A DNA stretch of 64,000 bases from Candidatus Thorarchaeota archaeon (GTDB lineage: Archaea; Asgardarchaeota; Thorarchaeia; Thorarchaeales; Thorarchaeaceae). The stretch lies in NCBI GenBank assembly GCA_019057475.1, contig DXJO01000004.1:64001-128000 (forward strand). Direction: 5' to 3'. Numbering within the stretch: the stretch's first letter is position 1; the number at the start of each line of letters is the position of its first letter. This document shows positions 1 to 64,000 of this stretch, piece after piece. The notes below the pieces were generated by a model. That model was given only the letters and a program-made list of their open reading frames with translations, was not told the DNA's origin and did not search any database. The position numbers and the translations under genes are program-made.

Positions 1-120
1 GTAAAGGCTGTGATGGACTCCTTGGGATTAGCTGGAGGAAACTGCCGACCTCCCATTCACAAGCTAACTGAGGCCGAAAGGCAGGCAGCGATTGATGCAG
101 TTTCGGGATGGGGTCTCTAG
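1..120 (+). CDS. Partial 3' end of a DapA/dihydrodipicolinate synthase-family aldolase
   Basis: Frame +1 reads VKAVMDSLGLAGGNCRPPIHKLTEAERQAAIDAVSGWGL*, matching the KxxMxxxG...RxP..L.. C-terminal pattern of the DHDPS/NAL family; not in the ORF track because it runs off the window edge. Confidence 0.65.
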   Translation, partial: VKAVMDSLGLAGGNCRPPIHKLTEAERQAAIDAVSGWGL

Positions 121-129
121 ACCAAGCAC

Positions 130-1320
130 TTACTCCAGAAGTATCTTCTTGCCATTGATGAAGACCTGCAAAACTTCACTGTAGAAGTCGAATGGGTCAC
201 CAGACCAAATCACTAAATCTGCATCTTTGCCCGGTTCAAGAGAGCCCACTCGGTCTTCAATCGCAAGGATCTCAGCAGGATTCAGAGTGACACACTTCAA
301 GGCGTCTTCACGGCTCATGCCATGCTTAATCGCATACATTGGCAGGAGGGGGAAATAGTTCATTGGCGTGAGCGAGTCTGTCTGAAGCGCTACCTTCACA
401 CCAGCCTTGTTGAGAATGACTGCTGTCTTGAAGCCACGCTCTTTTACTTCCGGTTTGGTGACCCAGAGCATGGTAGGCCCAATAACTGCTGGGACTCCCT
501 TCCTGGCTATGTACTTGGCAATCTTGTGGCCTTCTGTGCAGTGGATGATAACGAGCCTTAGGTTGAACTCTTCTGCGATTCTAATGATGGTAGCTATGTC
601 ATCAGCCCGATGAGAATGTGCATGAAGTGGTATCTGTCTCTTGAGAACCTTGGCGATGGTTTCTAGACCCAAGTCTCTCTTGGGCGGCTTAGGTATCGCT
701 TCACCTTTCTCCTTCGCCTCTCTGGCTTTCGCACCGAAGGCTTTCCACTCGTCCAAGTAATTCTGACCATTTGTGAGTGTCTTTCTCAGAAGTGCGGCAA
801 CACCCATCCGAGTCGAAGGCATTCTCTTGTTGTCTACTCCATGTACTCTTTTTGGGTTCTCTCCAAGTGCGATCTTGAGCGCAGATGGAGACATCACAAT
901 CATCTCATCAACGACATTGCCGCCCATTGGCTTGATAACAAAAGCCTCACCAGATACCACGTTCCCTGACCCGGGACCGGTATTGATGCAGGTCACGCCT
1001 CCTCTTGTTATCTCCTTGAGTGACGCTTCGAACGGGTTGAAGCCGTCCATACCGCGCATCTCAGGAGTGATTGGAGTTGTCATCTCATTCCCGTCCATTC
1101 CAGCCCACCCAATCGAACCGTCGAACAATCCGTGGTGACAATGCGCGTCAATGAAGCCTGGCAATACATACTGTCCCTTGGCATTAATCTTCTTGGCCTT
1201 GGTGGGTATAGTTATCGATTTGCCAACCTTGACGATTTTGCCCTTGTCAAACAGAACAATGCCATTCTTTATCACGCCCTGTACGGGGCACATTATCGTT
1301 GCATTTGTAATCGCAATCAT
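130..1320 (-). CDS. Metal-dependent amidohydrolase (imidazolonepropionase-like family)
   Basis: PGFIDAHCH metal motif, KIALGENPK, HSHRADD, IIHCTEG, GSLEPGKDADLVIW C-terminal beta motif. Confidence 0.9.
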   Translation of the reverse strand: MIAITNATIMCPVQGVIKNGIVLFDKGKIVKVGKSITIPTKAKKINAKGQYVLPGFIDAHCHHGLFDGSIGWAGMDGNEMTTPITPEMRGMDGFNPFEASLKEITRGGVTCINTGPGSGNVVSGEAFVIKPMGGNVVDEMIVMSPSALKIALGENPKRVHGVDNKRMPSTRMGVAALLRKTLTNGQNYLDEWKAFGAKAREAKEKGEAIPKPPKRDLGLETIAKVLKRQIPLHAHSHRADDIATIIRIAEEFNLRLVIIHCTEGHKIAKYIARKGVPAVIGPTMLWVTKPEVKERGFKTAVILNKAGVKVALQTDSLTPMNYFPLLPMYAIKHGMSREDALKCVTLNPAEILAIEDRVGSLEPGKDADLVIWSGDPFDFYSEVLQVFINGKKILLE

Positions 1321-1388
1321 GCTCGCTCATCCACTTGCAGGTACATCATGGTGTTGAGAAAAGTCTTCTCGTTTGTGAGGGGCATCTG

Positions 1389-2403
1389 CTACTTGCTTGG
1401 TGCGGCCTTCCAGTCAAGAATATGTGCCATCCAACCAGCAGTTCGTGCCATGGCAAACAGTGAGGTGTTGAGTTCTGCGGGTATGCCCAAAGTTGTGTAA
1501 ACAGCAGCATTGTAGAGATCCACGTTTGGATGCAGTGTCAACCCCTTTCGTTCACGCGCAAGCAATGGTCCCACGCTCGCCACTTCCTCCACGAGTTTGT
1601 AGAGTTGGTCATGCCTTGTTCCTAAGGCACGTCTCTTGAGGATGTTTCTTAGGATCACTGCTCTTGGATCAATTGTGCGATAAATCCTATGTCCGATCCC
1701 AAATATCCTCTGTCCTGAGTCCAGCCTCTTTGCCAGCTTGGCTCTAACCATGGTCGGATCAGCGATATCCTCTATCATCTTCATGGCTCTTAGGCCGGCT
1801 CCATGATGAAGAGGGTTTCCGTGAATTAACAATGCGGAACCTAGAGCTTCAGAGAGGGAAACCCCAGCTTTGACCCCACGTTCCAGCGCAGAGAGCGAGG
1901 GATTATCGGGGTCGTCCATGTGAAGAATGACCGTGGTTTCAAGGTCCTTAAGGTCTCGAGTCGATGGAAGTGATCCTGTTAGCGTCCAGATGAAGTTGGC
2001 CACATGGTTCAGATCCGTTCTTGGTTCGATGAGTTTGAGTTTCTCACACTCCCGCCAAGAGTTCGCAATCACAATGGGGGTGAGAGCAACCATTGTGAGC
2101 AGAGTTTCAAATTGATCTAGGCGAAGCTCCGTTCTAATCATATTAAGACTCTCACTCAGCCAAATCAGAGCAGACATGCAGTCGCCTTTTTGTACGGAAC
2201 CCAAACTTAGAGTTTCAATAGCTGATTCTCGCAGGCGTATTATCGAGGACACAAAATCATCATGCTGTTCCGCGGAAGGACGGCTGCTGTGAACCAACAG
2301 ATAGAGAATGGACTCGAAATCATAATCCAGAGCCAAGTCGGCTACATTTAGTCCCCTGAATAAGCTGTCCTTCCTCGGGGTCAATTCTACTTATGGGTTG
2401 CAA
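1389..2403 (-). pseudogene. Citrate synthase-like protein with an apparent frameshift near 2361 (pseudogene or sequencing indel)
   Basis: ORF 1389-2384 has GIGHRIY, DPRA, HPNVDLY and ARTAGW motifs; the canonical N-terminal ISxIDxxxGxL segment (TTG 2403: MQPISRIDPEEGQL) lies in a different frame from FRGLNVADLA. Confidence 0.7.
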
Positions 2404-2545
2404 GAAACTCTTCCAGTTCGACCCCGCCCAATCAAGCTGATAAGGCTAGCTATTATGGGTCACTTGCAAACTGATTCGGGGTGAACAGTTAAGTTATGTA
2501 GTGAAGCAATGAGCATCGATGCTTGAAGTGGAGGGATGAATACCT

Positions 2546-3583
2546 GTGGTACGACCCGGTCCAGGCTGTGCTGTTTGGGAGATCACACTGAAGTGCAATC
2601 TGAATTGCATGCATTGCGGCTCCGCAGCTGGAAAAGCACGAAGCGATGAGCTTACCACAGATGAAGCACTGCAACTATGTGATGACCTGAAAGGCATCGG
2701 TTGTCAGGGCGTCGCTATGATGGGTGGCGAGCCACTACTTAGAAAAGATTGGCCATCTATCGCAGAGCGAGTACGCGAAGTAGGCATGGACCTGTCGATT
2801 ATCACTAACGGGTACAAAATCACTGAGAGCAAATTTCAGCGAATCTTCGATGTCAACCCCGAGTTGGTTACAGTAAGTATTGATGGCGGGCACGCCGCTA
2901 TTCATGATACGATACGCGGAGTTCCGGGCTCCTTCAAACAGGTAGTAGCAACTCTTCGCCGACTCGTGAAATCTGGCTTGCCAACTGGTGTCATCACCAC
3001 TGTCCACAAGATGAACCTAGGCGAGCTTCCCACTATCCGAAAATTCTTGCTGGGCACGGGCGTAGCGTGGCAGATACAGATGGCCACGCCCTACGGGCGT
3101 CTTACATATGATCATGTTCTCTCAAAGGAAGAATACTATTCACTGGCTCTATTCATTGCTGCCACCCGGAAGAGGTACTCCAAGAAGGAGCTCATGATTG
3201 CAGGTGCACATGACATGGGCTACTTCTCACGGGTTCTCCCCCCCTTGCAAGTGTATCCGTGGCAAGGCTGTCAAGCTGGCATCTCAACACTTGGGATTGA
3301 GAGCAATGGAAACATCCTTGGGTGTCTTGCATTGCCTCCGGAGTACGTGGAGGGCAACATTCGCGAACGGCCTCTGAAAGAGATCTGGAACGATGACGCT
3401 TTTTCCTCGTACACTCGCAGAGTTCGGCGGACTGACTTGGGCAGCGAGTGCGCCAGCTGTACATACAGTAAGATATGCAAGGGTGGCTGTTCTGCCGTTT
3501 CTCATTCGATGGCAGGTGGACTTCATCGAGATCCATATTGCCTTCGTCTTATTGAAGAGGGACTCAAGAAAAGCAACAGTTGA
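2546..3583 (+). CDS. Radical SAM/SPASM peptide or protein maturase, PlpX/TIGR03913 (splicease)-like
   Basis: VWEITLKCNLNCMHCGSAAGKARSDELTT (CxxxCxxC), GGEP, SIDG, WQIQ, WQGCQAG..TLGIESNGNILGC and a 7-Cys SPASM domain (CQAG, GC, CxxC, C, GGC, YC); GGAGGGA SD-like site before the GTG. Confidence 0.9.
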   Translation: MVRPGPGCAVWEITLKCNLNCMHCGSAAGKARSDELTTDEALQLCDDLKGIGCQGVAMMGGEPLLRKDWPSIAERVREVGMDLSIITNGYKITESKFQRIFDVNPELVTVSIDGGHAAIHDTIRGVPGSFKQVVATLRRLVKSGLPTGVITTVHKMNLGELPTIRKFLLGTGVAWQIQMATPYGRLTYDHVLSKEEYYSLALFIAATRKRYSKKELMIAGAHDMGYFSRVLPPLQVYPWQGCQAGISTLGIESNGNILGCLALPPEYVEGNIRERPLKEIWNDDAFSSYTRRVRRTDLGSECASCTYSKICKGGCSAVSHSMAGGLHRDPYCLRLIEEGLKKSNS

Positions 3584-3627
3584 CATCTTGGGAAAAACAT
3601 TTCTTCTAAGGACTACTCTATTACATC

Positions 3628-3993
3628 ATGTCATTGATGGATATGATTCCAGTTGGGATTGAACTACTCCGACTTAGTGGGCGAGACGGCGTGTACGCTA
3701 TTCTATCACGGGTGTTCAAAGCTCAACCGACACCTCTGGCATATAGAAGAAGAATCAGGCCGCTCGGCGCTAGCGTAGGATTGTCAGAGGCTGAGGTTGA
3801 CGAGGTTATTAGCGGGAGTTCTAATGTTACGGTCCTTCCATCTTGGTTGAAGTGGGGTCTTGTTGCTTTCATAGTCGTTGTGTTGATTCTTAGTGCCATC
3901 GCGGTGACCGGGTCGTACGTGCCCTGGTATACGAATCCGACCTACGTTCCAGGTACCGACTATGCAAGCATCAGGCCTAAGGATTTCTTGTAG
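3628..3993 (+). CDS. Putative membrane-anchored precursor/substrate protein A (121 aa), C-terminal core TYVPGTDYASIRPKDFL
   Basis: LGASVGLSEAEV motif, one hydrophobic TM helix, conserved C-terminal motif shared with three downstream paralogs. Confidence 0.8.
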   Translation: MSLMDMIPVGIELLRLSGRDGVYAILSRVFKAQPTPLAYRRRIRPLGASVGLSEAEVDEVISGSSNVTVLPSWLKWGLVAFIVVVLILSAIAVTGSYVPWYTNPTYVPGTDYASIRPKDFL

Positions 3994-4113
3994 GAATGGC
4001 CTATTGAGTTCGTGCATATACCTAAAGATCAAGTGGCATTACGCTATTCAATGAATTATCTCATCCCTTTGCGTTGCGTAAGTTTCTTATTGGAGTTAGT
4101 CTAATGTTCATAC

Positions 4114-4446
4114 ATGCTTCTAGATAAACCTCCCACCGTCGGACTTGACATCCTCCGTACCCGGGGCGGAGAGCGTCTTTACCGATTGATTCTTCGAATT
4201 GCGGGGATTCCAACAGTCAGGGCAATGCCCTCGAAGGAATTAGTGCGTCTTGGAGCCAAGGTCGGGCTTGAAGCGTCGGAGGTTGAACAGGTTGCAGAGA
4301 GCAGACCTGATGTAAATGTGCTTCCCGATTGGTTGAAGGCAATTCTAGCCCTCATTGTGATTGTTGGCTCGTACTATCTGGGGCGAAGAATGACCTATCT
4401 CCCCGGGACGTTGTATGGAGCCATAGGTCCACGGGACTTCTTGTAG
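4114..4446 (+). CDS. Putative membrane-anchored precursor/substrate protein B (110 aa), core TYLPGTLYGAIGPRDFL
   Basis: LGAKVGLEASEV motif, VLPDWLK then TM helix, conserved C-terminal motif; closest to paralog A. Confidence 0.8.
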   Translation: MLLDKPPTVGLDILRTRGGERLYRLILRIAGIPTVRAMPSKELVRLGAKVGLEASEVEQVAESRPDVNVLPDWLKAILALIVIVGSYYLGRRMTYLPGTLYGAIGPRDFL

Positions 4447-4539
4447 GAATGGTCCAGAGGGTTCATCTGAATAACTTGGAAACTGGCTTGCATTACGCGT
4501 ATCAATAGCTTTTATGCTTCGGAGCCCTACCGTCTTCTC

Positions 4540-4923
4540 ATGACTTGGAGGGAATCCATTCTCTATGAACTGAACGCAACTCGCTTTCGACGGCTAGGCG
4601 GGCTTGGAGGGCTCAAAGATTGGGTGTGCGGTTTCTTAGCAACTTCAGTTCTTGATACAGAGAAAGCCGAGCAGTTAGGCGCTCAAGCTGGTCTGACTTC
4701 CGACGAGGTTGGAGCTGTTATGGACGCTCGAATGAGCAGAAAAGAGAGCATCCTGTTCAAGCTGACGGTAGTAGTTTTTACGCTCATAATTGTGGGAGCA
4801 GTTATTATGGCAGACCCATTAGGTGTTTTTGGCCAATACCCCGCCACCAACACCACGTACGTGCCGGGTACGCGCTATGGCAGCATCAGCCCGAAGGACT
4901 TCCAGTGGGGATTCGCACATTAA
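4540..4923 (+). CDS. Putative membrane-anchored precursor/substrate protein C (127 aa), core NTTYVPGTRYGSISPKDFQWGFAH
   Basis: LGAQAGLTSDEV motif, TM helix, conserved C-terminal motif. Confidence 0.8.
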   Translation: MTWRESILYELNATRFRRLGGLGGLKDWVCGFLATSVLDTEKAEQLGAQAGLTSDEVGAVMDARMSRKESILFKLTVVVFTLIIVGAVIMADPLGVFGQYPATNTTYVPGTRYGSISPKDFQWGFAH

Positions 4924-5000
4924 CACTTGTCGATTATTCAGGGCCAGTCGCTCTACGCCAACCGATAATCTTAACGGCTTTGACCCCATACTATACAACT

Positions 5001-5369
5001 ATGAATTGGATGGAACTCTGTCTGTATCAACTGGATGTGGTTTCTATCCGAGGGAGCCGCCGCTTCCTTGGGCCTATGGAATGGCTTCGCAGTTTCTTGA
5101 CAAAACCAGTCCTTGGGTCAGAGAAGATCGAGCTGCTCGGTGCTCAAGCAGGTCTCGAACCCAATGAGGCTCGAGACGCAGTAAGCATGCCCGCAAGCAA
5201 GGGTGAGAGCATAGTGTTCAAGCTGGTTGTGGGGATTGTGCTTTTCTCAATCTTGATTTCGATTGTGATTATGAGCCCAATAGGCGCCTACATCAATCAG
5301 GAGCTCTTCAACACAACTTACCTGCCAGGGACACTCTATGGAAGCATCAGTCCGAAAGACTTCAGGTAA
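5001..5369 (+). CDS. Putative membrane-anchored precursor/substrate protein D (122 aa), core NTTYLPGTLYGSISPKDFR
   Basis: Start moved to ATG 5001 because MNWMELCLYQL aligns with MTWRESILYEL of paralog C; LGAQAGLEPNEA motif, TM helix, conserved core. Confidence 0.8.
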   Translation: MNWMELCLYQLDVVSIRGSRRFLGPMEWLRSFLTKPVLGSEKIELLGAQAGLEPNEARDAVSMPASKGESIVFKLVVGIVLFSILISIVIMSPIGAYINQELFNTTYLPGTLYGSISPKDFR

Positions 5370-5374
5370 GCACG

Positions 5375-6688
5375 ATGCGAATCCACGTGGGCTGCGGCCC
5401 GGTCTACAAGAAGGGCTACGTCAACATTGACGTCTTTGATCCTACTGTTGCAGATCGTATCATGTCTGCATATCATCTGGAATTTCCCGATGACTCAGCA
5501 AGTCTTGTGGAGTGTATGCACACTCTCGAACACCTGGGTGCAGCGAAGAGCATCTATGCATTGGCTGAATTCTTTCGCGTATTGAAACCTGGGGGTGTCT
5601 TACTTCTGGAAATCCCAGACATAGAAGCAACCTTTGCAAACTTTCTCAAGCACGGGGAAAAACAAAGGAAGCTCCTAATGAACTGGATCTACGGCTTAGA
5701 TTCGCCAGGGATGGGCCATCGCTACTGCTTCCCCCGGGAACTGCTCAGTCGCATGTTGAAAGAGTCTGGGTTCAAAGATATCCTGTTGAAGCGGCTCGCG
5801 ACCAAATCTATCCAACCATCATTGCGGGTCAAGTGCAGGAAACCTGAATCGTATATTGCCCATCAGATTATTTCACGTGTACGACGTTCTCTGGTAGACA
5901 ATGGCCTAGTTGATCTTGATGACCAAGTCAGTGCACTTGACCGCGAAACTCTCATCCAATCTCTTGCTTCACTGACACATCAGCTGTGTGCCAAATGGGA
6001 TGAACTGGCGCTAAGGCAGATGACCATAGAATCAGCGGTGCAGAATCCGCGAATGGGGTTGGCTTTCATCGAGCAACTTGAGAGCCAGGTTTCTGAGTCG
6101 GCTTCTCGGGTGAAGAGGTATGGGCGGATTCTCGAAACACTGGGGTCTCTTGACTTCCCTGCAGTTTTGTTGCATCTACTTATGCAGGTTCCTCCACAGG
6201 TAGGAACTCAGAACCAGACGTACCTGACTGTCCGAAATATGGGGGTTGCCACTGTCAAGAAGCTTCTTGCAGGAAAGGAAGAACAGGCAGTCTCGAAGGA
6301 GCTGCGACGAACACGTGCGGCGTTGTCTGGCGATAAAATTCTGAGCCACTTCTCTGAAGAAGGAGTGAAGCGCCTTGCAGAGCAGAGTTTCGCTCACGGT
6401 GCAAAAGCTTTTGCTAATCATGAACTAACTGAGGCCGTTCGATTGTTCGAAGAGGCGTTCAGTCTTAATCGTGATGATCTTCTTATTACATGGAACCTAG
6501 CGCGTCTGAAGGCGATCGAAGGAAAAGGAGATACGTCAAAGAAGTACTATGAAATGACTTCCTTGCTTGCCCAACGCTACAAGCAACCCTTCCGTCGAAG
6601 GATGCTCGAGCGGCTTCGCTCTGAAATCAGTCTTGCATCCGAGGGCCAGATGGATGGCCTAGCAGCACCAGTCTACCAGGCCTTCTAG
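5375..6688 (+). CDS. Class I SAM-dependent methyltransferase with helical middle region and C-terminal TPR-like repeats
   Basis: HVGCG..GYVNID, FPDDSA, HTLEHL, FRVLKPGG; C-terminal AVRLFEEAFSLN...TWNLARL TPR-like helices; starts 5 bp after paralog D. Confidence 0.8.
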   Translation: MRIHVGCGPVYKKGYVNIDVFDPTVADRIMSAYHLEFPDDSASLVECMHTLEHLGAAKSIYALAEFFRVLKPGGVLLLEIPDIEATFANFLKHGEKQRKLLMNWIYGLDSPGMGHRYCFPRELLSRMLKESGFKDILLKRLATKSIQPSLRVKCRKPESYIAHQIISRVRRSLVDNGLVDLDDQVSALDRETLIQSLASLTHQLCAKWDELALRQMTIESAVQNPRMGLAFIEQLESQVSESASRVKRYGRILETLGSLDFPAVLLHLLMQVPPQVGTQNQTYLTVRNMGVATVKKLLAGKEEQAVSKELRRTRAALSGDKILSHFSEEGVKRLAEQSFAHGAKAFANHELTEAVRLFEEAFSLNRDDLLITWNLARLKAIEGKGDTSKKYYEMTSLLAQRYKQPFRRRMLERLRSEISLASEGQMDGLAAPVYQAF

Positions 6689-6712
6689 CAACACAATATG
6701 TCGACTGACTAT

Positions 6713-7717
6713 CTACAGCTTCTTTGCTATTAACGCTGCCAAATCAGCTAGGCGATGTGCGTAGCCTGCCTCATTGTCATACCAGCCAAGAACCTTTACC
6801 ATATTCCCCTGAGTCATCGTCGCAAGGGAGTCAAAAGAGCAGGAATCTGTATCGTTAATGAAGTCGGATGAAACAAGCGGCTCGTCAACGTACCCTAGAT
6901 ACGGAGCCATATCTCCCTTCTCGGAGGCTTTCTTGAATGCCGCATTGACAACGTCTACAGTTACTTCCTTGTCAACCTCAGCAACCAAGTCGACCAACGA
7001 AACGTCCATCAATGGAACTCTGATTGCCATGCCGTTCAACCGGCCGACCATTTTTGGATAGACCAGACCGATAGCTTTGGCAGCTCCGGTGGTCGTGGGG
7101 ATCATGTTCCATGCTCCAGCTCTGGCCCTTCTGAGGTCCTTATGCCACATGTCTAACATCCGTTGATCGTTTGTCACGGCGTGAATTGTGGTCATCAAGC
7201 CTGTTTCAAGTCCGAAGTTCTGGTCCAGAACCTTGACCAGTGGAGCAAGGCAGTTTGTGGTGCAGGAGGCGTTGGAGATAACGTGATGCTTTGAGGAGTC
7301 ATAATCGCCATCATTAACGCCAAGCACGACGGTGAACATCTCGCCACTGCCGGGGGCACTTATCACGACCTTCTTGGCTCCTGCAGTGAGATGTTTCTCT
7401 GCGTCTTCCCGTTTTCTGAAAAAGCCGGTACACTCCATCACGATGTCAATGCCCATCTCCTTCCATGGAAGCTTAGCAGGATCCCTCTCGGAAAGAATCT
7501 TGACCTCTTTGCCGTTGACAGTTATGCTTCCCTTCTCATACTCAACAGTACCGTCGAATCTGCCCATGACGGTATCGTACTTGAGGAGGTGGGCATTGGT
7601 GTGTTCGTCAGTGAGGTCATTTGCTGCTACGACTTCAAACTCTTTACTCTTCAACGCAGCCTTGAGAAAGCCACGTCCTATTCTTCCAAAACCGTTGATA
7701 GCTACTCTCGCAGTCAT
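6713..7717 (-). CDS. gap: Class I (bacterial/eukaryotic-type) glyceraldehyde-3-phosphate dehydrogenase
   Basis: VAINGFGRIGR, SNASCTTNCLAP catalytic Cys motif, TTGAAKA, WYDNE; start taken at MTARV (7717). Confidence 0.95.
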   Translation of the reverse strand: MTARVAINGFGRIGRGFLKAALKSKEFEVVAANDLTDEHTNAHLLKYDTVMGRFDGTVEYEKGSITVNGKEVKILSERDPAKLPWKEMGIDIVMECTGFFRKREDAEKHLTAGAKKVVISAPGSGEMFTVVLGVNDGDYDSSKHHVISNASCTTNCLAPLVKVLDQNFGLETGLMTTIHAVTNDQRMLDMWHKDLRRARAGAWNMIPTTTGAAKAIGLVYPKMVGRLNGMAIRVPLMDVSLVDLVAEVDKEVTVDVVNAAFKKASEKGDMAPYLGYVDEPLVSSDFINDTDSCSFDSLATMTQGNMVKVLGWYDNEAGYAHRLADLAALIAKKL

Positions 7718-7946
7718 ATTGTAGCACCCTTCTGCGCCTGCTCGTAGTGTTCGCCTATATTGTTTGCTATCAAACCAAGTACCTCCGCATACAAAGGAAA
7801 GATGGGTGCGCCTTGGACAATATGTAAGGTCTTCAGCTGTCACATCTCAAATGACACTTCAACTAGTCCATCCTGTTTGTTTTGCTATTCGATTGATTTT
7901 TATCAGCGATAAGCAATGGTAATCGAAACGTGAAGGGGAAACAGTA

Positions 7947-9800
7947 TTGAGCAAAGAACGGAAGAAGAAAGAAGACATCTCTTTGGAAGATCTGATAGCT
8001 CTACCTGTCCAGTTCATGGGCAACCCTGGTAGAACTAGTCGAAGAATATGCTTTGCATCAAATAAGACTGGCCGAATGGAATTACATTTACTTGATCTTG
8101 AAACGCAAGAGTTCTCTCAACTATCAAATGGTGAGTATCCAATATCTCCAGTGGGTTGGCATAAATGGGCTCCAGATGACACATATCTCCTATTTCCTAA
8201 GGACCCAATTCAGGGAAATGAGAAGAATGACATCTACAAAATATCAGTCCCAGATGGAAGAGTAACGCAAATTACCAATACTCCTGAATCCAGCGATGAC
8301 TTGGGAGAGGTTAGCCATGATGGGAAATGGATTGTCTTCCGCTCCGATCGTGTTGAGGGTATTGATCAACTGTTCAGAATGCGCCCTGATGGAACGGAAG
8401 TCACGCAGCTCACAGAGCATACCCGCCCGATTTCATTCTGGTCAGATGTTAGTATATCCCCAGATGATGAGTGGATTGCTTATACTGCAAATGAATCAGA
8501 GAATCTCCAGAATATCGATGTATGGGTTGTGAAAATGGATGGTTCTGATAGGAAGAAGCTCTTTGGAGTCCAAGATGGATCAAAGGAGTTGGTTCGGGCT
8601 TGGTCACGCGATGGTACTATGTTATTAGTATCATCTGACTATGCGGGGACTGACCAAGCTGGAGTTTATTTCCTGAACTCAGGTAATGTGAAATGGTTTG
8701 GAGAAGCAAGTGCTCCTGAGTCACCAGTGAAATTCACTGCTGATGGTAAACAAATCATAGTTGGACGTGACATTGATGCTGAGCAGAAACTTCTCCTCTA
8801 TGATATAAAAACTGGAGAGGAAACCACACTCGATATCCCCTCTGGATTTGCAGGTGCAGTATACACTACATTTGACGGAAATCATCTACTTGTGGGTCAT
8901 CAAGACTCGACCCATCGAATGCGTTTCATACTATACGATCTCATCAAGCATTCCTTTGAAGAGGTCATCCCTGCAGAGTATGGGAGATTTTCTCCTGAAG
9001 ATTTCCTCCCAGATGAATACATCAGCTATCCTTCTGGTGACACGACGGTTCATGCGATTCTATACAGGCCAAAGAATCTCAAGCGTGGTGTGAAGCTACC
9101 TGCTATCGTAGTACCCCATGGAGGTCCTACTGGACACTATATCCGCGTCTTCCTTGATGATGCTCAGGTACTTGCAAATGAAGGATATGTCTTATTGTAC
9201 CCGAATGTAAGAGGATCCACAGGATATGGTGTAGAATTCAGAGATGCATGTCTGAATGACTGGGGGGGCAAGGATCTTGATGACGTTGAGGCTGGGGTTG
9301 AGTATCTACGTAGTCTAGATTATGTGAATCCTGACCGAATAGGAATACATGGTGGTAGCTATGGAGGTTATTTGACATTCATGGCTGTCACAAAAAAGCC
9401 AGACCTCTGGAAAGCAGCCTCAGCTTGGATGGGAATCACTTCATTAAAGCATCTCCACGAGAAGTGCAAGGAAACATTCCCGGCTCTGCCATATTACCTT
9501 GAGGAGCAGATGGGCAAACCTGAGGACGAAGGAGTTCTTGAACTATGGGAAGACAGAAGCGCAATCAACTTCGTGAAGAATATGTCCGCCAAGCTTCAAA
9601 TGATTCATGCTGAGAACGACCCGCGATGTCCCATCGAGCAGTCTGAGATGTTCAGAGACCGATTAGTCGAATTGGGACGAAAAGAGGGAGAAGACTTCGA
9701 GTATGTCCATCTAACAGAAGAGGGACACGGGTCATTCGATAAAGACCAACGCGTACGGATGATGCGTCACGTCTTTGACTTCTTTAATCGAAACCTCTGA
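7947..9800 (+). CDS. S9 family peptidase (acylaminoacyl/dipeptidyl peptidase) with PD40/TolB-like propeller
   Basis: HGGP, NVRGSTGYG, GGSYGG nucleophile, ENDPRC Asp, EGHG His. Confidence 0.92.
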   Translation: MSKERKKKEDISLEDLIALPVQFMGNPGRTSRRICFASNKTGRMELHLLDLETQEFSQLSNGEYPISPVGWHKWAPDDTYLLFPKDPIQGNEKNDIYKISVPDGRVTQITNTPESSDDLGEVSHDGKWIVFRSDRVEGIDQLFRMRPDGTEVTQLTEHTRPISFWSDVSISPDDEWIAYTANESENLQNIDVWVVKMDGSDRKKLFGVQDGSKELVRAWSRDGTMLLVSSDYAGTDQAGVYFLNSGNVKWFGEASAPESPVKFTADGKQIIVGRDIDAEQKLLLYDIKTGEETTLDIPSGFAGAVYTTFDGNHLLVGHQDSTHRMRFILYDLIKHSFEEVIPAEYGRFSPEDFLPDEYISYPSGDTTVHAILYRPKNLKRGVKLPAIVVPHGGPTGHYIRVFLDDAQVLANEGYVLLYPNVRGSTGYGVEFRDACLNDWGGKDLDDVEAGVEYLRSLDYVNPDRIGIHGGSYGGYLTFMAVTKKPDLWKAASAWMGITSLKHLHEKCKETFPALPYYLEEQMGKPEDEGVLELWEDRSAINFVKNMSAKLQMIHAENDPRCPIEQSEMFRDRLVELGRKEGEDFEYVHLTEEGHGSFDKDQRVRMMRHVFDFFNRNL

Positions 9801-9949
9801 TTCGATTAGTAAACATATGATGGGGAGTTCTGGTGGCCTTTCATACCGCGAACTCTCCTGATGGGATTTCACTAGAGTCATTCTGTCTAGTCTCAAGTAC
9901 CTGTTTCTTCTGAATATAACTCGCGCAATAGGCGTTTGAACAAGGTAAT

Positions 9950-11125
9950 TCACTCAGGTTCCTGGGGTCTCGCAAGCAGCGCCTGCTGATATCGTTTCAT
10001 GCCAACATAATACACGGGAACCGGAAGCAGTTCCATAATTCCCACCATGACGAATGGAGCAGCGGGGTTGAGTGAAACCCACATCATTCCTCCCATAATG
10101 GGCGCAACGAATCTCGCGAAGGCCAGCACACCGCGGAAGTGACCAAACCCTTCGTGAGCCTTCCCCTCGTACGCTGTGCCAAATACAGAAGACATCACAG
10201 TGTGACCTGCTGTCCCAACAACGGTCTGAACGATGAAGATTGCGGCAATCCACCACAGGTTGGGGGCAAAGACGAACATGATGTTTGTTGCAAACCCAAT
10301 CAGGGATGCGAATGCAACCACGTGGATTTTGTTGGCTTTGTCTGCATATCTCCCTATAGGCTCGCTCACGAATGAAATGATGATACCCGGGGGAAGGTAA
10401 ACCAGTGCTATGAGCATGATGTCTGTGGTGAATCTCTCGAGAATGAATAGCTCGACAAATGGCGATAGAAGTGACATCCCAAAGGCATTGATGGCTGCAG
10501 CTATCACCAACGCTACAATACCAACGGCAATTGCGGCCTGCTTGTTTTGAGAGAGAACCGGCGCTTCTTACTCGATTGGCGGCACTCGACTTGCTAGCAC
10601 TATCACTCCACCGATTAGGCTAGTCGCAGCAAAGAACAAGAACGGAACAATTCCGTTGAAGATGGTTAATAGGCTGAAACCAATAAACGCCCCTATTATG
10701 GACTCACGCCCGTTTGCAGCTTCCCGACGCCCGAAAGCTTCTGCTCGATTCTCATGAATTGCTCGCTCGGAAATCTCTGCATCACTGCCTACATAGTAGA
10801 AGGCCGCTCCGCATCCCCATACAAGACTATTGAGAATGAGCAAATCCACCAATCCGAGGTAGATTGCCATAGCCATTCCGATGTATGATAGTGATCGAAA
10901 CAGAGCTCCTGCAAAGATTGCTTGACGCCTTCGTTTTCTCTTCACGATTCTTCCGGCCAATGGTGAGAATATCGCAATTCCAAGAGTGAATGAAGCGAAG
11001 ATCATCCCCACCTGGATTGCATTGGCTCCATTGTGACCGCCATGATTGGAAGAATGAATGCCACATAGAAAAAGCCCAAACTGCAGAAAAGCGATGAATT
11101 GTAGATTGACTTGGGGCTCGCCCAA
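9950..11125 (-). pseudogene. MFS transporter, disrupted (in-frame TAA at 10568-10570 plus two compensating frameshifts at about 11030-11083)
   Basis: ORFs 10568-11125 and 9950-10510 are in the same frame across one TAA (PPIE*EAPV); GRYADK MFS motif; TM1 reads SLGFFYVAFILPIMAVTM only in a shifted frame. Confidence 0.75.
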
Positions 11126-11198
11126 TCAGTCTTCCTTTGCGAATCTTCTATGTTATCCCTCCCCCTCAGTTTGCTTTCCTGTCTGGGTGTTCTATCCG

Positions 11199-12182
11199 CT
11201 AGAGATAACAGGCTACGAATCTACCGGGCTTGACTTCAACCAGTTCCGGCTCCTCGGCTTTGCACTGAGGACCGAATTCCTGACAGCGAGGCTTGAAGCG
11301 GCATCCCGGAGGAAGGTCAATGGGAGTTGGGGTTTCTCCAGGCAGCATTATCCTATGCCTCTTATGTGTGGGGTCTGGTATCGGGATGTTTGAAACCAAC
11401 GCCTTTGTGTAAGGATGAAGCGGATCCATGATGACCTCCTCCATTGGGCCCGTTTCCACAAGGCGTCCAAGATACATTATGACGATGTAATCGGCGATGT
11501 ATCGTGCTTGAGCCAAATCGTGAGTGATGAAGATATAGGTGAGGCCATGTTCCTCCTGCAGGTCTTCCATTAGGTTCATGATCTCGGTTCGAATGCTTGC
11601 ATCAAGCATGGACACTGGTTCATCAGCGATTATGAGCTTCGGCTCCAAGATGAGTGAACGTGCGATTGCCACTCTCTGAAGCTGACCTCCGCTGAGCTCA
11701 TGTGTGTAGCGCCTTGCAAAATCCTTTGCCGGCATGAGCCTTACATTCTCGAGAGCAGCAAGAACGCGACGGCGCAGTTCGGCTTCATTTTCTTCGATTT
11801 TGTGAATGGTGAGCCCCTCACCGACAAGTGTTTCAACGGTAAGCCGGGGGTCTAGGACCTCGAAGGGGTTCTGGAAGATGATCTGCATTTTCAGTCTCAA
11901 CAGGCGGAGTTCCTCTCGCGTCAAATCGGATATGTTGACTCCTTCGAAGTATGCACTTCCTGACGTGGGTTCAATAAGACGAAGGATAGTCCTAGCTAGT
12001 GTTGTTTTACCGCAGCCAGACTCTCCTGCAATGGCGATTGAGCCGCCTCTCGGGACATCAAAGCTCACATCGTCTACAGCCTTTACGTATTTCTTTTCCT
12101 GCATGAAAGAAAGGAGTCCTGAACGCACAGGAAACCATTTCTTTAGGTTCCGAACTTCAAGGATGGGCTCTACTGATGTCAT
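11199..12182 (-). CDS. Oligopeptide/dipeptide ABC ATP-binding subunit (OppF/DppF-like)
   Basis: GESGCGKT, LSGGQ, ADEP, HPYT, C-terminal GCRFxPRC. Confidence 0.93.
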   Translation of the reverse strand: MTSVEPILEVRNLKKWFPVRSGLLSFMQEKKYVKAVDDVSFDVPRGGSIAIAGESGCGKTTLARTILRLIEPTSGSAYFEGVNISDLTREELRLLRLKMQIIFQNPFEVLDPRLTVETLVGEGLTIHKIEENEAELRRRVLAALENVRLMPAKDFARRYTHELSGGQLQRVAIARSLILEPKLIIADEPVSMLDASIRTEIMNLMEDLQEEHGLTYIFITHDLAQARYIADYIVIMYLGRLVETGPMEEVIMDPLHPYTKALVSNIPIPDPTHKRHRIMLPGETPTPIDLPPGCRFKPRCQEFGPQCKAEEPELVEVKPGRFVACYL

Positions 12183-13156
12183 TCAATCACCTCGAAAGAC
12201 AGTTCTCCAGCGAAGTGACACTTTGCGTAATGTCCCTGCTTGATTTCTCTATACATAGGTTCTTTCTCTTTGCAGATATCCTGAGCGTAGGGACACCTTG
12301 GATGGAACCTGCAGCCAGCGGGAGGATTCAGTAGGTTTGGAGGAGTACCTGGAATGAACTGCAGGCGCTTCTTTTCCCCGATTACACTCGGGAATGCACC
12401 AATCAACTTGGATGTGTACGGATGCAGATTGTGCTTGAACACTGCCTTCGCACTGCCCACTTCAACTAGGTTGCCTGCGTACATTATGCCTACGTTGTGA
12501 CAGTTCTCTGCAACAACTGACAGGTCGTGAGTGATGAACAGGACTGCAAGCTCGTACTTTTCCTGCAGCTTCCTGAGCAAGTCCAGTATCTTGTTCTGGA
12601 CTATCACGTCAAGGGCTGTCACCGGCTCGTCAGCAATGACGAGCATTGGATCACACGCAAGAGACTGGGCAATGATGGCACGTTGGAGCATTCCGCCACT
12701 GAACTCATGAGGGTAGTCTCTTTGCCTCTTCGGTTCTAGACCCACCTCATCGAAAAGATCGGAAACAGTTGCTCTTGCCTCTTCCTTGCTGACACCTTCC
12801 TTCTCACGAATCACCTCAACAATCTGGGCGCCTATGCGAAGCACAGGATTGAACGCATTCATGGCGTACTGGAAAATTATGGATGCTTTTCTCCATCTTA
12901 AATACCTTATCTCCTCTTCACTGAGAGCGGTAATTTCCTCATCTCCAAGCCTTATCGTGCCCTGTACTATCCGACCGTTCTCAGGGAGCAGACGCATGAT
13001 GCTGTATGCAGTAGTTGTCTTGCCGCAGCCTGACTCACCAGCGAGCCCAAGAGTTTCCTTCGCCTCTATCTTGAAGGACACACCATCTACGGCCTTGACT
13101 GACTCCTTGCCGAGGTAGTAGTAGGTCTTGAGATTCTCAACTTCAAGAACTGCCAT
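12179..13156 (-). CDS. Oligopeptide/dipeptide ABC ATP-binding subunit (OppD/DppD-like)
   Basis: GESGCGKT, YPHEFSGGM, ADEP, GCRFHPRC; start at MAVLEV. Confidence 0.93.
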   Translation of the reverse strand: MAVLEVENLKTYYYLGKESVKAVDGVSFKIEAKETLGLAGESGCGKTTTAYSIMRLLPENGRIVQGTIRLGDEEITALSEEEIRYLRWRKASIIFQYAMNAFNPVLRIGAQIVEVIREKEGVSKEEARATVSDLFDEVGLEPKRQRDYPHEFSGGMLQRAIIAQSLACDPMLVIADEPVTALDVIVQNKILDLLRKLQEKYELAVLFITHDLSVVAENCHNVGIMYAGNLVEVGSAKAVFKHNLHPYTSKLIGAFPSVIGEKKRLQFIPGTPPNLLNPPAGCRFHPRCPYAQDICKEKEPMYREIKQGHYAKCHFAGELSFEVIE

Positions 13157-13157
13157 T

Positions 13158-14705
13158 TCAGCGTCGCCTCCCTCGTAAGCGTGGATTGACAACTTTGTCC
13201 GCTGCGTGACTCACGAACACGAAACCTAACGAGGTCAGTAGGATCAGCAATCCCGGTGGAAGAATCCACCACCATGCCATATTGAGAAGTGCCGCGTTCT
13301 TGTTTGCCCAATGAAGCATGATACCCCAGCTGGGTGGCCCGTGAATATCCACGAAACCAAGGAACGCGATACCTGCCTCACCAAGAATAGCACTAACAAC
13401 ACCAAGAATCATGTTTGCCAAGATAAGTGGCAAAGTGTTTGGAAGAATGTGTTTGATGAGGATGTATCTATCCGAAGCACCTAATGCATGGGCCGCCTCT
13501 GTAAGAGGTCTCTCCCTGAGAGATAGCGCCTCACTTCGTACCATTCTCGCTGTTCCTGTCCAACCAAGAATTGCAATGACAAAAATGATGTTGTGAAGAC
13601 CCTGTCCAAACATAATCAGAAATACTAACATCAGTGGGAGTGTTGGAAGTGAAAGGAATACATCAGTTATTCGCATTAGAATAGTATCAACAGATCCGCC
13701 ATAATAGCCAGATATCAAACCCACTGTAGTACCTAGACCCACGGCGACAATACTAGCTGTGAATCCAACTATAAGTGAAATTTGAGTTCCATAAACTAGG
13801 CGACTCAAGATATCCTGACCGATGTGATTAGTTCCCAGCGGAAATTCTGCTGAAGGTGGTAGAAGCAGATTCTCTCCAATTCCAGCTGTTAATTCGCCCC
13901 AGTTTCGTATCAACCCTGCCCATTCAAGCACTGGTGCAATTAATGCTAGACCAACGATTGCGCCAATAATGCCCAGACCGACAAGCCCCATCCGTTCATG
14001 AACGAACTCGCTCCAGAATGATTCAATGCTCCTGCGATAATTCCAAATCGATTCGATTATTTTGGGAAGGATCATGTATGCTGGAATTAGGATGAATGTT
14101 GCGATAAGTGAGATTCCACCCAGTGTATTGTTTAGTGGCACCGAAAGCACTGCTGGCAAAATAGTAGTTCCAGTTGCTGCTTCGGAGAGGAATCCTTCTA
14201 ACACAATCCAGATTCCTACACTGCCAACTGCGATTCCACGATAAAGATCAATCTGTCGATTCGACCAATGGGCGAGTAGTTTTGGATTCCATAGAAAGAG
14301 CACGAATGCGAAAATGAATCCTATTCCTATACCAAATGCAAAGAAGAAGAGTATTGTAAGTCCAACTAGTAATAATGGTTGTAGAATTTTTACCAGACGA
14401 TAATTATAGAACTGCTTGTAATAAAGTGCGAGGAACATTGTTCCTCCGAACAATGCCCAACCGCTGATTCGATATGATGTTGTTATGAACAAACTGTAAT
14501 CTTCAGACAACCCTGTTACTTCGAAGGACAACCATCCAACTAAGATGTTTGTCACTGAATCTACAATGAATATGACTAAGAGAGTAAGTAAGATGAACGA
14601 TCCTAGTGAAGCCAATTTTACATGCCAGGGTTTCTTCTTACTTGCTGTTTCGAATATTTCATTGTCTGAATCCGTTGAGATATCTTGGTGTGTCATTTTC
14701 TGCAT
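13158..14705 (-). CDS. Peptide ABC permease (OppC/DppC-like) with a long multi-TM N-terminal extension
   Basis: FPLGTNHIGQDILSRL, EAAHALGAS (EAA loop), HILPN; about 200 extra hydrophobic N-terminal residues. Confidence 0.9.
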   Translation of the reverse strand: MQKMTHQDISTDSDNEIFETASKKKPWHVKLASLGSFILLTLLVIFIVDSVTNILVGWLSFEVTGLSEDYSLFITTSYRISGWALFGGTMFLALYYKQFYNYRLVKILQPLLLVGLTILFFFAFGIGIGFIFAFVLFLWNPKLLAHWSNRQIDLYRGIAVGSVGIWIVLEGFLSEAATGTTILPAVLSVPLNNTLGGISLIATFILIPAYMILPKIIESIWNYRRSIESFWSEFVHERMGLVGLGIIGAIVGLALIAPVLEWAGLIRNWGELTAGIGENLLLPPSAEFPLGTNHIGQDILSRLVYGTQISLIVGFTASIVAVGLGTTVGLISGYYGGSVDTILMRITDVFLSLPTLPLMLVFLIMFGQGLHNIIFVIAILGWTGTARMVRSEALSLRERPLTEAAHALGASDRYILIKHILPNTLPLILANMILGVVSAILGEAGIAFLGFVDIHGPPSWGIMLHWANKNAALLNMAWWWILPPGLLILLTSLGFVFVSHAADKVVNPRLRGRRR

Positions 14706-14711
14706 TCCTCC

Positions 14712-15731
14712 TTAATATCTAATTCTTGGATCCAGGTACAAGTACAACACATCCGCTAGAAAATTCGCAAAAACTGTGATACTTGCTAAGAATAGAAATA
14801 TCCCCTGTAAAACCGGATAATCTACTGATAATACAGAATGATACGTCAACAATCCTAATCCTGACCAACTAAAAACGAATTCAGTAATCATAGCGCCACT
14901 GATAAGGTACGGTAGGTTGACTGCAACAACGCTGACCATCGGTAACATTGCATTTCTCATAGCATGTCCAAAGAGTATTGTGCGTTCTTTGAGCCCTTTT
15001 GCTCTAGCTGCAAGAATATAATCTTGTGTGAACACATCTAGTACCGAATCTCTCATTATCAGGTAGAAACCTCCAATGAACGATAATGTTAGAACTATCC
15101 ATGGCCCTGTCATATGCCACAAGTAATCACGCCAATAATCAAGGAAATTCACATGCACATAGCCTCTTGTGATTGTTCCTGCAAGAGGAATAATTCCTAA
15201 TTGAAATCCGAAAAACATCAGCATTAGTAGACCAATCCAAAATACGGGCATTGCGTATGCGACAAGAAAAGTTACAGTGGATCCAGTGTCAATTAAGGTG
15301 TCGCGTCGAGCTGCTGCAATAACACCGACTACTATTCCGATGATTATTGCTGCGGCCATTGAAGCTCCCATCAGAATGAATGTGTTTGCAAATCTGAAAT
15401 CAAAAATCGTTTTCCAAACTGGCTCTCCGAAATGTGAAAAGGAATAGCCCATGTCTCCTTGAAAGAGATTAACCAGATAGATGAAATATTGTTCAATGAG
15501 ACTCTTGTCTAACCCAAATCGTTCAACGATTGCTTGTCTAAGTTCTGGAGGGATGCCTTCACCTAGAAGTGCCTGACGAGGATCTCCTGGCATAACTCTG
15601 AAAATGATAAAATTCAGTGTTATGATCATAAACCACACTATGATTGTTTGTACGAAACGCTGAGCAATATACCGCCGGGTTCCAACACTAGTTCTTGCTG
15701 ACACAGCACCACTCTCATTCAATATATGCAA
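14712..15731 (-). CDS. Peptide ABC permease (OppB/DppB-like)
   Basis: MPGDP, FGLDKS, ARAKGL, HAMRNA, DPRIR; the true start may be a few codons downstream. Confidence 0.92.
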   Translation of the reverse strand: MHILNESGAVSARTSVGTRRYIAQRFVQTIIVWFMIITLNFIIFRVMPGDPRQALLGEGIPPELRQAIVERFGLDKSLIEQYFIYLVNLFQGDMGYSFSHFGEPVWKTIFDFRFANTFILMGASMAAAIIIGIVVGVIAAARRDTLIDTGSTVTFLVAYAMPVFWIGLLMLMFFGFQLGIIPLAGTITRGYVHVNFLDYWRDYLWHMTGPWIVLTLSFIGGFYLIMRDSVLDVFTQDYILAARAKGLKERTILFGHAMRNAMLPMVSVVAVNLPYLISGAMITEFVFSWSGLGLLTYHSVLSVDYPVLQGIFLFLASITVFANFLADVLYLYLDPRIRY

Positions 15732-15768
15732 TTATGTACTACTTAAAAGACCGCGGAATTACGTGGGC

Positions 15769-15805
15769 AAAAAGAAAGGAGTAGGGACCTAAGCTAGGCC
15801 CCTTA
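15769..15805 (-). terminator. Hairpin plus U-rich tract after the first SBP gene
   Basis: Minus strand GGGGCCTA-GCT-TAGGTCCC followed by TCCTTTCTTTTT, about 15 nt after the stop. Confidence 0.5.
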
Positions 15806-15817
15806 AACCAGTTTGAA

Positions 15818-17548
15818 TTATTTCTTCTTCATGAAGAGGTAGGTCACAATTACACCTACAATCAGCGCACCAGCACCAATTCCAATCACGAGAACCCAGT
15901 CAACGCCTGTTGGAGGTTCAGTAACTAAACCAGAGTCGTACATAAAGACCATAGCTCGTGGGTTGAATGATGTAAATGGTCCACCGGGTGGTGTAGTGAA
16001 GTTGACCCACTCAGCTCTCATTGCGTGAGTGTCATCAGACAAGAAGAGTGGTATGAATGGCTTGTGCTCAAGGCAGTCAAGTTGAACTTGCCTTGCTGCA
16101 GCAGCTATTGTCGCGGGTGTAGCGCCCACGAAGTCATCCAAATGTGTGTCTACTGCAGTATCACTGAGACCATAACAGTTGTCACCCCAGTCAACAATGT
16201 TGTCTGAGTGCATTCTCCACCAGACATGGTCTGGTACAGCACTGTAACCGTGACTCATCTCATAAGCGATGAATGCACGTGGTTCTGCATAAATGCCTTC
16301 ATACATTGGACCATCATCCATAACTTTGACGTTACAGTCGATACCTATTTTGGCTAGTTGAAGCTTGATACCTGTTCCAGTTGCTACGCTGATGTCATCC
16401 CATGAGAGGACCCAGAGGTCAAAATCTAGATCATCAAAGAAGCCATCCTCGTCTCCGTCTGTGTATGTATCATTCAAAAGGTCGATTGCTGCATCAATGT
16501 CCTGAGTTGGGAATGCGCCATCATTATCAAAGTATGCTGGGAAGAACTCGGCTGGAATGCAACTGTTAGTTGGTGTTCCAAATCCAAGTCTGCCAATGTT
16601 GATAAGTTCTTGACGATCAATTCCTAGTGCAATTGCATCTCTAACATCAGGATCATCGAATGGTGCAACTGTTGTATTAAATCCTAGAACATAATCCCAT
16701 TGGGATACAACACCTGTAACTAGTTGTAGTTCGGGTGCATTTAGGATTGAGTTTACATAAGCACCAAAGACTTCGTAGCGTTCTGTGTCAGCTTCACCAC
16801 TTCTCATTGCGAGAATACGAGCATCCTGACCGAGTACCACATCAATTCGAAGGCTTTCGATATTCGGTAGTTGACCCACATATGGATTATCAGGACCCCA
16901 CCAGTCGTCGTTTCTTTCCATCTGAATAAATTCACTGGGGGTTCGTGAAACGAACTTGAATGGACCTGAACCAATGTGAGCAGTTACGTTTGTAGCATCA
17001 TCCCACACAGCTGCATCGGCAGCAACACCTTCTCGAATGTGTTTTGGCAGAAGATGCATTGAACCTAAGTTATCAACAGCAAATGTAAATGGTTCATCAA
17101 ATACAACTGTAACAACCTGACCGCTAACGGTAATTGTTGTTGTATGCTGTAGTAGTGACCAATAGTTTGCATCTGCCGGTGCGGCCTTGTGATGGTCAAA
17201 AGTGAATTTGACATCTGCAGGTGTTAACGCAGTACCATCATGCCAAGTAGCACCCTCTCTTATGGTGAAGGTGACACTCATTCCATCTGCGGACACTGTC
17301 CACGCCTCGGCTAACCAAGGTATCATTTCTAGGTCGTCATCGTATGAGATAAGTGTATCATAAATCAGCATGTCGTACTAGGTTGAGCGTGCGCTACGGG
17401 CAAATATTGGGTTTTGTTCACCAATATCTGAAGGATATGCCATGACGAATTCCATGACATCATCCTGAGCCGCAACGGGTGCGCCCATCACTGGAAAGAA
17501 CAAGAGAATAGCTAGAATGATACAGCTTGCTCTCTGAGTGTTTTTCAT
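15818..17548 (-). pseudogene. Family 5 peptide-binding protein (signal peptide plus C-terminal TM anchor) interrupted by an in-frame TAG at 17378-17380
   Basis: AGGAGG SD, ATG 17548 and signal peptide MKNTQRASCIILAILLFFPVMGAPVAA are in frame with ORF 15818-17371 except for one TAG (ARST*YDMLIYDTL); WHDG..LTxxDVKFT, GSGPFK motifs. Confidence 0.85.
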
Positions 17549-17678
17549 ACAATCTTTCCTCCTATAACAACTAGAAGTAGAGTACTCTAGTGAACTTAAT
17601 CATTTGCATCGTATGGTTTAAAGCTTTTGAAAATAGTGATATCGCATGAAGAAAAAGCTGAATGGAAAGATTCGCTAA

Positions 17679-18473
17679 TCAACAGAAATCATGTTTCAAT
17701 TTCTTCTGATACAAATCATCCTTTTCACAGATACGTGATAGCGCGATACCGTTCTGAAGTGCCTTATCTAGAGAACCTTCACCTATGTTCTCTAGAAATA
17801 GGAACCTTTCCTTTCCTGATTCTATGTTTTGGAAAATCGCCATTATTGTTTGAATATATACGCGTTCCTCAATCTCAAAACTGTCAACTCGATATTCTAG
17901 TGGGCAATTTGTCACAAGTGATGCAGCTACTGAAAAACTGTGAATTGATTTTCGCTTCAGAGCTAGATCATTCTCTCTGTGCCGAGATTTTGGTGATCTT
18001 GGAATGAAAAGTGGAAATGCCGCACCTGATCCCAATTGAATCCCTCTAAGTTCCTCATCCATTCCAAGGAGTGTTTTCTTAGATTCTTGGATTTTGTTCA
18101 CAAATGCATCAATGAAATTTCGAAGATTATCATCATCTGAGTCTAATGCATTAGTTGAGATAATCGATTTGTCAATGCTCTGAATTCGTTTTTCAGTATG
18201 CATCGGTCTCCACAATAGAAACCAATCGTCTGAAATAATGGCAAGAGGTGCAAGTGTTTCATCTACTAGTGAGCGAAATGTTTCCTTCTGGTTTGTCTTT
18301 ATTCTTGATGCACCAAATCGCACGAACCTGAAAGGTCTCCAAATTGGTTGAGATACTGTTACAGATTCCAATTCTTGTTTACTAAGGATTCCTTTACGTT
18401 TGGCCCTCTTTCGAAAGAAGGATTCAATTTCGCCATCATCGAATTCTTCTATTTCAAAAACTTTCATCTTCAC
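17679..18473 (-). CDS. Hypothetical protein (264 aa), low GC
   Basis: Long ORF with a GAGGA SD-like site; no family recognised. Confidence 0.65.
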   Translation of the reverse strand: MKMKVFEIEEFDDGEIESFFRKRAKRKGILSKQELESVTVSQPIWRPFRFVRFGASRIKTNQKETFRSLVDETLAPLAIISDDWFLLWRPMHTEKRIQSIDKSIISTNALDSDDDNLRNFIDAFVNKIQESKKTLLGMDEELRGIQLGSGAAFPLFIPRSPKSRHRENDLALKRKSIHSFSVAASLVTNCPLEYRVDSFEIEERVYIQTIMAIFQNIESGKERFLFLENIGEGSLDKALQNGIALSRICEKDDLYQKKLKHDFC

Positions 18474-18578
18474 TCCTCTAGAAACGTCGAATTAAGCACA
18501 AACTAGAACCAAATAAGAAGTTCGACTGATTCTGCATCAGAGGGAGGATAGTTCACAAGGAACTTCTTCATACAATTT

Positions 18579-18866
18579 ATGACTTCCATGATTGACAAAC
18601 TTGAGAAGCACATAGAGGAGAATCTTGAGAATGCTTTGAACGATTTGAAAGAGTTCGTTCGTATTCCTTCTATTGCAACTAAGAATCAAGGCATAGTGGA
18701 GGCTGCTGAATTTCTAAAAAGCCATCTTAGTAGTGCGGGAGTGAAAGTGAAAATTCACAATACATCAGGTTCACCTGTTGTTACAGGCCATCTTGATGTT
18801 GGCGCAAAACGAGCTCCTGAGTTTATTTAAAAGAACGCCGATTTTCTGAAGGCTGATGGAGGGATA
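18579..18866 (+). pseudogene. M20 peptidase remnant with an internal deletion of about 80 codons
   Basis: Aligns to the N-terminus of the 19447 gene up to DVGAKR, then jumps to PEFI*KNADFLKADGGI; a 20-nt string at 18846-18865 is identical to 19951-19970. Confidence 0.85.
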
Positions 18867-18980
18867 TCGGCGGACTATGTCTGTGCTTTCATGAATAGAG
18901 GCGTTGCACACGACCGTCCTGCGAAGGAACAAAAGCGCGGACCAGGATGGGCATCTCTAAGAGAAAAAGGGTGGACTGTA

Positions 18981-19216
18981 CTGCCTGTTTTGCACATAGA
19001 CGAAGCCTCGCTTGTCTTTGGCGGACGGAAGGAGGATGCTGATCCGCGACTTGGACTGAAATACTTTGGGCCATTCCACACGGACGAGAGAAACCAACGC
19101 CACAGATGCGTATCGGAATCATAGCAATGGGCAGTACACATGCCTTAGCAAGAGCGTTTCTGGAGATGCTAGGGATTGAGCAGAAGTCACATAGTAGTAC
19201 GACGAATTCTCTTTGA
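18981..19216 (+). pseudogene. Prokaryotic Argonaute fragment (start of the MID-PIWI region), frameshifted near 19088 and truncated
   Basis: LHIDEASLVFGGRKEDADPRLGLKYFGPF then, in a shifted frame, KPTPQMRIGIIAMGSTHALARAFLEML; matches the EPxLxF...DPRxGLxxFGP...IRxGxIG pattern of pAgos. Confidence 0.65.
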
Positions 19217-19446
19217 TGAATTCTATTCGACGTATCTCTTTGATAGAGTCCGGGTTAGAGTTTCTTTGTTGAAGATGGGTCCGTCGAGAGCAATCATCAT
19301 GTTGGCGTCCTTATGGTGGGAAGATGTCCTTAATGTATATGGTTCGGGTATTCGAAGATAAGCAGTTCGTTTCGACGTTCCGCACATATCGGTCCTCCTA
19401 GATGGGAGAGTATTTGACTAAGCAAGGTTCCCCAAGACACTGGTCG

Positions 19447-20793
19447 ATGCATATGTACGATGCTGTGATTGAGTTCATTGATGATAACATAGAGCGTTCG
19501 ATAGATTCTCTCAAGGAGCTCTGTCGTATCCCAACTGTGGCCGCGAAAGGACAGGGTCTTGAAGAGACCGCGGAACTGGTGAGCAAGATGCTTGAGGACG
19601 CAGGTCTTGAGACCCAGCTTCATAAAACATCCGGAGCACCGGTTGTCACAGCGATTTTCGACGTTGGGGCAAAGAGGACACTCATGTTCTATGACCATTA
19701 TGACGTCCAGCCAGCGGAGCCACTCGACCTCTGGGATTCAGAGCCCTTTGAGCCCGAAGCCCGGAATGGCAGGCTGTACGGTCGGGGGGTGGCTGACAAT
19801 AAAGGCGACACGGTTTCAAGAATCTGGACAATCAAAGCATTCACTGAAACCAAAACCGACCTGCCGGTCAACATCAAGTTCGTTGTGGAAGGTGAAGAGG
19901 AGATTGGAAGCTTGCACCTTCCTGAGTTCACCAAGAAGAATACTGAATTCCTGAAGGCTGATGGAGGGATTTGGGAGTTCGGCGGCGCTGGAATCGATGG
20001 CGTGCAAGAAGCCTGGCTCGGTCTGAAAGGGGTCTTTTTCGTAGAGCTTGAGGTCGAACGCTTAAACAAGGATGTTCACTCAAGCACGGCCTGCATCCTC
20101 CCGTCGGCGGCATATCGTCTAGTTTGGGCGCTGGCTTCACTGAAGGACGAGAATGATAAGATACTCATCGAAGGCTTCTATGATGACGCCAAGCCGCTAT
20201 CAGCAGCTGAGCTTGATGCGATCAAGAAGATAGACATGCACGAGCAGATGTGGAAGACTGAATACGGACTAGACGAGTATCTAATGAGCCTGTCTGGTGA
20301 TGCACTGAAGGAGGCCTACTATAATGCTCCAACCTGCAACATCTGTGGTTTGACGAGTGGTTATCAAGGCAAAGGCTCCATGACAGTTCTTCCTGCAAAA
20401 GCATCGGTCAAGATTGATTTCAGGCTCGTGGAAGACATGGGTCCGAATGACATTCATCGGAAGCTCAGGTTGCACCTAGATAGACGCGGGTTCACAGACG
20501 TGAAGATTTCCTACTCCGAGGGATATCCGGCAGCCAAAACACCGGTTGACCATCCTTTTGTTGAGATTGTCGCAAAGGCTAATCAAAAGGTGTTCGGAGA
20601 CTTGAGGATACAAGTAACGAGCCCTGGCTCTGGGCCTCTCTATCTTTTCAAGGAACATGTTCCAATGGTGTCTATTGGATGTGGAGATTCCAAGAGTAGC
20701 GTGCACTCTCCAAACGAGAGCATAATCTTGGAGAACTATAGGAAATCCATGCATCGTCTTGTCTATGTCATTGACGAGATGGGTCGCTGGTGA
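19447..20793 (+). CDS. M20/M25/M40 metallopeptidase (dipeptidase/deacylase)
   Basis: YDHYDVQP, GRGVADNKG, EGEEEIGS, DVHS, HSPNE; the start could also be 19453. Confidence 0.93.
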   Translation: MHMYDAVIEFIDDNIERSIDSLKELCRIPTVAAKGQGLEETAELVSKMLEDAGLETQLHKTSGAPVVTAIFDVGAKRTLMFYDHYDVQPAEPLDLWDSEPFEPEARNGRLYGRGVADNKGDTVSRIWTIKAFTETKTDLPVNIKFVVEGEEEIGSLHLPEFTKKNTEFLKADGGIWEFGGAGIDGVQEAWLGLKGVFFVELEVERLNKDVHSSTACILPSAAYRLVWALASLKDENDKILIEGFYDDAKPLSAAELDAIKKIDMHEQMWKTEYGLDEYLMSLSGDALKEAYYNAPTCNICGLTSGYQGKGSMTVLPAKASVKIDFRLVEDMGPNDIHRKLRLHLDRRGFTDVKISYSEGYPAAKTPVDHPFVEIVAKANQKVFGDLRIQVTSPGSGPLYLFKEHVPMVSIGCGDSKSSVHSPNESIILENYRKSMHRLVYVIDEMGRW

Positions 20794-20805
20794 TTGCTCG
20801 ACGAT

Positions 20806-21783
20806 TTAGAAAAGGTGACATGCAACAGAATGGCCCGTTTCCACCTCTCGGAATTCAGGGTCCTCCGTCTTGCATTTCTCCATGCACTTCGGGCAGCGCG
20901 GATGAAATCGACAGCCTGAGGGTGGATCTATGGGACTGGGTATCTCTCCCGGTGGAATTGCTTCTGACCTCCGAGCCTTCGGATCAGGCACTGGAATCGC
21001 ACCTATCAGTCCCACAGTATAAGGATGAAGAGGGTTCTCGTAGACTTGGTTCCTGTCTCCGAGCTCAATGACTCGGCCAAGATACATTATCGCTATGCGA
21101 TCACAGACATGTCTTGCTGTCGCTAGATCGTGCGATATGAAGAGGTACGTCAGATCAAGGTCCTTCTTCAGGTCAAGCATGAGTTCAAGCAACTGAGCCT
21201 TGATGGACACGTCTACCATCGCGACTGGTTCGTCTGTGACCACGAATTCGGGGTCCATTATGATAGCTCTTCCGAAGACAACCCTCTGCTTCTGTCCACC
21301 ACTGAGTTGATGTGGGAGCCTATCATAGAATGAACTAGCAGGAGACAATCCCACCTTCTCAAGCACCTCTTCGGCTTTCTCCTTCCTTTCTGCGGGGGTG
21401 CCAAGCTTTTGGAACTTCAATGCGTCCGCTATCGCTTTACCAACTGACAGGCGCGGATTCAACGAAGATGTAGGATCTTGAAACGTGAACTGAAGTCTAC
21501 GCCTGAGAAGCCTGAGTTCCTTCCCTCTGATATCTGCGATATCCTCTCCATCATAGATGATCTGACCCTCAGTGGGTTTGAGTAGACGCACGCATAATCT
21601 TCCCATTGTAGTCTTTCCCGAACCACTCTCGCCAGCAAGACCAAGGGTTTCGCCCTTTTCTATTTGGAGTGAAACATCGTCAATTGCTCTGACAAAAGTT
21701 GTTTCTCCTTTGAACAGTGAATCGATAAAGCCCCTCTGAACGGGGAAGTACATCTTGACATTCTTTGCTTCTATGAGTGCCAT
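20806..21783 (-). CDS. Peptide ABC ATP-binding subunit (OppF/DppF-like)
   Basis: GESGSGKT, LSGGQKQR, TDEP, GCRFHPRC; start at MALIEAK. Confidence 0.93.
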   Translation of the reverse strand: MALIEAKNVKMYFPVQRGFIDSLFKGETTFVRAIDDVSLQIEKGETLGLAGESGSGKTTMGRLCVRLLKPTEGQIIYDGEDIADIRGKELRLLRRRLQFTFQDPTSSLNPRLSVGKAIADALKFQKLGTPAERKEKAEEVLEKVGLSPASSFYDRLPHQLSGGQKQRVVFGRAIIMDPEFVVTDEPVAMVDVSIKAQLLELMLDLKKDLDLTYLFISHDLATARHVCDRIAIMYLGRVIELGDRNQVYENPLHPYTVGLIGAIPVPDPKARRSEAIPPGEIPSPIDPPSGCRFHPRCPKCMEKCKTEDPEFREVETGHSVACHLF

Positions 21784-21785
21784 CC

Positions 21786-22796
21786 TCATTTCCCTCCATA
21801 AAGGTGGCATGCCACTAGTCCACCTGTTTCGCTCTCGATAAGGGGCGGAACCTGCGTCTTGCAGATATCCATTGCCATGGGACATCTGGGATTGAACATA
21901 CACCCAGGGATGGGATCAACCAGATCAGGGGGAGCTCCTGGAATCCACACAAGCTTCTTGTCTGGCTTTGTGACATCCGGAACTGAGAGGAGCAGTGCCT
22001 GGGCATAGGGGTGCTGAGGAGCCTCAAATACGTTCTCTACAGATGCAAGCTCAACTAGTCGACCACAATACATGATTGCGATGTCATCTGCAGTTTGCGC
22101 CAATACGCCGAGATTGTGAGTGATGAGAATCATTGTCAGATTGAACTTCTTTTTCAGTTCCGCCATCTGTTCGAGGATTTGCGCCTCCACAATTACGTCA
22201 AGCGATGTTGTTGGCTCGTCTGATATCAATAGCCGCGGCCGCAAGACCAGACCAAGGCCAATCATCACTCTTTGACGCATTCCTCCGCTGAACTGGTGAG
22301 GGTAGTCTGTCACACGCTCAGGCAAAATACCTAGGCCTTCGAGAACCTCCTTTCCTCGATCAAGAGCTTCTTCTTTTTCTATCTCTGGGTCATGGGCGCG
22401 TATCATCTGAACGAAATGGCTACCAATGGTCAGCATGGGATTCAACGATGTCATGGGGTCCTGAAAGATATAGGCTATCTCCTTGCCGCGAAGAACCCTC
22501 ATTTGCTCTTCATTCAGCTCCGTGATATCGACCTCTCCTTTCGGAATATCTCCCTCCTTACATGGAATATCCTCATCGATGTTGATGTAGATATTTCCAT
22601 CCGCGATTTGCCCAGGATAAGGGACTAGTCGCATTATCGCCCTACCAAGAGTAGATTTACCGCACCCTGATTCCCCAGCCAGACCGAGCGTTCTGTTTTC
22701 CTCGAGACTTAGTCGAATCCGATCCACCGCACGAGCAACGCCCCTGCGTGTCTTGTACTCCACCGTCAAATCCTGAATCCTTAGTGCATTGGTCAT
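21786..22796 (-). CDS. Peptide ABC ATP-binding subunit (OppD/DppD-like)
   Basis: GESGCGKS, FQDPMTSLNP, YPHQFSGGMRQR, DEPTT. Confidence 0.93.
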   Translation of the reverse strand: MTNALRIQDLTVEYKTRRGVARAVDRIRLSLEENRTLGLAGESGCGKSTLGRAIMRLVPYPGQIADGNIYINIDEDIPCKEGDIPKGEVDITELNEEQMRVLRGKEIAYIFQDPMTSLNPMLTIGSHFVQMIRAHDPEIEKEEALDRGKEVLEGLGILPERVTDYPHQFSGGMRQRVMIGLGLVLRPRLLISDEPTTSLDVIVEAQILEQMAELKKKFNLTMILITHNLGVLAQTADDIAIMYCGRLVELASVENVFEAPQHPYAQALLLSVPDVTKPDKKLVWIPGAPPDLVDPIPGCMFNPRCPMAMDICKTQVPPLIESETGGLVACHLYGGK

Positions 22797-22802
22797 TCAG
22801 CA

Positions 22803-24068
22803 TCACTCTCTAAGTTTCGGTGTAAGTATTTCGCTCAGGCCTTCTCCAGCTAGCGTGAATCCAAGCGCGAGGAGCACAATCATTATTCCTGGAAATACCA
22901 TCAGCCACCATTTTCCAATTATCAGCACGCCCCAGCCCGCCGTCAAGTCGTATCCCCAATCAGCAATATCAATGGGGAATCCAAGTCCCACGAAGGTCAG
23001 TCCCGCGGCTGTTAGGATTGCATCTGCGAAGTTAATGGAGAGGACGACTATGGCTGATGGCAGTGCATTCGGGAGAATATACTGGAACAGGATTTCCCAA
23101 TCCCTAGCACCCATGACTACAGCCGCTTCGACATATGGAAGCTCCTTGATTGAGAGCACTTGACTGCGAATGACTCGATAGTACGAGGGAACGTACACTA
23201 CAGCGATAGATATCGCCATGTTGATAATTCCGGGGCCAAGCATGGCCGCGATTGCGATTGCGAGCACGAGGCCTGGAAAGGCAAAGATGCTGTCCATCAC
23301 GAGTGAAACCACTCGGTCGACCATTCCTCCCCTATACGCAGCAGCCAAGCCCGTAGGAACACCTATGATGAAACATACGATCACAGATACAACTGCCACC
23401 TGTAGCATAATTGCTCCCCCTGCGATTGTTCTGCTAAGGAGGTCCTGTCCAAGTTCAGTGGTGCCGAGTGGTGTTCTTGAGCTTGGTGGGGCGAGTGGGA
23501 GACCAACGTCAAGAGTGAAGGGGTCGTGAGGAACAATCCAGTAGGAAATGAATGTCATGTAGACAATTGAGAGTACAAGTAGGATGCCTGCTGTAACTGC
23601 TAGACCTGGATTACCTCGTTCCTTCAGCACTGGGTAGAAATCGTACAGCAAGAGACACGCAAAACCAAGTGTGAATCCGCCAGACACAAGTGCGAACCAG
23701 AGATCCAATGCAGCAGCAGGTAGGACCGCAAAGCTTGCAACAGACACGGCTATCACAATGATGACGCAGAAACCAATGAACCAAATGAATGCCCGCTTCT
23801 TAGTCAGAAACTCCTGTTCAACCATCCATCTACGCCAGGCACTGCTGACCAGCACCAGGAGTCCAATGACGAAGGTTCCCGCAACAACTTGGAGTCCTAT
23901 CCCACTATTGGATCCTACCGCAACCAGAATCAGACCTGAAATATAGATCAATGCCAAGCCAACAAGAGCCAGAAGTGCGAACCACCACTTTCCAGAACGG
24001 TTTTCGAATGTTTCTTTTGTGGGGATTAGTTGGAAGAATACACCACTGATCAATTTTGTTCTATCCAT
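22803..24068 (-). CDS. Peptide ABC permease (OppC/DppC-like) with N-terminal TM extension
   Basis: PLGTTELGQDLLSR, YVEAAVVMGA, ILPN. Confidence 0.9.
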   Translation of the reverse strand: MDRTKLISGVFFQLIPTKETFENRSGKWWFALLALVGLALIYISGLILVAVGSNSGIGLQVVAGTFVIGLLVLVSSAWRRWMVEQEFLTKKRAFIWFIGFCVIIVIAVSVASFAVLPAAALDLWFALVSGGFTLGFACLLLYDFYPVLKERGNPGLAVTAGILLVLSIVYMTFISYWIVPHDPFTLDVGLPLAPPSSRTPLGTTELGQDLLSRTIAGGAIMLQVAVVSVIVCFIIGVPTGLAAAYRGGMVDRVVSLVMDSIFAFPGLVLAIAIAAMLGPGIINMAISIAVVYVPSYYRVIRSQVLSIKELPYVEAAVVMGARDWEILFQYILPNALPSAIVVLSINFADAILTAAGLTFVGLGFPIDIADWGYDLTAGWGVLIIGKWWLMVFPGIMIVLLALGFTLAGEGLSEILTPKLRE

Positions 24069-24080
24069 CGATATCTCTCC

Positions 24081-25091
24081 TCACAATCTGATTCTCGGGT
24101 CAAGGTAAGCGTAGAGAATATCTACAAACAGCGTTAGCATGCTCACGAGAACACCAAAGAAGACGACTGTCCCTTGGATGGCTGTATAGTCCCGGCGACT
24201 GATGCGGGCCACAAGATAAGTTCCCAAGCCCGGCCAGCTGAACGTGGTTTCGGTAAGTATAGCTCCTGCTAGGAGAGCTGCAAATTGAATTCCAATCATC
24301 GTTAGAATTGGCAGGAATGCGTTCCTGAGAGCGTATCTATAGGTGACTGTGCCATTGGAGAGTCCTCTAGCTTGCGCTGCTATGACAAAGTCCATCCTGA
24401 GGGTTTCGAGCATGTTAGTCCGTGTGAAGCGGATGAAGATGCCACACAGTATGGTACCCAATGTTATGGTTGGTAGGATGAGGTACGTGACAGAAGTCAC
24501 CAATGAGAACAAGTCGCCCGCTAGGATACTATCAATTGTGTACAATCCGGTAATTGTTGGTGGAGGAGTATAGCGTCCGGGAAATCTTCTTCCTGTGGGT
24601 AACCATCCAAGCCATATCGAGAAAATGAATTGGAGAACCATTCCTAGGAAAAAGACTGGAATCGCGTACGTCACAATGGAAAAGAGCCTTATCGAGTGAT
24701 CTGTGGTTGTATCATAATTCTTTGAAGCCTTAACACCAAGTGCAAGCCCTAGAAGAACGGCGAAGAGTATGGAGTAGATTGACAGCTCGAGGGTTGCGGG
24801 GAATCTCCCGAACAGGTGCGTGCTAATTGGCTGATAATCTTGCATCGATATACCAAAGTCACCGTGAAATATTCCCCACAGGTAATCAAAATACTGCTCA
24901 AGAATTGGCTTGTCAAGCCCGAGTCTGGTCCGGAACTCGGCAAGGACTACTGGGTCTACACCCTTCTCAAAATGAAGCAAGGCGGGATCACCTGGAATAA
25001 TCCGTAGTATAACAAATACGAGGGTGAGAAGCAGCATGACCATGGGAATCATGAGCAGCACGCGAGAGGTAACATACGATCTTAGAGTCAT
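24081..25091 (-). CDS. Peptide ABC permease (OppB/DppB-like)
   Basis: IPGDPA, LGLDKP, FPATLEL, AQARGL, ETTFSWPGLG, DPRIRL; start at MTLRSY. Confidence 0.92.
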   Translation of the reverse strand: MTLRSYVTSRVLLMIPMVMLLLTLVFVILRIIPGDPALLHFEKGVDPVVLAEFRTRLGLDKPILEQYFDYLWGIFHGDFGISMQDYQPISTHLFGRFPATLELSIYSILFAVLLGLALGVKASKNYDTTTDHSIRLFSIVTYAIPVFFLGMVLQFIFSIWLGWLPTGRRFPGRYTPPPTITGLYTIDSILAGDLFSLVTSVTYLILPTITLGTILCGIFIRFTRTNMLETLRMDFVIAAQARGLSNGTVTYRYALRNAFLPILTMIGIQFAALLAGAILTETTFSWPGLGTYLVARISRRDYTAIQGTVVFFGVLVSMLTLFVDILYAYLDPRIRL

Positions 25092-25204
25092 CCAACACCA
25101 CAACAGCACGTTTCTTTTCTCTACAGCATACTCACACAAACTGAGTCTTAAGGCATGCGGATTAAGCGAAATCCCAATTCAGATCGACTAGTTCCTTTGA
25201 ACGA

Positions 25205-25256
25205 AGAAAAAAGAGAGTTCGGTGCCGCTAAACCGATTAGGATTCAGCAGCACCTA
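25205..25256 (-). terminator. Hairpin plus U-tract after the second SBP gene
   Basis: Minus strand GGTGCTGCTGAAT...GTTTAGCGGCACC stem (with GU pairs) followed by CTCTCTTTTTT. Confidence 0.55.
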
Positions 25257-25272
25257 CCTTTATTGATATATT

Positions 25273-26937
25273 CTACGGGCCGGTTGTTGCCGGAGCTCCC
25301 CAGTACACTAGCCAGTGGCGCCAGCTCACTGTGATGTCAAGAACAACACCGTGAATGCTTGGGCTTGTCACTGCTACAGTGCGGCCTTGCCAGAGCGGAA
25401 TCATTGAGCACTGCTCGGCTTGAAGGTCCTGCAAATCGTAGTAGGCTTCCTGCCTGCCAGCGTCAGTTGTTGCGCTGCGGCCATCAACCCAGAGATTGTA
25501 CTCCGCGACGCCCGCCGCTGGATACGTTTCATTGAAGCCCATGTTGAGCCAAGAGGCAAATGGCAAGAACGCGTAGTTGTCCGGATCGATGTAGTCTGGA
25601 TACCAGCCGTATACATATACGGGCATCGTGCCAGCGTTTCTCTGATCTCTGTATGCAGACCACTCAAGTGATTTTAGGTTGACTTTCATTACACCGCTTG
25701 CTTCAAAATCACTCTTGTATACTGCAGCCTGTTCGGCGCTCTGAGGATAGTGTCCTGAGCTCTCGTAGTACAGGTCAAATTCCAGCTTGTTGTCTGCATC
25801 GTAACCATGCAGAGCAAACATCGCCAAGGTATGGGAGTAGTTTGCACCAGTTCCATAGATCTCAAATGACGGCCTGTGATATGCCATACCGGCAGGCACT
25901 ATGGTTTCCAATGGATCTGCATTGCCAAGGAATACAGTTTCGCAGACGTGGCTCTTGTTAAGAGCTGCTGCTATACCCTGCCTGATATCAGTTTCATTGA
26001 ATGGATAGATGTCTTGCTGGAAGCACATGTACTGTATCGCAGCACCAATTCCATCCCAGACACGAACATCGGCGTTCTCTCTGAAAGCATTTACTTGTGC
26101 GGCCGACATGTGCCTGTATGCAATGTCAATATCGCCAGCTAGCATTGCTGACGTTAAGGCTGTGTCAGTCGAATAGAATTGGATGATAATCACATCTGCC
26201 TTGGGGTATACTGGGCCATTCCAGTAGTTGGGGTTCTTCTCTAGCCGCATCTGTTGATCTTCACCGCCAACCCGTGTCCAGTTCGCCAAGATGAATGGTC
26301 CTAGACCATTTGGATGGCTGCCCCGTGTATCACCTTCAGTATACTCCACGTAATGATCAAGTGGTGCATAATCTGGATGAACCATGTATGATGCCGCGCA
26401 GGACATCAGTTGCAGAAACGGAGCGAATGACATATGCAGATTGAATCTTACGACATAGTCGCTGATTATTTCAACATTGTCGATGATGTCAGCATAACCC
26501 ATGTTGAATTGCGGGCCATCAGGCTCTTGCAGTCCGGTACCTGTGAGATTGCAGTTTCTGTCAAAGGTGTATTTAACGACCGAAGCATTGAATGCTGTTC
26601 CATCCTCGAAAGTTATACCTTCTCGCAGATTGAAATCCCATTGTTTTCCCCCATCGGTTGCTAACCAACTTTCGGCGAGTGCGGGCAGAATATCATCTGC
26701 TCCACCGGCCGACCCGGGTTCGATTTCAACTAGCCCCGAACTGAGAGCTGTAATAATTTCCCAGCCGAAGTAGTCATATGATTGGGCCATGTCAATGCTC
26801 GCTTCCACAGAGTCAGTGGTTCCCATAAGGATAGTACCACCTGGGGGAATTGGCGGAAACATAATCATGTATCCGGCTACCGCCCCCGCGATAACAACGA
26901 TAATGACCACAATAGCAATAGTTTGTTTTTGTTCCAA
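25273..26937 (-). CDS. Family 5 peptide ABC substrate-binding protein with N-terminal TM anchor
   Basis: AAAGGAGG SD before TTG 26937; PALAESW, FEDGTAFNASVVKYTFDR, GLGPF, NPNYW, GWYPDYIDPDNY. Confidence 0.9.
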   Translation of the reverse strand: MEQKQTIAIVVIIVVIAGAVAGYMIMFPPIPPGGTILMGTTDSVEASIDMAQSYDYFGWEIITALSSGLVEIEPGSAGGADDILPALAESWLATDGGKQWDFNLREGITFEDGTAFNASVVKYTFDRNCNLTGTGLQEPDGPQFNMGYADIIDNVEIISDYVVRFNLHMSFAPFLQLMSCAASYMVHPDYAPLDHYVEYTEGDTRGSHPNGLGPFILANWTRVGGEDQQMRLEKNPNYWNGPVYPKADVIIIQFYSTDTALTSAMLAGDIDIAYRHMSAAQVNAFRENADVRVWDGIGAAIQYMCFQQDIYPFNETDIRQGIAAALNKSHVCETVFLGNADPLETIVPAGMAYHRPSFEIYGTGANYSHTLAMFALHGYDADNKLEFDLYYESSGHYPQSAEQAAVYKSDFEASGVMKVNLKSLEWSAYRDQRNAGTMPVYVYGWYPDYIDPDNYAFLPFASWLNMGFNETYPAAGVAEYNLWVDGRSATTDAGRQEAYYDLQDLQAEQCSMIPLWQGRTVAVTSPSIHGVVLDITVSWRHWLVYWGAPATTGP

Positions 26938-27169
26938 GAGGAATCCTCCTTTCACGCAGCACAAATAATTGTGTGTGTGCTATAAACTCCCCCTTATGCT
27001 GTATATAAGTAATCCCACAAAAGCCATTGTAACAGCGACGATGGTTCGGCAAGTGACGATGGTGTTATCGAGCTAATCGTTACATTGCTGACCCTTTTGG
27101 AACCATATGTGGTGTGCGGCCTTTAATATGTCATAGCCAAGTCTGAGGGACTAAGGGAAGCAAAACTGG

Positions 27170-28765
27170 TCAGGGAAGTGGTGGTCTTATCGAAACCTCT
27201 TTCTCCCATTCAACCGCAAAGCTGTACTCTATGGCTAATTTCTTCTGCGATTCGATACTCGTTTCCCACTCAATGACACCAAGCTCGGTCTTCTTGGGAA
27301 TCAATGAAGGCGTCTTCAACTCGACCTCAATCTTCTCGGATGAGCTATATGGTATTCTGTCCACAATTCGGATCTCTATGGTATCCTTTGAGAAGTTCTT
27401 CAGCTCAATCCTGTACTTGTAGTCGCGCCTCTTCTTGCCTCTGGTGAATCCAGCCTTTTCCGTGTCCTTCTCGACTAGCTTCTTTTCAGCCTTAACATCA
27501 TATGACGTCCTGGTGCCAAGCTGAAACTTCTCGCGAGGTGCTATGAGTGATAGATTGGTTTCGCCTATGAAATCACCAGCCGCATAGACTTTAACATTTC
27601 CAGGTAGCAGAACAGAATCGCCATTCGTAATCTCGTCCTGTGCAACAACTTCGGGCATTGCATAAGCATTCCAGAAGTGCAGCCGTCTGGATTCGAACTT
27701 CTCCTCTGTGAGAGTGACTGGATGAGGGTCATCATCTGAGGGAATGTCGAGTCTGCCAGGCACGTCGTAGATTACCGTACCTCCCAAGGTTTCTGTTGCC
27801 TCAGCATAGGTTTCAATCATATCAACCAATGGTTCCTCTTCATAGGCCTTCTCTACTTCATCGTCGAGGTAGTCCATGTCTTTGGACATTTCCGCCTTGG
27901 CAACGCGGGTTTCTCCGAAACCAGATGGCCCAGATCCTTCCGCAGCATATGGTCTATAGACATCCACATAGAACGGTGTTGGTTCTACTGCCTCAACTGG
28001 GCGTGCTGATGCTGTGGAGACCACGAGCTCGATATCCTCCCAATCCTCAAGGGTGTGGTTGTAGATCTGTGCGATTCTCTTTACTGATGCAGTGTTTTCA
28101 CCAACGTCAACATCATAGGTCGGACTCCATCCTGCTCCCCCTATCTGATATGTCACCTCGAGTTCGATTCTGGTGTTCTCCTGAACTTCTACCGTAACGT
28201 TTACGTCCGTGGTTGTGATTATCCGCATCTGACCTTGGACTCTCTGAATGTTGCTGTGGAGTACTTGTATCTCAGCATCTAACTTCTCAAGATCTTCGCG
28301 AAGCTCTCGCTGTTTCTTCTTGGCATCGCTCAGAAGCTTGAGCGTAGTCCTGTCCATCGTGCTGAGATGATCCATTGTACTTTCGCCGGCCGCAAACCAC
28401 TTTCCAAACTCAGCCGAGAACTGTTGCATTATGGATGACAAATGGGCAGCTCTAGATTCTTGATACTGGATGCTGTCTGAAACTTCAACTCGCTTCTTCT
28501 CCAGGACCTCTAGGTTCTTCTTCATCTCCTTGAGTTCACCTGGGGGCTCGAAGACTGAACTCGTTTTCTTTACATCAATGCCCCTTAGGATGGCAGCTCC
28601 CTTGCCTTTCACTCGGAAACTATCATCATGCGCATACTCGGAGATGCCTGTTATCAGAACAACGTGTTCTCCGGGTATGAGCTCTGTCTTGCCGGAACGA
28701 GTAATTCTAGCACCATCGCGGAATACTGTAACCTCGGTAATCCTTGTAGTCATTTCTTTTTTCAT
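27170..28765 (-). CDS. DUF4140/DUF4139 (TIGR02231, MuiA-like) protein, paralog 2
   Basis: ITEVTVFRDGARITR, coiled coil, TYQIGGAGWSPTYD, TLEDW..LVVSTA, LLPGNVKVY, DRIPYS. Confidence 0.85.
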   Translation of the reverse strand: MKKEMTTRITEVTVFRDGARITRSGKTELIPGEHVVLITGISEYAHDDSFRVKGKGAAILRGIDVKKTSSVFEPPGELKEMKKNLEVLEKKRVEVSDSIQYQESRAAHLSSIMQQFSAEFGKWFAAGESTMDHLSTMDRTTLKLLSDAKKKQRELREDLEKLDAEIQVLHSNIQRVQGQMRIITTTDVNVTVEVQENTRIELEVTYQIGGAGWSPTYDVDVGENTASVKRIAQIYNHTLEDWEDIELVVSTASARPVEAVEPTPFYVDVYRPYAAEGSGPSGFGETRVAKAEMSKDMDYLDDEVEKAYEEEPLVDMIETYAEATETLGGTVIYDVPGRLDIPSDDDPHPVTLTEEKFESRRLHFWNAYAMPEVVAQDEITNGDSVLLPGNVKVYAAGDFIGETNLSLIAPREKFQLGTRTSYDVKAEKKLVEKDTEKAGFTRGKKRRDYKYRIELKNFSKDTIEIRIVDRIPYSSSEKIEVELKTPSLIPKKTELGVIEWETSIESQKKLAIEYSFAVEWEKEVSIRPPLP

Positions 28766-28776
28766 GTTCTCTCACC

Positions 28777-30366
28777 TCATGGCAATGGAGGATTGATTGA
28801 AATCCCTCGTTCCCATTGCACCTCGAAGGCGTACTCGATCTCTGCTTTCTTGCCAGCGTCCACCTTGCGGTGCCACTCCATAATTCCAAGTTCATGCTTA
28901 TCGACACCAAGCTTCTCCCAGTCCGCATTCACCTCTATTGAAGTGCTGAGGCTATGGGGTATTCTATCTAATATCTCAATGTCAATCATTTGCTTGGCAA
29001 AGTTTTCGAGCTCAAGTCGATACTTGTAGCTCCTTCTCAGCTTGCCGCGAGCGATGCCTGCTTTCTCCACTTCGCGTTCAACCAGTTTCTTCTTCGCCTT
29101 GACATTGTGGGCAACGCGTGTCCCCAACTTGAACTTCTCTCTGGGGGACATCAATTCCAGGCTTGTTTCGCCAATGTACTCTCCTTCAGAGTAGACTTTG
29201 ACTTTTCCAGGAAGGAGAACTGTGTCGCCGTTGGTGACTTCATCCTGAGCAACAACCTCTGACATGGCGTCTGCGAACCAGTAGTGGAGTGTGCGTGAGT
29301 CCATCTCCTCTTCTATCAAGGTCACTGGGTGTTTCTCGCCATCAGCAGGGACTGTGAAGGGCTTGGGTACTTCGTATACTGCAATTCCCGACACTGTTTC
29401 AGTGACTTCTGCAAACTCCTCCTCCATCTCTGGCGGGGGTGGAGGGATAGCTACCTCCATTAGAGACGCTGATGGCATCGGTGCACGTTTAGCCATCTTC
29501 TTCCTGGCTACAGGTCTAGATGCCATCGTTGCCATCCTTCTGCGATCTTCCTCTGGATCGTAAGCCGCTATCATAAATGGCGTTGGTTCTACTGCTTCAA
29601 CTGGTCGTGCCGTGGCAGTTGAAACAACTAGATCTACTTCTTCCCACTGTTCTCTTGTGCGATTCCGAACAACTGCTATTCTTCTGATTTTCGCGATCTT
29701 CGGAAGTAGGTCAATGTCGTAAGTCGGAATCCATCCTGCTCCCCTGCACTGGTATGTTACCTCAAGCTCAATGATGCCTGCCTTTGAAGCCTCCAAGCTG
29801 ACCTCAACCTCGTAGAAGGTTTCGGTTCTTTTTCTAGATTCAATTGTCCCAAGGTTCTGCCTAAGAACTTGAATCTGATCGTCTATGTCCTTGAGCCTGT
29901 ATTTCAGCTCTCTCAGCTTCTTCTTCGTCTGAGCAATCATCTTGCCAGAGGCATTGTCAATCTCAGTCAGCTGCGATATTTCCGCTTCATCAGCAGCGTA
30001 GACCATTCCAAATGTGGAGGCAAACTCTCCCATCATCCCATTGAGATAGGTCAATCTACTAGTGTGCATCTCAATCTCGTCAGTAGTGGTCTTGCGATTG
30101 CCCTCAAGCTTCTTGAGTTGAGCAATCAGTTGTTTCTTGTCTTCCATTGGCTCGTAGACGGTTTCCATTCTTCTTACATCAATGCTGGAAATGGTAGCAG
30201 GTCCTTTTCCCTTGACGCGAAAACTGTCTTCTTGTGCCCACGCGGTTATCCCTGATATGAGCACCTTCTGAGCGCCGGCCGCTAAATTCGTCTGGCCTGT
30301 TCTCGTCACGCGAGCGCCATCGCGGAAGACGGTGACGTTTGATATTCTGGTTTCAAGCTCTGTCAA
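28777..30366 (-). CDS. DUF4140/DUF4139 (TIGR02231, MuiA-like) protein, paralog 1
   Basis: ISNVTVFRDGARVTR, TYQCRGAGWIPTYD, LVVSTA, LLPGKVKVY; ends in INPPLP like its neighbour (IRPPLP). Confidence 0.85.
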   Translation of the reverse strand: MTELETRISNVTVFRDGARVTRTGQTNLAAGAQKVLISGITAWAQEDSFRVKGKGPATISSIDVRRMETVYEPMEDKKQLIAQLKKLEGNRKTTTDEIEMHTSRLTYLNGMMGEFASTFGMVYAADEAEISQLTEIDNASGKMIAQTKKKLRELKYRLKDIDDQIQVLRQNLGTIESRKRTETFYEVEVSLEASKAGIIELEVTYQCRGAGWIPTYDIDLLPKIAKIRRIAVVRNRTREQWEEVDLVVSTATARPVEAVEPTPFMIAAYDPEEDRRRMATMASRPVARKKMAKRAPMPSASLMEVAIPPPPPEMEEEFAEVTETVSGIAVYEVPKPFTVPADGEKHPVTLIEEEMDSRTLHYWFADAMSEVVAQDEVTNGDTVLLPGKVKVYSEGEYIGETSLELMSPREKFKLGTRVAHNVKAKKKLVEREVEKAGIARGKLRRSYKYRLELENFAKQMIDIEILDRIPHSLSTSIEVNADWEKLGVDKHELGIMEWHRKVDAGKKAEIEYAFEVQWERGISINPPLP

Positions 30367-30600
30367 AGTCCTCTCCTCACGCCCTTCAACCTTTGTCGCA
30401 TTTATGCTTTGAGTCAGCTGCCTCCGGCCCTATTATCCCGGCTTGTCAGCAATTGCGATTTACCTGGGTTGCCCGTCAATGAATAGGGATATATAAGCGA
30501 ATATCTTATAATAAAGAATATTATCATCACTCTTGCTAGGAGACATGAAACATTGACTTTGAACTGCCGGGAAGCCAATGGAGGCGCTAACCTCACACTC

Positions 30601-30816
30601 ATGAGAGTACAACATGATGCACTTGGAAAAACCTTCAATGACATACGTCGCAAGAGATTCGAGCTTGACGAAAAAAAGGACAGAGGACACATCTCAGGAC
30701 CACTCTATCAAAGGTTACTGCTCAATCTAATCGTCGGGAGCAATGGCATTCGCTCAGAGCGCGAAGATTTGGAGGGCACAATCAGCCTATTCGAATCAAG
30801 CGAGTTCGCCGCATAG
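30601..30816 (+). CDS. Small hypothetical helical protein
   Basis: ORF fills an intergenic gap; GGAGG upstream; protein-like composition; start uncertain. Confidence 0.35.
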   Translation: MRVQHDALGKTFNDIRRKRFELDEKKDRGHISGPLYQRLLLNLIVGSNGIRSEREDLEGTISLFESSEFAA

Positions 30817-30831
30817 GCATGATGGTTATGT

Positions 30832-31395
30832 TCACTTCTTTTTACCCCATGCAAATCTCGCTAGAATAACTAGCAGAGTCAATGCCAGAATTATACATGA
30901 CCACTTCAGTTGAGTGAAGATGTTGGCAATACTGACAGCCAACGGCGAGAGATTCGGGTATGACGCAATCAATGCTGCAATCGTGATATTCTCTAGATAG
31001 TCGAAGATCATGCCGAGGATGGGTATGAAAACTGCCTTCTCCATTGGGTGCCCTTCAGGAAACAATCTTGTGACGACACCAGTCAGTGCCAGGGTCATGC
31101 TCATGCCATAGGCCAACGGAAAGATTAGATCAAGAACCTGCAGCGTGGTATACAATTGCCTACCCTGCTCGCCAAGCACAGTGAAGAGATGTTCGACATC
31201 AGCAAAAGTGTAACCTGGTCTGGTATCTAGGATTGGCAAGCCTCCGGACAGCGCCAGTATCTGGGGATGGACATATCCCATCATTACTACGGCTACAATT
31301 ATCGTCAGAACGAGGAACAGCAGGAAAAATCTCAGGGTTGTCAGTTTCTTGATATGGTCTAGGAGTTTCATCTCTCTATTCTCCGGCATTTTCAT
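30832..31395 (-). CDS. Hypothetical membrane protein (4 TM)
   Basis: LDTRPGYT..V...F..LGEQGR..Y, LDLIFPLAY, FDYLEN conserved-looking motifs. Confidence 0.8.
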   Translation of the reverse strand: MKMPENREMKLLDHIKKLTTLRFFLLFLVLTIIVAVVMMGYVHPQILALSGGLPILDTRPGYTFADVEHLFTVLGEQGRQLYTTLQVLDLIFPLAYGMSMTLALTGVVTRLFPEGHPMEKAVFIPILGMIFDYLENITIAALIASYPNLSPLAVSIANIFTQLKWSCIILALTLLVILARFAWGKKK

Positions 31396-31480
31396 CGACT
31401 TAGTGCACCCTTTAAGAATCCGCGTGATTAACTGTCGGTGCTCAGGTGGAGGTTATTAGACTTCATCATGATTTGCTGCT

Positions 31481-31711
31481 ATGAGAGCGGAGAAGTGGCT
31501 GCTTGTCGGAGGCCAGGTCTTCAGACTCGAACGCGCTTCCATGAACCTCAGAGAAGCGATTCAGCCTGCGAGTGATTTAAGTCAAGAGAGACAGGTTGTC
31601 GTAAAAAAGAGCCGGGCAAATAAATGGATTGTATATTGGAGACACAAGAAAGACAGATCGATGTGTCCTTCGTTCACTGAGAGTCTTATTGAGAACGATT
31701 GCGCTTGCTGA
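31481..31711 (+). CDS. Small basic hypothetical protein
   Basis: 76-aa ORF between convergent and divergent neighbours; GGxVFxL...WxVYWR pattern. Confidence 0.5.
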   Translation: MRAEKWLLVGGQVFRLERASMNLREAIQPASDLSQERQVVVKKSRANKWIVYWRHKKDRSMCPSFTESLIENDCAC

Positions 31712-31766
31712 ATCGCTGTTCACGGATAAGAAAGGGAATTTGGGGGCATTCAGCCCCCGAGAATAT

Positions 31767-31928
31767 TCACTCTAATTTCTCGAAATCTTTCTTAGAAGCG
31801 CCGCACATCGGACAGACCCAATCATCAGGTAGGTCTTCGAACTTCGTGCCCGCTGCAATTCCGCTGTCCTCATCGCCTTTGTCTTCGTCGTATACCCAGC
31901 CACAAACTAGACATTCCCATCGTGCCAT
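31767..31928 (-). CDS. Rubredoxin
   Basis: [47 protein letters not shown]. Confidence 0.97.
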
Positions 31929-32055
31929 TTTAGCATTCTCCGGTTTCAATTGAGTATTGCTCATTCAAGGTCGTAATGACCCTATGTGCATTTCTTCATT
32001 TCTGGGTCGAAGTGATAAAAGCGTTCGGTTGCGACAGCTTGGGAGTATGAAGCTG

Positions 32056-33276
32056 CTATTGGTCCTCCTCTTCCCAAAGGTCTTCTTCCAAATCGGAGAG
32101 TTTCTCTTCTTCGACATCGGGCTCTTCGGCTTCTGCAGCCTCCTCCACGACTGGTTCTTCGGAAGGCTCGGTTTCCTCCTCAGTCGTGACGGGCTCTTCT
32201 TCAGGTGGCAGCTCTACCGCCGGCTCGAGAACCTTCCCGGCACGTCTGATGAACAACAACTCCATCACGAGAGCCACTAACGGAAAGATGAAGAGCTTTG
32301 TCAAGTCGCCCATGGCTGCTCCCAACACCGGGTTTACCGTGGGTAGTATTGGTAGTATTGTGTCTGCAAAGTAGTAGCCAGAAGCAAGGAAAAATGTGAG
32401 AGTCACTGCCAGTTCCTTTGATATCTTCCATCTTGTTTCCTTTTCAGCTCTTGAGGCCAAAGTAGATCCCACAGAGCTCATTGTGTAGAACACAAAGAAT
32501 ATGGTGATTGCAAAACCAACTATATCGAAGCCAAGTGTAGTGGTCTTACCTGCGTTGTAGATGAAGTATCCCGAGTAAAGGGAGATGAAAAGCCCAATCA
32601 ATGCCACATTAACGAAGGTTGTCTTTTCGCGCTGGCGACCCAGGATCATCCCATTGAAAAAGTTGAAGGCTGCTGCCACCAGAGTTCCTAACACGAGCAG
32701 GGCCAGCCTTGGCAAATTGGCTGCGAGTTCGGTGAGATTTATTGACAAGACATACCCGAGAGCACCGAATATCACCACGTAGCAGAAGATATGGCTCATT
32801 GTGACTAGGACCTTCATTAGTCTGGAGTTCTCCCTGACATCAGCTTTTTCGGCATAGCCTAAGCTTGTTCTCGTTGAGAAGTACGCCTGGAATGAAATCC
32901 AGCCCAAGAACGCGATTCCGAAGTATACAATCATGAACACAGCGAACAAGTTGAATACGAAGTATACCTGAAGTATAATGCTGACAAGTATCCAAATGAT
33001 GAACATCACTACGGACGAACCATATGACTCCTCGCTAGCGACGAATCGTTGCAGCCCAAGTAGTGACAGGATTGCAGTCAGGAGGAAGAACATTGGGAAT
33101 GCTGCTGACATCAGGGTGGCATATGCCCATGCACTTGGTACGAGAAGCGCCAGTTGCTGCAACACGGTGGTCAACACTAAGCCCAACACAAAGACAATCG
33201 TGAGCCATCGGAGTCTCTTTGACTCCCAGAACATCTTTAGTCCGTTTACAAACTTGGTTAGCATAGGAATTTCCAT
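32056..33276 (-). CDS. Polytopic membrane protein with highly acidic C-terminal tail
   Basis: About 10 hydrophobic segments, E/P-rich tail; GGAGG SD before MEIPML. Confidence 0.8.
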   Translation of the reverse strand: MEIPMLTKFVNGLKMFWESKRLRWLTIVFVLGLVLTTVLQQLALLVPSAWAYATLMSAAFPMFFLLTAILSLLGLQRFVASEESYGSSVVMFIIWILVSIILQVYFVFNLFAVFMIVYFGIAFLGWISFQAYFSTRTSLGYAEKADVRENSRLMKVLVTMSHIFCYVVIFGALGYVLSINLTELAANLPRLALLVLGTLVAAAFNFFNGMILGRQREKTTFVNVALIGLFISLYSGYFIYNAGKTTTLGFDIVGFAITIFFVFYTMSSVGSTLASRAEKETRWKISKELAVTLTFFLASGYYFADTILPILPTVNPVLGAAMGDLTKLFIFPLVALVMELLFIRRAGKVLEPAVELPPEEEPVTTEEETEPSEEPVVEEAAEAEEPDVEEEKLSDLEEDLWEEEDQ

Positions 33277-33319
33277 TCGACTACCTCCTGCACCATTCGA
33301 GCTAGAACAATTATCTCTT

Positions 33320-33799
33320 TTATGTTCTCCCACTCGCTTTTTTCAGTAGGAATACGAATTCCTCCTCGAGAGTGGGAGTGAAGTCAGGCTTCTCTATTAT
33401 CGTGTCAATTCTCTTGCCATTTTCGTCGAAGATCTCAATCCAGGGTATTGCCTTGACGCCCCAGTCCTCAGCTTCAGGCGGTGACGGTGGGGTTCGCCAC
33501 TGATGGTCTGGGTCCAGTGCTGCAACCTTCATCGTTCCGAATACGCGCACTTCCAGACCAAGCTTCTCTTCCAAGTGCAATAGAACTGGTATTGCCTCTC
33601 TGCAGTCCTTGCACCAGCTTGCGCCTAGAATAACGACAGTTAGACCTTTCACGAGTCCTTTCAGTTCTTTCATCGCCTGCTCGTTCAATTCGTAATTGCT
33701 GTATATCTTCATCTGCTCATCTTTCGACTCGCCCTTGGAATTCTCCAGATATTCTCTGCACGTTAGGGCTCTGGTTCGGATTTCATCGAGGTCGACCAT
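33320..33799 (-). CDS. Thioredoxin-fold protein (WCKDC)
   Basis: ILGASWCKDC, cis-Pro AIP, IIEKP; start at MVDLDEI; the longer ORF extension overlaps the GTPase antisense. Confidence 0.85.
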   Translation of the reverse strand: MVDLDEIRTRALTCREYLENSKGESKDEQMKIYSNYELNEQAMKELKGLVKGLTVVILGASWCKDCREAIPVLLHLEEKLGLEVRVFGTMKVAALDPDHQWRTPPSPPEAEDWGVKAIPWIEIFDENGKRIDTIIEKPDFTPTLEEEFVFLLKKASGRT

Positions 33800-33946
33800 G
33801 GCAATCAACTTCACAATGGCATACTGGTTAAGCGCTTCTACATTGTGTTTCCTTTTGTATCTCTCGGAAGTGTCACTTACTGCTTTGACCCAAGATGCCA
33901 TAAGAATGCTGATAAGTGAGCTTGCGGATGGTAACGAGGCACAAGG

Positions 33947-34513
33947 ATGGTGCACGCGCTGACCGCTGAAGTCTATAAGACACTCATAGTTGGGCCCCGC
34001 AATGTAGGGAAGTCGTCTCTTGTTCGGAGATATCTTCTGGGTCGTTTCGAAACCACCTACACTGCTACAGTGGGCGCTGACCTCAGCGTAGCGACTTTCG
34101 ACTTCCCTGAAGGCACGATTGTTCTTAGTGTGGTTGATCTGGGCGGCCAGCAGACATTTGCTGCGCTTAGAAACAGATTCTATCAGGGTGCTCACCACGT
34201 TATCCTAGTATACGACAAGACTGACCGGTCTACCTTTGAGGACATTCCAAAGTGGTTTGAAACTCTAACGGAGGGCATCAGAATGCCTAGCTACATCTTC
34301 CTAGCTGGCTCCTTGGTAGCAAACAAAGCGGACCTGAAAGACGCCTCTGAAGTAACAACAGAAGAGGGTCACCAATTGGCCGACTTGCTATCCATGAAAT
34401 ACTTTGAAACCAGCGCGAAGACCGGAACGAATGTCGGCGAAGTCTTCATCCACGCAGCCACGTCGTGCAGAGCTAGGGTCAAGAGCGCCATGGCTGAGCA
34501 GAGCAGCACCTAG
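33947..34513 (+). CDS. Ras-superfamily (Rab-like) small GTPase
   Basis: G1 GPRNVGKSS, G2 ATVGAD, G3 DLGGQ, G4 NKAD, G5 ETSAK. Confidence 0.93.
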   Translation: MVHALTAEVYKTLIVGPRNVGKSSLVRRYLLGRFETTYTATVGADLSVATFDFPEGTIVLSVVDLGGQQTFAALRNRFYQGAHHVILVYDKTDRSTFEDIPKWFETLTEGIRMPSYIFLAGSLVANKADLKDASEVTTEEGHQLADLLSMKYFETSAKTGTNVGEVFIHAATSCRARVKSAMAEQSST

Positions 34514-34552
34514 TCTTTCTCTCTGACCTAGGGATTCTTTCACATCCAGTAC

Positions 34553-35932
34553 TCACTGAGTTGCCGCTGTTATCCTGCAGTCTGCAATCCTCACTGAAGG
34601 AATGAATGTGGGCGTATCAACCTCCCACCAGTAGATCTGTCTGCGGTTGTTGCCAAATGCAGTGATGTTCGCAAACATCCTGAGCATGCTGTCACTGATC
34701 CGCACGTTCTTGATTGGCTTCATCTCTCCTTTCTCTATGAGGAACATCGCATCACGCGGAATTGTGGAGAAATCTCCGGTTTGGTAGTTGGTGAACCTTG
34801 TGTACCAGTTCGACGTGACATAGATGGTTGGCTTGTTCCCCTCTAGTAGCTCCTCAAATGAGCGATCCCCGTTCTCGAATACAATATTCGAGTTGTCAGG
34901 AAGTAGCATTTTCAAACCTTGCCCAAGTCCCACGAGGCGTGAACTTCCTGTGGACTCAGTTTCGAACATCTTGGCAGTACTCGTATTATGGACGAATGAC
35001 TTGAGCACACCTTCCTCATAGATATTGAATGTCCTGGTTGGAGTGCCCTCTGCATCAAATGGCCTACTTGCCAGACCTCCTGCCATTCTTGGATCGTCGG
35101 CAACTGTTAGAAACTCCGGTCCCAGCTGCTGTCCCATCTTGTCTCCGAGTGGTGACATGCCTATCATCACCATGAATGGGTTAGCTGATCCGACCATGAA
35201 ACCCATTACATTTGCAGCTACGGTAGGATTCATGACAAGATCATAGGTCCCGGGCTTGCCTTGTTTGGCACCCACCGCTTGTTTGGCCAGTCTACCTGCT
35301 TGTGCGCCAGCCTCAATCATACCACTCAGTGCTTGTGAAGGCTTGGTTCCACACTCAAGACCTTGCCCCGAATGGTCCAGCTCATCCATGAATGCCCTGA
35401 CATTTAGGTCAAATGAGGTGCTTCGTGTTGAGCCTTCAGGACCGTAGCTCGATCTGAAGGATTGGAATTCCTTCCCAAACTTGAGCGCGCCTGCGACTCG
35501 CTTAGCTCCTTGTGCGCGGGCGGCGTCAATGGCTGCATTGACCAAGCCTGGAGCCTTATCACTGAAGTCATCGATTTTGCTGTCGAATGTGCCAGCAATC
35601 ACCTTGTAATCGTGAACGTTGTCTTCGACACCTGCGAAGAATATCGACTCGGGAAGGCGCTTTGTGAATTCAATGGTGTCATCCACTGCTTTCTTGACAT
35701 CCTCCGCGCTTGACACTGACCTCTCGCTGAATCCTGTCTTTGCTCCTTCCACAATCAGAAAGAGCTGCAGTGAAAAACTCTCCCAGCGCTTATTGATGTC
35801 TATGGCGTTCTGCGAGAATCTGATCTGGGAATTGCTGGATAACACTCCCCTAGCGATTACTCCGTCGGTTTTCTCCTTCGCATGGTCAACTGCTATGTCC
35901 ACATAGGACTTGAGATCATCGAGATTAGTCAT
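34553..35932 (-). CDS. TldE/PmbA family non-catalytic subunit
   Basis: FDAEGTPT, EEGVLKSFVHN, GDFST; no HExxH; translationally coupled to TldD. Confidence 0.88.
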   Translation of the reverse strand: MTNLDDLKSYVDIAVDHAKEKTDGVIARGVLSSNSQIRFSQNAIDINKRWESFSLQLFLIVEGAKTGFSERSVSSAEDVKKAVDDTIEFTKRLPESIFFAGVEDNVHDYKVIAGTFDSKIDDFSDKAPGLVNAAIDAARAQGAKRVAGALKFGKEFQSFRSSYGPEGSTRSTSFDLNVRAFMDELDHSGQGLECGTKPSQALSGMIEAGAQAGRLAKQAVGAKQGKPGTYDLVMNPTVAANVMGFMVGSANPFMVMIGMSPLGDKMGQQLGPEFLTVADDPRMAGGLASRPFDAEGTPTRTFNIYEEGVLKSFVHNTSTAKMFETESTGSSRLVGLGQGLKMLLPDNSNIVFENGDRSFEELLEGNKPTIYVTSNWYTRFTNYQTGDFSTIPRDAMFLIEKGEMKPIKNVRISDSMLRMFANITAFGNNRRQIYWWEVDTPTFIPSVRIADCRITAATQ

Positions 35933-37362
35933 TACCCAACACCTCCAAGACGAATGTCACGGAATCTTACCTCTCCGCCTCCTGCGTACACAGGTACTCC
36001 CTGCATCGGGTCACTCTTCCCACAGGTTCCTGGGAAGTCAAATCTAAGGTTATTCGAAACTGCATCGACCGCGCTTAGCAGGCCAACGCTTGTAGTTTCC
36101 ATTACTGGTCTTCTTACCATCGTGTCTGTCAGTTCGCCGTTCTTTATCAGATACGCAACGCATCCCGTGTACTTTGACTGGTAGCGCCTGTCATCTATAT
36201 TCCATTCCGTGAAAGATTTCATCAGGCAACCCAGCTTGACATCCTCAATCAATTCTTCGAGCGAATGATCACCAGGCTCAAAGTAAGTGTTTGCCATTCT
36301 GATGATGGGCTCTCGATTATAACTTGAAGCTCTAGCGGAACCGTTCGAACCAGTTCCAAATTTGACGCCAAACTCCCGGTTGAGCAGGGGTTCATTTAGA
36401 ATACCGTTCTTGATCAGGATTCTCTTCCTTGCCTTGACTCCCTCATCATCATAGAGATAGAAGCCTCCTGTATTGGGTATGGTGGGGTCTTCACTGACCG
36501 TCACTGCATCACTCCCCACTCTTGATTCGCCTATCTTGAGGTCTCTCCAGAAACTCTCGCCAGCCTGGGCTCCCTCACGGCCCATGATTCTGTCGCCCTC
36601 GCTTGGGTGGCCTACATTCTCGTGTGCGATGATTCCCGCCACCTCAGGTCCGACTATCATGTCAATCGGGCGTTCCATCAGCTCGGGAACCTTCCTTGCT
36701 GTTAGTGCGGCTTTCTGGATGAGACGAACCTCGTCACCGAGGGTCTCAACAACATTGCCCTCCTTTATGCGCTCCCAGCCACCAGACTGTGTCATGTCCA
36801 AGTATTTCTGTTCTGATTCTACCTTCCCCTTCGCTGTGAGCAATGTCCACAACTTGATGTAGGAGATGTGGCCAGTGATTTCAGTTCCATCACTTGTGAC
36901 GATGTATTTGTCAACGACCGTGGGATTCACGACGAGCATGAATTGGGCGAGGTCCTTCATTTGAGCGTTAAGCTCTTTGGCAGTGTCCATTAACGTATCA
37001 ATGTCCACATCTGAAAGCGGCTCCTTGACATCCGTGGTCCACTTGGCCTTGTTAGCCACGGGTTCGCCCATGTCTATGTGCTCTTCTCGTTGAGCATTCC
37101 TTGCCATCTTGAGTGCAACCTGGATTGCATCTTTAGCAATCTCGCGGTCCATTCTGTCAAAAGATGCAAAGCCCATGTTTCCGTCAACAAGAAGTCGGAC
37201 TCCAATCCCCACAGACGGCTTCGTCCCACCTGAGATTGGTTCCCCGTTCCTGTATGCCAATCCTCTGGCCCGTTCATTTTCATAACGTGCCTCAACATAT
37301 TTCGCGCCGAGCTCACTTCCAAGTTTCACACAGTACTCGGTTATGTCCTTTCCATCAGTCAT
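35932..37362 (-). CDS. tldD: TldD family metalloprotease
   Basis: HENVGHPSEGDR zinc motif, YDDEGV, RMANTY, GTCGK. Confidence 0.92.
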   Translation of the reverse strand: MTDGKDITEYCVKLGSELGAKYVEARYENERARGLAYRNGEPISGGTKPSVGIGVRLLVDGNMGFASFDRMDREIAKDAIQVALKMARNAQREEHIDMGEPVANKAKWTTDVKEPLSDVDIDTLMDTAKELNAQMKDLAQFMLVVNPTVVDKYIVTSDGTEITGHISYIKLWTLLTAKGKVESEQKYLDMTQSGGWERIKEGNVVETLGDEVRLIQKAALTARKVPELMERPIDMIVGPEVAGIIAHENVGHPSEGDRIMGREGAQAGESFWRDLKIGESRVGSDAVTVSEDPTIPNTGGFYLYDDEGVKARKRILIKNGILNEPLLNREFGVKFGTGSNGSARASSYNREPIIRMANTYFEPGDHSLEELIEDVKLGCLMKSFTEWNIDDRRYQSKYTGCVAYLIKNGELTDTMVRRPVMETTSVGLLSAVDAVSNNLRFDFPGTCGKSDPMQGVPVYAGGGEVRFRDIRLGGVG

Positions 37363-37512
37363 ACGTTGCCACCAGTTAGCTTATCGTGCTCGCATATTGA
37401 AGAAATAAATCATACGGATAAGGTGGGAGTGATAGCGTCCAGGAAATACTGGTGCCGTCTGGTCACCCAATCCTTTCGTGCACCGGTGCGACACGAAGGG
37501 GAGTGATTTGAT

Positions 37513-38025
37513 ATGCCTAAGGTCACTAAGAAGATCATCACATCATTTCCCAAGTTCAAATCTGAATGGGAGAAGGATGCAGGAAAACCCGAGAACACAA
37601 TCATGTACTATTTTATCGCAGCACTCAACATTGAGAAAGATCCTGATTTGGCTGATGCGATGATGACCGTGGTTGTGTCAAAGAAGGACTGCCTTAAGAA
37701 TGGAAGATCCCCTTCTGGGCTGAAGCTTGGTAGAAGTGCGAAGTATTTCATTGGACAGTTCAAGAAGAGCCCAAGGATTGCGGCGTCATATGTCGGTGGC
37801 ACTCCTAAGAATGGATACAAGTTCAAAAAGAGTTCCCTGAACATGACTGTGGTCAAGAAACAGGACCATGGAACGGGTCTGAAGATATTCATCCAGAGTG
37901 GAGGCAAAGATTTCGGTACACCTTTGCAGCTTCGAAAGAACAATTCCGGGCAATGGAAACTAACGGAGTATTCATCCGTCTGTACTGGTGTCAAGAAGAC
38001 TCCTCAGGAAGAAGGCGATTTTTAG
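37513..38025 (+). CDS. Conserved hypothetical protein (Lys-rich; SYxxGxTPxNGY motif)
   Basis: GGGGAG SD; motifs SYVGGTPKNGY, IFIQSGGKD, GQWKLTEYSSVCTGVK. Confidence 0.7.
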   Translation: MPKVTKKIITSFPKFKSEWEKDAGKPENTIMYYFIAALNIEKDPDLADAMMTVVVSKKDCLKNGRSPSGLKLGRSAKYFIGQFKKSPRIAASYVGGTPKNGYKFKKSSLNMTVVKKQDHGTGLKIFIQSGGKDFGTPLQLRKNNSGQWKLTEYSSVCTGVKKTPQEEGDF

Positions 38026-38044
38026 CACTCAAAACGCGCATTCT

Positions 38045-38509
38045 TCAGGGGTTGATAGGGGCAAAGAGAGGAATTGAGTCTTCTAGGTTGCTATTGAATT
38101 CATCTCGAATCGGGAGTATGCTTGACGTTTCCATCCACATTCGCAGCTTATCTACATGTTTCCGCAATCGCAGATTGCTGCCTGCGTACCCGAGTGGGAA
38201 TGCCATAGGACCGATGAGTCTCTCCTGATTGTGAGCTGTGTAGAAGCATGCTTGAAATCCCTTTGCTCCAATCTCCCGCGCCCGCTCACTTACGCTCATG
38301 ACGAGGTCCAGGTCCGCGTCTGATTTCACACTCATGTAGTAAGTAGGATGGTGCGGATTCGCGGTGTCAGTGAACTTGACAACGCGAGCGCCTGAAGGAA
38401 AACGTTTGCTGACACAGGAGCGGCATTTCCATTCAGCTTCATTCACAAGCGAGTTATACACGACGTGTGTATCTTCAGTTGAGCCGCACGTGCTACATCT
38501 CATGTTCAT
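38045..38509 (-). CDS. Hypothetical protein with N-terminal CxxC...CxxC zinc finger
   Basis: CSTC...CRSC. Confidence 0.6.
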   Translation of the reverse strand: MNMRCSTCGSTEDTHVVYNSLVNEAEWKCRSCVSKRFPSGARVVKFTDTANPHHPTYYMSVKSDADLDLVMSVSERAREIGAKGFQACFYTAHNQERLIGPMAFPLGYAGSNLRLRKHVDKLRMWMETSSILPIRDEFNSNLEDSIPLFAPINP

Positions 38510-38703
38510 CGATTTACCCCTGTTTTCATAGAAAAAGCAGAACTTGAGATGTTATGTTCTCCTCATAATACAGCCAATCGAGCAAAAAAGCGACTGACTT
38601 GCTCAAAGCCGAGAGGAAACCCGCAGCATTGTCAATATTCAAATAGAGTTCAGCGTAATTCTTGGAGCGATGAATGTCGATATCATTCTTGGGAGTGTAT
38701 CAC

Positions 38704-40044
38704 ATGAGCATGGTTGAAACAATTAGCAGAAAGAAGTGGAATTCGTTTGCTATCTTCCTTATACTGGATGTCGTTCAGATTGCCTTTGTGTCTTTGTTGG
38801 TTCTTAATGAGTCTACTCCGCTAATAGTTAGCATTGATCCTGGGGGCTCAGACCCATTCACCACAGTTTTTCAATTCATCGGAATCGCAGTTGCGCAGGC
38901 CGTCATGATATATCTCGTTGCAATGAGCATGTTACGGAAAGAAGGCATGGTTGAGCTCTATCCCAAGTTCGACGCCAGCACAAAGTGGGAATGTCAACAC
39001 TCACAGGATAATCTTGTCAAGTGGACTCAGGAACTCGCAGAGAAGAGCGGGGTTTCTGTGGACAAGGTCTTTATCATGCGTTCTCCTTTGCCGAACGCTT
39101 TTACTTTCAGTCTGCCACTCATCGGAACCGTTATCGTAGTTCACACTAATCTCTTGGATGTGCTTAGCCAAAGTGAGGTCATGTCTGTCATTGCTCATGA
39201 GCTTGGACATGTCAAAAACACAGACTCCTTGATCTCTATCCTTGTAAGAATGCCCGCTTTCTTTGTTGACCTAATCTATCTATACGTATACGTGAGACTC
39301 GGACTTGGCGTAGCTAACTCTCTACTGGTGGATTTTGATCTATTTCTGGCGGTAATTCGTCTTGGCGTTCTGATTGCATTCTTCATCGCATCAAGGATGA
39401 TAATGTCATGGTCAATCACCTTCGCTCAGAGAGCATCACGGGAAGCAGAGCTACTTGCTGACCTTCATGCAGCGGAAGTTCTGGGAGCTGAAACCACCAT
39501 TAATGCGCTCATTCGACTGGGTCAGAGAGCTGAAGCAGTGACTGCCCTCGTGAGTGAGATACGCTGGCTTGAGTCTTTGAACCCAGAGAGGATGAACCCC
39601 TTGACCAATGCAGAGATTAACCAGATGATTCTGTCGTACCCCCTGGACGCAATAGATGAAACCAACGCGAAGCAGATGGCTCCGTGGGTCTTTCTTTCAA
39701 CTCGCCTCACCAACATGCGCGATGTCTACGGTGTGGAACTTAGTGATCAACAGATAGAGGACGCTGTAGTTCCTGCGGCGCAGAATCTTCTTACTCGGAG
39801 GAAAAAGGAAACTCAGGATGAATCCAGCACAGAGCCCAAAAATCTGATTGTCGACTGGCGCAAGGTAGACTACGACGGTGACCGCCGGCTTTCGACTGAG
39901 GAGCTTGTTGACCTGCTTGCCATGCTTCGCCAAAATCCCAGCAAGATGATGTTTGACAGTGAAGTTGGCCGAAACCTGCTAATGATCGGCCATCCTGACT
40001 TTAGACGAAGGGTCATCTCACTTGCAGATGCTTTCAATCTTTAA
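38704..40044 (+). CDS. M48 (HtpX/Ste24-like) membrane zinc protease with an insertion carrying an EF-hand-like loop
   Basis: PNAFT, HELGH, SREAELLAD, C-terminal HPxxxxR; DYDGDRRLSTEE at 39868-39903. Confidence 0.88.
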   Translation: MSMVETISRKKWNSFAIFLILDVVQIAFVSLLVLNESTPLIVSIDPGGSDPFTTVFQFIGIAVAQAVMIYLVAMSMLRKEGMVELYPKFDASTKWECQHSQDNLVKWTQELAEKSGVSVDKVFIMRSPLPNAFTFSLPLIGTVIVVHTNLLDVLSQSEVMSVIAHELGHVKNTDSLISILVRMPAFFVDLIYLYVYVRLGLGVANSLLVDFDLFLAVIRLGVLIAFFIASRMIMSWSITFAQRASREAELLADLHAAEVLGAETTINALIRLGQRAEAVTALVSEIRWLESLNPERMNPLTNAEINQMILSYPLDAIDETNAKQMAPWVFLSTRLTNMRDVYGVELSDQQIEDAVVPAAQNLLTRRKKETQDESSTEPKNLIVDWRKVDYDGDRRLSTEELVDLLAMLRQNPSKMMFDSEVGRNLLMIGHPDFRRRVISLADAFNL

Positions 40045-40276
40045 ATTTGGCTTTCTCCACCAATATGTCAGAGCGAAGGGACAAGGTCCTGCTAGGACCG
40101 AATGCGTGCTTTGTCGCCTCATAATCACAGTCCAAGAGTGTCGCTGACCACATGTTGCGTATTGGTTTGCCATCTACTGCAGCTCCCCGAGTATGACCAT
40201 TCTGCAATGACTTGCCATACACAAATAGAACTGCCGCGAAGAGCAGAGATGCGACGAGCAAGACGGTGACGATCAT
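40034..40276 (-). CDS. Small N-terminally anchored membrane protein
   Basis: GAGGAAG SD-like site then MIVTVLLVASLLFAAVLFVYG. Confidence 0.5.
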   Translation of the reverse strand: MIVTVLLVASLLFAAVLFVYGKSLQNGHTRGAAVDGKPIRNMWSATLLDCDYEATKHAFGPSRTLSLRSDILVEKAKFKD

Positions 40277-40355
40277 AGCTCTTGTTCTTCCTCTTAATGC
40301 GTTTAACCCTTGAGAAACCGGATAAATGGCATCACCGCTGGTGCTTTGCCTATTT

Positions 40356-41231
40356 TCAGAACTGAGAGAGCGCTCCTTTCCTTCGTACATACCGCTCGGT
40401 GTATCTGAACATCAGGATGCCCACAACCACGTATATCACATCGAGTATCAGTAATGCCACAATTGCTGTCATAATCCCGGGTGCTGCGAATCCATACATC
40501 AGGAAGCCTCTGAAGGACTCCACAGTCCACGTAAGGGGCGATGCAACAGAAACATACTGGAGCATCGGGTGAAGGATTGCAATAGGATATGCCATGGGCG
40601 CTACGAGCATCAGAGCACTCGATATGAATTCGATGATCATCCAGCCCTGTTTTGCCAGAAGCACAATGCAGGTCAGAGCGAACACGATGCCCTGCAGGGC
40701 TAATATTGAAAGCGCTACGATCGCGAGAGCGGGCAAGATGCCCCATGCATTTATAGTCACACCGAAGAACAGCACTGCCGCCACAAGCTGAAGGATTACA
40801 CCGAGACCTCCGTGCTGAAGGTTGTGCATCATGCTTCCCCAGACTATAGTGCTCCTCTTCATGGGCGTTGTCATGAGGGTTTCCAGGGTGCCAACGCTCT
40901 GTTCTCTTCTAAATGACATTCCAGTTCCCCAGAACATGCTCATCGCTAGCCCTGTGAATGCCGTCCCGATTGCGATGTAACTCAACCAGTCAGTCGTGCC
41001 AACAAGCTCCCCTAGAGCTGCAGACTCTGAGCCACCAACAACGGCATTCCCCGCAATAAGCATAGGAATAAACCAAAGGAAAGGCATAACGATGAACCAC
41101 AGCACGCTTAGAGGGTAGCTGAACTCCACTTTCCACTGCTTGATTGCAAGAGCGTTAATCGCTCTTATCTCGGCTCTGAGGCCCTCACGTTTCCACATCT
41201 TCTGGAAGATGCTCTCTTTGTCGCCGTTCAT
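40356..41231 (-). CDS. ABC-2 type exporter permease
   Basis: RREQSVGTLETLMTTP, YP..LHP..Q..SVASPLT. Confidence 0.9.
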   Translation of the reverse strand: MNGDKESIFQKMWKREGLRAEIRAINALAIKQWKVEFSYPLSVLWFIVMPFLWFIPMLIAGNAVVGGSESAALGELVGTTDWLSYIAIGTAFTGLAMSMFWGTGMSFRREQSVGTLETLMTTPMKRSTIVWGSMMHNLQHGGLGVILQLVAAVLFFGVTINAWGILPALAIVALSILALQGIVFALTCIVLLAKQGWMIIEFISSALMLVAPMAYPIAILHPMLQYVSVASPLTWTVESFRGFLMYGFAAPGIMTAIVALLILDVIYVVVGILMFRYTERYVRRKGALSQF

Positions 41232-41234
41232 ATC

Positions 41235-42134
41235 CTAGAATCCTCCCATACTGCCACGATTCTTGGTCCAACGTTCTGCGTACTTGAAGGAGGCGATTCC
41301 TACAAGCCAGAAGAATAGGATTGTGATTCCAAGCCCAGTCGCTGATGATAGGAACTGACCAAGCTCGAATACACCAGTAATCGCCAGTTCTCGTATGACG
41401 ATGATGGCTATCGTCGATGGAACCAGGTATGCAACGTATCTTGCCTGAGTAGGCAATGCCTGAAGCGGGTAGTTCACCGGCGAAACCGTGAATAGTGCCG
41501 TGTCCACGAATTGGGTTAGCACACTGGGGTCCTTGAAGACAAGGATCATTCCTGCCACCATGAAACCAAAGCCATACAAAGCAAGTATCATCATGAGCAG
41601 TAGTACTATAATTGGTGCGATGGCCGTCAGCGCGTAGGAAACCCCAAACAGGAAAGAGGCACTTATCAGCAATACAATAGCTGAGATTGAAGTCTGAATC
41701 GAGTCTGAAAGAGCTGCGCCAGTTAGGATACTAATTCTTGGCACCGGGGTTACGAACAATGGCTCTAGTGTTCCAGAGAATTGCTCATAGCGGAAGTTAT
41801 TCCCTACCGACCAGATGCTTGCATCCACGTACTGGTACACAAACCAGCCAATGATTGCGAACTTGACGAAATCGTTGAAACCCGATAGCTCAGTGAAGGA
41901 TGTGCTTGTGCCAGGCCCACCCAATGCCGTCATCATTAGCACGTAAGGTGCCAACCAGAGAAGTGGTAGCACTCCCCATATGAGAAAGTTGGCCGGGTAT
42001 CTCATTGCTATCTTGAGGTTCTTGGCCGCAAATACGCGTGCGGCTGTCCAGTCCATCAGCCTGGGTTTGAATGAATCGAGATAGAGGCTGCCTGCATGAG
42101 GGGTCTCTTCAATGATAGTGTCAGCTATTGTCAA
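41235..42134 (-). CDS. ABC-2 type exporter permease
   Basis: RYEQFSGTLEPLFVTP, SPVNYPLQALP. Confidence 0.9.
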   Translation of the reverse strand: MTIADTIIEETPHAGSLYLDSFKPRLMDWTAARVFAAKNLKIAMRYPANFLIWGVLPLLWLAPYVLMMTALGGPGTSTSFTELSGFNDFVKFAIIGWFVYQYVDASIWSVGNNFRYEQFSGTLEPLFVTPVPRISILTGAALSDSIQTSISAIVLLISASFLFGVSYALTAIAPIIVLLLMMILALYGFGFMVAGMILVFKDPSVLTQFVDTALFTVSPVNYPLQALPTQARYVAYLVPSTIAIIVIRELAITGVFELGQFLSSATGLGITILFFWLVGIASFKYAERWTKNRGSMGGF

Positions 42135-43129
42135 TCTTCAATCCTCCGACCTGTTAGCTGAAGAAAAACGTCGTCCAGTGTGGGCTCCTTTACCTCAAAG
42201 TGCTCGACTCGAATACCTGGCAACTCGTGAAGATGGTTCAGCAGACGATGAGCTAGCTCGTATCCATCGTGTGAAGTGGCAATGATCTCTGCATGCCCAT
42301 CCTTTGAAGTAATCGCCGCAGACATCACACTGTCCATCTTCTTGATTGTTTCAATGTCCGGTTTGCCCTCCACTCTGATGTGCAGGCTGTCGTAGTCGCG
42401 GACTGCTTTCTTGAGAGCCTTGGGCGTATCGAAGCTCTTGACCTCGCCCTCGTTGATGAGAGCAATCTTATCACAGAGCAAATCAGCCTCATGCATGTAA
42501 TGAGTTGTCAATAGGATTGTCTTGTCGCTGAGTTTTTCGCTGATGTACTTCCTCAGGTCTGTTGCAAACGTCGGGTCAAGGCCTTGCGTGGGTTCGTCAA
42601 AGAGAAGTACTGGAGGGTCGTGAATTAGTGCCCTTGCGAATACGATCTTCATGCGCATTCCATGGCTCAGTTTTTCCGTCTTCTCGTCAGCCTTCTCAAG
42701 GAGTTCCATCCTCCCAAGCAGCTCGTCAGCTCTCTCCTTTGCCTCATTGTGCGGCATTCTGTACAGTTTGGCGAAGAAGATCATGTTCTCCCTTGCTGTG
42801 AGCTTCCAGTAGATGCTCCGCTCGTTGCCTTGGCAGACTCCCATTGATGCGCGAGCGTGGGTTGATTCTCGCAGGATGTCGTATCCGTTAATGCGAGCAG
42901 TTCCAGACGTTGGGAGGACCAGAGTTGCTAAACACTTAATCAGAGTCGTCTTCCCCGCTCCGTTGGGTCCAAGCAAACCGTAGACTTTGCCTTGCGGAAT
43001 ATCCAGTGAAATGCCTTTTAGAGCCTCTACCCGTTTCTTCTCAACGGGAACTACGATGGCTCTTCTTCGGATGCTGATGAACGTCTTTGTTAGGTTCTCA
43101 ATCTCTACGGCATTGACTGTCAGTGTCAT
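42131..43129 (-). CDS. ABC-2 exporter ATP-binding subunit
   Basis: GPNGAGKTT, LSHGM, DEPTQGLDP, TTHYMHEA, EPTLDDVF. Confidence 0.93.
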   Translation of the reverse strand: MTLTVNAVEIENLTKTFISIRRRAIVVPVEKKRVEALKGISLDIPQGKVYGLLGPNGAGKTTLIKCLATLVLPTSGTARINGYDILRESTHARASMGVCQGNERSIYWKLTARENMIFFAKLYRMPHNEAKERADELLGRMELLEKADEKTEKLSHGMRMKIVFARALIHDPPVLLFDEPTQGLDPTFATDLRKYISEKLSDKTILLTTHYMHEADLLCDKIALINEGEVKSFDTPKALKKAVRDYDSLHIRVEGKPDIETIKKMDSVMSAAITSKDGHAEIIATSHDGYELAHRLLNHLHELPGIRVEHFEVKEPTLDDVFLQLTGRRIED

Positions 43130-43431
43130 TACCTCCTCAACGAATAGTCGAGTTGAAGTTCGGGATGTTTGTTGGACACAACGTGTTGACCTTCTTCAAT
43201 AAGACATCGTCCCTCGGCACTGCCGAGCTTCTGGTCAACTCGGAATGAAAATGCAGAGTGGGATGTTAGTCCCTATGTTTCATCACGAACACCGAAGTTT
43301 CTCCCCTTTGCGGTCCGATATAAGCATTTCCAATAAAGCTGGGTTGGACTCCCAGAATAATAAAGATGGAGCAACTAGAATTGTATACTCCGATAACATC
43401 TTAGGTGCGAGTAGCGGTCTGAATCCCTACT

Positions 43432-44334
43432 ATGCAAGTCACCCCCGAGATGATGATTGGATTAGCGACAGGTCTACTAGCATCAGCTATCTATGCGGTG
43501 TCTGTTGTTGTCTACAGGTCGCAGAGCGATTCCGTTCGACCTCTCGCAATCAGCTCGATCAAGATGTGGGTGGCATTGGCTTTCATGACCGCGCTGGTTA
43601 TCCTTCCCATTGGTTCTGAGCCGTTCTACATTCCTCAGGGAGCGCTGGCATACCTTGTCGTATCGGTGACTTTCGGTGCCGTGCTAGGTGACACTTTCTA
43701 TCTAATGGCGCAAGAGAGAATCGGTGTTACTTACGCCTTTCCAATTGCGATGTCGTTTCCAATTTTCACCTATCTATTGGCCATTGCAGTTGGCCTTGAA
43801 GAACCCCTGCTGTCCAGATCTGCAGGCATCCTTTTGGCTGTAATGGGAGTCATCCTCATTTCAAAGGAACAGGGGCAAGAAGAAGACCACTCAGCCAAGC
43901 GCAAGCTCGACAAAATCGGAGTAGGATTGGCTCTCCTGGTTGCCATATTCTATGCGATGGGAGCTATCCTCCTACAAGTGGGAGTTGAAGATGTCAGCCC
44001 TATCGACGGCAATTTCGTTAGAGTGGCTTTCGGGTCCGTCGCATTCATCCCGTTGTTCCTCGTCGCCAAGCATCGTGGGATGCCGACACCTCCTCAGCAG
44101 TCCGTCAAGATAATAGCTGTTGCAGGACTGTTTGGAATGGGCTTGGGTTCGCTTCTCTACGTTTCTACTGTGAAGTTTGTGGGTGCCGCAGTCACCTCTG
44201 TTATTGGTTCTCTAGCCCCACTCTTCGCGCTGCCAATATCAGTAATCTTCCTGAAAGAACGTATCACCAGAGTTGCAATGCTCGGCGTCGTGGCTACAAT
44301 CGCGGGAGTCATTCTCGTTGTTTTGGGATTGTGA
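43432..44334 (+). CDS. DMT/EamA family transporter
   Basis: 10 TM in two repeats, PLFALPISVIFLKERIT. Confidence 0.9.
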   Translation: MQVTPEMMIGLATGLLASAIYAVSVVVYRSQSDSVRPLAISSIKMWVALAFMTALVILPIGSEPFYIPQGALAYLVVSVTFGAVLGDTFYLMAQERIGVTYAFPIAMSFPIFTYLLAIAVGLEEPLLSRSAGILLAVMGVILISKEQGQEEDHSAKRKLDKIGVGLALLVAIFYAMGAILLQVGVEDVSPIDGNFVRVAFGSVAFIPLFLVAKHRGMPTPPQQSVKIIAVAGLFGMGLGSLLYVSTVKFVGAAVTSVIGSLAPLFALPISVIFLKERITRVAMLGVVATIAGVILVVLGL

Positions 44335-44405
44335 CTATCACTTCATCTCCCATGTCACTTAATAGCTAACCATCTCCAAAAGGTGATTGAGAAATTCATT
44401 CTGAG

Positions 44406-45011
44406 ATGGCATCAGTGATTGATTGGATCAACTTCATTGTGCTGGCAATGTCAACGGTACTAATGGCGCATTTCTACATCAAGAGTGTCGAACCTGCTGC
44501 TCTTGAGAAGGAGGTTGGCGAGTCTGCCTATTCCAAGTGCAAGCAGTACCGAATCATTGCATCTGTCTTCGAAGTCGTAACGATTGTGAACTACCTAATC
44601 TACTACTTCCATCCGCTCTCCATTGATTTTCCGCAGCTCCTTCCGTGGGAATACTGGGTTTCTGTAGTCGTAGGGTTTGTCATTCTCATCCCCTCGCTGA
44701 CTCTGATGTTCAAGGGCTTGAGGGATGCCGGCAAAGAAACCCTTGAACCTAGGAAGGAACATACATTGTACAGCGGAATCTATGAAACCCTTCGACATCC
44801 GCAGGCCTTTGGGGAGGCTTTCGTCTGGTTGGCCATTTCCTTCTTTCTTAACTCGCCGTTTCTAATACTGTACTCATTTCTCTGGTTTCCCATATTCTAC
44901 GTGTTCTGCATTGCAGAGGAGAGGGATCTAGTAATCAGATATGGGCAGCCTTACTTGGAGTACAGGGACCGTGTAGGATTCCTGATTCCAAAGCGGAAAC
45001 GGAAGGATTAA
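44406..45011 (+). CDS. Isoprenylcysteine carboxyl methyltransferase / phospholipid methyltransferase family membrane protein
   Basis: GIYETLRHPQ, AEERDL..RYG..Y.EY...VG.LIP. Confidence 0.85.
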   Translation: MASVIDWINFIVLAMSTVLMAHFYIKSVEPAALEKEVGESAYSKCKQYRIIASVFEVVTIVNYLIYYFHPLSIDFPQLLPWEYWVSVVVGFVILIPSLTLMFKGLRDAGKETLEPRKEHTLYSGIYETLRHPQAFGEAFVWLAISFFLNSPFLILYSFLWFPIFYVFCIAEERDLVIRYGQPYLEYRDRVGFLIPKRKRKD

Positions 45012-45082
45012 CCATTTCGTCTGTGTCTGCAGGAACACCTACATGGAAGAGTATTTGACGGTCAAAACATCTTTCCCTCACT

Positions 45083-45940
45083 ATGGCATCTGCCACACCC
45101 TACACCAAAGATGGTCGCTTTTTAGTGAGCAAGACCCCTATCAGTGGTGGATTGAAGAGTGATATCAAGCGAGCCGTGGAACTCATCGGTGGTTTTGAGG
45201 AAGTCATCGAAGATGGTGACACGGTGACCATCAAGCCGAATTTCAACACCGCTGACCCATATCCCGCATCAAGCGATCCAGAATTCATCAGAGCTCTAGG
45301 TGAGCTTCTTCTGGAAGCCGGAGCCGAGAAGATTCGAATCGTTGACAGTTCGACTCTGAGGGTGTCGACGCGAGAAGTAGCCAGAAAGATTGGTTTCAAC
45401 GAAGTAGCTGATGCCTTGGATGCAGACCTGATATTCCTTGATGAGAATGAATGGGTGAAGGTGGACTTTCCCCGTGGCAAGTTCCTCAAGAAAGGCTCAA
45501 TCGGGAAGCCACTGCTTGACCTTGGAAAGCTTGTGCTGGCTCCATGTCTCAAGACACACAAGCTTGCGAGATTCACTGCGAGTATGAAACTCTTTGTGGG
45601 CTGGATTAAGCATAGGGAGCGACTTAGGATGCACGCACGACGATTGGAGCAGAAGGCTGTTGACCTAGCCTCGTACTTCCAGCCATCTCTAATAGTTATG
45701 GACGCCCGGAAGTGCTTTGTGACAGGTGGCCCCATGAGTGGGCAGTTGGAGTGCTCTGGTTTCATTCTCGCCAGTGGAGATATGGTTTCCATAGATGTTG
45801 AGGGCGTGAGGATTCTTCAGAGCTACGGGACAAAGAATCGACTGGACCGGAATGTCTGGGAACTCCCTCAGATCGCTCATGCAGTTGAGATTGGCATCGG
45901 GGCCAAGAGTGATGCTGAAATCGAGCTAGTTGTTAACTAG
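45083..45940 (+). CDS. DUF362 domain protein
   Basis: IKPNFN, LKTH..ARFTASMKLFVG, GGP, ASGDMVSID. Confidence 0.85.
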   Translation: MASATPYTKDGRFLVSKTPISGGLKSDIKRAVELIGGFEEVIEDGDTVTIKPNFNTADPYPASSDPEFIRALGELLLEAGAEKIRIVDSSTLRVSTREVARKIGFNEVADALDADLIFLDENEWVKVDFPRGKFLKKGSIGKPLLDLGKLVLAPCLKTHKLARFTASMKLFVGWIKHRERLRMHARRLEQKAVDLASYFQPSLIVMDARKCFVTGGPMSGQLECSGFILASGDMVSIDVEGVRILQSYGTKNRLDRNVWELPQIAHAVEIGIGAKSDAEIELVVN

Positions 45941-45963
45941 TCAACGTGCAGGCATGCTAAGAG

Positions 45964-46608
45964 ATGAGAACATTGAACAATGACTCCATGCTATACAACA
46001 TGCGCTCCCTTGATTATGAGGAAGTGAATGGGTCCGCTCTTCACCCAGGCCTTGTCTACAGGTCCGCTCTGCCTTTGTTTCAAAAGGAGCCCGAGATGAT
46101 TCGCATACTGCAGGCTCATGGAGTCAAAACCATAATCGACCTTCGCACTGATGGAGAGAAGAGTGATCATTGCTACAGCGAGGCCGTGCTCTCGCGTTTT
46201 GAAATCATGTCCGTGCCAATAGATTCGTTCACATCTGTTAGGCGGCCCGATGATGACTATTCTGACTACATGAGTCCACTTCATCATATCTTCCAAGAAT
46301 GCAGAAAGGGCATATCCCAGGTGTTCAGCATTTTACAGGCTCGCGAGAGCTATCCCGTTCTCTTCCACTGTTTTGCAGGGCGTGATAGGGCTGGCGTGAT
46401 TGCTGCTCTTCTTCTCGATCTCCTGGGCTTCAGCAAGGAAACCATTGTACAAGATTACATGCTGTCGCCGGGGGCCAAAGCAGCAAACATCAAACAGCTA
46501 GTTGCTGAGGTACAACGGATGGGCGGAGCCACAGACTATCTTCAGCAAGAAGTGGGGCTGACTTCGCAACAGATAGACCAAGTACGCTCAAATCTCTTAG
46601 TTCGTTAG
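45964..46608 (+). CDS. Protein-tyrosine/lipid phosphatase (IphP/PtpB-like)
   Basis: VYRS, IIDLRT..E, FHCFAGRDRAG (CX5R), DYMLS. Confidence 0.9.
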   Translation: MRTLNNDSMLYNMRSLDYEEVNGSALHPGLVYRSALPLFQKEPEMIRILQAHGVKTIIDLRTDGEKSDHCYSEAVLSRFEIMSVPIDSFTSVRRPDDDYSDYMSPLHHIFQECRKGISQVFSILQARESYPVLFHCFAGRDRAGVIAALLLDLLGFSKETIVQDYMLSPGAKAANIKQLVAEVQRMGGATDYLQQEVGLTSQQIDQVRSNLLVR

Positions 46609-46621
46609 TGGCCGGGTTGTT

Positions 46622-48883
46622 CTAGGAGCTCTTGTTGGACTTTCTCCTTTGCCTCGGGAACCGGATTTTGAACGCGACGCCTTTGCTATGGTTTCCAGCT
46701 ACACGATCGACGATTAGTATTTCGCCGCCGTACTTGTCAACAATTTGCTTGGATTGGTGAAGACCTAAACCCCCAAATCTACGTGACATATCAAAGATTC
46801 CGGCCTTCGAAGCATCTGTTATCCCCGGTCCATTATCAGCAATTGAGAGTATAAACGCATCCTCTTGCTCCTGCAGTTTCACCCATACCCGCTTGTCTTC
46901 TCTAGGATTGTGTTCCACTGCGTTCATCAATAAGTTAGAGATCAGCAGTTCAAGATACTCATCTGCACGAACCACGGCATCTTGAGTTCCAAACGATGTG
47001 TCGAATTCTGCTTCCACACGACTTGAGATGGCCCTTATGCAACCAGCGGCTGCCAAGTTTAGAGACTTCTCCTCCATCGGGACTGTCATGAGTTGTTCTG
47101 TTGCCCGTGCCTCCCCAATCAGCCTTGCACATCTGCTAACAGCTTCATTGATGATATCGAGGAATGAGTCCTTGATTGTGTCTTCTGTCGCGCTTCGCAT
47201 CAGAGTCGCGCTATTCAGGATGACTTGAAGTTGGTTGGTTATGTCGTGACCCATAAGGTCTTGATACAGGTGGGCTCTATCTTTTGCTGCTCGAACGTCT
47301 TTCTCCGACTTCTTTGCGTGCGTCACATCTACAAATACAGTCTGAATCGCAGGCGTTCCTTCGTATTCTATTCTATTAGTGAAGTTTTCTACCCAGCGTA
47401 TTTCTCCGTCCTTTCTCAAGAGTCGTATCTCGAAACTGGATGTCTGGAGCTTGTCTTCTTCTCCACCAGGCATCCTCTCCTTAAGGAGGTCGACGTCATC
47501 GGGGTGGATGAGATCCCACGCTTGCTTCAGCGACATTGTAAGAAGGACCTCGACTTCGTAACCAACCAAGTCCGCGAATGCGGAGTTTACGTAGGCAAAT
47601 CCGTTGTTGTTGAGGATAGTCAGACCCTGCATGGACTGTTCAGCCAGCGTTCGATACTTCAGCTCTGATCTGCTCAGCGCTTCAATAGAGGTCTTTAGCT
47701 GAATATCAGCATGCCTTCTCTTGGTGATGTCCCGAACTAAGCCCATGAATGCCTTTGGTTGACCGTTGGAGTTTCGAAGCAGAGAAGCGCTCATCTCTGC
47801 GGGGAATTCCGTTCCGTCATTGCGAATCATGGTGTACTCAACATCGCGTATCGCTCCCTCAGCCAATGTCTTCTGGAGGTTGGCCATGGCGAGCTCCCTA
47901 TCCCCTGGGACAATCATTTCGATGGCAGGCTTGCCTAGCAGTTCCTCTTCGGTTTCGCAGCCATGCATCTTGATTGCCTGCTTATTGGCCATTATGAGGT
48001 TACCTTCTAGGTCAGTTAGCGTGATTGCATCTGGGGAGGTTTCTATCAGAACCCTGTAGAGATTCTCCGTTTCTCGTTGTTTTGCTTCTGCCTCTTCTCT
48101 CTCTGTCCTGTCGATTATCAGTATTTCGAGTGCACGCTCTCCATCATATTCTATCAGGCTTGAGAACGCCTCTACAAATAGGAGAGAGCCATCTTTCTTG
48201 ATGAACCTGTACTGGTATTGTGTGGGGGTCTGTCTTCCCTCCCTTCGGTCCGCTGCGTATTCTAGGAGCCTGCTTTTATCATCGGGATGGACAAGTCCCC
48301 ATCCTTCTTCGGATGTCATCTCCAGAATTTCATCAACAGAGTAACCCACCATGTCTGCGAATGCTTGGTTGACGTACGTGTACCGGCTGTTCTGTATCAC
48401 AGTGACACCCTGAAGCGGCTTCTCTACCAGGGTCTTGTACCTCGCTTCTGAACGCGCAAGGGCTTCCTCTGCCTCCTTGAACGCTGTCATGTCAAGGATG
48501 ACCGCGAACGAGCCCCTATGCTTGCCTTTATAATCGATTAGAGGGGCACCTGATACAATCGTAGGGACACCTTCACCGGTCCTAGACGTCCACACTAGCT
48601 CGTATTGAGATGCTAGACCTTTCTTTCTTCTTTTCACGTTCGCCTTGAGTACTTTGGTGTTCTCCGAATCAAGGAAATCGGTCAGCTTGAAGCCAATCAT
48701 TGCATCAAGAGTGTATCCGAGCATGTCGGAGAATCGCTTGTTCACGTAGGTGAAGACATTCTTTTTGTCGACTACGGCGAATCCTTCATTCATCGAGTCC
48801 ACTAGCGCACGATAACGGAGAATATCATCGCTAGTATCCATGCTTTCCATTGGCGTTTCTCTCAAAGGAGGCTTGTCACTCAT
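46622..48883 (-). CDS. Soluble sensor histidine kinase with four PAS/PAC domains
   Basis: Repeated YVNxxF/ANxxA PAS starts, HPDD, DIT-type ends; H-box GHDITNQL, N-box NAVEH, DNGPGI, GLGL. Confidence 0.9.
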   Translation of the reverse strand: MSDKPPLRETPMESMDTSDDILRYRALVDSMNEGFAVVDKKNVFTYVNKRFSDMLGYTLDAMIGFKLTDFLDSENTKVLKANVKRRKKGLASQYELVWTSRTGEGVPTIVSGAPLIDYKGKHRGSFAVILDMTAFKEAEEALARSEARYKTLVEKPLQGVTVIQNSRYTYVNQAFADMVGYSVDEILEMTSEEGWGLVHPDDKSRLLEYAADRREGRQTPTQYQYRFIKKDGSLLFVEAFSSLIEYDGERALEILIIDRTEREEAEAKQRETENLYRVLIETSPDAITLTDLEGNLIMANKQAIKMHGCETEEELLGKPAIEMIVPGDRELAMANLQKTLAEGAIRDVEYTMIRNDGTEFPAEMSASLLRNSNGQPKAFMGLVRDITKRRHADIQLKTSIEALSRSELKYRTLAEQSMQGLTILNNNGFAYVNSAFADLVGYEVEVLLTMSLKQAWDLIHPDDVDLLKERMPGGEEDKLQTSSFEIRLLRKDGEIRWVENFTNRIEYEGTPAIQTVFVDVTHAKKSEKDVRAAKDRAHLYQDLMGHDITNQLQVILNSATLMRSATEDTIKDSFLDIINEAVSRCARLIGEARATEQLMTVPMEEKSLNLAAAGCIRAISSRVEAEFDTSFGTQDAVVRADEYLELLISNLLMNAVEHNPREDKRVWVKLQEQEDAFILSIADNGPGITDASKAGIFDMSRRFGGLGLHQSKQIVDKYGGEILIVDRVAGNHSKGVAFKIRFPRQRRKSNKSS

Positions 48884-49247
48884 GTGGACCCCGACCTTCG
48901 TCCCGTCATACTCTGGTTCGGCGGACCATATACACAGGATTGTTGAAACTAGGCTAACGAGCTATATTTGTCTTGACCATATGAATTGACTTTGTGCGAA
49001 TCTATCTCATGAATACGCAGTGACCTTTCCGGAATGCCTAACGAAGACCGCAACATTTCTATCATGCGCAAAGAACTCAGAAAACCCCAGCTCGAAACTC
49101 GCATTGACTCTCCGAAGTCAAGCGTCTGGAATAGACGAGAAACTTCAGGATTGGTAATTCGATCTTGCTGGTCGCCGATGGCATCGGGAGCTTTGAATAC
49201 CCTGATAGTTAGGTAGGACCCTGTTGCATGAATAAGGAGGAAGTCGA

Positions 49248-49676
49248 ATGGAAATAGCTAAGTACGAAGACATCAGAATTGGACAGCATGCAGAATATGT
49301 ACGCACAGTTACATCCGAGGATATTGAGATGTTTGGTCAGGTAAGTGGCGATTACAACCCACTTCACTTCGATGAGGATTGGGCGAAGACAACGATGTTC
49401 AAGGGTCGAATCGCGCATGGAATACTGACCGCCACCTACGTAAGCACGGTGATTGGGATGAAACTTCCTGGTCCTGGAACTATCTACATAAGTCAAAGCA
49501 TGAAGTTTCGACGACCAGTCCGAATTGGTGATAAAATCACTGCTCGTGTTGAAGTCATAGATAAGACTGATGAAAAGGAATTCCTCACGTTGAAGACAGT
49601 CTGCATCAATCAAGAGGATAAGGTGGTTCTTGACGGAGAAGCTGTCGTCACCATGATGAGATTGGACCGCACGTGA
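49248..49676 (+). CDS. MaoC-like (R)-specific enoyl-CoA hydratase
   Basis: SGDYNPLHFD, RIAHG, LPGPGT, FRRPVRIGD; AAGGAGG SD. Confidence 0.92.
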   Translation: MEIAKYEDIRIGQHAEYVRTVTSEDIEMFGQVSGDYNPLHFDEDWAKTTMFKGRIAHGILTATYVSTVIGMKLPGPGTIYISQSMKFRRPVRIGDKITARVEVIDKTDEKEFLTLKTVCINQEDKVVLDGEAVVTMMRLDRT

Positions 49677-49940
49677 AACGCTGGATGATTTAACTCCCGG
49701 ATAGTGCGCATTGATTCTATATGTAATGGATATGGGGTACCAGCTTTAATCGTGGCACAAGATATCGCCACCAGAAGCCCATGAAAGGGTTCAGGTAGTC
49801 CTTCTTTCTAAGGTCGACGATAGACGAAAACCAGTCCGGCCATCGTTGCGTCCTTGACTTTTGTTTCCGATGCGAAATCATTAATATGGTGAAGCTAATA
49901 GATTGCTGTTGCATTCCGTAATTGAATGAGGTAGAGGACC

Positions 49941-50846
49941 TTGGGCGAGGAATCTAATGAAGATGTACTTCCTATCATTCGCTTAACCGTGCGTCTAAAC
50001 AAACCTGTTGAAGACGTATGGGAAATACTCACAAACCCACTCCTGATGATTCAGTGGTTGGGCAATGAGATAACAGCAGACATCAAGCTTGGAGGCACCA
50101 TACGCTTCATGGGCAAAAATGCTCCAACGATTCCTGAGATGGCGGATTACTGGGAGATAAAGAGGCTGAAGGATAAGAGGGCCATTCTGTGTAGCTGGCG
50201 GATTATGGGGGTTGACACTCTTTTCGTTCTGCGACTCACGAAGTCCGATGGCGGCTCGATATTGGAAGTAAAGCATGGTGCTGTTCCGAGGGAGGCGAGA
50301 AATCTCTATCTTCCTGAGCACTGGAATGTGATGTTCGCCAATCTGAAGGCCTCGTTGGAGCTTGGCGAGCCGGCTCTCCGATTCGACTATTCTAATTACA
50401 GACCGTTGAGTACCACTCGATACGACCCTGTCGATTTGCGCCTTAGTGTGCGGATTAACACTCCACCACAGTTGCCTTTCGATGCCTTCTCAAACCCCGA
50501 GAAACTCAGTCATTTCATTAGGGCCGACAAACCAAAGGTTGACCTTCGCTATGCTGGCATTTTCACCTGGTGGGCCGAAGGCAAGGGGCCCGTTGTATTC
50601 ACCAAGGTGGAGCAAGACCGTGAGCTGGAGTTCTCCTGGGTCTACCTAGATGAGAAAGAAACGCGTGTCAACATTCGATTTGTCCCAGTTGATGATAGTA
50701 CCGTTGTGACCCTTCATCATTATGGGTTTGAAAAACCCGAGGATGTCATTGGCTATCGCATTGGCTGGTCAAGCATGCTCGCTGAGCTCAAGCTCGTCTG
50801 CGAGCTTGGAGAATCAGGCGTAACAAGGCTGGCAGATTGGACTTAA
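49941..50846 (+). CDS. Tandem SRPBCC/AHSA1-like domain protein
   Basis: Two repeats each with PxExVW/F..LTxP and ending HxG....GWxxxLxxLK. Confidence 0.8.
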   Translation: MGEESNEDVLPIIRLTVRLNKPVEDVWEILTNPLLMIQWLGNEITADIKLGGTIRFMGKNAPTIPEMADYWEIKRLKDKRAILCSWRIMGVDTLFVLRLTKSDGGSILEVKHGAVPREARNLYLPEHWNVMFANLKASLELGEPALRFDYSNYRPLSTTRYDPVDLRLSVRINTPPQLPFDAFSNPEKLSHFIRADKPKVDLRYAGIFTWWAEGKGPVVFTKVEQDRELEFSWVYLDEKETRVNIRFVPVDDSTVVTLHHYGFEKPEDVIGYRIGWSSMLAELKLVCELGESGVTRLADWT

Positions 50847-50859
50847 ATCAGCAGGACGC

Positions 50860-51600
50860 CTACATCCCGAAGATAACCAGTCCTGGGAACAATAGAGCCC
50901 ACATCAACAGAGCAGTGGCAAATGGAATCGCGAAATTATCGATCCAGCCAATACTTAGTATTTCAACAATCGCTATGACCGCGCCAATCAACAGTATCTG
51001 CGGGATTACGCAAAGCGGGCATCCAATACTCGAATACAATGCAAGAGCGGTGAGGACAGCAATACTGGTGAACACCAAGACTGCAACACTCCCCTCCACT
51101 GACTTCTGCCCTAGTTTTCTCCTGACGTACTTACCGCCTAGCGGCCTTCCCACAGCCTCGCCTGCGGCGTCCCCCCATGATACCGCCAGTATGGATGCGA
51201 CGAATATCGATGGTTCAGGCATGAACACGATGAACACTGAAATGAACGCGATCATTCCCATGAAGGCGGATGCGAATGTGTTGAATCCGCTCTCGCCTTC
51301 TCTGCTACCTGAAATGAGCAATTCAGAGATCAGGTTGCTTTTGTGAGCCCACGCGTAGATGAGAACAGTGAGAAAAATACCCCCCGCAAGCGTCGGCCCA
51401 CTCAAGTTCGAGTAGGCAGGTACTGTTAGGGCGATAAATGTGCCTAGGGAAATATGGACTATCTTCCTTCCTTGCCACCTGGGTAGGCCTTTCAATGACA
51501 TCTTGAAAACTATTGCGAGAACAGCGAATGACAAGATACCCGTGAGCCCCGCCATGACAAGGTCCATGGTGGTCATGTTACCGAAGACAAGCTCAACCAT
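50860..51600 (-). CDS. Polyprenol/phytol/dolichol kinase-like (CTP-dependent) membrane protein
   Basis: RKIVHI, SWGDAAGEAVG, KSVEGS, DNFAIP. Confidence 0.88.
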   Translation of the reverse strand: MVELVFGNMTTMDLVMAGLTGILSFAVLAIVFKMSLKGLPRWQGRKIVHISLGTFIALTVPAYSNLSGPTLAGGIFLTVLIYAWAHKSNLISELLISGSREGESGFNTFASAFMGMIAFISVFIVFMPEPSIFVASILAVSWGDAAGEAVGRPLGGKYVRRKLGQKSVEGSVAVLVFTSIAVLTALALYSSIGCPLCVIPQILLIGAVIAIVEILSIGWIDNFAIPFATALLMWALLFPGLVIFGM

Positions 51601-51817
51601 GTTGCTTCTTCCATTTCGCTTACTGACTTGCATATGTGTTTATTCATGCGCAACATCACGTGCTTGAAATGTGGGTGTTCTTGCATTGAATTCTGACTAG
51701 ATTCGGCGGAAATAATCTATCAACGCTAGCCTTATTTTGTCTATTTGCGTACGCATTGAATTGCAGATTCGAATATCTGGACTGGTGGCGGGTTTCAGTC
51801 TGTTGGTAGTATGAATC

Positions 51818-52408
51818 ATGAAACCTCGGATTCCCCGAATGATGACCTATAAGACAGTGCTCATCGGCGATGGGGCAGTCGGGAAAACATCCATCCGACG
51901 CGCCTACATGGGGAAGGAATTCATGTCAAGTCATCTCGCGACCATAGGAGTCGATTTTGCTCAGAAACATATTCAAATCGAAGACGAAACCGTTCGATTC
52001 ATTATTTGGGATCTAGCGGGTCAGCCAACGTTTGAAAGAGTCCGACGACACTACTATCAAGGGTCTCATAGTCTCATTCTTGTGTACTCCGTGGTTGACC
52101 GTGAAACCTTCGATAACGCTTCCAAATGGCTCGTAGAGGCGTACAAGTACATGGGGCAACTCCCGCCTACGGCAGTCATAGGGAATAAGATTGACCTCCG
52201 GTGGGGGTACCCGCGAGAGGATGTCATTTCAACTGAAGAAGGTCGAGAGTTTACTGAATACTTCATCGAGAAACTGGAAGTGGACGCGATATTCAGGGAA
52301 ACGTCCGCACTGACCGGTGTGAGTATCCAAGATATGTTCACCGAGCTGCTCAAGATGATGAGCAAGGACGCCGCAAAAACTCCTTCACCAGTGGATTCAT
52401 CGGTTTAA
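51818..52408 (+). CDS. Rab-like small GTPase
   Basis: GDGAVGKTS, TIGVDF, WDLAGQ, GNKID, ETSAL. Confidence 0.93.
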   Translation: MKPRIPRMMTYKTVLIGDGAVGKTSIRRAYMGKEFMSSHLATIGVDFAQKHIQIEDETVRFIIWDLAGQPTFERVRRHYYQGSHSLILVYSVVDRETFDNASKWLVEAYKYMGQLPPTAVIGNKIDLRWGYPREDVISTEEGREFTEYFIEKLEVDAIFRETSALTGVSIQDMFTELLKMMSKDAAKTPSPVDSSV

Positions 52409-52495
52409 ACCTATGATAATGACATCTCACCGGTGCTATCTGCTTTGGTGCCGATCGAGGTAACCTCCATAAGGCCTGGTGTGTGGAACTACGAT

Positions 52496-53728
52496 ATGCT
52501 TGAGGTTTCTCAAGAACAGGCTCAGCGATTCATCCTCGATGTTCAAGGACTCAGGACTGAGAAGCCATCCGAATCCATACTTAAAGTTGTCAGGCGGATT
52601 CACAATATCCAAATCGACACAATATCCGTTGTCACAAGAAGTCACGATCTAACCATCTTCTGCAGATTACCGAGCTACAAGGAAGGCGAGGTATGGGGTT
52701 TCGAACGTCGCGGCAAGCTGTTCGAGTTCTGGTCACATGCAATGTGTCTGATCCCAATGGAGTCCTTTCCATTCTACGCTTGGAAGATGGAGCAGCTAAG
52801 CAAGCAGACTACAGGTTGGCTGATTGAGTGGGGTGTGAAGAACAAGGACACTGTTGAAGCAGTCTATCGTCACGTGAAGAAGAACGGTCCGACCCAAAGC
52901 GCCAGTTTGGGTGCGAGAAAGAAAGGGAGCAACGGCTGGTGGGAATGGAAAGCAGAGAAACGCGCCTTAGAGCATTTGTTCACAGTAGGGCGCCTCATGG
53001 TTGCCTACCGAAAGGGGTTCCAGAAATACTACGATCTCAGGGAGAGAGTGCTCCCGTCCGGTCAAGATTCAGAACCCATGACGGACGAGAAAGTGGCCAA
53101 CTTTGTGGTTCAAACAACTCTTGGTTCCCTGGGTCTAGCGAGCTACGAGGATATCAAGGTCTACCTAGGTCGAATGCCCGCACGTATTTTGTGGAAAAGC
53201 AGTCGAACAGCAATAGAAGGGTATCTTGACAATCTTCGTCAAGGTGGAGTTGTGGAAGAGGTATCTGTCACCGGTCTCGGAAATCGCTATTTCGTTCTCG
53301 GAAAGAATCACGATGTACTTGTGAACTCAGTCGACAACCCACTGAATAACGAAGCAGCACTCATCCTTAGCCCCTTTGACAACATAATGAGGGAGCGTCA
53401 CCGTCCTCGAAAGATGTGGGGCTTCGAGTACAAGCTGGAAGCCTACACTCAGGCAGCGAAGCGCGTTTACGGTTACTATGTGCTTCCGATTCTTGACGGC
53501 CACGAGCTAATAGGACGGATGGATGCCAAGAAACATCGGGATGAAGGACTGCTGGAAGTCAAGGTGCTGCATTTCCAGAAAGGCCGCGCAAGTGACAGCT
53601 CTCTAGTTGAACGCGTGGCAATGGGTATCATGAACTTCATGCAGTTTCAGGGATGCAGCCGCGTGAAGATAGGAGCGACCCACCCCCGAATTGCGAAGCG
53701 TGCACTGATGCAACATCTTGAGTTGTGA
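52496..53728 (+). CDS. YcaQ/AlkZ-like crosslink-repair DNA glycosylase (HTH_42)
   Basis: IQIDTISVV, FEFWSHA, GWWEW, LSPFDN, YKLEAY...KRVYGYYVLP, GRMDAK. Confidence 0.9.
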   Translation: MLEVSQEQAQRFILDVQGLRTEKPSESILKVVRRIHNIQIDTISVVTRSHDLTIFCRLPSYKEGEVWGFERRGKLFEFWSHAMCLIPMESFPFYAWKMEQLSKQTTGWLIEWGVKNKDTVEAVYRHVKKNGPTQSASLGARKKGSNGWWEWKAEKRALEHLFTVGRLMVAYRKGFQKYYDLRERVLPSGQDSEPMTDEKVANFVVQTTLGSLGLASYEDIKVYLGRMPARILWKSSRTAIEGYLDNLRQGGVVEEVSVTGLGNRYFVLGKNHDVLVNSVDNPLNNEAALILSPFDNIMRERHRPRKMWGFEYKLEAYTQAAKRVYGYYVLPILDGHELIGRMDAKKHRDEGLLEVKVLHFQKGRASDSSLVERVAMGIMNFMQFQGCSRVKIGATHPRIAKRALMQHLEL

Positions 53729-53736
53729 CGTATTAG

Positions 53737-54702
53737 CTAAGGATCACTGGTCTTCCACGCGTAGTACTCCTGAGTATGAATCTGTTCAAAACCATACATC
53801 TTGTACAGGTTTACTGCAGGAGTATTATCAACATCTGCTTCTAATTGTGCGAACTTCACATTTTCCTCTTGTAGGCGGACAATTGTTTCATGAAGCACCG
53901 CTTTCATTATGCCCCTTCTCCAATACTTCGGAACAACTCCTACAGGACCAATTTCGACACTTTCTTCCTCTGGTCGAACAATGGAGAATCCTACAACCTT
54001 TTCATCCATCAAAACAAGAACTGATGCTCTATGTAATGGTCTGTTTCTGTTGAACCAGTAGTTGAAGGCAGTCTTTTGCTGTGTTTCCGTCACATCTAGA
54101 AACAGTCGATCTTTTCCATGTCTGAAAGAATCAAAGAAAGGGCTCTCGATATCCTTGTTTTCTACCTTGCCTATCTCTTCTATTCTGAAACCATCTGGGA
54201 GCGCTGGTGGTGCAGAGGGTAGAGTGAGGCTTTCTAAATCAACTCTCATGAATACTTCTTTGGTGGCTCTATGAAAACCTGAGGTGTCGTACCATGATTT
54301 ATACTCATCTCGAGCTTTGAGGATTGAATCTTGTATTGGACTAAGGTTCACCTCAAGTCGTTCTAATCCTGTTTCTTTGACATACTCTTTGCATGCGTGA
54401 ATCAATGATTGAGCCAACCAAGCTCTATTAGTGGTCCGCTTCACAATTGGATGCCAATTGCTGATGAAGGCCATATCAGGGGACCCTGTGTATAATTGCA
54501 TGGCACCGACTATCTCATCGCCGCTTACAGCAAGGATTCCAATATTGTGGTCATCTTGCGTCAGCTCTCCTAGCAATCTTTCAATCCTATCAAGGGTCCT
54601 AGTGTCCGAGTAAAACTGCGATGCTTGTCTTGTTTTGAATGTGAACTCTGACAGCTTCTTTAGATCTACATCCTTGAGTTTGTCTATTGCTATCTTGACC
54701 GT
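53737..54702 (-). CDS. Tandem GNAT acetyltransferase (start codon uncertain)
   Basis: VGVVPKYWRRGI, NTPAVNLYKMYGF; second degenerate GNAT domain at the N-terminus; the upstream ORF extension overlaps another reading frame. Confidence 0.8.
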   Translation of the reverse strand, partial: TVKIAIDKLKDVDLKKLSEFTFKTRQASQFYSDTRTLDRIERLLGELTQDDHNIGILAVSGDEIVGAMQLYTGSPDMAFISNWHPIVKRTTNRAWLAQSLIHACKEYVKETGLERLEVNLSPIQDSILKARDEYKSWYDTSGFHRATKEVFMRVDLESLTLPSAPPALPDGFRIEEIGKVENKDIESPFFDSFRHGKDRLFLDVTETQQKTAFNYWFNRNRPLHRASVLVLMDEKVVGFSIVRPEEESVEIGPVGVVPKYWRRGIMKAVLHETIVRLQEENVKFAQLEADVDNTPAVNLYKMYGFEQIHTQEYYAWKTSDP

Positions 54703-54773
54703 AGGAGCACGCTCCTTGACTACTGAGGTGCCAACACGTGATTCCGATTCTGGAATATAGTTTCCGGATGAAT

Positions 54774-55177
54774 CTAGGTTGTTTCCTGCTTTGGCCGAAT
54801 GATGAAGATGTAGACCAGTACAACAATCACTACGACCACAACGATGGCACCAATGATCAATGGCGTCACGTCTGCAGGGGGCGTTGTCACTATCGCAGCA
54901 GCCACCACGATGTAGCTGAAGTAGTCTGAACAATTGAGCGCAGTAATGGTTTTCCCGAACGTGTCCTCAGCAGTGATGTAGTATTCAACCACTGAATCCT
55001 CTGGCTGCCCAGGGATGGATGCGTTATAGCTGTCGTCGGGAATTGAACTCATCTCCAGATTGGTCCAAGACCCTTCATCTGCCCTGTAGTAGAGCCTGAC
55101 CGTGTCCAGGCTTGGGTCGATGACGATAGCCACATTAGAACCATAAGTAGCGCGAAGCGTTTCAGATTCGAGTTCAT
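54774..55177 (-). pseudogene. Internally deleted cell-surface protein (signal-peptide start out of frame with an Ig-like domain and C-terminal TM anchor)
   Basis: AGGAGA SD plus MNSNLKRFALLMVL at 55177; in another frame VRLYY..DEGSW...YNASIPGQPEDSVVEYYITAED...TTPP..LIIGAIVVVVVIVVLVYIFIIRPK. Confidence 0.6.
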
Positions 55178-55463
55178 TTTTCTTTCTCCTAAGAACAACT
55201 GAAGAGCGTGATAACAAGACCGTCGGAAATCTGCCCTTACCTGTTCTTTGTGCGTGCCCTTGACGTGTTCTGAAAGGCAATCCGCAATCAGGAGGGTGCA
55301 TACTCGCAAGAGCGCGCCGATTCTGTACGATTCGCTAACCTTATTTCCTCGAATTACCAATACCTGAAGTGCCAAAACGTTATCGGGAGGTTCAAGCGGG
55401 CCATCATCTATTGATAGTGGACCCAAGCAGGTTCTCCCGAGTCGGTGGAGAGGAGCATTTCAA

Positions 55464-56063
55464 ATGAAAGACCAGGACGACGGCAGTAGAGTACTAAAAG
55501 CTGTGTTGATCGGTGACGGGGCTGTGGGCAAGACTAGCATCAGGCGCAACTACCTGGGCGAGGACTTCTTAGAGGGCCATCTTGCGACCATTGGCGTGGA
55601 CCTTGCAACAAAGCGCGTTCTGTTTGATCAGGAAGTCGTGAAATTTATTCTCTGGGATCTCGCGGGGCAGCCAACGTTCGAGAAGGTTCGAGGGCATTAT
55701 TACCACGGGTCCAACGGGATAATTCTCGTGTATAGTGTCGTCAATAGGGACTCGTTCGACAATGCATCAAAGTGGTTTGTCGAGGCCTATCGGAACATGG
55801 GCACTCTACCGCCGACAGTTATCGTGGCTAACAAGATTGATCTGCTGCCTGGAGCAGATGCGTCCAAGGTTGTCACTACGGAGGAGGGCAAAGCCTTTAC
55901 CAAGTACTTCATTGACAAGCTAGAAGTTCCGGCGGTGTTCATCGAAACCTCAGCAAAGACCGGCGAGAACATCCAAGACACATTCACTCACCTGCTCAAG
56001 ATGATGTCACAGGCGGAGCAGGATGACGAGTCCGGAATCTTTCAGGGTGACCCTGGGATCTAG
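55464..56063 (+). CDS. Rab-like small GTPase, paralog of 51818
   Basis: GDGAVGKTS, TIGVDL, WDLAGQPTFE, ANKID, ETSAK. Confidence 0.93.
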   Translation: MKDQDDGSRVLKAVLIGDGAVGKTSIRRNYLGEDFLEGHLATIGVDLATKRVLFDQEVVKFILWDLAGQPTFEKVRGHYYHGSNGIILVYSVVNRDSFDNASKWFVEAYRNMGTLPPTVIVANKIDLLPGADASKVVTTEEGKAFTKYFIDKLEVPAVFIETSAKTGENIQDTFTHLLKMMSQAEQDDESGIFQGDPGI

Positions 56064-56273
56064 TCCTCTACAAAGGCGAGAAACTTCCCTATCGTAAGGG
56101 TTATTGCATTCCGAGAGCATCCCATTTTAACCATTGTTATCTCCCAAATGTATGTATACGTGGTTAGGAGGGGGATTCGTTGGGGATTGACTATTTTTCG
56201 TTCTAATTGAGTAAAATGTATATCTCAAAGACAGGGATAAATCAGAAGAGCAACAGTTTAGGGAGAGAGAATA

Positions 56274-57017
56274 TTGTTTAGTAGTAAAGGAAAAGTTGCA
56301 GTGGTAACAGGCTCCGCAGGACGCGGGATGGGAAGAAGCATAGCTCTTACTCTTGCACGTGAAGGAGCAAGTGTGGTTGTCAACTATCTGAATAGCAAGA
56401 GTAGAGCCAGTGCAATTGTTGACTACATTGAAGACAATGGCGGGAGTGCAATATCTATTCAAGCCAATGTATTCGTGAAGGATGGTTGTGAAAAACTAAT
56501 AGATGCAGCCATCAAGGAATTTGAGAAAGTTGATATCTGCATAATCAATCCGGGTGCAGGTTGGCACCCTGAACCCCTAGATGTCTTTGACCCCGTTCTA
56601 GCTCTTGAAGATTTGATTCAAGAGATTGCACCTTTCTTTCATCTGATGCGTTTACTTCTGCCTGAGATGTATAAAAGACGATGGGGACGTCTTATTGGTA
56701 TCACATTACATCCTGTGCAAAATTCTCCATCATACTCTTACAACGTTGGGAAAGCTGCTAGACTGCAAGCAATACATCTCGCCTATGAGGAAGCATGGGA
56801 ACAGGGAGTAACAATCAATGCAATAGCGCCAGGACCCGTATCACCTTTTGAGAGCTTTGAACAAGCTGTCGCATATTACAATCATGAAAAAGAGTGGCTA
56901 GAGAGGAGAGATGTGACTCCGCAGGATATTGCTGAGAGTATAGCATTCCTTTGTTCAGAGGTAGGAAGTTACATCTCTGGGAGTGTCATACCCTTTATGT
57001 TCCACAAGAAGAGGTAG
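56274..57017 (+). CDS. Short-chain dehydrogenase/reductase (FabG-like)
   Basis: VTGSAGRGMG, YNVGK (YxxxK), NAIAPG. Confidence 0.85.
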   Translation: MFSSKGKVAVVTGSAGRGMGRSIALTLAREGASVVVNYLNSKSRASAIVDYIEDNGGSAISIQANVFVKDGCEKLIDAAIKEFEKVDICIINPGAGWHPEPLDVFDPVLALEDLIQEIAPFFHLMRLLLPEMYKRRWGRLIGITLHPVQNSPSYSYNVGKAARLQAIHLAYEEAWEQGVTINAIAPGPVSPFESFEQAVAYYNHEKEWLERRDVTPQDIAESIAFLCSEVGSYISGSVIPFMFHKKR

Positions 57018-57193
57018 AATTAGCGCTTGAAGTATAATGCAGAAAGATCATCAAGGAATAGGGGTATTCATTATCGCTTGGATTTCAACAAATCTCGCAT
57101 GGAGTTGAGATAGATTGAGCGTTGAACTTCCAGACGAATCTTGACGGATCCTACCTACTGGCTGCATATTTTAGATTATCAAGAGGCTTTCAA

Positions 57194-57580
57194 TCATGTT
57201 TCAGTCGCTACTATGAATTGACTTCTAACGCCTGGTGTCAAGAGATAGACAATGATTGCGATGGACAATGCTATGCTTAGGATGCTGTTGAATAAAGTAA
57301 TGCTGGCTGAAGGGATGTCCATCAGCACTCTAATCAGTATCCCAAGCAATAATACCGCATTTGTCAAGACATTCCCCCACCACGCCCAAGAATGCAGAGC
57401 ATCAAGTGCCCATCCCATGGCGATGAGGACTACACCATAACCTATCAACAGGAGTCCATTGACTATGTGAAAGAACAACACTAGTAGACCCAGTACAGAA
57501 AACCCCATTCCATATAAGATCTCCAGGGTGGCAATCATGCCTACACCCCTAGGGCTATCTGACGACCTTGTACCTTTCAA
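57194..57580 (-). CDS. Small 4-TM membrane protein
   Basis: PRGV..IA.LE, WAWW, IIVYLLTPGVR..F. Confidence 0.7.
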   Translation of the reverse strand: MKGTRSSDSPRGVGMIATLEILYGMGFSVLGLLVLFFHIVNGLLLIGYGVVLIAMGWALDALHSWAWWGNVLTNAVLLLGILIRVLMDIPSASITLFNSILSIALSIAIIVYLLTPGVRSQFIVATET

Positions 57581-57800
57581 CTTAGCTTTCCCTCCACATC
57601 CTAAGCTTCAATGGCTCCGTCACCTAATAATCATACAGTGGGTCCGCTGCTATGAAGGGAAAGGCGACCTTGTACTACTTGTTTATTCAATGGAATATCG
57701 CCAAGAATACTAGGTCCCAAAGCCATAAGTATTTAACTATTGTGCATTATTGTTTTACCATTGTTAACCAACAGTGGCTTTTTTCACTATTCGCGGACTG

Positions 57801-60449
57801 ATGAAATTGAGCAAAACAACAGAAGCCAAAGACAAGAAGAAACGCATATCCATGAAGATTGAGGGGATGCACTGCGCTTCTTGTGTGGCATCAATCGAAA
57901 AATCACTACTGGCACAAAACGGTGTCATTCGAGCAACGATTAGCCTCTTGGATGAGAAGGCTGTTATCGAGTACGAACCAAAACAAGTAGACAGAGCTTC
58001 TCTAGAGAAAGCGATCGAGTCAACTGGCTATCGTCCGATGCGACCGGCAATGACATTCAGGCTCGCTCAGAAACCAACCGAAGAAGAATGGGGACTGATT
58101 CCCTCGCGAATTGGTGATATTGATGGCGTGCTCAACGTGGATACATTTCCGAAATCCAGCCGCATTATTGTGGAGTATGACGAGGACCTTGTCACACTCA
58201 AGATAGTAAACCGCGCCCTGAAAGAGATGGGACTAGAGATAGAGGAAGGTGCTGTATCACACTCGGATAGGGAAACCCTGGCAAGGGAGAAGGAGGTCCA
58301 GTACTATTCCAGACTGTTGGCTTTCTCCCTAGTTCTTACAATTCCTGTAGTTCTAATTCATTTCGGCCTTCTTGCACCGTATCTTCCAGCGGATTTTCCA
58401 CACAATCTAGTCATGTTCGTTCTGACAACACCGATTCAGTTCATCGCTGGCTATCCTTTTCTCAAGTCGGCTCTTAGAGCTGCACGCCACGCCAAAACGA
58501 ACATGGACACTCTCATCATGATTGGAACAAGTGCGGCCTACTTCTATTCAGTTGCGACCACATTCATTCTGACGGGATACTCCTCATTCTATGACACTGC
58601 AGCACTGTTAATTACGTTCATACTGCTAGGTCGAACACTCGAGGCTATAGCAAAAGGCAGGACATCAAGAGCCATTCGAAGCCTCATGGACCTTCAAGCA
58701 AAGGTTGCAGTAGTGGTGAGGGATGGAAAGGAAATCAAGATCCCAATTGAGGAAGTCGAAGTAGGTGATGTCGTACTGGTTCGGCCCGGTGACAAGATTC
58801 CTATCGATGGCGAGGTTGTAGAGGGCAAGTCTAGAGTCGACGAATCAATGATTACTGGTGAACCAGCGCCGGTAAGCAAGAGTGTTGGCGACTCAGTAGT
58901 TGGCGCGACAGTGAACAAGAATGGCGTTCTCAAAGTCCGAGCAACAAAAGTCGGCAAAGATACTGTTCTTTCGCAGATTGTGAAAATGGTTGAGGATGCC
59001 CAGACCAACAAGCCTCCTATCCAGCGCAAGGCCGACGCCATCGCGAATGTATTCACGCCAGTTGTCTTGACGATATCGATTGCCACTTTCCTGTTGTGGG
59101 CCGTGGTTTTGGGCCAGGACTGGACTCTGGCGCTGAGCTTTTCGATAGCTGTGCTTGTAGCAGCTTGTCCGTGTGCCCTTGGTCTTGCTACACCCACGGC
59201 AATAATGGTGGGCATTGGAAAGGGTGCTCAACATGGCATCTTAATCAAGACCGGCTCAGGCCTTGAAGTCATTCCCACTATCGATACTATCGTTTTTGAC
59301 AAGACCGGAACTCTTACGATAGGGAAACCTACCGTCACTGACATACTTGCAGTATCTGAAGCCAATGAAGAGGATGTGCTCCGCCTAGTTGCGGCTGTGG
59401 AGAAGAACAGCGAGCATCCACTAGCGGAGGCAATCGTTTACTATGCTGAGGAGCAGGGGATAGAGATTCCGCAAGCTAGTGATTTTGTGTCAATGACAGG
59501 GTTAGGAGTCCAAGCGACAGTTGAAGGCGCTACTCTTCTCGTTGGCAACGATCGCCTGATGAGTGAGAATTCAGTAGAGTTTGGAGACCTTCAAGAACAC
59601 GCTTCGATGCTTCAGGAACAGGGGAGGACAACAGTCTTCATCTCCGCTGATGGGAAGCCACTGGCCGTCCTGGGGATTGCAGATAAGCTGAAGGACACCT
59701 CTGCCCATGCTGTAAGGGCATTGCAGAAGAAGGGCATCAATGTCTGGATGATTACAGGCGACAAGACGAAGACAGCTCAAGCAATCGCCACTTCGATAGG
59801 CATCAAGAATGTAATGGCTGAGGTGATGCCGGCAGAGAAGGCGAGCAAGATTAAACAGCTTCAATCTGAAGGACACGTTGTAGCAATGACTGGCGACGGT
59901 ATCAATGACGCTCCCGCTCTTGCACAGGCTGATATTGGGATTGCTTTGGGCTCAGGAACTGATGTGTCTGTTGAAACAGGTGACATCGTTCTAGTGAAAG
60001 ACGACCTGATGGATGTGGTGTCAGGAATTGAGCTCGGGTCTAGAACAATGACCAAGATCAAACAGGGTTTCTTCTGGGCACTTATCTATAATATGGCATT
60101 GCTCCCGTTGGCAGCAGGTTTGCTTTATCCTGCTTTCGGGATTGTACTTCGCCCTGAGTTTGCAGGACTTGCTATGGCGCTCTCCAGTGTCAGTGTTGTT
60201 ACCAATGCGCTACTGCTCAACAGGTTCAAGCCGGCGAAGCACGAAGAGGGTCCTGATGCTGAACCAACATCGCAGGAAGCGGTTTCGAAGATTGCGATTG
60301 ATCCAATCTGCAAGATGGATGTGGACACTGCTTCTGCAGAGCTTTACAGTGACTACAATGGCAAGCGCTACTACTTCTGTGCTCCCTATTGCAAGACAAC
60401 TTTTGATGCTGATCCCAGCAAGTACGAAGGCCAAGATGTGAAACACTAG
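57801..60449 (+). CDS. copA: Cu(I)-exporting P1B-type ATPase with N-terminal HMA domains and C-terminal YHS/TRASH domain
   Basis: [51 protein letters not shown]; C-terminal DPICKM...YYFCAPYC. Confidence 0.95.
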
Positions 60450-60883
60450 TCATCCGTGTCCTCAACAAAATCGCCTGACTCACTGTGGATGTCCTTATAG
60501 AAGTCGTCTGGCTCGCTGTAGATTTCATCATAGACGTCATCGGACTCACTATTAGATTCAAGTCCTCTGCCCACTAAGAGCTTGATTATCTTGATGAGTG
60601 TATTCTCTGCCGCGCCATGAGATCCCCAGTTAATGTTGAGTATTCCTCCCCCTCCGCCACTTGCCACGACGGTTATCGCGCATTTTCTGGTATCTGACAG
60701 CTGCTCCACAACTACGCTAATGGTTTGGTAGCTGCTTGTTCTAAACACATACTCATCGTGAATGAACAGCCCCACTAATCCGACTTCATTATGCCATACT
60801 CTACTGAACTTCCTGGAGTATCGCCGTTTCAGAACATCCAGTATTTTTCTTGTGAACTCCCCAGGGACCTCTATCGTTTTCAT
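60446..60883 (-). CDS. Hypothetical protein with acidic tail
   Basis: [31 protein letters not shown] motif. Confidence 0.7.
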
Positions 60884-61044
60884 CTGTTGCTTTCCTACAT
60901 GAGATGCCTTGCGGCAGTGTCCTCAGGTACTTGTTGTTTTGAAAACATATTAAGATGCAGTAGGTTTCGTTAACTTCGCGGAATTAGGACTAGGCTAGTC
61001 CTTAATAGCCGCTTTGAGCTCTAGAAATGTAGCAACATGGTTAT

Positions 61045-62436
61045 TTGGTGGATACCGACATGTTAACTCGGCTACAGAAGTTCTACTTCGGGATGGCCCG
61101 TTTGGGGCCAAGCGTTATGCTCGACATGCTTGACTTGGCGAGCGCGCTGTTTTATTTCTCAATACAGGATCTGTCGGCTTTTCACACCGGCGTAGCTATC
61201 GCGATGAGCTACATTTCTATCATGGTTTCCGAACTTACATTTGGGAATCTAAGCGACAGGTTCTCTTCCAAGAAATGGGGCCGCAGAAAGCCGTTCATCA
61301 TGGTTGGTGCTCCATTGATGGCAGTGACATTTCTCCTCATCTTCACGCCACACCTGTTCTTGGTACAAGGTGATTCATGGGGCCTGTTCATTTACGCCCT
61401 CGTCACAATGAGTCTGTTCAAGGTCTGCTACGGAATGACGATGACTCCGTTCCAATCATGGATGCCTGAACTAACCGAACCAGAAGAGCGTCCTTCAGTA
61501 TCCTCCTGGCAAAACGTGGCAAACTTCCTTGGCTTCGTGATAGGCACATTTGGGACTGCGTTCATTGCGATTGAGGCTGCGGCATGGGGGCTACCAACTG
61601 AGATTCTAGTCATGATTCTGCTCTTCAGTGCGATTCAGTTGATTGGTTTCGTCGCACCAGTTGCCAACCTGAAGAGAGAAGGTAAGTCTATACTCAAACC
61701 TAGTTTCACCAAGGACATCGGCAGAGTCCTTAGGAATCGTGATTTCGTTGGGTGGTTGGTGGCACAGGGCTTGTTATCAGTTGGAATTGCTATGACTATG
61801 AAATCCACTTTCCCATACATCTACGATTATCTTGTCTTCGGAACGACGGAATTCCTGATCTTTGCTGTGGAGCTGTTGTCTGTTGTGTTCATCTTCTTCA
61901 TGATATATCAGTGGATGATCAAGAACAGAGGTAAGAGGTTGACGTTGCAGTTCGCAATGCTTCTGATTGCATTGTCACTGCCTTTCACATTCGTGATTAC
62001 AGATGCAATTGGAGGCTTTGCCTTGATTGCCTTCGCAGGGGCCGGGATTGCTGGTTACTATTTGTTCCCCTACATCGTGTATGCGGACTTCGCACACAAG
62101 GATGAGATAATCACTGGTGAAGGTCGTGCAGGATTCTACACCAGCTTTCCGTCGATTCCCATCAACGGCATGCAAGCGTTCTCAGCGATTCTCTGGGGTT
62201 TAATATTCAGCTTACCTGCTATTGTTCCCGTTCCGGGCGACCCCACCGCAGATTTGGTGACTCAGGGCTACTTGTATTGGGGGCCCATCTCTGCCATCTT
62301 CATCTTGCTGGCCATTCTTGTACTGTTCAAGGTGGATCTGGACCCGGACTTCAACGCCTTGAAGGCTCAGTACGAATCAAGCGATACCCCTATTGCGGAG
62401 GAAGGCTCAGCCGTCAAGTCTGATGGAGAGGAGTAA
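61045..62436 (+). CDS. MFS transporter, GPH/MelB-like
   Basis: GNLSDR..SKKWGRRKPF, PEL..PEER, 12 TM. Confidence 0.9.
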   Translation: MVDTDMLTRLQKFYFGMARLGPSVMLDMLDLASALFYFSIQDLSAFHTGVAIAMSYISIMVSELTFGNLSDRFSSKKWGRRKPFIMVGAPLMAVTFLLIFTPHLFLVQGDSWGLFIYALVTMSLFKVCYGMTMTPFQSWMPELTEPEERPSVSSWQNVANFLGFVIGTFGTAFIAIEAAAWGLPTEILVMILLFSAIQLIGFVAPVANLKREGKSILKPSFTKDIGRVLRNRDFVGWLVAQGLLSVGIAMTMKSTFPYIYDYLVFGTTEFLIFAVELLSVVFIFFMIYQWMIKNRGKRLTLQFAMLLIALSLPFTFVITDAIGGFALIAFAGAGIAGYYLFPYIVYADFAHKDEIITGEGRAGFYTSFPSIPINGMQAFSAILWGLIFSLPAIVPVPGDPTADLVTQGYLYWGPISAIFILLAILVLFKVDLDPDFNALKAQYESSDTPIAEEGSAVKSDGEE

Positions 62437-62451
62437 GCAGTTAATGGAGTT

Positions 62452-62490
62452 CGGTATCCTGCGCAGGGATGCCGTTCTCTATTCCTTTTG
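62452..62490 (+). terminator. Hairpin plus pyrimidine tract after the MFS gene
   Basis: CGGTATCCT-GCGCA-GGGATGCCG then TTCTCTATTCCTTTT. Confidence 0.45.
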
Positions 62491-62522
62491 TCGCCATGCG
62501 GAGTTTGAATCATTCATAACGC

Positions 62523-62559
62523 TTATATATATCACATTTGATATCACGCGTGATATCAC
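62523..62559 (+). promoter_or_regulatory. TATA box plus perfect 20-bp palindromic operator upstream of the PadR gene
   Basis: TTATATAT at 62523-62530; TGATATCACGCGTGATATCA at 62539-62558; ATATCAC three times at 12-bp spacing. Confidence 0.7.
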
Positions 62560-62594
62560 TAATGACATAAGTCAGTCATAATAGGTGTAAAGTC

Positions 62595-63353
62595 ATGCAT
62601 CCATTTGCTAGAGTGGCAAAGGTATTCCTTGAGAAGGGCGCGACAAGCCCCAAGACCGCTCTCAAATGGAAAGAACTCGGTTTCTCAATGGAACTAAAGA
62701 AGAGAGTTGATGCAACGCAGGGTAAGGACAATCCCGTCATACGCACAGATGGGAAATACTACCTCTCGAAGACGTGTCTGGAAGCGTTTCGGACGCGAAT
62801 GAGGCAAGCTCACCCGATGAGGCGTTGGCTCCAGCACACTGCCGCTGTGCCCAAGGGATTCCTCAGGTATCGAGTCATGCAGCTTCTCAAGGAGCGACCC
62901 ATGTCAGGGTCCGAATTGACCTCTGAGGTCGAGAAGGAAACCGGTGGTCGCTGGAAACCGAAGCCTGGGTCCATGTATCCGTTGCTGAAACATCTACTGA
63001 AAGATGGGCTCACAACGGAGCTACCAGTTGAAGGTGGAATTAAGAGGTATGAACTCACTGAAGAAGGCAAGACTTTCTTCGAGGAGGACGTCTGTGGAAG
63101 TGGAGAAATCCGGGCAAAGCTGGGTTTCGGGCATTTTCCAATGCACTCTTTTCCCTTCCTATCTGGACTCTCTGATGCCGAGCTTGAATCGCTTCCTCCT
63201 CCTCAAAGGGTGCTCTTGGGACTGGCATCGCTGCGACGCATCATGGCTATCGATGTTTCTGAGAAGGCAATGTCCGAGGTGGAGGATATGATGATCCGCT
63301 TCGCCAACGAGATTGAGAAGCTAGTCAAGAAATATTCGAAACCTGCCGATTGA
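62595..63353 (+). CDS. PadR family transcriptional regulator with N-terminal extension
   Basis: KGFLRYRVMQLLKERPMSGSEL, WKPKPGSMYPLL, KRYELTEEG. Confidence 0.9.
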   Translation: MHPFARVAKVFLEKGATSPKTALKWKELGFSMELKKRVDATQGKDNPVIRTDGKYYLSKTCLEAFRTRMRQAHPMRRWLQHTAAVPKGFLRYRVMQLLKERPMSGSELTSEVEKETGGRWKPKPGSMYPLLKHLLKDGLTTELPVEGGIKRYELTEEGKTFFEEDVCGSGEIRAKLGFGHFPMHSFPFLSGLSDAELESLPPPQRVLLGLASLRRIMAIDVSEKAMSEVEDMMIRFANEIEKLVKKYSKPAD

Positions 63354-63392
63354 CCTTTGCTATTAGTGACCTATTAACAAAGGTGTAAAGAA

Positions 63393-64000
63393 TTGACAAC
63401 AGTATTGGAAGTAGAAGACATAACAAAGACATACATGATGGGAGAAATTCCTGTCAATGCCCTGCGTGGACTCAGCTTTGAAGTTGAGAGCGGCGAGTAT
63501 ATCGCAGTTGTGGGTCCCTCGGGAAGTGGAAAGTCAACGCTGCTTAACATGATTGGTGCTCTTGATAGACCTACCAGCGGGAAACTTATGATTGAAGGTG
63601 TTGATGTGTCGACTCTCAGCGACAATCAGCTGGCGGATACAAGGAAGAACGTTGGATTTGTCTTCCAATTCTTCAATTTAATTCCGCGGCTAGATGCTCG
63701 GGGCAATGTGGACTTGCCATTGGCCATCGCCGGTGTTCCGAGAAGCGAGAGAAAGAAACGCACCGAAGAGGTGCTGACAAGCGTTGGGCTGGAAGATAGA
63801 ATGCACCACAAGTCATCTGAACTCAGCGGTGGTGAGCGCCAACGTGTGGCGGTAGCGCGGGCGATTGTGACCAACCCCGCATTCATACTTATGGATGAGC
63901 CCACGGGAAACCTCGACTCGAAGACAGGTGGAGAAATCATGGACCTTGTGAAACAGCTAAACGAAAAACAAGGGGTCACCCTGATTGTAGTAACTCATGA
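63393..64000 (+). CDS. LolD/MacB-type ABC ATP-binding protein (partial, runs off the window)
   Basis: TTG start; GPSGSGKST, GFVFQFFNL, LSGGERQRVA, DEPTGNLD, VTHD. Confidence 0.93.
   Translation, partial: MTTVLEVEDITKTYMMGEIPVNALRGLSFEVESGEYIAVVGPSGSGKSTLLNMIGALDRPTSGKLMIEGVDVSTLSDNQLADTRKNVGFVFQFFNLIPRLDARGNVDLPLAIAGVPRSERKKRTEEVLTSVGLEDRMHHKSSELSGGERQRVAVARAIVTNPAFILMDEPTGNLDSKTGGEIMDLVKQLNEKQGVTLIVVTH

Follow-up and report, generated by a model that had tools for sequence, protein, structure and literature searches.

A radical SAM enzyme and a methyltransferase that most likely edit the conserved tail tyrosine of small membrane proteins in Asgard archaea

A six-gene unit that is common in Asgard archaea was characterized in a Candidatus Thorarchaeota genome, within a window of 64,000 nucleotides (positions 64,001 to 128,000 of contig DXJO01000004.1, assembly GCA_019057475.1). 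Its radical SAM (rSAM) enzyme and its methyltransferase most likely act on a conserved tail Tyr that four small membrane proteins share. The best overall explanation is a self-contained RiPP-like protein-editing cassette with splicease-like chemistry, to which we assign a probability of roughly 0.6. Co-occurrence, a complex model, and relatives with tandem cores support a dedicated enzyme-substrate cassette, as a preliminary description of this DNA had proposed, and therefore the tails are very probably the substrate of the rSAM enzyme. By analogy with related families, the chemistry would be tyramine excision at the tail Tyr, which we somewhat favor.

The six open reading frames, all on the + strand, form a unit at 2546-6688 (Table 1) with intergenic gaps of 44, 120, 93, 77, and 5 bp in gene order, which agrees with the co-directional arrangement reported earlier and the placement of the methyltransferase directly past the last paralog. 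All six genes appeared intact, as tested or aligned. Compared with same-genus orthologs, dN/dS was 0.08 for the rSAM enzyme, 0.13 for the methyltransferase, and 0.33-0.48 for p1, p2, and p4, with values of 0-0.21 within the tails. The start of p4 was set at the ATG at 5001 by alignment with p3 and orthologs; a longer 154-aa frame (GTG at 4905) was rejected, since it runs into p3 and the ortholog alignment begins at 5001. An S9 peptidase gene (7947-9800) was not counted in the cassette because it is missing at the same place in a same-genus genome.

Table 1. Genes of the cassette, with positions given in the window.
Feature	Position	Strand	Description
rSAM/SPASM enzyme	2546-3583	+	345 aa, GTG start
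Precursor p1	3628-3993	+	121 aa; LGxxxGLxxxE leader motif, hydrophobic helix, D-Y-A tail (Tyr codon 3961)
Precursor p2	4114-4446	+	110 aa; shorter hydrophobic helix, L-Y-G tail (Tyr codon 4414)
Precursor p3	4540-4923	+	127 aa; R-Y-G tail (Tyr codon 4876)
Precursor p4	5001-5369	+	122 aa; L-Y-G tail (Tyr113, codon 5337)
Methyltransferase	5375-6688	+	437 aa; class I SAM-dependent domain and all-helical C-terminal domain

The rSAM enzyme matched PF04055 and PF13186 above gathering score and carries CxxxCxxC at residues 17-24 with seven more invariant Cys (242, 260, 302, 305, 311, 315, 332), while a profile search of its 345 aa found no RRE domain. The highest-scoring named families were TIGR04103 (227.9 bits; curated cut-off 725) and then TIGR03913 (211.9 bits; cut-off 591.75), in line with the earlier view that PlpX-type families are nearest. 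Neither cut-off was reached, nor was that of TIGR04133 (153.7 against 425 bits), and HMMs of the PqqE/MftC/AhbC-D/NirJ type scored 140-166 bits, all far under cut-off. The motifs W-E, GS, WQxQ, WxGCxAG, seven-Cys SPASM, and PYC are common to the enzyme and the splicease families and mostly missing in the outgroup. Searches of the PDB by sequence or fold returned no solved splicease and no splicease complex among the matches, the nearest being PqqE, SkfB, and SuiB at ~20%.

In the tree, the enzyme fell in its own clade (support 97/97), and this clade together with TIGR04103, TIGR03913, and TIGR04133 split from the MftC, TIGR04053, and heme-type rows (100/100), in a sample of four outgroup rows and of family-annotated stand-ins, none an experimentally characterized enzyme. 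It was therefore not found among the MftC/AhbCD/NirJ-type enzymes. In AU tests, a placement as sister to TIGR04103/03913 (p = 0.089) and one outermost, beside the outgroup (p = 0.10), both escaped rejection, so the phylogenetic bracket is not proven. The placement in the PlpX/TIGR03913 clade made earlier did not hold: the enzyme lies under both cut-offs, forms a separate clade, shares 35% identity with a TIGR04103 member, and, specific to its clade, has His222 and Ile150 each in place of Asn and Leu261 in place of Pro where contact with the substrate is predicted, and its candidate targets have Gly after the Tyr in only 64/134 relatives. Judged by sequence, it is splicease-like and belongs to an unnamed splicease-related clade.

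The four small proteins form a single family, none being a PlpY-type helper, in which p2-p4 share 27-38% identity with p1. All end in a 16-residue tail, T-Y-x-P-G-T-x-Y-x-x-I-x-P-x-D-F, with 10 invariant positions and pairwise matches of 10-14/16; the shared C-terminal 16-mer noted earlier is thus real, and the term "near-invariant" was slightly generous. When the whole 3.34 Mb genome was scanned in all six frames, this motif turned up exactly four times, always in the cassette. The core pattern is Y-x-x-G-T-x-Y-x-[ST]-I-x-x-x-D-F, and Tyr113 is the sole invariant column in alignments of 39 and 138 rows. The three Tyr codons described as lying in xYG do so, giving Gly at +1 in 3/4 paralogs, versus a family-wide distribution of G 64, S 38, A 17, Y 7, and N 4 (n = 134), and p1 orthologs keep Ala at this position. 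For these substrates, "Tyr-motif" is a better name than the earlier "YG-motif."

One hydrophobic segment per paralog was detected by hydropathy only, weakest in p2, which fits the membrane helix of the preliminary description. A K/R bias was seen on the N-side of the helix in 114/132 relatives, and at most 40 residues follow the helix in 115/130. It was noted that leader and tail are constant among relatives while the middle part varies, being absent (57-67 aa archaeal peptides), lipoprotein-like, or a signal plus Kunitz domain, with the Kunitz fusions occurring in bacterial members. Soluble relatives with up to six tandem cores are encoded directly upstream of a clade enzyme, and these tandem tail copies resemble, by sequence, the classic RiPP cassette layout. 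A second precursor type ends in x-Y-G-V-[YF]. No Pfam or NCBIfam family, including Nif11/NHLP leaders and PlpY-type helpers, was matched by the precursors (138 family members searched), and no match to PF08898 (DUF1843) was obtained, with an hhalign probability of 0.1% between the precursor families; the earlier exclusion of Nif11-type and DUF1843-type precursors is upheld. A lipobox Cys was not found in p1-p4. Similarity to Piezo (ESM Atlas) was rejected as chance, the matches being sub-threshold only.

Among 400 Asgard genomes, the rSAM enzyme was found in 106, the methyltransferase in 105, and both in 97. Precursors were found in 82, of which 78 carry the rSAM enzyme, and in two further precursor genomes the enzyme is cut or broken adjacent to the precursors. 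Enzyme-positive genomes lacking a precursor-profile match mostly carry the second precursor type. No PqqA/D, MftA/B, or heme genes were found in the cassette or the compared loci, and no linked protease or exporter travels with it. The cultured Promethearchaeum syntrophicum MK-D1 carries a version of the cassette, with tail-bearing proteins DSAG12_01995-01997, and transcribes its methyltransferase and small genes. We know of no tested archaeal example of backbone splicing, and the literature examined on Asgard RiPPs and archaeal spliceases yielded no description or test specific to this cassette. The cassette is special neither to the Thorarchaeota genome nor to Asgard. Scott et al. 2022 (Chem 8:2659) had already placed archaeal clusters among 939 predicted spliceotide systems, as relayed in PMC10533398 and PMC11626197.

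We modeled the complex of the rSAM enzyme with p4, which gave an ipSAE of 0.88, compared to 0.00 for the best of 3 controls, with runs sharing at least 93% of contacts and a partner pLDDT of at least 64. The ipSAE mark is reached by 58/80 solved complexes and 2/110 mismatched pairs, counts that apply only roughly here. In the model, p4 contacts the enzyme through residues 42-61 (leader) and 105-121 (tail) and makes no contact through the hydrophobic helix; the leader is predicted to lie at the enzyme surface and the tail within the barrel.

From these data we infer a mechanism in which each precursor would consist of a leader (LGxxxGLxxxE helix pair), a hydrophobic anchor, and a core tail. As binary spliceotide systems do, the cassette would have its leader dock outside the RRE-less enzyme while the tail enters the barrel, with a putative second modification of the same precursors by the methyltransferase. 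The ketoamide product proposed earlier is likewise putative. Because the anchor is ~32 residues from the C-terminus, membrane insertion would follow translation, leaving time for editing in the cytosol. As no protease or exporter is linked to the cassette, the end product is probably the full-length protein, still anchored in the membrane and exposing its electrophilic tail on the outside of the cell. Its cellular role is our guess, a surface trap for serine/cysteine proteases being the likely one, and the bacterial Kunitz-domain fusions connect the tail with protease inhibition.

The methyltransferase domain (~residues 1-155) has invariant GxG, Asp19, and Glu-His 52-53, and the C-terminal domain is all-helical in the structure model. 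In the earlier name "methyltransferase-TPR," the SAM methyltransferase is sound and the TPR part scores poorly, with E = 0.08 for TPR_19 and, over residues 341-393, E = 0.0016 for TIGR02917. A fold search returned generic class I enzymes only, with no clue to the target. Isoaspartate formation was set aside because the enzyme is not PIMT-like and the second precursor type, which also has the methyltransferase, is without the conserved Asp.

It is possible, though unlikely, that the same substrates undergo other chemistry, namely a Tyr-centered cross-link (to Tyr, the conserved Gly, or a neighboring backbone carbon) or backbone cleavage or epimerization, with the methyltransferase finishing the product. 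Tyr cross-linking is common among SPASM enzymes of this fold (PqqE, MftC), two of the nearest solved structures are PqqE and SuiB, and the enzyme's distinct clade and barrel residues, like a methyltransferase partner that looks obligate in Asgard, point the same way. While the +1 Gly is not kept, the first Tyr (-6; 124/134), Gly(-3) (126/134), and Asp(+7) (130/134) are, appearing as conserved as would be expected of a multi-residue cross-link motif. However, the second precursor type has ~50 residues, with a hydrophobic segment, between its Y-P-[FY] element and the terminal Y-G-V, and the first Tyr is missing from several precursors of both bacteria and archaea; both observations speak against a short, fixed Tyr-Tyr ring clade-wide. 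The commonest +1 residue is still Gly, and +1 varies in the DUF1843 peptides of TIGR03913 too.

It is quite improbable that the small proteins are membrane anchors or activators resembling PlpY helices, with the enzyme pair acting on some other target, for instance a lipid or a different protein. Activating helices do have precedent in PlpY and the RhaA leader (PMC11414181), and leader and tail are predicted to lie across the membrane from each other after insertion. Membrane-lipid radical SAM enzymes also exist in archaea (weak match 7tol). However, soluble anchor-free relatives have multi-copy tails, the modeled tail sits in the barrel, selection is strongest on the tail, and cassettes carry from one to at least five divergent paralogs, which is substrate-like. 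The least probable account is a conventional heme or cofactor enzyme (PqqE, MftC, AhbC/D, NirJ type) that happens to lie beside unrelated small membrane genes: those families do match, but below TIGR04103/03913 and across the fully supported branch, and the near-perfect three-way co-occurrence in Asgard, Thermoplasmatota, and bacteria already largely refutes it.

If the protein-editing reading is true, backbone splicing, or a reaction akin to it, would be a common conserved Asgard trait, acting on membrane-anchored proteins and not on released peptides, and the PlpX/RhaX-based protein-labelling toolbox would be broadened by the short leader and the looser +1 rule. The cassette is amenable to direct testing through its natural soluble substrates and the cultured carrier. 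A bolder formulation, which we consider rather doubtful, is that a separate rSAM clade in about a quarter of Asgard species, active in a cultured one, performs an undescribed two-enzyme Tyr modification (a radical step plus methylation, without a Gly rule) on tail-anchored membrane proteins, and that these constitute an edited surface peptide class absent from published surveys.

Splicease chemistry and the role of leader and helix have been described (PMC11414181, PMC9811515, PMC11626197), with X-Y-G as the published target. Type I systems (PlpX/PcpX, PlpY, Nif11-type PlpA; TIGR04103, IPR026482) share with the Asgard cassette the W-E, WQxQ, WxGCxAG, seven-Cys SPASM, and PYC motifs, adjacent precursors with a conserved Tyr, mostly in x-Y-G, and the best HMM match (228 bits). 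However, the Asgard enzyme is under the cut-off and ~75 aa shorter, and its cassette is without a Y protein or Nif11 leader and has a membrane anchor, a relaxed +1 position, and a dedicated methyltransferase. The binary systems (RhaX/RhaA, RcsX, RasX; PMC11414181, PMC11626197) likewise have no RRE, and their precursors bind the enzyme surface through a helical leader and insert the core into the active site, in AlphaFold models there and in our model here. Their leaders are PlpY-like and their peptide products are released, whereas no protease or exporter is linked to the Asgard cassette; these systems were compared by their published descriptions.

TIGR03913 with DUF1843 (Y-x10-GDL) gives the second-best HMM match (212 bits against a cut-off of 592) and similarly has at least three homologous small Tyr proteins by the enzyme, with variable +1 (G, A, M). 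In contrast, its Tyr is N-terminal in a soluble protein, and the Asgard Tyr is C-terminal behind an anchor. Neighbors of TIGR04103, TIGR03913, and TIGR04133 enzymes also carry x-Y-G, with Y-A and Y-M also in the DUF1843 peptides. TIGR04133 is a related enzyme group in the tree that differs in score (154 of 425 bits), in its WRxF strand and SPASM Cys pattern, and in a motif just past the lipid Cys rather than C-terminal. Because its lipobox-tethered neighbors carry x-Y-G, a membrane-anchored Tyr substrate has precedent. The known spliceotide systems in the literature examined are without a dedicated methyltransferase, whereas the Asgard cassette has one.

The six co-directional ORFs of the preliminary description were all found in place: a radical SAM/SPASM enzyme (345 aa), four small precursor paralogs (p1-p4) and a methyltransferase, with successive intergenic gaps of 44, 120, 93, 77, and 5 bp. 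The cassette is a bounded unit because both flanking genes, a citrate-synthase-like gene and GAPDH, run on the opposite strand. It was noted that the citrate-synthase-like gene scores under all curated cut-offs and adjoins the cassette in some same-genus genomes, being missing in others. Two genes downstream of the cassette lies an S9-type peptidase whose N-terminus resembles a beta-propeller; it was rejected as a cassette part, as it is missing at the same place in the compared genome G001. The named close relatives of the host are Thorarchaeota.

Positions of the cassette ORFs and neighboring genes in the window
Feature	Position	Strand	Type
Citrate-synthase-like gene	1389-2384	-	
Radical SAM/SPASM enzyme	2546-3583	+	ORF
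Precursor paralog p1	3628-3993	+	ORF
Precursor paralog p2	4114-4446	+	ORF
Precursor paralog p3	4540-4923	+	ORF
Precursor paralog p4	5001-5369	+	ORF
Methyltransferase	5375-6688	+	ORF
S9-type peptidase	7947-9800	+	

Common to all four paralogs are a leader motif (LGxxxGLxxxE), a single hydrophobic segment and a tail of 16 residues, with p1 showing 27-38% identity to the others; no Pfam or NCBIfam model matches them. The C-terminal 16-mer, first described as near-invariant, is present in all four but invariant at 10 of its 16 positions, and the tail pattern occurs four times genome-wide, always inside the cassette. Compared to same-genus orthologs, the enzyme has a dN/dS of 0.08 and the methyltransferase one of 0.13; p1, p2, and p4 give 0.33-0.48 and their tails 0-0.21. 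The methyltransferase has class I motifs that look intact in its sequence. The TPR label given to it proved weak; a structural neighbor search for it returned nothing informative.

Of 400 Asgard genomes, 106 carry the enzyme, 105 the methyltransferase and 97 both, and 82 gave precursor profile matches, 78 of these having the enzyme as well. These figures are counts rather than a statistical test, since related genomes do not count independently and a large number of the assemblies are fragmentary. This profile check agreed with the expectation that the small proteins mostly co-occur with the enzyme; in two further precursor-positive genomes the enzyme lies next to the precursors but is broken or truncated at a contig end. 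Enzyme, precursors and methyltransferase are one system. At one locus (L133 6063-7131, genome G061) a frameshift or assembly error has split the enzyme gene in two, next to precursors and a methyltransferase that are intact. Among the 28 enzyme-positive genomes without a profile match, most inspected loci had a second precursor type adjoining the enzyme, with a short leader, a Y-P-[FY] loop, apparently two hydrophobic segments (judged by eye) and a terminal x-Y-G-V-[YF]. In one such genome both elements recur in three short soluble peptides, and two divergent enzymes (38%) had neither partner alongside. Loci lacking the methyltransferase tend toward precursors without the first Tyr, a weak lead with exceptions.

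The precursor tails are likely the substrate. Leader and tail are retained across relatives while the middle part is swapped, and the second Tyr (Tyr113 in p4) is the sole invariant column in both precursor alignments (39 and 138 rows). Searching 1.8 billion representatives yielded 209 precursor relatives, including soluble proteins in which a single leader is followed by three to six tail copies in tandem; a six-copy precursor lies immediately upstream of an enzyme of the same unnamed, splicease-related clade. Several cores behind one leader are the standard multi-core RiPP layout. Archaeal soluble precursors with three to six 15-residue cores were P0265 (L114 5001-5423), P0286, P0292, P0294, P0299, P0302, P0319, P0321, P0322, P0324, and P0330; a second clade enzyme, an alpha/beta hydrolase and a B12 radical SAM gene lie within 4 kb at L114.

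The predicted complex of enzyme, p4, 4Fe-4S cluster and SAM supports binding of p4, with an ipSAE of 0.88 compared to 0.00 for the best control, the score mark being reached by 58/80 solved complexes and 2/110 mismatched pairs (counts roughly applicable here). The three runs share at least 93% of contacts, with partner pLDDT of at least 64. In the model, enzyme helices 158-162 and 195-210 form the surface onto which the p4 leader (42-61) packs. The tail (105-121) contacts Cys260/Cys315 as well as barrel strand 174-178 and the 219-223 loop; for the hydrophobic helix no confident enzyme contact is predicted. SPASM-peptide complexes other than spliceases exist; no splicease was among the PDB matches to the enzyme, so recall of a close complex by the model is unlikely.

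Tyramine excision at the tails is our main reading, with a probability of about 0.6. The published splicease target is X-Y-G (PMC9811515). YG, initially proposed as the substrate motif, did not hold as a rule: position +1, following the second Tyr, was G in 64 of 134 representatives, S in 38, A in 17, Y in 7, and N in 4, and p1 orthologs retain Y-A. Three positions were better conserved than the +1 Gly: -6 (Tyr in 124), -3 (Gly in 126), and +7 (Asp in 130), the Tyr and +7/+8 positions belonging to the pattern used for registering tails. The relaxed +1 residue cuts both ways, as DUF1843 peptides beside TIGR03913 enzymes also carry Y-A and Y-M. Some other Tyr chemistry on the same tails is less likely. 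A fixed Tyr-Tyr ring is argued against by the spacing of the two Tyr elements, from 6 residues up to ~50 in the second precursor type, and by the absence of the first Tyr in some members. That the small proteins are anchors or activators seems improbable beside their likely role as substrate. The cultured Promethearchaeum syntrophicum MK-D1 carries the cassette (QEE16170.1, QEE16169.1, DSAG12_01997), and Table S3 of PMC7015854 lists RPKM of 163, 151, 210, and 218 for DSAG12_01995-01998, so that its small genes and methyltransferase are transcribed; DSAG12_01995 and DSAG12_01996 were assigned to its other two small ORFs by gene order. Its three two-helix-type precursors (L122 1795-5643) end Y-G, Y-D, and Y-N, a natural test of the +1 rule in one genome.

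Basic residues favor the N-side of the hydrophobic helix in 114 of 132 precursor members, and bacterial members have a Kunitz domain of the disulfide type as well as export signals. The tail is therefore probably outside the membrane and the leader inside. The enzyme would need leader and tail simultaneously, in which case editing must precede membrane insertion. The closeness of the helix to the C-terminus (median 32 residues; at most 40 in 115/130 members) argues for post-translational insertion: the anchor helix would exit the ribosome only at termination and insert later, in the style of tail-anchored proteins. In precursors with two helices, leader and tail would end up on the same side. 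Since no protease or exporter was found linked to the cassette, the product is probably the whole membrane-anchored protein. Spliceotides that carry ketoamides are inhibitors of serine and cysteine proteases (PMC11626197), and the Kunitz fusions hint at a similar function; protease inhibition is our guess for the role.

The same enzyme clade was found with 57-67 aa anchor-free peptides in Thermoplasmatota, with lipoprotein-like precursors in Elusimicrobiota, and with leader-signal-Kunitz-tail precursors, no methyltransferase being nearby, in Thermodesulfobacteriota and Nitrospirota. Three Thermoplasmatota loci (L076, L077, L079) hold two tandem divergent clade enzymes, together with the methyltransferase and a set of short soluble precursors, three or four in number. 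In Geomobilimonas, Syntrophus, Smithellaceae, and Nitrospiraceae (L082, L083, L084, L090, ~5550-5980), precursors with leader, signal, Kunitz/BPTI domain and K-Y-G tail lie immediately upstream of the clade enzyme, again without methyltransferase; the cultured G. luticola offers an easy test system for this type. Verrucomicrobiota and Bacteroidota (L088, L091, L094) have a sister enzyme group with a different small-protein family upstream of the rSAM, carrying WQKRMIKDF and (SY/MY)K(I)P-like motifs, for which no family match was found here.

The enzyme, judged by sequence, is splicease-like but neither PlpX nor TIGR03913, the clade to which it had been assigned. Its best NCBIfam matches were TIGR04103 (228 bits; cut-off 725) and TIGR03913 (212 bits; cut-off 592), followed by AhbD and TIGR04133, and identity to a TIGR04103 member was 35%. 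In a 52-row tree, with family-annotated stand-ins rather than experimentally tested enzymes as references and long-branch paralogs left out, 34 enzymes with these precursors formed one clade (97/97), separate from the TIGR04103/TIGR03913 clade (100/100). Sisterhood with TIGR04103/03913 (p 0.089) was not rejected by AU tests, nor was an outermost position (p 0.10). A 100/100 branch puts the precursor-linked clade, TIGR04103/TIGR03913 and TIGR04133 opposite MftC, TIGR04053 and heme-type rows; the HMM and tree check thus bore out that the enzyme does not group with heme/cofactor SPASM enzymes, and that it is an ordinary cofactor enzyme is very improbable. It shares W11-E12, G25-S26, W175-Q176-x-Q178, W239-x-G-C-x-A-G, Cys260, and Cys315 with splicease-type rows, residues mostly missing in the outgroup, and shows clade-specific His222 (for Asn), Ile150 (for Asn), and Leu261 (for Pro) at predicted contact positions.

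By the same comparisons, the enzyme falls outside TIGR04103, TIGR03913, and TIGR04133. x-Y-G occurs in neighbors of all three: in a Nif11 peptide, in DUF1843 peptides, and in lipoproteins, where it closely follows the lipid Cys. There is thus precedent for a membrane-tethered Tyr substrate. In Aureibacter (L104 101-4429), a DUF1843 trio and its rSAM have a class I methyltransferase and a RimK-like ligase as flanking genes; methyltransferase partners thus also occur in the TIGR03913-like group, although this 187 aa protein differs from the cassette's methyltransferase. Scott et al. in 2022 reportedly predicted 939 splicease systems, and the clade may be among them. No description of this cassette was found in the literature searched; later work cites clusters for spliceotides from both bacterial and archaeal genomes (PMC11626197, PMC10533398). 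The cassette would work like a binary splicease system with putative chemistry: models of binary spliceases (PMC11414181) place the leader helix on the surface and the Tyr site in the active center, the same layout as in the cassette model.

Follow-up and report, generated by a model that had tools for sequence, protein, structure and literature searches.

Spliceases are known to cut out tyramine at an XYG site, and their products inhibit Ser and Cys proteases (PMC11414181, PMC11626197). The published splice sites are MYG, LYG and DYG, together with an engineered GYG (PMC11626197, PMC10533398). The PlpX family is IPR026482 (PMC11002830), and this was the sole mention that we found when TIGR03913, TIGR04103 and the GDL motif were looked for in the literature. 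Here we describe an archaeal gene cassette in which an rSAM/SPASM enzyme lies directly upstream of four small paralogues that end in a conserved tyrosine-containing tail. The system is not mentioned in two archaeal RiPP and biosynthetic-cluster surveys. The survey of Scott et al. 2022 is said to classify splicease types and reportedly treats DUF1843/DUF1842 proteins as splicease substrates. Tyramine excision amounts to the loss of C8H9NO (-135.07 Da) and leaves an α-keto-β-amino amide.

Four paralogues lie between an rSAM enzyme and a methyltransferase

The cassette is encoded on the + strand of the window (the whole stretch of 64,000 nucleotides of Candidatus Thorarchaeota DNA that was analysed) in the order rSAM/SPASM, four paralogues, methyltransferase. 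The rSAM/SPASM enzyme (345 aa, 2546..3583) matches Pfam Radical_SAM at 4.5e-26 and SPASM at 2.4e-10 and is the presumed maturase of the four paralogues. An earlier note on this DNA had claimed a four-member family, and we found all four + strand ORFs, with tails and LGA motifs exactly as quoted there. Using the ORF list and an alignment, copy 1 (121 aa) was placed at 3628..3993, with the leader motif LGASVGLSEAEV at nt 3763-3798, a TM helix at residues 77-95 and the tail TYVPGTDYASIRPKDFL at nt 3940-3990. The site of copy 1 is D-Y-A, and its invariant Tyr112 is encoded by nt 3961-3963. Copy 2 (110 aa, 4114..4446) has the leader motif LGAKVGLEASEV (nt 4249-4284) and the tail TYLPGTLYGAIGPRDFL (nt 4393-4443), in which the site is L-Y-G and the conserved Tyr101 is at nt 4414-4416. 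In copy 3 (127 aa, 4540..4923) the leader motif is LGAQAGLTSDEV (nt 4675-4710) and the tail TYVPGTRYGSISPKDFQWGFAH (nt 4855-4920); here the site is R-Y-G with the conserved Tyr113 at nt 4876-4878. An N-T-T sequon stands immediately N-terminal to the core of copy 3. Copy 4 (122 aa, 5001..5369) contains the leader motif LGAQAGLEPNEA (nt 5136-5171) and the tail TYLPGTLYGSISPKDFR (nt 5316-5366), with the site L-Y-G and the conserved Tyr113 at nt 5337-5339. The reading frame of copy 4 is open from GTG 4905; its start is most likely ATG 5001 and not this GTG, since its alignment with copy 3 begins at the ATG-encoded Met and its orthologues measure 119-122 aa.

The start codon of a class I SAM methyltransferase (437 aa, 5375..6688) is found 5 nt past the copy 4 stop. 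This protein matches Pfam Methyltransf_23 at 1.3e-10 and has a weak TPR_19 match; the methyltransferase domain covers residues 1-140 and the C-terminal region is long, helical and TPR-like. It is presumed to be a tailoring enzyme or a substrate-binding partner. The ORF list contains no further ORF between the rSAM and the methyltransferase, and no Y-like ORF or chaperone gene in the cassette. A nearby S9 peptidase (7947-9800) was considered as a possible target and was dropped, its adjacency to the cassette not being kept in other loci. A scan for sigma-70 promoters and terminators was set aside as uninformative for an archaeal host.

Constraint in the four genes is greatest in the tails

The four copies are 27-38% identical in pairwise alignment over their whole length and share a common plan of an LGAxxGLxxxE motif, one TM helix and a C-terminal tail. 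Ten of the 16 tail positions are invariant, as had been claimed (T105, Y106, P108, G109, T110, Y112, I115, P117, D119 and F120 in copy 1 numbering), and the leader motif is invariant at L46, G47, A48, G51, L52 and E56 in the same numbering. The Tyr stands 9-14 residues before the C-terminus. In copy 2 the spacer is short and Arg-Arg directly follows the TM helix, which counts against a settled tail-out topology.

Orthologue comparisons gave whole-gene dN/dS values of 0.27-0.47 and values for the 16-residue tails of 0.21, 0.09, 0.08 and 0.0 in copies 1-4, each computed by region from only 4-5 close orthologues with DNA. By this measure no other part of the four genes is as constrained as the tails, and in copy 4 the tail showed zero non-synonymous changes among the orthologues compared.

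A short, C-terminal, Pro/Gly-rich tail beside a TM helix loosely resembles PGF-CTERM and PEP-CTERM. We considered a reading in which the tail serves for C-terminal sorting or anchoring, or the proteins simply form a structural membrane family, with the rSAM an incidental neighbor. In PGF-CTERM and PEP-CTERM the motif comes first, then the TM helix and then a basic tail. In contrast, the hydrophobic helix is N-terminal to the tail in all four copies and nothing hydrophobic follows it. The lack of any Pfam or NCBIfam match also argues against a sorting signal. Nor do the small proteins match a known membrane-protein family in these databases, and such a match is what the earlier note had named as refuting its proposal. 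The four proteins gave no match at E up to 0.1; over the combined searches of these and the 79-aa Thermoplasmatota versions, the one match was DUF5058 at E 0.07, which is far under the cut-off. DUF1843/DUF1842 (Pfam) and a Nif11 or NHLP leader (Pfam, NCBIfam) were likewise not found in the four proteins. An ESM Atlas feature search returned SurA_N-like matches at 0.88, under the meaningful level, and these were rejected. We regard a sorting signal or structural family as very improbable, and further evidence against it is given below.

The enzyme and precursor pair recurs in archaea and Geobacterales

A profile of the four copies retrieved 75 homologues, and a wider profile, run against 1.84 billion representative proteins, retrieved 144 clusters (50% identity). 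Because of these numbers and the low tail dN/dS, the family is not a chance resemblance. The source genome holds these four copies only, and the family is present in 50 of 301 Asgard genomes, including the source genome and 4 other genomes of its genus.

We found that the pair of rSAM and precursor recurs in Thorarchaeota, Hermodarchaeota, Promethearchaeota, Thermoplasmatota and Geobacterales. For most of 36 rSAM relatives in species genomes, including those of Thermoplasmatota, Promethearchaeota and Geobacter, a neighboring ORF matches the family profile; in Thermoplasmatota this is the 79-aa version, which lies upstream of the rSAM. The short flanks of the relatives in Myxococcota, Deltaproteobacteria and Anaerolineales yielded no precursor. 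The order rSAM, 2-4 family members and a methyltransferase of ~435 aa is kept in divergent metagenome loci with different flanks, and copy number ranges from 1 to 4 per locus. In all four divergent loci of the Thorarchaeota type that were fetched, a methyltransferase of matching size and kind lies 3' of the small genes, and none is adjacent in three Thermoplasmatota loci that were read. The cassette methyltransferase is 31% identical over 395 aa (E 1e-57) to its Geobacter hydrogenophilus counterpart. That the rSAM stays adjacent in two domains of life while the flanks differ argues against an incidental neighbor of a sorting signal.

Multi-core precursors account for fifteen of the relatives, and almost none of them has a TM helix; in these, one LGxxLGL leader is followed by 2-5 repeats of YKAGTxYGT(I/V)SPK(D/E)(L/I/F). 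The x often differs between repeats of one precursor (K/E/R, H/D/W, W/H/M). The gene of one of them, P0245, is separated by 145 nt from a downstream rSAM with 48% identity to the Thorarchaeota cassette enzyme.

In five Geobacterales species the precursor consists of an LGxxxGL n-region, a signal-like helix, a Kunitz_BPTI domain (Pfam 1.6e-14) and the tail, and the helix ends AQA or AHA in four of the five. The rSAM follows the Kunitz precursor and is itself followed by the methyltransferase wherever the fetched stretch extends that far. The Kunitz P1 residue is Lys where readable (GPCK, GRCK), and in the tail X is either Lys or Arg. In one Geobacterales species leader and Kunitz domain are present with no tail and no nearby rSAM, so the N-terminal motif can persist without the enzyme. 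Longer fused forms of the family were not found in a set of 5.8 billion proteins, which is a weak negative as the Geobacterales Kunitz fusions exist.

A co-fold places the leader motif and the tail on the enzyme

Co-folding of the rSAM with copy 1 gave ipSAE values of 0.77, 0.83 and 0.89 (median 0.83), and the best control gave 0.00, which again argues against a sorting signal. In calibration 58 of 80 solved complexes reached this ipSAE mark, as did 2 of 110 mismatched pairs, counts that are only rough here because our own alignments were used and ligands were included. The runs had at least 84% of contacts in common, and the partner pLDDT was at least 61. Residues 35-61 and 103-120 of copy 1 touch the rSAM and the TM helix does not. 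The closest contacts are those of L46-L52 and V57 with enzyme residues 158-162 and 198-206, where Y198 and F203 are invariant and E196, S199 and I204 nearly so in an alignment of clade members. The tail contacts include residues near the cluster-binding N-terminus of the enzyme (4-12, 54-59, 84-86 and 106-109). The PDB holds no close solved complex, the nearest relatives being SkfB, PqqE and SuiB. The earlier note had proposed LGAxxGL as recognition leader and the tail as core, and this is supported both by the co-fold, which puts these two segments on the rSAM, and by the soluble relatives with one leader and 2-5 cores.

Each copy has a TM helix and a cytoplasmic N-terminal region predicted to bind the enzyme, and the methyltransferase is of a common type that is not peptide-specific. 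These features would also suit proteins that are not substrates but tether or regulate the rSAM and the methyltransferase, bringing both to the membrane to act on a different target, be it a lipid, a cofactor or some other protein. However, in the co-fold the tail too is on the enzyme, with contacts that include residues near the cluster-binding N-terminus, relatives without a TM helix carry 2-5 tandem tail repeats, and a locus may hold anywhere from 1 to 4 copies. In addition, the Geobacterales helix, with its AQA or AHA end, resembles a cleavable signal peptide. We consider tethers improbable. Comparative genomics and the co-fold together lead us to conclude with high confidence that the four paralogues are substrates of the rSAM directly upstream.

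The enzyme clade lies beside the PlpX and DUF1843-associated clades

The CxxxCxxC motif of the rSAM (C17/C21/C24) and seven SPASM cysteines are conserved in an alignment of 12 clade members. The best NCBIfam match of the enzyme is TIGR04103 (227.9 bits, cut-off 725, residues 9-333) and the second is TIGR03913 (211.9 bits, cut-off 591.75); the MftC model gave 141.4 bits (cut-off 265) and the PqqE model 96.3 bits (cut-off 381). TIGR04103 and TIGR03913 were the top HMM matches of every clade member tested, ahead of AhbD, NirJ, MftC and PqqE. In a tree from a quick search, with TIGR04103 and TIGR03913 references sparsely sampled and outgroup rows added, the enzyme falls in its own clade of 23 rows (SH-aLRT 99) beside, not inside, the TIGR04103/TIGR03913 clade. 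By sequence, then, the clade is sister to the PlpX (TIGR04103) and DUF1843-associated (TIGR03913) clades.

The enzymes of these sister clades adjoin precursors with X-Tyr-Gly/Ala. A Nostoc TIGR04103 enzyme adjoins a Nif11 precursor ending IALYGLPPELF, and TIGR03913 enzymes adjoin DUF1843/DUF1842 proteins with P/M-Y-G, the Aureibacter precursors having L-Y-A, M-Y-A and P-Y-G. In favor of the PlpX chemistry invoked in the earlier note, PlpX and the DUF1843-associated family are the closest named relatives; against it, the rSAM lies outside both clades and scores 227.9 against 725 bits. Solely by analogy with the nearest characterised relatives, we give about even weight to a PlpX-type tyramine excision that would turn residue X (D, L, R, L) into an α-keto-β-amino amide.

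Residue X varies between orthologue groups while the tyrosine is invariant

Only Tyr112 and Asp119 are invariant in a cross-lineage alignment of 24 sequences, and G47, G51, L52, G109 and F120 are at least 90% conserved. From this invariance the Tyr is, in our judgement, likely to be the modified residue. Across 214 cores Asp+7 is found in 199 and replaced by Glu in 13, and Phe+8, Gly-3 and Tyr-6 are near-invariant, almost as conserved as the Tyr itself. Gly follows the Tyr in 129 cores (60%), Ser in 39, Ala in 34 and Asn or Thr in a few; in Geobacterales this residue is Tyr or Phe.

The earlier note had singled out X as a variable warhead position. The entropy of X in the 214 cores is 3.01 bits, far above that of its neighbors (0-1.7) but not above position -5 (3.22) or the non-motif flank (3.55-3.79); family-wide, X thus varies about as much as non-motif sites do. 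Among orthologues X is L in 22 of 22 for copy 2, R in 19 of 19 for copy 3 and L in 17 of 17 for copy 4; the orthologues of copy 1 have D (15), Y (3) or F (1), always with Ala after the Tyr. With X constant inside orthologue groups, the position resembles a lineage-specific determinant of specificity more than a hypervariable site. The further proposal of a panel of target specificities is weakened, because copies 2 and 4 both have Leu and the panel would be D/L/R, not four.

These same cores allow for another chemistry on the same substrates, in which the Tyr is modified without excision and the methyltransferase caps the product. The reaction could be a C-C or C-O cross-link to Tyr-6, Asp+7 or Phe+8, in the manner of the Tyr reactions of PqqE and MftC, a hydroxylation or an epimerisation. 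The conservation of Tyr-6, Gly-3, Asp+7 and Phe+8 goes beyond what splicing alone would call for and could mark a second reaction partner, as a two-residue reaction predicts. Known splice sites are marked by a Gly after the Tyr, which this family does not require, and copy 1 itself is D-Y-A. The separate enzyme clade, far under the TIGR04103 and TIGR03913 cut-offs, and the presence of the Tyr-directed MftC and PqqE in the same SPASM group (141 and 96 bits) point the same way. On the other hand, the nearest named relatives by HMM score and tree adjoin X-Tyr-Gly/Ala precursors, and the residue before the Tyr varies freely, like published splice sites. Moreover, Tyr-6 is absent from the Thermoplasmatota versions, and Asp/Phe give way to Glu/Leu/Ile in multi-core peptides. 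We therefore hold such a reaction to be a real contender, somewhat short of even probability.

Discussion

Our data suggest a model of how splicing might proceed in the Thorarchaeota cassette. The N-terminal region would be cytoplasmic, with the LGAxxGLxxxE helix-turn as recognition leader docking on a conserved enzyme helix (residues about 158-162 and 195-206). The single hydrophobic helix would act as signal anchor, and the 16-residue C-terminal core would thread into the enzyme barrel. Before membrane insertion the rSAM would modify one Tyr per protein (Y112 in copy 1, Y101 in copy 2, Y113 in copies 3 and 4), the methyltransferase encoded downstream would then add a further mark, and the modified tail would finally lie outside the membrane. 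If the signal-anchor n-region doubles as RiPP leader, modification must precede export. This is our best overall explanation, and we put its chances near the halfway mark.

Because of the published spliceotide activity and the Geobacterales Kunitz fusion, we tentatively propose that the product is a surface-displayed protease inhibitor with specificity set by X. A broader and rather unlikely generalization would be that Asgard archaea, Thermoplasmatota and Geobacterales make membrane-anchored or secreted proteins with an α-ketoamide warhead in the tail, acting as surface-displayed covalent protease inhibitors with a gene-encoded P1 (D, L and R here).

If splicing does occur, backbone β-amino-acid and ketoamide formation would reach beyond bacterial peptides to membrane and secreted proteins of archaea, and an α-ketoamide warhead would be the first demonstration of spliceotide-type chemistry in archaea and on a membrane protein. 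It might then serve as an Asgard surface defence or regulatory layer against proteases, and would supply protein engineering with a compact leader-plus-core tag (about 25 + 16 residues) and a new enzyme clade. If the chemistry is another, the family (144 clusters at 50% identity, 50/301 Asgard genomes) would stand for a widespread, uncharacterised rSAM reaction on an invariant Tyr. The soluble multi-core precursors are easy test substrates for which a membrane is not needed, and Geobacter hydrogenophilus DSM 13691 is a cultured strain with the Kunitz-fused version, the rSAM and the methyltransferase.

Several known systems resemble the cassette in part. MftC (mycofactocin) and PqqE (PQQ) belong to the same superfamily with the same domain layout and modify a Tyr in a small, ribosomally made precursor, at or near its C-terminus. 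However, they fall with the outgroup rows in our tree, their precursors are single-copy, and they depend on a chaperone (MftB or PqqD) that the Thorarchaeota cassette does not encode. The Kunitz/BPTI inhibitors are represented by the domain fused in the five Geobacterales precursors; the four Thorarchaeota proteins lack it, and their link to inhibition is by association.

The TIGR03913 'GDL motif peptide-associated' maturases of Burkholderia, Azospirillum and Aureibacter have, as here, several tandem small precursors, in which P/M/L-Tyr-Gly/Ala is followed by a small residue and then Ile. In Aureibacter a methyltransferase also follows the rSAM, although it is unrelated to the cassette methyltransferase beyond class. 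In contrast to the C-terminal tails described here, the TIGR03913 Tyr site is at the N-terminal end of a helical DUF1843 domain, and there is no TM helix. The type I system PlpX/PlpY/PlpA (TIGR04103) gives the best HMM match, and its Nostoc member is 35% identical to the cassette rSAM. Nevertheless the score is less than one third of the cut-off, the cassette enzyme lacks the last ~70 model positions and forms a separate clade, and the cassette has neither a Nif11/NHLP leader nor a PlpY-like gene.

The Rheinheimera systems RhaX/RhaA, RcsX/RcsA and RasX/RasA (PMC11414181, PMC11626197) likewise pair an rSAM/SPASM enzyme with an adjacent precursor and have no separate RRE gene. In these binary, Y-protein-free systems the leader helix is likewise modelled on the enzyme with the Tyr site entering the active site, and the residue before the Tyr is variable (MYG, DYG, LYG), to be compared with D/L/R-Y-G/A in Thorarchaeota. 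Their published products inhibit proteases; the likeness to the Thorarchaeota cassette is drawn from the published descriptions. Unlike the Rheinheimera precursors, those of the Thorarchaeota type have a TM or signal helix between leader and core, the cassette includes a large methyltransferase-TPR protein, Gly after the Tyr is optional, and the hosts are archaea and Geobacterales.

A six-gene cassette encodes the rSAM enzyme, four small paralogues and a methyltransferase

The rSAM/SPASM gene (2546-3583, +) is the first of six cassette genes. It is followed by the small paralogues copy 1 (3628-3993, +), copy 2 (4114-4446, +), copy 3 (4540-4923, +) and copy 4 (5001-5369, +), and then by a gene for a 437-aa methyltransferase whose C-terminal region is helical and TPR-like (5375-6688, +). 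Successive genes are separated by 44, 120, 93, 77 and 5 nt. The flanking genes, both on the minus strand, are citrate-synthase-like (1389-2384, divergent) and GAPDH (6713-7843, convergent). These four are the only copies of the family in the window's genome (3.34 Mb, 96% complete), and the nearest relatives judged by the cassette locus are Candidatus Thorarchaeota MAGs with rSAM identities of 93-97%.

An S9 prolyl-oligopeptidase-family serine peptidase of 617 aa with an N-terminal beta-propeller is encoded 1.3 kb 3' of the cassette (7947-9800, +). As a target protease of the cassette it was unsupported, and it is not kept beside the cassette in other loci. An MFS transporter gene (9950-11125, -) is divided by one in-frame TAA into ORFs of 185 and 186 aa, with 57 nt from the stop to the next TTG start; both halves match Pfam MFS_1. 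Pseudogenisation, a sequencing error or a truly split transporter could each explain this.

We found on re-reading that the tails and LGA motifs quoted in the earlier note were exact, and alignment of the four copies upheld its ten invariant residues among the sixteen of the tail. Overall the copies share only 27-38% pairwise identity, with motif residues L46, G47, A48, G51, L52 and E56 common to all. Each has one strongly hydrophobic 19-residue segment placed between the LGA motif and the tail. Charges beside this helix favour N-in/C-out in copies 3 and 4 and are ambiguous in copies 1 and 2. Since the first 30 residues of copy 4 align with copy 3, and its orthologues are 119-122 aa long, its start codon should be ATG 5001. 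Whole-gene dN/dS against close orthologues is 0.27-0.47, and the small paralogue genes are under purifying selection. Constraint is strongest in the tail for copies 2, 3 and 4 (0.09, 0.08 and 0.0), and the copy 1 tail is at 0.21.

An N-T-T sequon directly precedes the core in copies 3 and 4 (4849-4857 and 5310-5318). Counting from the conserved second Tyr of the tail, position -9 is Asn in 39 of 214 unique cores and position -7 is Thr in 121. If the tail faces outward, N-glycosylation could occur at this sequon.

The enzyme and small-protein family recur together across lineages

A profile built from the four copies retrieved 75 homologues, all metagenomic or from Thorarchaeota MAGs. Four divergent homologue loci have the same order, rSAM/SPASM, two to four family members and a methyltransferase of ~435 aa, with differing flanks. 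Thermoplasmatota relatives of the rSAM (~50% identity) have just upstream a 79-aa gene encoding LGxxLGL, a TM helix and then PGGPxGxYY(A/T/S)G.S.KDF. Most of the 36 rSAM relatives in species genomes are adjoined by an ORF matching the family profile, in Thorarchaeota, Hermodarchaeota, Promethearchaeota, Thermoplasmatota and Geobacter. The rSAM and the small-protein family very probably form a conserved enzyme-substrate module. Only the second Tyr (Y112 in copy 1) and the Asp of "DF" are invariant in a 24-sequence cross-lineage alignment, where conservation of G47, G51, L52, G109 and F120 reaches 90% or more. The family is patchy among Asgard archaea (50 of 301 genomes, including the window's own and all four others of its genus).

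Directly upstream of the rSAM, several Thorarchaeota-type loci (L008-L012) carry a gene with a PHP domain plus one or two with SCP2 domains; both kinds are absent in the window. A Margulisiibacteriota protein (L048:3-599), at least 199 aa long but truncated where the contig ends, carries YTPGSRYAVVSKNEI near its C-terminus, and a methyltransferase and rSAM of the cassette type follow directly; the tail motif thus also occurs on larger bacterial proteins. On an Anaerolineales contig (L053, ~559-2193) the methyltransferase open frame runs into the CxxxCxxC region of the rSAM N-terminus before the frame changes. Methyltransferase and rSAM may be fused here or their genes may overlap, or the assembly may contain a frameshift.

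The LGxxxGL segment acts like a leader and the tail like a core

When a profile was run exhaustively against 1.84 billion representatives, it found 144 clusters of the family. Fifteen carry two to five cores, nearly all without a TM helix. These have a single leader (e.g. IYKIGKNLGLNREDID) followed by 2-5 repeats of YKAGTxYGT(I/V)SPK(D/E)(L/I/F), and within many of them x differs between repeats (e.g. K/E/R, H/D/W, W/H/M). Their build resembles that of classic multi-core RiPP precursors. In one case, the five-core soluble precursor P0245, an rSAM sharing 48% identity with the window's is encoded 145 nt downstream on an archaeal contig. The LGxxxGL segment thus behaves as leader and the tail as core.

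In addition to its main rSAM, which is followed by a 51-aa ORF, the P0245 locus (L054/L055, 1432-6803) encodes another rSAM/SPASM from that broad group, a B12-binding rSAM and an alpha/beta-hydrolase with a weak Peptidase_S9 match. The locus resembles a RiPP cluster of larger size.

We co-folded the window's rSAM with copy 1 using custom alignments, with three 4Fe-4S clusters and SAM included. The ipSAE values were 0.77, 0.83 and 0.89, and all three controls gave 0.00; runs shared at least 84% of contacts, with partner pLDDT of at least 61. In calibration, 58 of 80 solved complexes and 2 of 110 mismatched pairs attained this mark, counts that are only rough for this job. No close solved complex that the model could have memorised was found. 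Copy 1 residues 35-61 and 103-120 contact the enzyme and the TM helix does not. The tightest pairs join L46-L52 and V57 to rSAM residues 158-162 and 198-206, a docking stretch in which Y198 and F203 are invariant in the clade and E196, S199 and I204 nearly so. This supports binding of copy 1 to the rSAM, short of demonstration. The proposal that the second motif is an enzyme-recognition leader is thus supported by the multi-core relatives and by the predicted complex.

Kunitz fusions suggest modification before export

Kunitz-fused precursors occur in Geobacter hydrogenophilus and four other Geobacterales species. Their N-terminal part is an n-region bearing the leader motif (e.g. IGKKAGLGDGEV), followed by a hydrophobic helix whose AQA or AHA end resembles a signal-peptidase site in four of the five species. 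Next come a Kunitz/BPTI domain (Pfam 1.6e-14) and tails such as GTKYYTVSVRDF, GTRYFTVSLRDF and GHKYGGVGIRDF. The rSAM comes after the precursor, and the methyltransferase after the rSAM wherever the fetched stretch was long enough (the methyltransferase was not seen in the short L073 stretch). The G. hydrogenophilus methyltransferase shares 31% identity with the window's over 395 aa. Since the Kunitz domain is disulfide-rich, its presence implies export of whatever follows the helix; the leader would then face the cytoplasm, and the enzyme would have to modify the tail first.

Another Geobacterales locus (L072; G384, C1:107958-111350) encodes a Kunitz protein that keeps the LGxxxGL-type n-region and signal-like helix without the Tyr tail; the 3.4 kb retrieved contain no rSAM. 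Tail and enzyme seem to have been lost together, and the leader to have stayed.

Where the Kunitz P1 residue is readable (GPCK, GRCK) it is Lys, and X, the residue just before the second Tyr of the tail, is Lys or Arg, which is consistent with a P1-like role for X. For published spliceotides, inhibition of Ser and Cys proteases requires splicing (PMC11626197). The Kunitz fusion is a lead to a protease-inhibitor function, as an association within one bacterial order and short of proof.

Position X varies between lineages and is fixed within them

The earlier note had proposed a fixed scaffold with a variable warhead at X. Over the 214 unique cores X has an entropy of 3.01 bits (L 61, R 56, Y 19, F 16, D 14, K 10, H 9, W 7, I 7, others), and neighbouring positions have 0 to 1.7 bits. 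However, position -5 reaches 3.22 bits and the non-motif flank 3.55-3.79 bits. X is therefore unconstrained across the family, yet it is no more variable than non-motif sites. Within orthologue groups X is Leu in 22/22 for copy 2, Arg in 19/19 for copy 3 and Leu in 17/17 for copy 4; copy 1 orthologues have D 15, Y 3 and F 1. Since X is fixed or nearly so within these groups, the pattern fits a specificity position chosen per lineage, and a hypervariable site does not fit. In this genome the suggested panel of specificities comprises three side chains (D, L, R), not four.

The enzyme lies beside the splicease families

PlpX-type chemistry had been suggested for the rSAM. Every clade member scored has its best matches to TIGR04103 and TIGR03913 (156-242 bits, far under curated cut-offs), and AhbD, NirJ, MftC and PqqE rank below these. 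Of the two best-matching families, TIGR04103 corresponds to PlpX, IPR026482 (PMC11002830), and TIGR03913 comprises the "GDL motif peptide-associated" enzymes. A quick maximum-likelihood tree (33 rows) places the window's clade (23 rows, SH-aLRT 99) beside, not inside, the TIGR04103/TIGR03913 reference clade (SH-aLRT 99), with both apart from MftC and TIGR04053. Because of this position we infer the chemistry from the nearest characterised relatives.

Spliceases cut out a tyramine equivalent at XYG, giving an alpha-keto-beta-amino amide (PMC11414181, PMC10533398). The residue after Tyr is Gly in 129 of the 214 cores, Ser in 39 and Ala in 34, and is Tyr or Phe in Geobacterales; the copy 1 site is D-Y-A, with Ala in all 19 orthologues. 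That Gly is not general weakens the splicing reading. The conservation of Tyr-6, Gly-3, Asp+7 and Phe+8 nearly equals that of the Tyr, which is more than splicing alone explains; this further weakens the splicing reading and leaves room for a cross-link or other Tyr-directed reaction instead. On the side of splicing, both named neighbour families pair with X-Tyr-Gly/Ala precursors. A Nostoc TIGR04103 enzyme (plasmid; 35% identical) adjoins a Nif11 precursor ending IALYGLPPELF and also a small ORF of PlpY size, and plasmid-borne TIGR03913 enzymes adjoin DUF1843/DUF1842 proteins carrying P/M-Y-G. We give splicease chemistry about an even chance for the window's rSAM.

An Aureibacter relative (plasmid; no family name) has three DUF1843 genes, with L-Y-A, M-Y-A and P-Y-G, and then a methyltransferase. 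Thousands of spliceotide clusters were found earlier in bacterial and archaeal genomes, as mentioned in PMC11626197, which cites Scott et al. 2022. Our literature search found no description of the precursor family; the clade may already be listed in Scott et al. 2022. Compared with these systems, we take this one, provisionally, to combine a splicease-like rSAM and a dedicated methyltransferase with substrates that are secreted or anchored in the membrane.
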